A stretch of DNA of 20,000 nt, from the NCBI GenBank assembly GCA_000934665.2, contig KZ538371.1, positions 57,124 through 77,123 of the forward strand, given 5' to 3'. The number at the start of each line of letters is the position of its first letter. Within the stretch, counting starts at the first letter, position 1. Under the pieces are notes generated by a model. The model was not told the origin of the DNA and did no database searches. It was given only the letters and a program-made list of their open reading frames with translations. The stretch is from Catajapyx aquilonaris. Taxonomy: Eukaryota. A program made the translations under genes and the position numbers. Of this stretch, positions 1 through 20,000 are shown piece by piece.

Positions 1-542
1 TTCATTAACTATATCACATAAACATGAATTATGTAGAATTTCTGAAGCACTCCGCTTGACGAAATTCACCAACTTGGGTGTCCAGTCAGTGCTGTCTAAA
101 GACATAAGGAGTAGAAAATACTTTGTTTATAGTAATTTTTGTACCCCCACCTCCCACCCCCTTCCCTGAGAAGTACCCTTCATGTGCATAATTCATGATT
201 TTCGGTTATGCCACTGTATTCCCCATCCCAAGAAACCTCTAGATCCCAAAAATCTCGCCGATAGCACTAATGATAGCTTCCTCAGGGCCTTCATAAAGTG
301 GTCCATTCTTGACCTTTTGACCTCTGTATCTCGAATACGCTTGAGATCGAGGATTTCTCTGGAAGGGTGTTTTCCTTCTAGCTGATAAGGAACCCGGGGA
401 AAAAAAAAATCACCTTGAACTTCGAGAGGTTCCCTTGTTAAATGACATTGTCCATATGCCTTGACAACTGTGACTTCAATGACCTCTGGCAGTGTTGCAG
501 TTAAGGACACAACAGACCTACCATTAATTTGGCATGTAGGTG

Positions 543-1062
543 TCTGACAACCACAGTAACTCTTCTTACCCTCCCAAATTTTGAAATTTTTTGGATTTTC
601 TAATTCTTGGTCTATAGTGTTGTGCAAACATCACCTCGGCTGCTAATTTTCACGCCAAAATAAAAGCTAAATGCGATATTCTGAAGCCACAACACCTAGG
701 AGCCAGTGGCGGGTCGCAGGTCCCTGGTCCCTGCGACCGTAGCGCGATCTAGGGTGGCGTGAGCAAATAAAATATGACCGTACACGCTTTGAAATCGATT
801 TTTGTAGCAATTTATGAATCAAGTTTAATCATCATTTACATATCACAGATATCAGTCACGACGACACGCGACCTGCCATCCACGAGCGGATGCAGGTGTT
901 GTGGCTTCGGAATTTCGGTCTTTTGGCTTGTGTTTTGACCCTGCTAACGTGAAAATTAGCAGCAGAAGTGATGTTTGCACAACACTATAGGTCGAGTAGA
1001 ATTAGAAAATCCAAAAAATTTCAAAACTTAGGAGGGTAAGAAGAGTTAGTTCGGTTGTGAGA
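543..1062. mobile_element. MITE / foldback element with long imperfect terminal inverted repeats
   Basis: 543-~657 (tctgacaaccacagtaactcttcttaccctcc...ctgctaattttcacg) is the imperfect reverse complement of ~948-1062. A further inner IR pairs gaagccacaacacct (683-697) with aggtgttgtggcttc (894-908). No clear TSD. Confidence 0.75.
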
Positions 1063-2235
1063 ATTATTACAGTCAATATTATTGGTATTGTCGATTTTTA
1101 ATACAACGTTCACTTTGTCCACCATGTGTAGGAGTAGGAAGTCATAGTAGTTAATGATTTGTCAGAAAAACACTAAAACATCTGCTGTTGCAACCTCTGT
1201 AGGTATTGTAGTTCTGGAAAAATATTACTGTTCGTTACTGTTATATTGTCAAAAGGCAAATGAATCATATGATGAGCTTGGCAGCAAAGTTGCAGTGCTT
1301 AACATTTGCCTAACCAATACTGCTACAAATGTTGGTTTATTGAGTAGTGAGTAGACACATAAGCCAGTCATGGGAGATAAGGGGATATATGCCCACCTTG
1401 GGGCAGCCCATGTCCTAATCAGTCTTAGCACCCATTCTTCCTAGTTTTATTGAAATTTATAATAATTACTCATTAATAAATATCCACACTGATGATTTGG
1501 AATCTTGGGGTGCCTCTCCTCTAAGGGGAGGAAGCATTCTGCGAAAATACATGACATCATTCTATGAGGGTGGGATAATCCATGATGTCACTCCATTGGG
1601 GGTCAATGCAAAGGTGGCACCAGCCAGGCCCAGTTGCTCAGAGGGGATTCTTGATCCCCTCGAACATCCACAGCCTGCTCAGTCTCAATCATGTGACAAG
1701 GTGAGGGTAAACCCCCTTCTTGCCAATGATGTCTGTTGGTCATGGGATGCAGGAGAAGGCAGATTGTGAGGCAGATTGAACCCACTCTTCCAAGCTTGGC
1801 TCCAATAAAGAGTATCCACTTGCACACAGGGTCAACGTAAATCCATAGACAGAGCAACGAGGTTCACACTGGATCAAAGTGGTGTGTGACTGCAGTGTGT
1901 CCAAGTTTGGGTATACCAATAAAAGTGCAGGGTCCTTTTAAAAAAAATATGTTAAGAGTGTGATGGCATAATAAATTAAGCTAGCCAATCAGGAATGGGC
2001 ATGTCCGCTCTCCTGAATGAGAACAGTACTGCTACTGCAGGTTAATTAAATCCTAATGTACGGAAAATGAGAGAACGATCTGACATCATCAAGGTTTCCA
2101 TGAAAATGCCCTCACAGAACAATGTGAGTAAACAGTGTCAACAAAAAGCAACAATGGAAGAAACGATGACGTCAGATCGTTCTCTCGTTTTCCGTACATT
2201 TGTCATATTCCTTACATACAGGGTGTTGCTTACTA

Positions 2236-2955
2236 GTATGGCCAATGGCAATCAGGGTATTCCTTGGGCCAAGACAAGTCAAAAATGTAGGGGGGAGAAA
2301 TGCTGAGGGACCAACTGTTAACACGGTAGACAACCAGAAACCTTGGCCTACCCTTAGACACATGCAGCAACACACACAATGCCTCTTTGTAGGGAGATTG
2401 CCTGGCAGATGATTGGCTAGGGAGCAGGATACGAGAGTGATAATCACTTCTGAAAAAAAGGCGATCTTGCAAAATCCCAACAGTAATGATTATCATGCTC
2501 CCTAGCCAACCACTGTAAGACGCACGAGTCCATCTGCCAGGCAATCTCCTTACAAAGAGGCGTCATGTGTGTTCCTGCATGTGTCTAGAAGTATACCAAG
2601 GTTTCTAGTTGTCTACCTCGTTAACAGTTGGTGCCTCAACATTTGAGGGGTGCGGTGGGAAAAGGTGATAACCCACAAAATTGTAATATTTCAGGAGAGG
2701 GAATTTAAGTTTGCATGCTCTTAACAAATCATAGGGAATGCAAGTTTTGATCTAGTGATCTAGTCTGTGTGGCCGTCGTGCATGATACGCGAACTTGGAG
2801 TATACCAAACTGTTTGTCATGTCTATTACATAGTTGCTAGGTGTTTAGGTCAAAAATGAGGGTCATCACCTTTTTCCACCACACCCCTAATTTCTCCTCC
2901 CTACATTTTCTACTTGTCTTGGCCCAAGGAATACGCTGACTGCTGTTGGCCATAC
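2236..2955. mobile_element. Palindromic MITE inserted in the left TIR of the outer element
   Basis: TA|GTATGGCC ... GGCCATAC|TA. Left arm 2236-~2412 pairs with ~2530-2644 plus 2890-2955. Extra inner IR at 2413-2431 / 2491-2509. Confidence 0.85.
2645..2889. mobile_element. Short MITE with 4-bp TSD (possibly Sola2-like)
   Basis: TIR aggggtgcggtgggaaaaggtgataaccc / gggtcatcacctttttccaccacacccct, flanked by ATTT at 2641-2644 and 2890-2893. It splits the right arm of the 2236-2955 element. Confidence 0.75.
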
Positions 2956-3443
2956 TACAAGGGCTAGTCGGAAAATAAGTTTCACGATGCTACAGTTTCA
3001 AAGCCATGTGACGGACAGGAAAAGACGAGCATGAGCAGATACGTTGATTCTTCCTCTACTTTACAGGATAGGTAGGCGCCATCTTGCAGCTTATGCGCAG
3101 GTGCGGCAGCCGTTGGACGAGACCGAGCGGCGAGCCGAGCGTGCCCACCCATATACCTTCAGGAAATGTCATGCCAGACAGAGAGAGTTGGTCACATGGA
3201 CCAAGAAAGAAGTTAGGACACTTGAGGACACTGTCAGTAATTGCCTTGGCTGGTAGTCCAGGTCTCTGGTTGTCCTTTACACTCGTGAGCTTATTCTGAA
3301 ATTGCTGGCACCATATCACCGCACCATTTGCTCAGACATGACATCTCCGGACAACTCTCTCCACTAGCCAGCGATTAATGTCATATGTCGTACGTCATAA
3401 TGTCGACCACTGGTAGCAAACATATGCCCTCATTTCTGCCTTA

Positions 3444-3693
3444 AGGCCTCTACACAAATTCGGCGGAAGGCTGAGTGGTCGGAAAATTTGCGATTGGGGC
3501 TCGGAATGTGAGTGGTGGCAATTCACAAATTCAAGCAGTGGCGCTGCGGGCGGAAACTGGTGCGGTGGAAATGGCTCAAGTCCACCTGGATGGACTTGTG
3601 CGATTGCCACCGCTCAGTTCCGCGCCCCAAACCACGCCCCCAAACACACTCTTGCCGCCCGCTCAGCCTTCCGCCGAATTTGTGTAGTGGCCT
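3444..3693. mobile_element. PIF/Harbinger-type MITE
   Basis: TTA|AGGCCTCTACACAAATTCGGCGGAAGGCTGAG ... CTCAGCCTTCCGCCGAATTTGTGTAGTGGCCT|TTA. TIR of ~32 bp with one mismatch and a 3-bp TTA TSD. Confidence 0.85.
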
Positions 3694-4221
3694 TTAGTCC
3701 ATGTGACCAACACTCTCTGTCTGGCATGACTTTTCCTGGCAGAATGTAGGTGGGCATGCTCAGCTCACCACTCAGTATCATCCAACAGTTGCCGCACATG
3801 CACAGAAGTTGCAAGAAGGCGCCTATCCATCCTATAAAGTAGAGGAAGGATCAATGTATCTGCCCATGCTAGTCTTTACCCTGTCTGTCGCATGGTGTCG
3901 AAACTGTAGCATTGCGAAACTTATTTTCCGACTAGCCCGGTCGTAGTAAGAAACACCCTGTATATCACTGCTTTCAAAATTAAGTTTCTTATTCTAAAGT
4001 CATGAGTTCATGTTTTTGTCAGACATGCAGGAATTACATGTCTGTTGAACACACAGAAATGTTCAATTTCTCCTGGGCCCACTTTCATCAAGTATGGTGT
4101 CAAAATAATTCCACCAGCTGGCAGCCAAACTTTCAACAACACACTAGATAAACAAGCATTCTCCAACCAACTGAATGACATCTATAAACACAGTCACACT
4201 CAGGTATAGTATCCCAACATT

Positions 4222-4358
4222 GATGTAATGATGACTCTCAATCAGGCTGAGTCAGCTTATGGACTAAATGGTGGCAGACATCACCCTTGCCAGGATTCGA
4301 ACCTGGGTCCTCCGACTAAAAGCCGGCGCTCTTCCAACTGAGCTACAAGGGCTAAGAG
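4222..4358 (-). mobile_element. tRNA-derived SINE (Lys-like head at 4282-4352)
   Basis: The minus strand reads GCCCTTG TA GCTC AGTTGGAA GAGC G CCGGC TTTTA GTCGG AGGAC CCAGG TTCGAAT CCTGG CAAGGGT G. It has A and B boxes and folds as a cloverleaf, but the anticodon arm is 2 nt short. A short body ends in a CAT-like tail, and an 8-bp direct repeat ccaacatt flanks it (4214-4221, 4359-4366). Confidence 0.75.
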
Positions 4359-4404
4359 CCAACATTTTCCAAAGTCTTCTGCTGACAATGGGGCCATTAG
4401 TTAA

Positions 4405-5036
4405 CACTTAACTACCAACGTGAATCTGCCACACATTGGCTAAGACGTGGGGTATTTATATACCCCACACGGTTATCATTTTTTAAAAAATTTGCCTTAA
4501 TAGCACTAAAGCCATTCTTCCGCGCTAAATTCGGCCTGTATTCTCATCTGTATGTGTAAAAAAAAATCGATCTCCTGTGACCATTAGTTGAGTCATAAGG
4601 GACTTGAGACTCCGTTATCGCACCTTCGTAGCCTTCCAGCTCGATGGCGTAAGTAATGGCTTATAACGTAAACATTCCCAGCTGCAGGGTCTGCAAGATT
4701 TTAGTTGCGAGCAATATTTATTGCTGAATAACAACACTCACACTTTATAAAATACAATTTTGCTGTGATGCGCTGTGATGTGTTCTCTACAAAAATTATG
4801 TGCATTGGGTACGACGTGGGGTATATCTGGACCCTGCAGGGACGCTTAGCAGCAGAAAAGTACCGGTAACTCCGCAAAAAAAAAAATCTACTGATGTCAA
4901 AAATTTTCTTTGGATCGAAGAAAGTATGTCTGAGGAATATAGGCCTGCCATTTTTCATTTCATACAAAATTTATTAATCGCGATGGTATTAACTACATTG
5001 TGGGGTAGAAAAATACCCCACGTTGGTAGTTAAGTG
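4405..5036. mobile_element. piggyBac-like MITE
   Basis: TTAA|CACTTAACTACCAACGTG ... CACGTTGGTAGTTAAGTG|TTAA: perfect 18-bp TIR, TTAA TSD and subterminal tggggta-N-tacccca palindromes. Confidence 0.85.
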
Positions 5037-5661
5037 TTAAGAGTAAACTGGACCTGTTCCACTATCTGGTTGCTTCTATGGCGAAGTTACCATAGAATAG
5101 ATCACCTTGGTCATTAATGAACAAATATTTAAGGTAACACACCATAAAAATGAAACTTTCAATCACAGAATGCCACTACAGCAGCATCTATACTGGTTGT
5201 TGCCCTAGAAACCAGTGGTACAGGTCAACCCAGGTCAAGTCCTCGTAATGACCCCAAAGACACCAGCCATCACTACTTCATACCCCCCCTGACATGCCAC
5301 CTGACATTTCCACGCCCATGAATCAGCCCAGGGCAGTTGGTTACTCCTACTTACAGACTGATTAGCTGGCTGCAGCCCCTCCATGAGGCGTTCAGGCTTG
5401 TCTGCGTCCATCTTGAACCTGTCTGTTCGTTGCGAAAATCGTCCATTGGATACACTGGATATCGTCAAAAAGTGGAATAGTAGTGGGTGCGATGGTATCA
5501 TTCTGCGTATACCAGCTGCCCGTGGTGAGTCTGCTTTTATCAGATGTGCTGAAATGTACTGGCAGGATTTCGAGTTGCAGGAGTGCTATCGAATGGGGAG
5601 AGGTGCAAAAACGATGATCATTGTTGCGGCGTAACATTCAGCAATCATTGAGGCTCCAAAG

Positions 5662-5734
5662 ATGAGGGACATCTTACTGGCAATTCTCTCCGTCTTGGTG
5701 TCTTTAGTTTTGGTCTTACTCTTTGTTTGTTTAG
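5662..5734 (+). CDS. SMIM13: Small integral membrane protein 13-like, coding exon 1
   Basis: aagATG start, then MRDILLAILSVLVSLVLVLLFVCL(G), a hydrophobic TM segment. Consensus donor AG|gtaagt at 5735, phase 1. Confidence 0.9.
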
Positions 5735-6375
5735 GTAAGTGATTGGTGTGGGTGTCGTCCAACTGTGTCAGCGTCACTGATTCCTTCAGCCTTCGTTCAG
5801 TCCCTGTTGTGCTTTGTGGCAGTGGTGAAGCTTGCTTTTTTCAACCAGGTCCTTTTTAGTGGCACATCTGGATCCAAACCCTGGACGACTTGGAATATGG
5901 TATAGTATTGCTCCAGTGCACACTTTCAAAGTGGAAAATTTTTGTCAGGAAAGATGTTGATATTTGAAGCAAAATGCAAGTATAAAGTATTAGGATGAGA
6001 AAGTCAGAAACTGATGGCAAATTCCAGCGGTGCAGTCTCTGTATTAGGTGTGTAAGACATTTCTTTTGTGTGACGGGTTTTCTTAATACCAGTTGCATTG
6101 AAATGGGTATGCATTAACCACACCTAACCGTTACCCCTAATCATTTTCTTCCATCCAACGTTCCTGCTACTGGTATTTGAAAATGCCTTATGTTATGGTT
6201 TAATTTGTCTTCAGTAGCACTGTTATTGCACCCAGCTGAACTACAGCTAATTGCATGCCATAACCTGTGTCCTTGAAAGCTCTGTCACCTTTGCTTCCAA
6301 TATGAACCTGTATTATTCACCTGAGAGGGCTCAAGGAAACTAAAGCCTTCCAGAAATTACACAATGTTGTTTCAG

Positions 6376-6509
6376 GTTGGTACATTGTTTGGAAGCTGTT
6401 TTTGTCACGGTTCAAGTTTGTGCGTGAGCTGCTTGGAACAGCCGGTGGATCAACTCTTGAAGATGATCCACTGAGCATCAAAAGCAGAGTGAAAGTGCGA
6501 CGGGATTAA
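6376..6509 (+). CDS. SMIM13: Small integral membrane protein 13-like, coding exon 2
   Basis: Acceptor ttgtttcag|, phase 1. Encodes GWYIVWKLFLSRFKFVRELLGTAGGSTLEDDPLSIKSRVKVRRD*, matching the SMIM13 signature as I recall it (GWY.VW.LFLS.FKF.REL.G). Total protein 68 aa. Confidence 0.9.
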
Positions 6510-6871
6510 TGGCAGCGATGTACGTTAAGTATGGTGTGCTGTAATGATCCACAATATGTACTGTATGAGGAAGGCTTTGCTCGAGGCTTTGCTAATAATG
6601 CTTGGTGCATTGAAATGATGACTGATATTTAGTTTTCCGAATGCTTAATTGTTCATTGTGATAGGAGGAACTCTTTCGGACCAATACTGCATAAAGTTAA
6701 CGTTGTTTTTAATATAGTATAACTTCTACATAGTACACTCAAACATCTTTAAGTCAAAGTGTTATATAAGTTGAAGAAGATGAAATGGTATTGGTTAGAG
6801 TCTTCATGTTAAGTACAGTACTAGAAATTAAACTGTCCCAAGTTGAATTTTTATTTCTAAAAGTTCTCCAT

Positions 6872-6981
6872 CAGGGATGGAAAAAGAAGCGCTTCTTGGA
6901 AGGAAGCGGTTCTTTTTTCCATGTTCAGGGTTGTAAAAAAGAACCGCTTCCTTCCAAGAAGCGGTTCTTTTTCCATCCCTG
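6872..6981. mobile_element. 110-bp hAT-type palindromic MITE, copy 1
   Basis: CAGGGATGGAAAAAG...CTTTTTCCATCCCTG with a perfect 8-bp TSD ttctccat (6864-6871, 6982-6989). Confidence 0.9.
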
Positions 6982-7864
6982 TTCTCCATAGTTTGAATTG
7001 CTCACAGTAACTTACTATGGTGTTAGGCATTTTTCAGTCCCCACAAGTCAAAGACTGTATCATATTCCGGCGAGTATTTCCACAGCATTGCCTAAGCCTA
7101 AAGCAGACCATGCCATGAGAATTGAATTGCAAGAGGGAGAGTCCACTGACATTTTTGGATTTTTACATTGTTGCTGGAAGCCCTGTCACTTTATAATTAC
7201 ATTCACTCTTCCATAAGTTGGAAGTTTTTGCTATTGTCCCTTGCAGATTCTAGTAACAGAAATTCCACTGTATAGATTTTCAACAATACCATGTTTTTTT
7301 CTAGTGACAATACAAAATTTGCTACTGTATTTTTAACAATATTTCATGTTTCAGGTGCTTAAGCCACACAAACATGGAGCGATTGTCTCTCTTGGCGAAT
7401 GGGGACAGTGTTACCAGTTGCTGGTTCCTCACCCCATAATTGCCACCGTTGTAGGTGTCGCATCGTAATTCAGCTTTGATCCACACATGTTGATTAGGTC
7501 TGGGTAATCCATATTGGTAACTTGTTATTCATGTTCATTGTTATTCAATTTGTAGTTGGACCATGTTGTTGAAATTGTAGATTTATGGTGGATAATATTC
7601 AGGTTTAATGTTATTTAATGCATTGTGCTCTCGTTTACTGTTTATTCAACACCAATGTTACTTGGACTGCATGAAAAAGATAGTGAATATTATAATTCAA
7701 TGACAGGGATGTGTAAAATGTGGCGGGATTGCTTTGGCAGCTTATTACAAGTAAATCTAGACTGGGTTTTTCTGACATGTATAGTGATATTTTATATATG
7801 GCCAAAAATGTAAACAAAAATAATATTCCATTATTATGTAGTGTGGTACAATGTACATTTAAAA

Positions 7865-7870
7865 AATAAA
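7865..7870 (+). promoter_or_regulatory. Candidate polyadenylation signal for the SMIM13-like gene
   Basis: AATAAA at the end of an AT-rich, UTR-like stretch downstream of the stop codon. Confidence 0.35.
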
Positions 7871-8373
7871 TTATATTTTGAACAAAGAAGTAAAAAGTTC
7901 TTAATTGATATAGTTACATTATTATCAAGTGAGCAGTTAGAGCACAAACGTGAGTATGCATGAACATTGTAGAGAGAATAGCAATGCATTTGGCTGAGAA
8001 GGCAAAGTAGAGATTGAGTCTCAAAAATGAGAGTAAAGAAGCAGGTTATGTTGGAAATTGGGTGATGGGCTGTTTTGTATCATATATTATGATACATTGT
8101 AAAATGCCCATTATTGATAATATTGCAATCAAAGTGCTTGTGAACTACACAGGCAGTAAGGCTAGAGCGCTAGACCAACCATATGGTTTTTATCACTTAG
8201 CCTACACCATTTAAGTAAACTGCTGGGGAAAAAACTGTCTTGGACTCTGGCAAGTGGCAAGCAATGCACATGTAGTCAGGGGTGGAAGCATGCTTGAGTG
8301 CAATGTGATTCATGAGCTCTTCCACCCACACTGGCTTGCTTGCCAGTTAGTCCCTGCTTGCAGGGGTACTACA

Positions 8374-8526
8374 ACTGTATCATCAGTTCAAAAAGAATTG
8401 TCCCAGTCATCCTGATGTGTGTGCTGCCCGCTCGACACACACCATGTAACTTACATGGTGTGTGTCGAGCGGCCAGCCCACACGTCAGGATGACTGGGAC
8501 AGTTCTTTTTGCACTGTTGATACAGT
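8374..8526. repeat. Near-perfect ~150-bp palindrome (hairpin MITE-like)
   Basis: actgtatca...gctcgacacacaccatgtaa c ttacatggtgtgtgtcgagc...tgatacagt; the arms meet at 8450. Confidence 0.85.
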
Positions 8527-8879
8527 ATCATACGAGGCAGTTTTTTTCAGCACTGTATGGGTGTATGCCATTGCTGTTCTTAGTGCAGCACATATGGCAG
8601 TGAAGTCAATACCATACATTAAGTGTTCATTAGCAGCATCAAATTACTCTACACTTTTAGCCCTTAAAATGTATCAATTATTTTTTTTACCAATGGGTTT
8701 CAGTACCTGTTACTGACCCCAGGAATCTTGGCCTTCAGAATAGTATAGTACATTGCAATTAGTGATGACCTTGTTTAAGACGACTATCCCACCATTTCTG
8801 GGATATTTTAAGCAAGCCCATTATTTCCCAGTGCCCTGGAGGAAATGACCAGTAAAAGTAATTCAGCTGCAAAACTGTG

Positions 8880-9000
8880 TTGGCCCCATCATTCTGACTC
8901 TTACCTGTTCCCTAATCTGAAGAAACACCTGAAGGGAAAGAAATTTTCAACCCTTGCAGAGATCACATCCAATACGGATTACACTTTTGTAGCCCAATTG
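8880..9000 (+). pseudogene. Mariner transposase C-terminal remnant
   Basis: SDSYLFPNLKKHLKGKKFST resembles the mariner motif that follows YSPDLAP (SD.xLF..LK..L.G.xF). The upstream part is degenerate. Confidence 0.65.
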
Positions 9001-9384
9001 TTAACCTGGGATGGTGCCATCACTGCCATGGGCACTTTTTGTGACCAAGGTCACTTTTTTGGTTACAACTTGGAAAACATAGAACCATTGGGAACATCTT
9101 TGTTTGATTCTTTCTGTGATCAGTCGCATTTAGTTTAAATTTTTCGAGCAAATAGCACAATCCTCTGCCCAAGTTAACAATCCAGAAGATAGGGGACACA
9201 GAAGAGTTGAAGGGTTTCTCTCTCCTGGGCCAATTTCAAACTCCAGTTTAGATATGGACCTGGTATGAGTCTTCCTTTACTTTTTTCGCATCCCACCAAC
9301 TTTGTTTACATTGCCAGAGGTGATTAATTCATCAACTCTTCCCTATCCCCATCTTCCAATTCATCAAATAGGGCAGAACCTCAC

Positions 9385-9765
9385 CGTATATACAGCATGT
9401 TCACAAAATTCTTCTGCCAAAATGATACAGATGGTAGGGAGTGCATATGATAGAGGCATGGCATGGATCAAAAAGGACATCAACGCCATGTCTAGGAAAC
9501 ATTGACTGTTGGCATCAACTATGTCTATCCTGACAAGTACATGCCTGCATGGCTGGTTTCTGGAGTGAGGCCGGTTGAGCAACAGTCGGGGAGTGCGAGC
9601 GCCTGGCCCCATCAACCAGGCATGTACGGGGGTATCCATACTTGTCATGATAGACATCAGCAGCATCAAGGGTTGTCACCAGCCTTTAGGATACATGCCA
9701 TGCTTCTTCCAATCACATTCCCTACCACCTGGGCAGATGAATTCATGAACACACTGTACGGGCTC
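9385..9765. mobile_element. Old degenerate palindromic MITE
   Basis: Imperfect inverted arms: ~9385-9477 vs ~9681-9765 (ggtaggga / tccctacc; gcatggcatg / catgccatgc) and ~9521-9558 vs ~9614-9657 (atgtctatc / gatagacat). Confidence 0.55.
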
Positions 9766-10606
9766 TGTACACATGACTTGTGCAGCTACACCACCTGGTC
9801 ACAAAATAATAATGTGCTTGTTCAGGTCTGTGAATTTAAAAAAAATAACATTTCATGATTCCCCCNCCCCCCCCCAATCCATGTGTAATGTATTTTTGTA
9901 TGATAGTGTAACTATTCACTGTAAAGTAACAGGAACTACCACAATTAACAGCACCAGACATGTATTTAGAATGAATGGAACCCAAATACATGCACAACTC
10001 TTGGTAAAAACATACAAGGGGCAAGCCCTGTGAATACATATACAGCACTTAAGTCCGGCTTTGTCTGTCCCCTCATGGCATTGTTCAGTCATAAGATATG
10101 CACATATCATTTCTCTTACCATCTTCTCCGGCACCGGTTCTTAGTATTTCTATTATGCCTCAGGAGTTTCTTGAATATAAGTACTAGAAATCACACATCA
10201 GAATTTTCATTTTATGAACCCATCCCACCCACCCTTCCCTGGGTAAAAGACTGCAAAAGATACAAAATCATTACCAGAAAATTTTAAAACCTAGCACGAA
10301 CAACATTGACTCCATGAATGCAAAAAAAAGCTACATGTTGGCAGCCAATGTTGCAACAAGATCGTTTGTTGTGAAAAGTTTGCGCTGTCAGTTGATTATT
10401 GTCGACAAAAAGTGTTGGTCCGACCAAGGTTTTAGGTACAGCTGCCACAGTTGGGAACACTGAACACCCCGTTTTACTAGTGTAGGCTACCTACCCTTCC
10501 CCTCCTACAGATTAATACTCAACGTAGAATGTGATTATTTTTAAATCTGTGAGCAAAATTGTGCCCGATTGTAACACAATCAACACTTAGTTATAGTTTG
10601 ACTCCA

Positions 10607-10640
10607 AGAGAGAGAGAGAGAGAGAGAAAGAGAGAGGAGA
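10607..10640. repeat. (AG)n microsatellite in the presumed Cas 3' UTR
   Basis: Direct reading; ~310 nt downstream of the Cas stop codon. Confidence 0.9.
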
Positions 10641-10950
10641 CAGATCCATTCTATTGCTCTGCTCTTCACTGCAGATTCCAGGGGGTTTCCCCGAAGCAAT
10701 ATTTTGGAAGAGTGCAAAGAATGGGTCAGGCTCATCCCTCAAATCCCTTGACCCTCTTACCTCCAACTGCAGCATTTACAACCTGAAGAAGAGGTAATAA
10801 TTGGAAAGATGGATCTTCTTATGTACACTCTACTCTTTGTACTTCAACAAAACAAGAGTTAAAATTCATTCCACCAGCAGAACTAATTGTCTCAGCATTG
10901 TAGACCTCTTCTTTCGGAGTAAATAATTTGTACACCAAAAGCGAGGCAAT

Positions 10951-11367
10951 TTAGCATCGGGCAGCTTGCGCTATGATGAGCTTCAACTCATAGGCGAGGT
11001 GAGAAATGTCAACCACAGAGTCAACCATCTCCTGAACAGCAGCCACGCTGGGAAATTGCAGTGCAGCCTTTTTAGTGGCCTGCACTGTTGAACGCAAACC
11101 ATCAAAAAGCTTGTTGGACCCCTGCAGAACTTTGGCACGCACTTCTGCAGATACAATGTTGCGATGAACAGTGTCACCAATGTATACCAGCTTATGTGCA
11201 CTTAGGATCACAAATTTGGAATGGGCAATGAAGATTTTCGGAGGCTGATTGCGCTCAATGGTCAGCAAAAAGGCGTCAATGGCATTGGTGAGGTACACCA
11301 CATGGGTCTCAGCCTGGGCTGAGTAGAACTGCACGACTTGTTTGTCATTTGGGTCCAGCACCAGGCC
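10951..11367 (-). CDS. BCAR1: p130Cas/BCAR1-family protein, terminal exon (C-terminal Cas-homology / FAT-like domain)
   Basis: Acceptor ttgtttcag|GGC, phase 0. GLVLDPNDKQVVQFY...NQPPKIFIAHSKFVILSAHKLVYIGDT...TKKAALQFPSVAAVQEMVD...ARC* carries the hallmark Cas C-terminal motifs. Confidence 0.95.
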   Translation of the reverse strand, partial: GLVLDPNDKQVVQFYSAQAETHVVYLTNAIDAFLLTIERNQPPKIFIAHSKFVILSAHKLVYIGDTVHRNIVSAEVRAKVLQGSNKLFDGLRSTVQATKKAALQFPSVAAVQEMVDSVVDISHLAYELKLIIAQAARC

Positions 11368-11679
11368 CTGAAACAAGTTGTTGGAAAAAATTACAATTGG
11401 AACATTCCCGAAAAAAACAGGCCTATTTTGGACATTCTGAATTGTAATTATTTCTCCTTACAAACACAAAACATAATTGAATATACACACTTGACATTGA
11501 TGGAAATGGTAGTTACCAATACTTGCACCCTGAGAGTGCTGTCAGCATAGAAGATATGCAATGTGTTCCAACTGAAATGCCTGTAGTGCTTGGCAATTTT
11601 TTGGAACTAAGCTGCTTCTTTTTCAGAATAGAGATCAGGGGTCTCTGCAGCCTTGTTACAGAGATAATTAGCATTAAAT

Positions 11680-12130
11680 TTTTGGACAACCACGTGTTGC
11701 CTTTTGTTCAACATCTCAAGGAGGAACACATTCGGGACACCCCAATCTTCCAAGACGATAATATAATTACTGAGTGCACACGTCTAAAACCATCTGTGAT
11801 TAGCGCAACAAGCATTCAGGAAGCCTCTCACACATTGACTGGCCAGTAAAGTCCACAGATTTGAATCCTGTTATTAATCTGTGGCACTACTTGTAACAAG
11901 GAGTAAACACACCTTGTTCCAAGTAGTCCCATGATTTTCAATAGGATTCAAATCCATAGACATTGCTGGCCAGTGAAGGTTGTGTGACTCGGAATGCTCC
12001 TCATACGAGTCACAGACAGTCTTAGCCCTGTGCCACAGCATTGCTGTCCTGGAAGATTGGGGTATCCAGAATGTGTTCCTCCTTGAGAGGCTGAACAAAA
12101 GGCAACACTGGTCATACAGAATCCGAATGT
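11680..12130. mobile_element. Fold-back (inverted duplicated) Tc1-like transposase remnant
   Basis: The + strand gives HVLPFVQHLKEEHIRDTPIFQDDN ... (frameshift) HIDWPVKSTDLNPVINLWHYL*. The - strand gives LHWPAMSMDLNPIEN. Both resemble the Tc1 FQ.DN and WP..SPDLNPIEN.W motifs. The arms meet at 11905-11908. Confidence 0.8.
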
Positions 12131-12552
12131 AGCCCAGCTGGTTGAAGTGCAGTCACCTCAACCCAAGGCCCCAATTCATTTTAAGTCAACCACCACCAAA
12201 TCATCCCTGCCAGTGCTAACATGAACTCAGTTCTTACTTCTAATGGAGGGGGCAGGGGAGGAGGGGTCTAATTTTTTTGGTCTGGTATGTGCATTTTGTA
12301 TAGCCCCTAAAAGTTACTGTTTGAATGTACAAACTACTTCACAATAAGGCCCTTGGTTCCAAAAATTCCCTAACCAATGAGTACTCTTCAGTTGGAACAG
12401 ACAATATATTCACAGAGATTCATGTTATGTTCAAATGAAGTTAATGTCTGTTACACACACAAACATAACATGTTGAAATTGGCAGATTTACCACAGTTAG
12501 AATGCCTCAATTGTCCACCTATAACATACACAAATATCATTATGAATTGTAC

Positions 12553-12855
12553 CTCCGATCCTGATACAGGGACCTGCGACTCCTTGACAAGGTTGTCAAA
12601 GGACTTGCACAGCTCCTTGGGTAGTGACTGTTTTATATCCTCATGTTCCCGCTCCACTGCCTCTTTGGATTCCAAATTAACGTAGTCATAGTCCTCTATC
12701 CAATCTTTGCTGTCATTCTCATACACATTTTCATGATCGATACATTTTCCTCTTTTGGCAGGTGTCTCTGGCTTGTTCTCATCTCCATCTGGCAAGCCCT
12801 GTTGCACTGGAGCCTGGACAGCAGCAGATCTCTTGAACAACAGTGTGGAATTGCC
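12553..12855 (-). CDS. BCAR1: p130Cas/BCAR1-family exon (Src-binding region with YDYV)
   Basis: ttcttttcag|GNSTLLFKR...WIEDYDYVNLESKE...SGSE|gtacaa; 303 nt, phase 0-0. Confidence 0.9.
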
Positions 12856-12920
12856 CTGAAAAGAATGAGTGATAAGAGAAATGGAAAATATACATGTTTC
12901 ATAGAGGCCACAAGGGATAC

Positions 12921-13487
12921 CTGAATAAATGAAGCAACTTGGCGCACGTCTTCAGTTAGTGTCCTTGCACAACTGACAAGTTGGTCCAGTTGGTCAGGAA
13001 CAACTGGTTCACCCCCAAGTTTGGCTGTGGACCATCCAAGGGCATCCAGCTCACCACTGCTCCGTTGCACCAAACTGTTAGTTTCTTGCAGTGGCCTAGT
13101 GAGTTTGAGCAGCTTGTGTGCCAGGTTTGGATCCTGAGCTTTGGTTGAATTGACAAGTGCACCTTGTGCAAAGTCAACAAACTCCTGCAGAGCTGTCCTC
13201 AGTCTCACCACTGCCAGCTTCACCTCATACACCTTTGCCTCCAGATTATCCTTACGTCGCCAAGTAGGACTTACAAAGGAGAGGAGCTTCGAGATGGAGC
13301 CATGGACTTCCTGCTGAAGCTTAATGAGGGTGTCAACAGCTGAAGCTAGTTCTAGGGGCAGCTCTTTGCCACCCAATTCAGCCAGATCATGAGAGTCGCG
13401 ACTTGAGTCAGAACCAGAAGACAGTCGCAATAATACATTGCCTTTATCATCTTCAGAATGGCGACGAGGGAATGAGTCACGCATGAC
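12921..13487 (-). CDS. BCAR1: p130Cas/BCAR1-family exon (serine-rich four-helix bundle domain)
   Basis: ccttgcag|VMRDSFPRR...ELPLELASAVDTLIKLQQEV...DQLDQLVSCARTLTEDVRQVASFIQ|gtatcc; 567 nt, phase 0-0; followed by a 65-nt intron. Confidence 0.92.
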
Positions 13488-13591
13488 CTGCAAGGATTTA
13501 AATTGCACCGATCAGATTGTTTGCAAAATCATAAGAACTTGTTACCCCTGATGTGCCTCTATGACAAATTTTTAAGTGGTATAATTGTGGT

Positions 13592-13701
13592 CAGGGATGG
13601 AAAAAGAACCGCTTCTTGGAAGGAAGCTGTTCTTTTTTCCATGTTCAGGGTTGGAAAAAAGAACCGCTTCCTTCCAAGTAGCGGTACTTTTTCCATCCCT
13701 G
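13592..13701. mobile_element. 110-bp hAT-type palindromic MITE, copy 2 (Cas intron)
   Basis: Near-identical to 6872-6981, with its own perfect 8-bp TSD attgtggt (13584-13591, 13702-13709). Confidence 0.9.
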
Positions 13702-13895
13702 ATTGTGGTCATTCAATAGTATCATAAATAATCATTCATATAAATTCTAAGTGTTGTGACGTTTTCAGACACATTACACCCAAGCGCACCCCTATGGGGT
13801 CAAGTGACCAACATTGTCTACCAGCTCACAATCAGAAGTGACCTTGTCTTAGAATATATTTAAGATTTAACCAATCTCAATATATAGTTTGTTAC

Positions 13896-14306
13896 CTGAG
13901 GAGGAACATCATATACCCCTTCTGGTGGGGCTAGGATTCGGGGAACATCATACGCATCTCCGGCTAAAATACTGGGACCCTTTGGAACATCATATTCTGG
14001 ATCAGCAATGATTCCATCAGCAAATCCAGCAGAAGACATGGTACTGGTGGCTGTGGTTGTGGTAGTAGATGCAGGTTGCCTAGATGGTGAAATATCATAG
14101 GTATCGCCCGTTGCATGCTCTAGACTAGAGCGATTTGACAGACAAAGGCTTTCTGAGGCTGTCAGTGATGAAGCACTGCTTGAGGGTGACAGCTGGGAGC
14201 TTGCAGTTGATAGAAGTGACACCCCACTTGAGCGGTTACTTGACCCAAGTGTAGCAGCATGGATCCTAGGGAGGTCGTATGTTTCTGTTGGCTCACCTTC
14301 ACTGAC
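13896..14306 (-). CDS. BCAR1: p130Cas/BCAR1-family exon (substrate domain, YDxP motifs)
   Basis: atccacag|VSEGEPTETYDLPR...SNRSSGVS...EYDVP...AYDVP...VYDVPPQ|gtaaca; 411 nt, phase 0-0. Confidence 0.9.
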
Positions 14307-14684
14307 CTGTGGATTGCACTGTTATTAGTTAAATGGGTTACATATCATAAGTCAAATCAATTTACTCCGACTCGTACTTCGACTACTGTACATTGTGTAC
14401 CATGTGCATTTGTCCTCCCCATAACATTCAAGTGTTTGTGCCTACATTTATCTGAAATTCTCTGCCTGGTGCTTTTCTCCAGCCACCTGTATAGCGCAAG
14501 GTTTCTGTTAGCATGAAAGTAATATTTTCTAGGGGTCAATAAAAAGTTGCTTATCTCCATGTGTATAGTACATTTGCCTGCATTGTCCAGTTCCTTGACA
14601 CCTGTAGGTATTTTGCAAGATAGTAAGTTTCTATGAGCAACTCAAACTCTCACCATATGTAGGCCTACGTGTGAGGGTAGGGAT

Positions 14685-14917
14685 AGTCCAGGGTCCCCCA
14701 CCAGGGGGAGTTCACAAACTATGTACCATATTAGAAACTTTGCACTGCACATTGCACATCCCCTCCTGTCACCCTGCCCGTGGGCCCAGGCATTTCGCGA
14801 AAGGTCCCACTATGTACGAATGGCTAAAATAAAGGTCCGTGCTTGTACCCAAGGTGTCAGAAGCACTACCCACTATTATTATTATTATTAATTATTATTA
14901 TTATTATTATTATTATT
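14685..14917 (+). mobile_element. Retroposed fragment (5'-truncated LINE 3' end or SINE) with (TAT)n tail
   Basis: Ends in (TAT)n at 14874-14917 and is flanked by a perfect 14-bp direct repeat gtgagggtagggat (14671-14684, 14918-14931). Confidence 0.8.
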
Positions 14918-15032
14918 GTGAGGGTAGGGATGTTTCTTATTTAAGAGTGTTTGCATAATTCGGGTAACTTGTCTGTATATCCAATGGGTTCATTTTCAAT
15001 TGTACAGCTCATTACGCTGATAGCTATTACAG

Positions 15033-15563
15033 CAGCAGTTCTCAAACTTTTCCACAACAGGCCCCCCTAGAAAGTAATTTCAGATTTGCCCCCCCCCCCC
15101 AGAAAAAGCCCGAAAAAACCCGGCGCAGCCATTTTTTTTGTTCAAGGTCACACAAACTTAGGTGAATGTAATAACTGACAAAGTACAGTGGAATCCTCCT
15201 ATACTGTAAGCACATTGGATATAAGCAAGTAGAAAGATCGATCCCGTCATATTTCCAGCAGTGCCAATGTCCAAGCACAGTTGAATCCGGATATAACAGA
15301 CTTGTCTGCTATTATTATCTGACTGCACAAATCCTTATTCAGAACTGCACATTTGGCTTTTAGAACTGCACGAATTGTGTAGAACTGCACGCTACAGTAA
15401 GCCCTGAGAAGTAGTTCTTACCTAATCAGCGCGACTTTTGTCCTGTTTCGAGTCATACGAGTCACATAATTTTTGGATTCGCCCCGCACCCCCCCCCCCC
15501 CCNCCCCCCCCCAGGGGGCGCGCCCCACTCTAACAACCGTGCCCCACAGCTTGAGAACCGCTG
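15033..15563. mobile_element. hAT-type MITE
   Basis: CAGCAGTTCTCAA ... TTGAGAACCGCTG termini, 8-bp TSD tattacag / tattacac (7/8 match), poly-C subterminal tracts and an internal agaactgcac x3 repeat. Confidence 0.75.
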
Positions 15564-16503
15564 TATTACACACACATTTCGCAAAAGGTTTGACATGGTG
15601 GCCACATTATAATCAATATTTATCTCAAAAAGTATTCCACCTCCTCTTGTTGGGAATATGTGGGGTATCATCCCGATCAAACCTGGTGTCATCAGGATCA
15701 AACTTGGTGTCAGCATATTCCTAACACTTGAGCCTCCATCCTCTCTTCCCTTATGGATCTACCCCATCCACATGCAGATGACCTGCCTCTTTTATCCTCT
15801 CCTATCAGTCCTATGCCATCATCCCTCCCAACAACATAGCCAGGATGGTCGGCAGCCTTTGGTACACCTGTGAGTAATTCTACAAAATCCCAACCCCTAA
15901 ATGTACGCTCAGTAACTCCCTTTTGCATTGTTTTGTACAATGTGAGAGCTGGCCTCCCTCTGACTCTGAAGGGTCACTCAGGGTCATGGACATGGTCATG
16001 GCCCAAGCAAGCACCTGCTGCAGACAACCTGTGTATTAGGACAAGCCTCATCTGAGGCTGCCGCATGACTGCTACACTGTCAGTGGAAGTCTAACTTTGA
16101 ACCCCACCTCCTCTCACGCAAGCCAATCAGAATGAGTGTCATTGTAAAATTAGAATTTACTATTAATTAAGTTGCACAAATGGATTTAAGCACTATGGCT
16201 TCTACAGTAAAAGCTTCAATTCAATTGCAGTGCAAGTAAAATAATTTCTATTCATTGTCTTAATTTAATTTACCAGGCCATATCTGATTACACCTACATG
16301 GCTTTGCCCACATACTGTGCCCTACTGAATGTACCGATACAATACAAATTTTACGGAAACAGGAGGAAAGAGGAACATGTGCAGGGGCCTTCATAGATAC
16401 GCAATACCTGTGCATTGGCAGAACTGGTGTAAAAATAATGTCCTTCCACACACCATCCCTTGAAGTACTTGCAGTATAGAGTATACTGACAATGCCCACT
16501 AAC

Positions 16504-16724
16504 CTGTACATGTATGGGTCTGGGAATATCATAGCTGTCAAGATCTGACGGTGGTGTTGGAGTCGATTCTGGTGAAGCTCTGCTGCCTTTGCTCCTTGGA
16601 GTCTGCCTGTATGGTATCTTCGCTCCCTTCATTGCATTCACTTCTTTCCCCGAGGTCTTCGGATGTAAACTCCGGGGACTGTCATAGGATTCACTGGTTG
16701 CCTTTATCGAATTGGAGTAATTTC
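16504..16724 (-). CDS. BCAR1: p130Cas/BCAR1-family exon (substrate domain)
   Basis: tgtttgcag|(G)NYSNSIKATSESYDSPR...LDSYDIPRPIHVQ|gttagt; phase 1-0, compatible with both neighbours. Confidence 0.82.
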
Positions 16725-16847
16725 CTGCAAACATTCATCAAAGTTAGCATCACAATGACTAAAAGTGACAGATATAAGCCCCCACATCGTTCCCACAGTG
16801 AAACCCCCAATTTAGGCTATCAAAAAAGCAACATCTTATGTGTAGAC

Positions 16848-16965
16848 CTTGCCAGGTTTCCAAAGGCTGATGTCGTGCAGGCGGGACATCATAATCCGGC
16901 AGTGCTTTATTGGCAGCTGGAACATCGTAGAGATACACATCGCCCACTTTCTGTGGCGTGATCAC
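16848..16965 (-). CDS. BCAR1: p130Cas/BCAR1-family exon (first visible; start of substrate domain)
   Basis: tactttactttgcag|VITPQKVGDVYLYDVPAANKALPDYDVPPARHQPLETWQ(G)|gtctac; phase 0-1. VITPQKVGDVYLY resembles the post-SH3 segment of Cas proteins. Confidence 0.85.
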
Positions 16966-19744
16966 CTGCAAAGTAAAGTAATCGGGCTTTATTTACGCCA
17001 GGTCTATATCCGATGCTGGGAAATGAAGAGGGATAGAAGAGAGGGGGGTCAGGAGGAGCAAAAGGGGGGGGGGGNGGGGGCAGGCACCCTGTTGCTGAAT
17101 CAGCCTGGGGGCTAGTAGGGGAGGGGGAGATATAGCTCGATACAATGGCTCTGGATCAATATGAACTTCTTTATATGCTTGCATCCTAACTAAGGAAAGG
17201 CTTCAATTACGTATTTTGTGGGGAAATTTGATGCTCAAAGCAGAAACTAATGAATCCGGTTGCACGTGTCTAGATGGCTTATAGCGTGGTTGGCACGATG
17301 AAAGTTACGCAATCGCCGTCCATGTGCTAAGTGAATGAGCTCAGTCCCTTTGTTCTCTTGGAATTATTGGTTTATGAGGGTTTCCCTCGCCCTTGGTCTT
17401 CCCTTGCGGCACGCAAGTGCGCTTCAACATCATCTCTCTGATGTTTTGCTGCCCACTAAGCCATACTGTACAGTATGTTGTTCATTAGAACAAACTATAC
17501 TTAGAAGATGATTCCATTCAGGAATTCACACAACCTCGGAACTTGTACACGATGAGAATAATTCTCACTGACCAACCCATTTTTTAACTTGAAAGAGTTG
17601 GCCGAATGAGGAAAAACCCCACAATCAAATGTGCGAACATTCCCGTTAAGTCAATCTGATATAGGGTAGGCTGATGTCATGTCACTTTTATCATCTACCT
17701 ACGCATGTGTAGTAATGACTCGTTAACAGTGTTATTAGGTGCATTGCTAATTCAAGACTATTCAGGACTACCATGAGACATGATGAAGTGAAGTAGCCAA
17801 TCATATAAGTTTGTCCGAAATTAGTCTACTTCACCGGCGCGGCGGTTGTGACGCAGGCTATGAAAGATAGGATTTTCGCAATTGAGTTTATTTCAAGCTC
17901 TTTTCCTGTCTGTCTCCCTTTCAGCTGATGGGAGCCACGCGAGCATAAAATGGGGGAAACAACCTAGTCAAGCACAATTATGCCTCATTAGAAGACTAAC
18001 GCATGAAAGTACTCGAATAAATCAGGCTCGCATGATTTTTCCGTAACGAAGTAAACAAGTTGGATATAGGCTTATTACGTAGGTCTAGAAGATATTATGG
18101 ACTTGCTTCCACAACAAAGTGGAATGTTTTAAAATATTCATGTATCATTCTTAAATAATTTCCATGGTGGTATATAAAAGTGGTTGTCGGGGATTGTTAC
18201 AAAAAATCAAGAACAGTATTTTCATTTTAAATGTTGATGCAAAATTGTAGTGTAGTAAAAATCGAGGCTTCTAACAGAACGGAAATAATTCAGGATTACT
18301 GTAACTTTCGAACTGAGAGTGATTGTTATGGGGAGTGGCCCGCACCAGAGCAAAAGCACCGCGGTTAGTTTCGGCTTGACCCCCTAGTTGACCCCAGTTA
18401 ATTTTTAGTGAAGATTATTTCACTTACGAGAGATGATACGGTGAAACTATTTATTTCGTGTCCATTCCCGTCTAGCAGAAGAAGAAAACCCAGATTTGTT
18501 TCCCCAAAATTTAAACATGTCATCAAAGGTGCTATAAGTTAATATTGTGGTCGACCCTGCATTATACGTGGAAGGGGAGGAAGGTAGTCTTGGTAAGAAT
18601 AGCCTTTTATTGTGTTAACGTGGATTTTCCCGCATTTGCAAGAAACCACAGGATTTGAATAACTTATGTGTAAGAGCAATGAAGCGATCTAAATTCTGAG
18701 GAAAGTGTGACTTATTAAATATTAATGATGCGAAATTCATCCAGGCTGCTCGGTATTCCCGTAGGTTTGTTAGTCTATTAGGATTATACGGTAATGTGAG
18801 AGCATATATCAAGATTTACAGTACTCGAGGTACCATTAGCAACATTTAGAAATCGATTCTGAATGTAATACAGCCCCAAATAATATATAAAAAGACGGGG
18901 AGCGGCCGCGGCCCTTTTAATCATTCTCAACAAGCTGCCAGGTGTTTCTTATCAAGGCTAAGGACTGCCCCGTAAAGAGAGTAAATAGCAACTATGAAGG
19001 CGATAGCAAAACATATATTTCCATCAAGCATAGTAAGGCAACTATTATGGACTTCCTGTACGCCCAGGAACTTGACACGCAAATCAATCGTAACAAAAAT
19101 AGGGGTTATAAGAAAAACTTGGGATTTTTGTGACAGAAAGTGTTTTTCCCGCAGATAAAGGTGTGTGGTCTGGGCTTTCTTTAATTCCTGGGTTTTATGG
19201 AATCTAAGGTCCGGTTGAGAATCTAAATCTCAAAATATGCATTGTGAACACTTACACATAATGGCATAATCAGATATTTTACGGATCCATAATTAATCAC
19301 CCAATTGACCTCAAAATTGAATTTGTTGCGCCAACTGCTCGACAATAATGCTCGAAATTTACAATCGGAACCACGTTTCTGTTTAAAAATATTTTCAAGC
19401 ATTTCTGGTGAACAAAAAACAGGTCTCATGTAATAATTATGCAAGCTACACTTCCTAAATAAGTGACGCCGCAGTCTTACAGCTTATGCACAAATAGCAG
19501 ATTTAAGTTCCCATTCACATCAGCAAGGATGTCCATTAATGGCCGTATAAGACACCTGACCCCAAAAGTTGAGTCCGCGAAATACACGTACGGATATCAG
19601 CACAAGCCTGACACACACTGCAAATGGAAATGTAAAAAGTCACAAAAAATTGCTTTTACGATAGTGATTATTACATAGATTATACACACGTCTGCAAATC
19701 AAGTGTCATTATCAGCATAGTCGCTAAATAAGTACAAGGCCTAT

Positions 19745-20000
19745 ACAGGGTGTAAGTGAATTCAACCGACAAACTTCTAGGGGTGATAGAGGGGACCAAG
19801 ACAAACATTTTTGACATAGGAAACTGTGTCCGGAAACGCCATCTAGAGGGGGTTCATAGACGAGGAACGGGTGCGCTCAGATGCGTTACGCGAGAGGCGC
19901 AAGTCGAGCGGACTGTTTTGTTGATAGATGGCTCGCAGTTGTTGCCAGGTTATGGCGTATCGCGTCGTTGTAAGTAAACAACAACACGATACGCCATAAC
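19745..20000. mobile_element. Left part of a probable Tc1/mariner-type MITE, truncated by the window end
   Basis: TA|CAGGGTGT terminus like the 2219 element, plus an internal palindrome gttatggcgtatcg...cgatacgccataac (19949-20000). The right TIR is not visible. Confidence 0.5.

What the first reader, a model, noticed from the sequence alone, without database searches (positions are those of the whole stretch)
5662..6509. Hidden 68-aa SMIM13-like microprotein gene absent from the ORF track
Seen: two short exons with canonical, phase-matched splice sites give a single-TM protein with the GWYIVWKLFLSRFKFVRELLG motif. Known: SMIM13 is a conserved, poorly characterised metazoan microprotein. From memory, human SMIM13 lies next to the Cas-family gene NEDD9 on chromosome 6p24. 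If so, the SMIM13-Cas convergent pairing here would be ancient bilaterian microsynteny, which could point to shared regulation.
Basis: partly seen in the sequence, partly recalled or inferred. Interest (0 to 1): 0.7.

Follow-up and report, generated by a model that had tools for sequence, protein, structure and literature searches.

The report
SMIM13 microprotein gene beside Cas adaptor
This arthropod has an ordinary spliced gene for the 68-residue membrane microprotein SMIM13, lying tail-to-tail with the Cas adaptor gene as in humans (likely an old but loosely kept gene order) and head-to-head with PDCD5, and its conserved tail is predicted to be a signal that returns it to the endoplasmic reticulum.

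Summary
The gene is real. The two coding exons join by GT-AG in phase 1 into 68 codons. The product matches PF15938 (DUF4750/SMIM13) above cut-off, the gene is single-copy, and run X1 holds the junction (one contig, 26 nt on the short side). It has at least four exons, not two.

The Cas gene lies tail-to-tail, 4.4 kb stop to stop. The same arrangement is published for human SMIM13/NEDD9. Linkage is also indicated in a wasp (locus tags two apart) and a beetle-like insect (shared contig lengths). It was not seen in 9 of 11 other invertebrates compared, many with fragmented assemblies. The order is probably ancestral but often lost, and nothing shows shared regulation with Cas.

A spliced PDCD5 gene starts 250 bp upstream, head-to-head, and is the likelier promoter partner. 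Also, 104 of 121 homologues end in [KR]-x-R-x-[DE], the spacing of a COPI retrieval signal, which gives a testable mechanism. The scan's notes held no earlier report of this gene. Verdict: new member of a known family, modest interest.

The parts
5355..5411 (-). PDCD5-like gene, first coding exon (ATG 5411-5409, donor GTAAGT 5354-5349); its other three exons lie left of the window at C669:54801-54912, 53218-53384 and 53100-53159
   Evidence: X1 loose end at 5354 maps to the PF01984 exon at C669:54.9 kb; PF01984 over cut-off on this contig only; 126-aa model with three GT..AG introns
5412..5494 (.). Likely bidirectional promoter between PDCD5 and SMIM13 (inferred)
   Evidence: 250 bp between the two ATGs; SMIM13 contig begins about 5495 and the depth sum shows no other contig in 5436-5669; contigs cannot show true starts
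5495..5524 (+). SMIM13 5'-UTR exon (left end is the assembled end, not a proven start)
   Evidence: joint 5524/5566, GT..AG, 41-nt intron
5566..5734 (+). SMIM13 exon with ATG at 5662 and most of the transmembrane helix
5593..5634 (+). Upstream ORF (ATGs at 5593 and 5614; 13 or 6 codons) ending 27 nt before the main ATG
5735..5899 (+). Alternative exon extension to a donor at 5899; stop after 26 codons, 157 nt before the next junction (predicted decay target)
   Evidence: joint 5899/6376 in one X1 contig, 30 nt short side
6376..6519 (+). SMIM13 exon with the conserved juxtamembrane motif, the basic tail ending KVRRD, and the stop at 6507-6509
   Evidence: PF15938 38.5 bits
6871..6981 (.). 111-nt palindromic MITE-like repeat in the 3'-UTR intron (a 95% copy lies in a Cas intron at 13591-13701)
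   Evidence: 82 matches (both strands counted) genome-wide
7355..7880 (+). SMIM13 non-coding last exon (covered to 7803; AATAAA at 7865; right end approximate)
   Evidence: joint 6519/7355 with 145 nt short side
10682..11367 (-). Cas (p130Cas/BCAR1-like) last exon, C-terminal FAT-like domain, stop at 10953-10951
   Evidence: PF12026 199.9 bits; X1 contig
12553..16967 (-). Five further Cas exons (12553-12855, 12921-13487, 13896-14306, 16504-16724, 16848-16967) with eight YxxP motifs and the serine-rich domain; the SH3 exons are on contig C2084
   Evidence: five joints in X1; PF08824 154.3 bits

Best explanation
This is the genome's single SMIM13 gene, spliced into a 68-residue single-pass membrane protein that is predicted to sit in the early secretory pathway with its tail in the cytosol, likely returned to the ER by COPI through its terminal K-x-R-x-D, and likely transcribed from a promoter shared with PDCD5; its tail-to-tail position beside Cas is likely a leftover of ancestral gene order rather than co-regulation. 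Shown: gene structure, family, single copy, both neighbours, the conserved tail. Inferred: topology (charge bias), COPI binding (motif spacing plus published rules), the shared promoter (distance), the age of the Cas linkage (vertebrates plus three arthropod lineages). The near-invariant stretch just after the helix most likely binds one conserved ER/Golgi membrane protein, to which SMIM13 would act as a small accessory subunit; that partner is not identified.
For: Family and copy number; Atlas look-alikes of a stand-in homologue are all DUF4750 clusters, one of them chordate SMIM13 at 0.90. Splicing. Topology: Kyte-Doolittle peak 3.34; mean net charge -0.65 before and +2.65 after the helix in 55 of 57 aligned homologues. 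Tail: [KR]-x-R-x-[DE] at the C-terminus in 104 of 121 homologues; R-x-[DE] in 106 against a shuffle mean of 4 and maximum of 12; linker length varies from 23 to 73 residues; 21 of 26 named genera, from molluscs, annelids and arthropods. K-x-R-x-x is listed among COPI dibasic motifs, and a C-terminal acidic residue tightens binding to alpha-COP WD40 (bioRxiv 10.1101/2021.09.03.458953, passages). YFP-tagged human SMIM13 localises to the ER and binds SERCA poorly (bioRxiv 10.64898/2026.04.24.719962, one part read). PDCD5 head-to-head. Linkage: human tail-to-tail and 'highly conserved in vertebrates' (PMC5826361); pig gene list ELOVL2, SMIM13, NEDD9, TMEM170B (PMC7823679); Microctonus hyperodae PV327_001826 and PV327_001824 on the same 11,802,376-bp contig; two unnamed contigs of 4,182 and 5,467 bp that by length carry both genes of one beetle-like species.
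Against: Lysine, not arginine, is the textbook residue at position -3 of COPI signals (recalled); none of 55 homologues has a canonical KKxx or KxKxx end. Amphioxus SMIM13 lacks the tail and I fetched no vertebrate sequence, so the tail may be protostome-only and the human ER result need not depend on it. Orientation in the wasp and beetle is unknown and one locus tag lies between the wasp genes. No amphioxus, echinoderm or spiralian case of linkage was found. All transcript evidence is one run of contigs.
Confidence: 0.65

Rival explanations
1. The SMIM13-Cas pair is kept together by selection: Cas enhancers lie in or behind SMIM13, or the two 3' UTRs overlap and regulate each other.
For: Same tail-to-tail order in this arthropod and in humans. 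Enhancer-in-neighbour blocks are a documented cause of ancient microsynteny (PMC3514665, abstract).
Against: Not linked in 9 of 11 other invertebrate comparisons. Here the assembled 3' ends are 2.2-2.9 kb apart (7803 against 10045-10682). Conserved co-regulated pairs are mostly head-to-head, and other orientations are kept in only 15-25% of cases (PMC3514665 section 7). The only sequence shared by introns of both genes is a common repeat.
Confidence: 0.2
2. The adjacency arose twice, once in vertebrates and once in mandibulate arthropods, by chance.
For: All three positive invertebrate cases are arthropods. Both molluscs tested had the genes on different scaffolds. The other vertebrate neighbours (ELOVL, TMEM170, CFDP1) are on other contigs here.
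Against: The chance that a given gene has the same neighbour in the same orientation is of the order of a few in 10,000 (estimate), whereas nearly 600 ancient pairs are documented. The mollusc and several arthropod assemblies are fragmented.
Confidence: 0.1
3. The basic tail is a nuclear-import or inner-nuclear-membrane signal, or a C-terminal degron, and not a COPI signal.
For: The last 12 residues carry a mean net charge of +4.5, as nuclear localisation signals do; arginine at -3 also features in C-end degrons (recalled).
Against: The pattern is fixed to the free C-terminus with set spacing (-5 basic in 108, -3 Arg in 108, -1 acidic in 114 of 121), which import signals do not need.
Confidence: 0.2

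Closest known systems
SMIM13 / C6orf228 family (Pfam PF15938, DUF4750)
   Same: Pfam over cut-off; 49-59% identity to mollusc, annelid, arthropod and amphioxus members; one N-terminal helix; conserved juxtamembrane motif; same intron position
   Different: Nothing of substance. Extra UTR introns, an upstream ORF and an alternative donor were seen here and not compared elsewhere.
Human SMIM13-NEDD9 locus (chromosome 6)
   Same: Tail-to-tail with a Cas-family gene (PMC5826361)
   Different: Here 4.4 kb stop to stop with a single Cas gene; the upstream neighbour is PDCD5 at 250 bp, whereas in human it is ELOVL2 at 49,917 bp and ERVFRD-1 lies inside SMIM13 (PMC7530604 table S3)
Conserved ancient microsyntenic pairs (Irimia et al. 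2012, PMC3514665)
   Same: Unrelated neighbours shared by vertebrates and arthropods
   Different: Convergent rather than head-to-head, and lost or unconfirmed in most invertebrates checked; whether the pair is on their list could not be read
COPI dibasic retrieval signals (KxKxx, KxHxx, KxRxx)
   Same: Basic residues at -5 and -3, acidic C-terminal residue, on a predicted cytosolic tail
   Different: Arg rather than Lys at -3; binding not tested

Membership tests
SMIM13 / DUF4750 | PF15938 above the gathering score | tested here: met
   38.5 bits against 27 on exon 2 alone; 41.6 bits in the genome search
SMIM13 / DUF4750 | Under 100 aa with one N-terminal transmembrane helix | tested here: met
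   68 aa, hydropathy peak 3.34; a model of homologue P0055 is one helix over residues 2-52 with a disordered tail
SMIM13 / DUF4750 | Invariant W, V-W, S, F and E of the juxtamembrane motif | tested here: met
   invariant in all 58 rows including the window exon
SMIM13 / DUF4750 | One-to-one orthology with vertebrate SMIM13 | tested here: inconclusive
   single copy here; 48.5% identity to amphioxus SMIM13; chordate SMIM13 cluster at 0.90 in the Atlas for a stand-in; no vertebrate sequence was aligned
Cas family (neighbour) | SH3, YxxP substrate domain, serine-rich bundle, C-terminal FAT-like domain | tested here: met
   SH3 exons on C2084 linked by the X1 loose end
PDCD5 (neighbour) | PF01984 over cut-off, about 125 aa | tested here: met
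   55.3 bits; 126-aa model
Ancient microsyntenic pair | Adjacent (at most one gene between) in several distant lineages | tested here: inconclusive
   vertebrates, this arthropod, a wasp and a beetle-like insect positive; 9 other invertebrate comparisons negative or fragmented; amphioxus and cnidarians untested
Co-regulated gene pair (SMIM13-Cas) | Head-to-head orientation with a short shared promoter | tested here: not met
   the pair is convergent; PDCD5-SMIM13 is the head-to-head pair
Co-regulated gene pair (SMIM13-Cas) | Correlated expression or shared enhancers | not testable with these tools
   one run, contigs only
COPI-retrieved cargo | Tail binds alpha- or beta'-COP and is needed for ER residence | not testable with these tools
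   motif conservation only

The most novel reading that the evidence does not exclude
PDCD5-SMIM13-Cas is a compact gene triplet inherited from the bilaterian ancestor, in which SMIM13 shares a promoter with PDCD5 and is held tail-to-tail with Cas by enhancers or overlapping 3' ends. SMIM13 itself is a COPI-cycled accessory subunit of an ER/Golgi membrane complex, and its protostome K-x-R-x-D/E tail is a natural, widespread arginine variant of the dilysine signal. That would give the first mechanism for an uncharacterised human microprotein family.
Probability: 0.12. Interest if true: 0.6.

Novelty: new member of a known kind. Interest (0 to 1): 0.33.

Why it matters
SMIM13 is a conserved animal microprotein for which my searches found no mechanistic study (listings, and passages of four of the listed papers). 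The conserved tail gives a concrete, cheap test of where it lives and why. The vertebrate SMIM13-NEDD9 linkage is in print; its extension to arthropods was not found in print and would date the pair to the bilaterian ancestor. Ancient pairs number in the hundreds, so one more is a modest addition unless a constraint is shown.

Tried and rejected
No RNA holder is listed as such for the stretch; X1 was used because its contigs skip GT..AG introns. No solved structure matches by sequence (best E 1.4, TolQ) or by fold (0 matches). The post-helix segment is not more amphipathic than its shuffles (p 0.38), so an amphipathic-helix claim was dropped. No Pfam-detectable gene lies between SMIM13 and Cas among the 17 frames of 66 codons or more scanned from that interval; short or finely split genes could be missed. 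Neither PDCD5 nor Cas was found in the 13 metagenome loci; 12 of them are under 3.3 kb. Of eight unnamed Cas representatives and one more chosen in hope of amphioxus, annelid or bivalve matches, only Batillaria gave a same-species pair; tick, bee and ant clusters gave none. TMEM170, CFDP1 and ELOVL genes are on other contigs, and C3758 shows no end overlap with C2084. The repeat shared by SMIM13 and Cas introns was rejected as a regulatory link. The sigma-70 promoter scan does not apply to an animal. The careful tree did not finish; the quick tree was used. Supplements: Irimia 2012 could not be read; Touceda-Suarez 2020 gives only counts for its 1,538 pairs, so the pair may be on an unpublished list; SMIM13 is absent from the supplements of PMC6292497 and PMC13508932. 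PMC12633080 gave nothing of use. No complex prediction was run, because gene adjacency alone does not justify it.

Full report
Observation. ATG 5662, a GTAAGT donor after 5734 and a TTTCAG acceptor before 6376 give 68 codons and a stop at 6507-6509; the other eight nearby combinations lack GT..AG. Exon 2 scores 38.5 bits on PF15938 (DUF4750), cut-off 27. The family has one locus over the cut-off in the 285.6-Mb genome. The spliced product aligns end to end with scallop SMIM13 (59% over 68 residues) and at 49-59% with nine other homologues tried. The gene is missing from an ORF list only because the intron splits it.

Transcript evidence. One run, X1, holds the stretch; its kind is not on record. 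Its contigs skip four GT..AG introns in SMIM13 and five in Cas, so they behave as spliced RNA. The coding junction is in one contig with 26 nt on the short side, below the tool's 31-nt bar, so it is supported but thinly. Independent support comes from relatives: in 8 of 13 metagenome loci (7 distinct) an AG falls at the same place, inside the Gly codon before the conserved Trp, and the other 5 are continuous. X1 also shows a 41-nt 5'-UTR intron, an 835-nt intron 10 nt after the stop, a non-coding last exon, and an alternative donor at 5899 that brings a stop 157 nt before the next junction. A short upstream ORF ends 27 nt before the main ATG.

Neighbours. On the right, on the minus strand, is a Cas-family gene: PF12026 and PF08824 over cut-off, eight YxxP motifs in a 678-residue partial model, and SH3 exons on contig C2084. 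Its stop is 4.4 kb from SMIM13's. A quick tree places it among arthropods, outside the insect, malacostracan and chelicerate groups sampled; its best named match is the centipede Strigamia, and its exact place is not resolved. On the left, an X1 loose end at 5354 maps 7.6 kb away to an exon of a PDCD5-like gene. Its first coding exon is 5411-5355 on the minus strand, so PDCD5 and SMIM13 are head-to-head with 250 bp between ATGs. It is the arrangement that usually marks a shared promoter (PMC3514665, section 7 read).

Synteny. Human SMIM13 and NEDD9 are tail-to-tail, and the association is described as highly conserved in vertebrates (PMC5826361, passages); a pig gene list agrees (PMC7823679, one passage). 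No animal genome browser was available, so I compared locus tags, accessions and contig lengths for invertebrates in which both genes turned up. Linked, 2 of 11: Microctonus hyperodae (PV327_001826 and PV327_001824; KAK0167980 and KAK0167978; same 11,802,376-bp contig), and one unnamed beetle-like insect whose SMIM13 and Cas proteins share contig lengths of 4,182 and 5,467 bp. Not linked, 9 of 11: Gryllus longicercus, Amblyomma americanum, Cloeon dipterum, two Petrolisthes species, Mytilus galloprovincialis and Batillaria attramentaria have the genes on different scaffolds; Tachypleus has SMIM13 on a different chromosome from the two Cas copies seen; and contig L015 has SMIM13 among Snf7, ArfGAP, cytochrome c1 and AP-2 genes with no Cas within 10 kb. 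Four of these comparisons involve a scaffold under 150 kb and prove little. I put ancestral adjacency at about 0.85 and a functional constraint at about 0.2.

Mechanism. The protein has one hydrophobic stretch, and charges in 55 of 57 aligned homologues (two dropped for lacking my anchor pattern) favour a lumenal N-terminus and cytosolic tail. Two parts are conserved. The first is the stretch after the helix, with six invariant columns in 58 rows; such invariance in a tiny protein most likely reflects one conserved binding partner (inference). The second is the extreme C-terminus: [KR]-x-R-x-[DE] ends 104 of 121 homologues (a set with redundant and partial entries) across a linker of variable length, and 21 of 26 named genera. 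The window protein ends KVRRD. [quoted passage not shown] Tagged human SMIM13 is in the ER and binds SERCA poorly (bioRxiv 10.64898/2026.04.24.719962, part 2 of 6 read); a review counts it among secretory-network proteins (PMC9265605, one passage). I therefore commit to an ER/cis-Golgi accessory microprotein retrieved by COPI. Against this, no homologue has a canonical dilysine end, amphioxus lacks the tail, and binding is untested.

Known and new. The gene is a plain SMIM13 member. The vertebrate linkage is published. Searches for SMIM13 with NEDD9, the long names, microsynteny with NEDD9, PDCD5 with bidirectional promoter and Cas-family synteny found no report of the arthropod linkage or of PDCD5-SMIM13; I saw listings only, apart from the papers named above. 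I ran no search aimed at the tail motif in SMIM13, and the SMIM13 listings showed no mechanistic paper. The full lists of ancient pairs could not be read and may hold this pair. The scan's own notes had nothing on this gene.

Verdict. Observation confirmed; interpretation partly supported; new member of a known kind; interest 0.33.

Noticed in passing
window 5355-5411 (-) and G000:C669:53100-54912: Four-exon PDCD5-like gene, head-to-head with SMIM13; its 7,565-nt first intron covers window 1-5354.
   Followed up: yes
window 5735-5899: Alternative donor gives a 26-codon product with a premature stop; possible control of SMIM13 by splicing-linked decay.
   Followed up: partly
window 6871-6981 and 13591-13701: 111-nt palindromic MITE-like family, many copies at 96-99% identity elsewhere in the genome, suggesting recent activity.
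   Followed up: partly
window 543-1062, 2055-2957, 2961-3938, 8374-8526, 11694-12108: Several nested inverted-repeat elements in introns and the intergenic gap, probably non-autonomous DNA transposons.
   Followed up: no
window 11481-12152 and 8812-9138: Decayed transposase-like frames: a weak DDE_3 match at 11877-12152 (E 0.0024, under cut-off); the frame at 8812 looks mariner-like by eye only.
   Followed up: partly
window 5525-5565 and 12856-12920; C669 PDCD5 intron 3: Very short introns (41, 65 and 58 nt) beside multi-kilobase ones; the first two are seen as joints in X1.
   Followed up: no
G000, contigs such as C146, C776, C2313, C2861, C2911: Large tandem expansion of ELO-family fatty-acid elongase genes (148 exon-level matches).
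   Followed up: no
L006:1268-1522 (+); L002:4550-4801 (-): Further genes left of PDCD5 on C669: a sulfotransferase exon (over cut-off) and a weak molybdenum-cofactor-synthesis match.
   Followed up: no
L015:5685-19926: In an unidentified animal contig SMIM13 lies among Snf7, ArfGAP, cytochrome c1 and AP-2 genes.
   Followed up: partly
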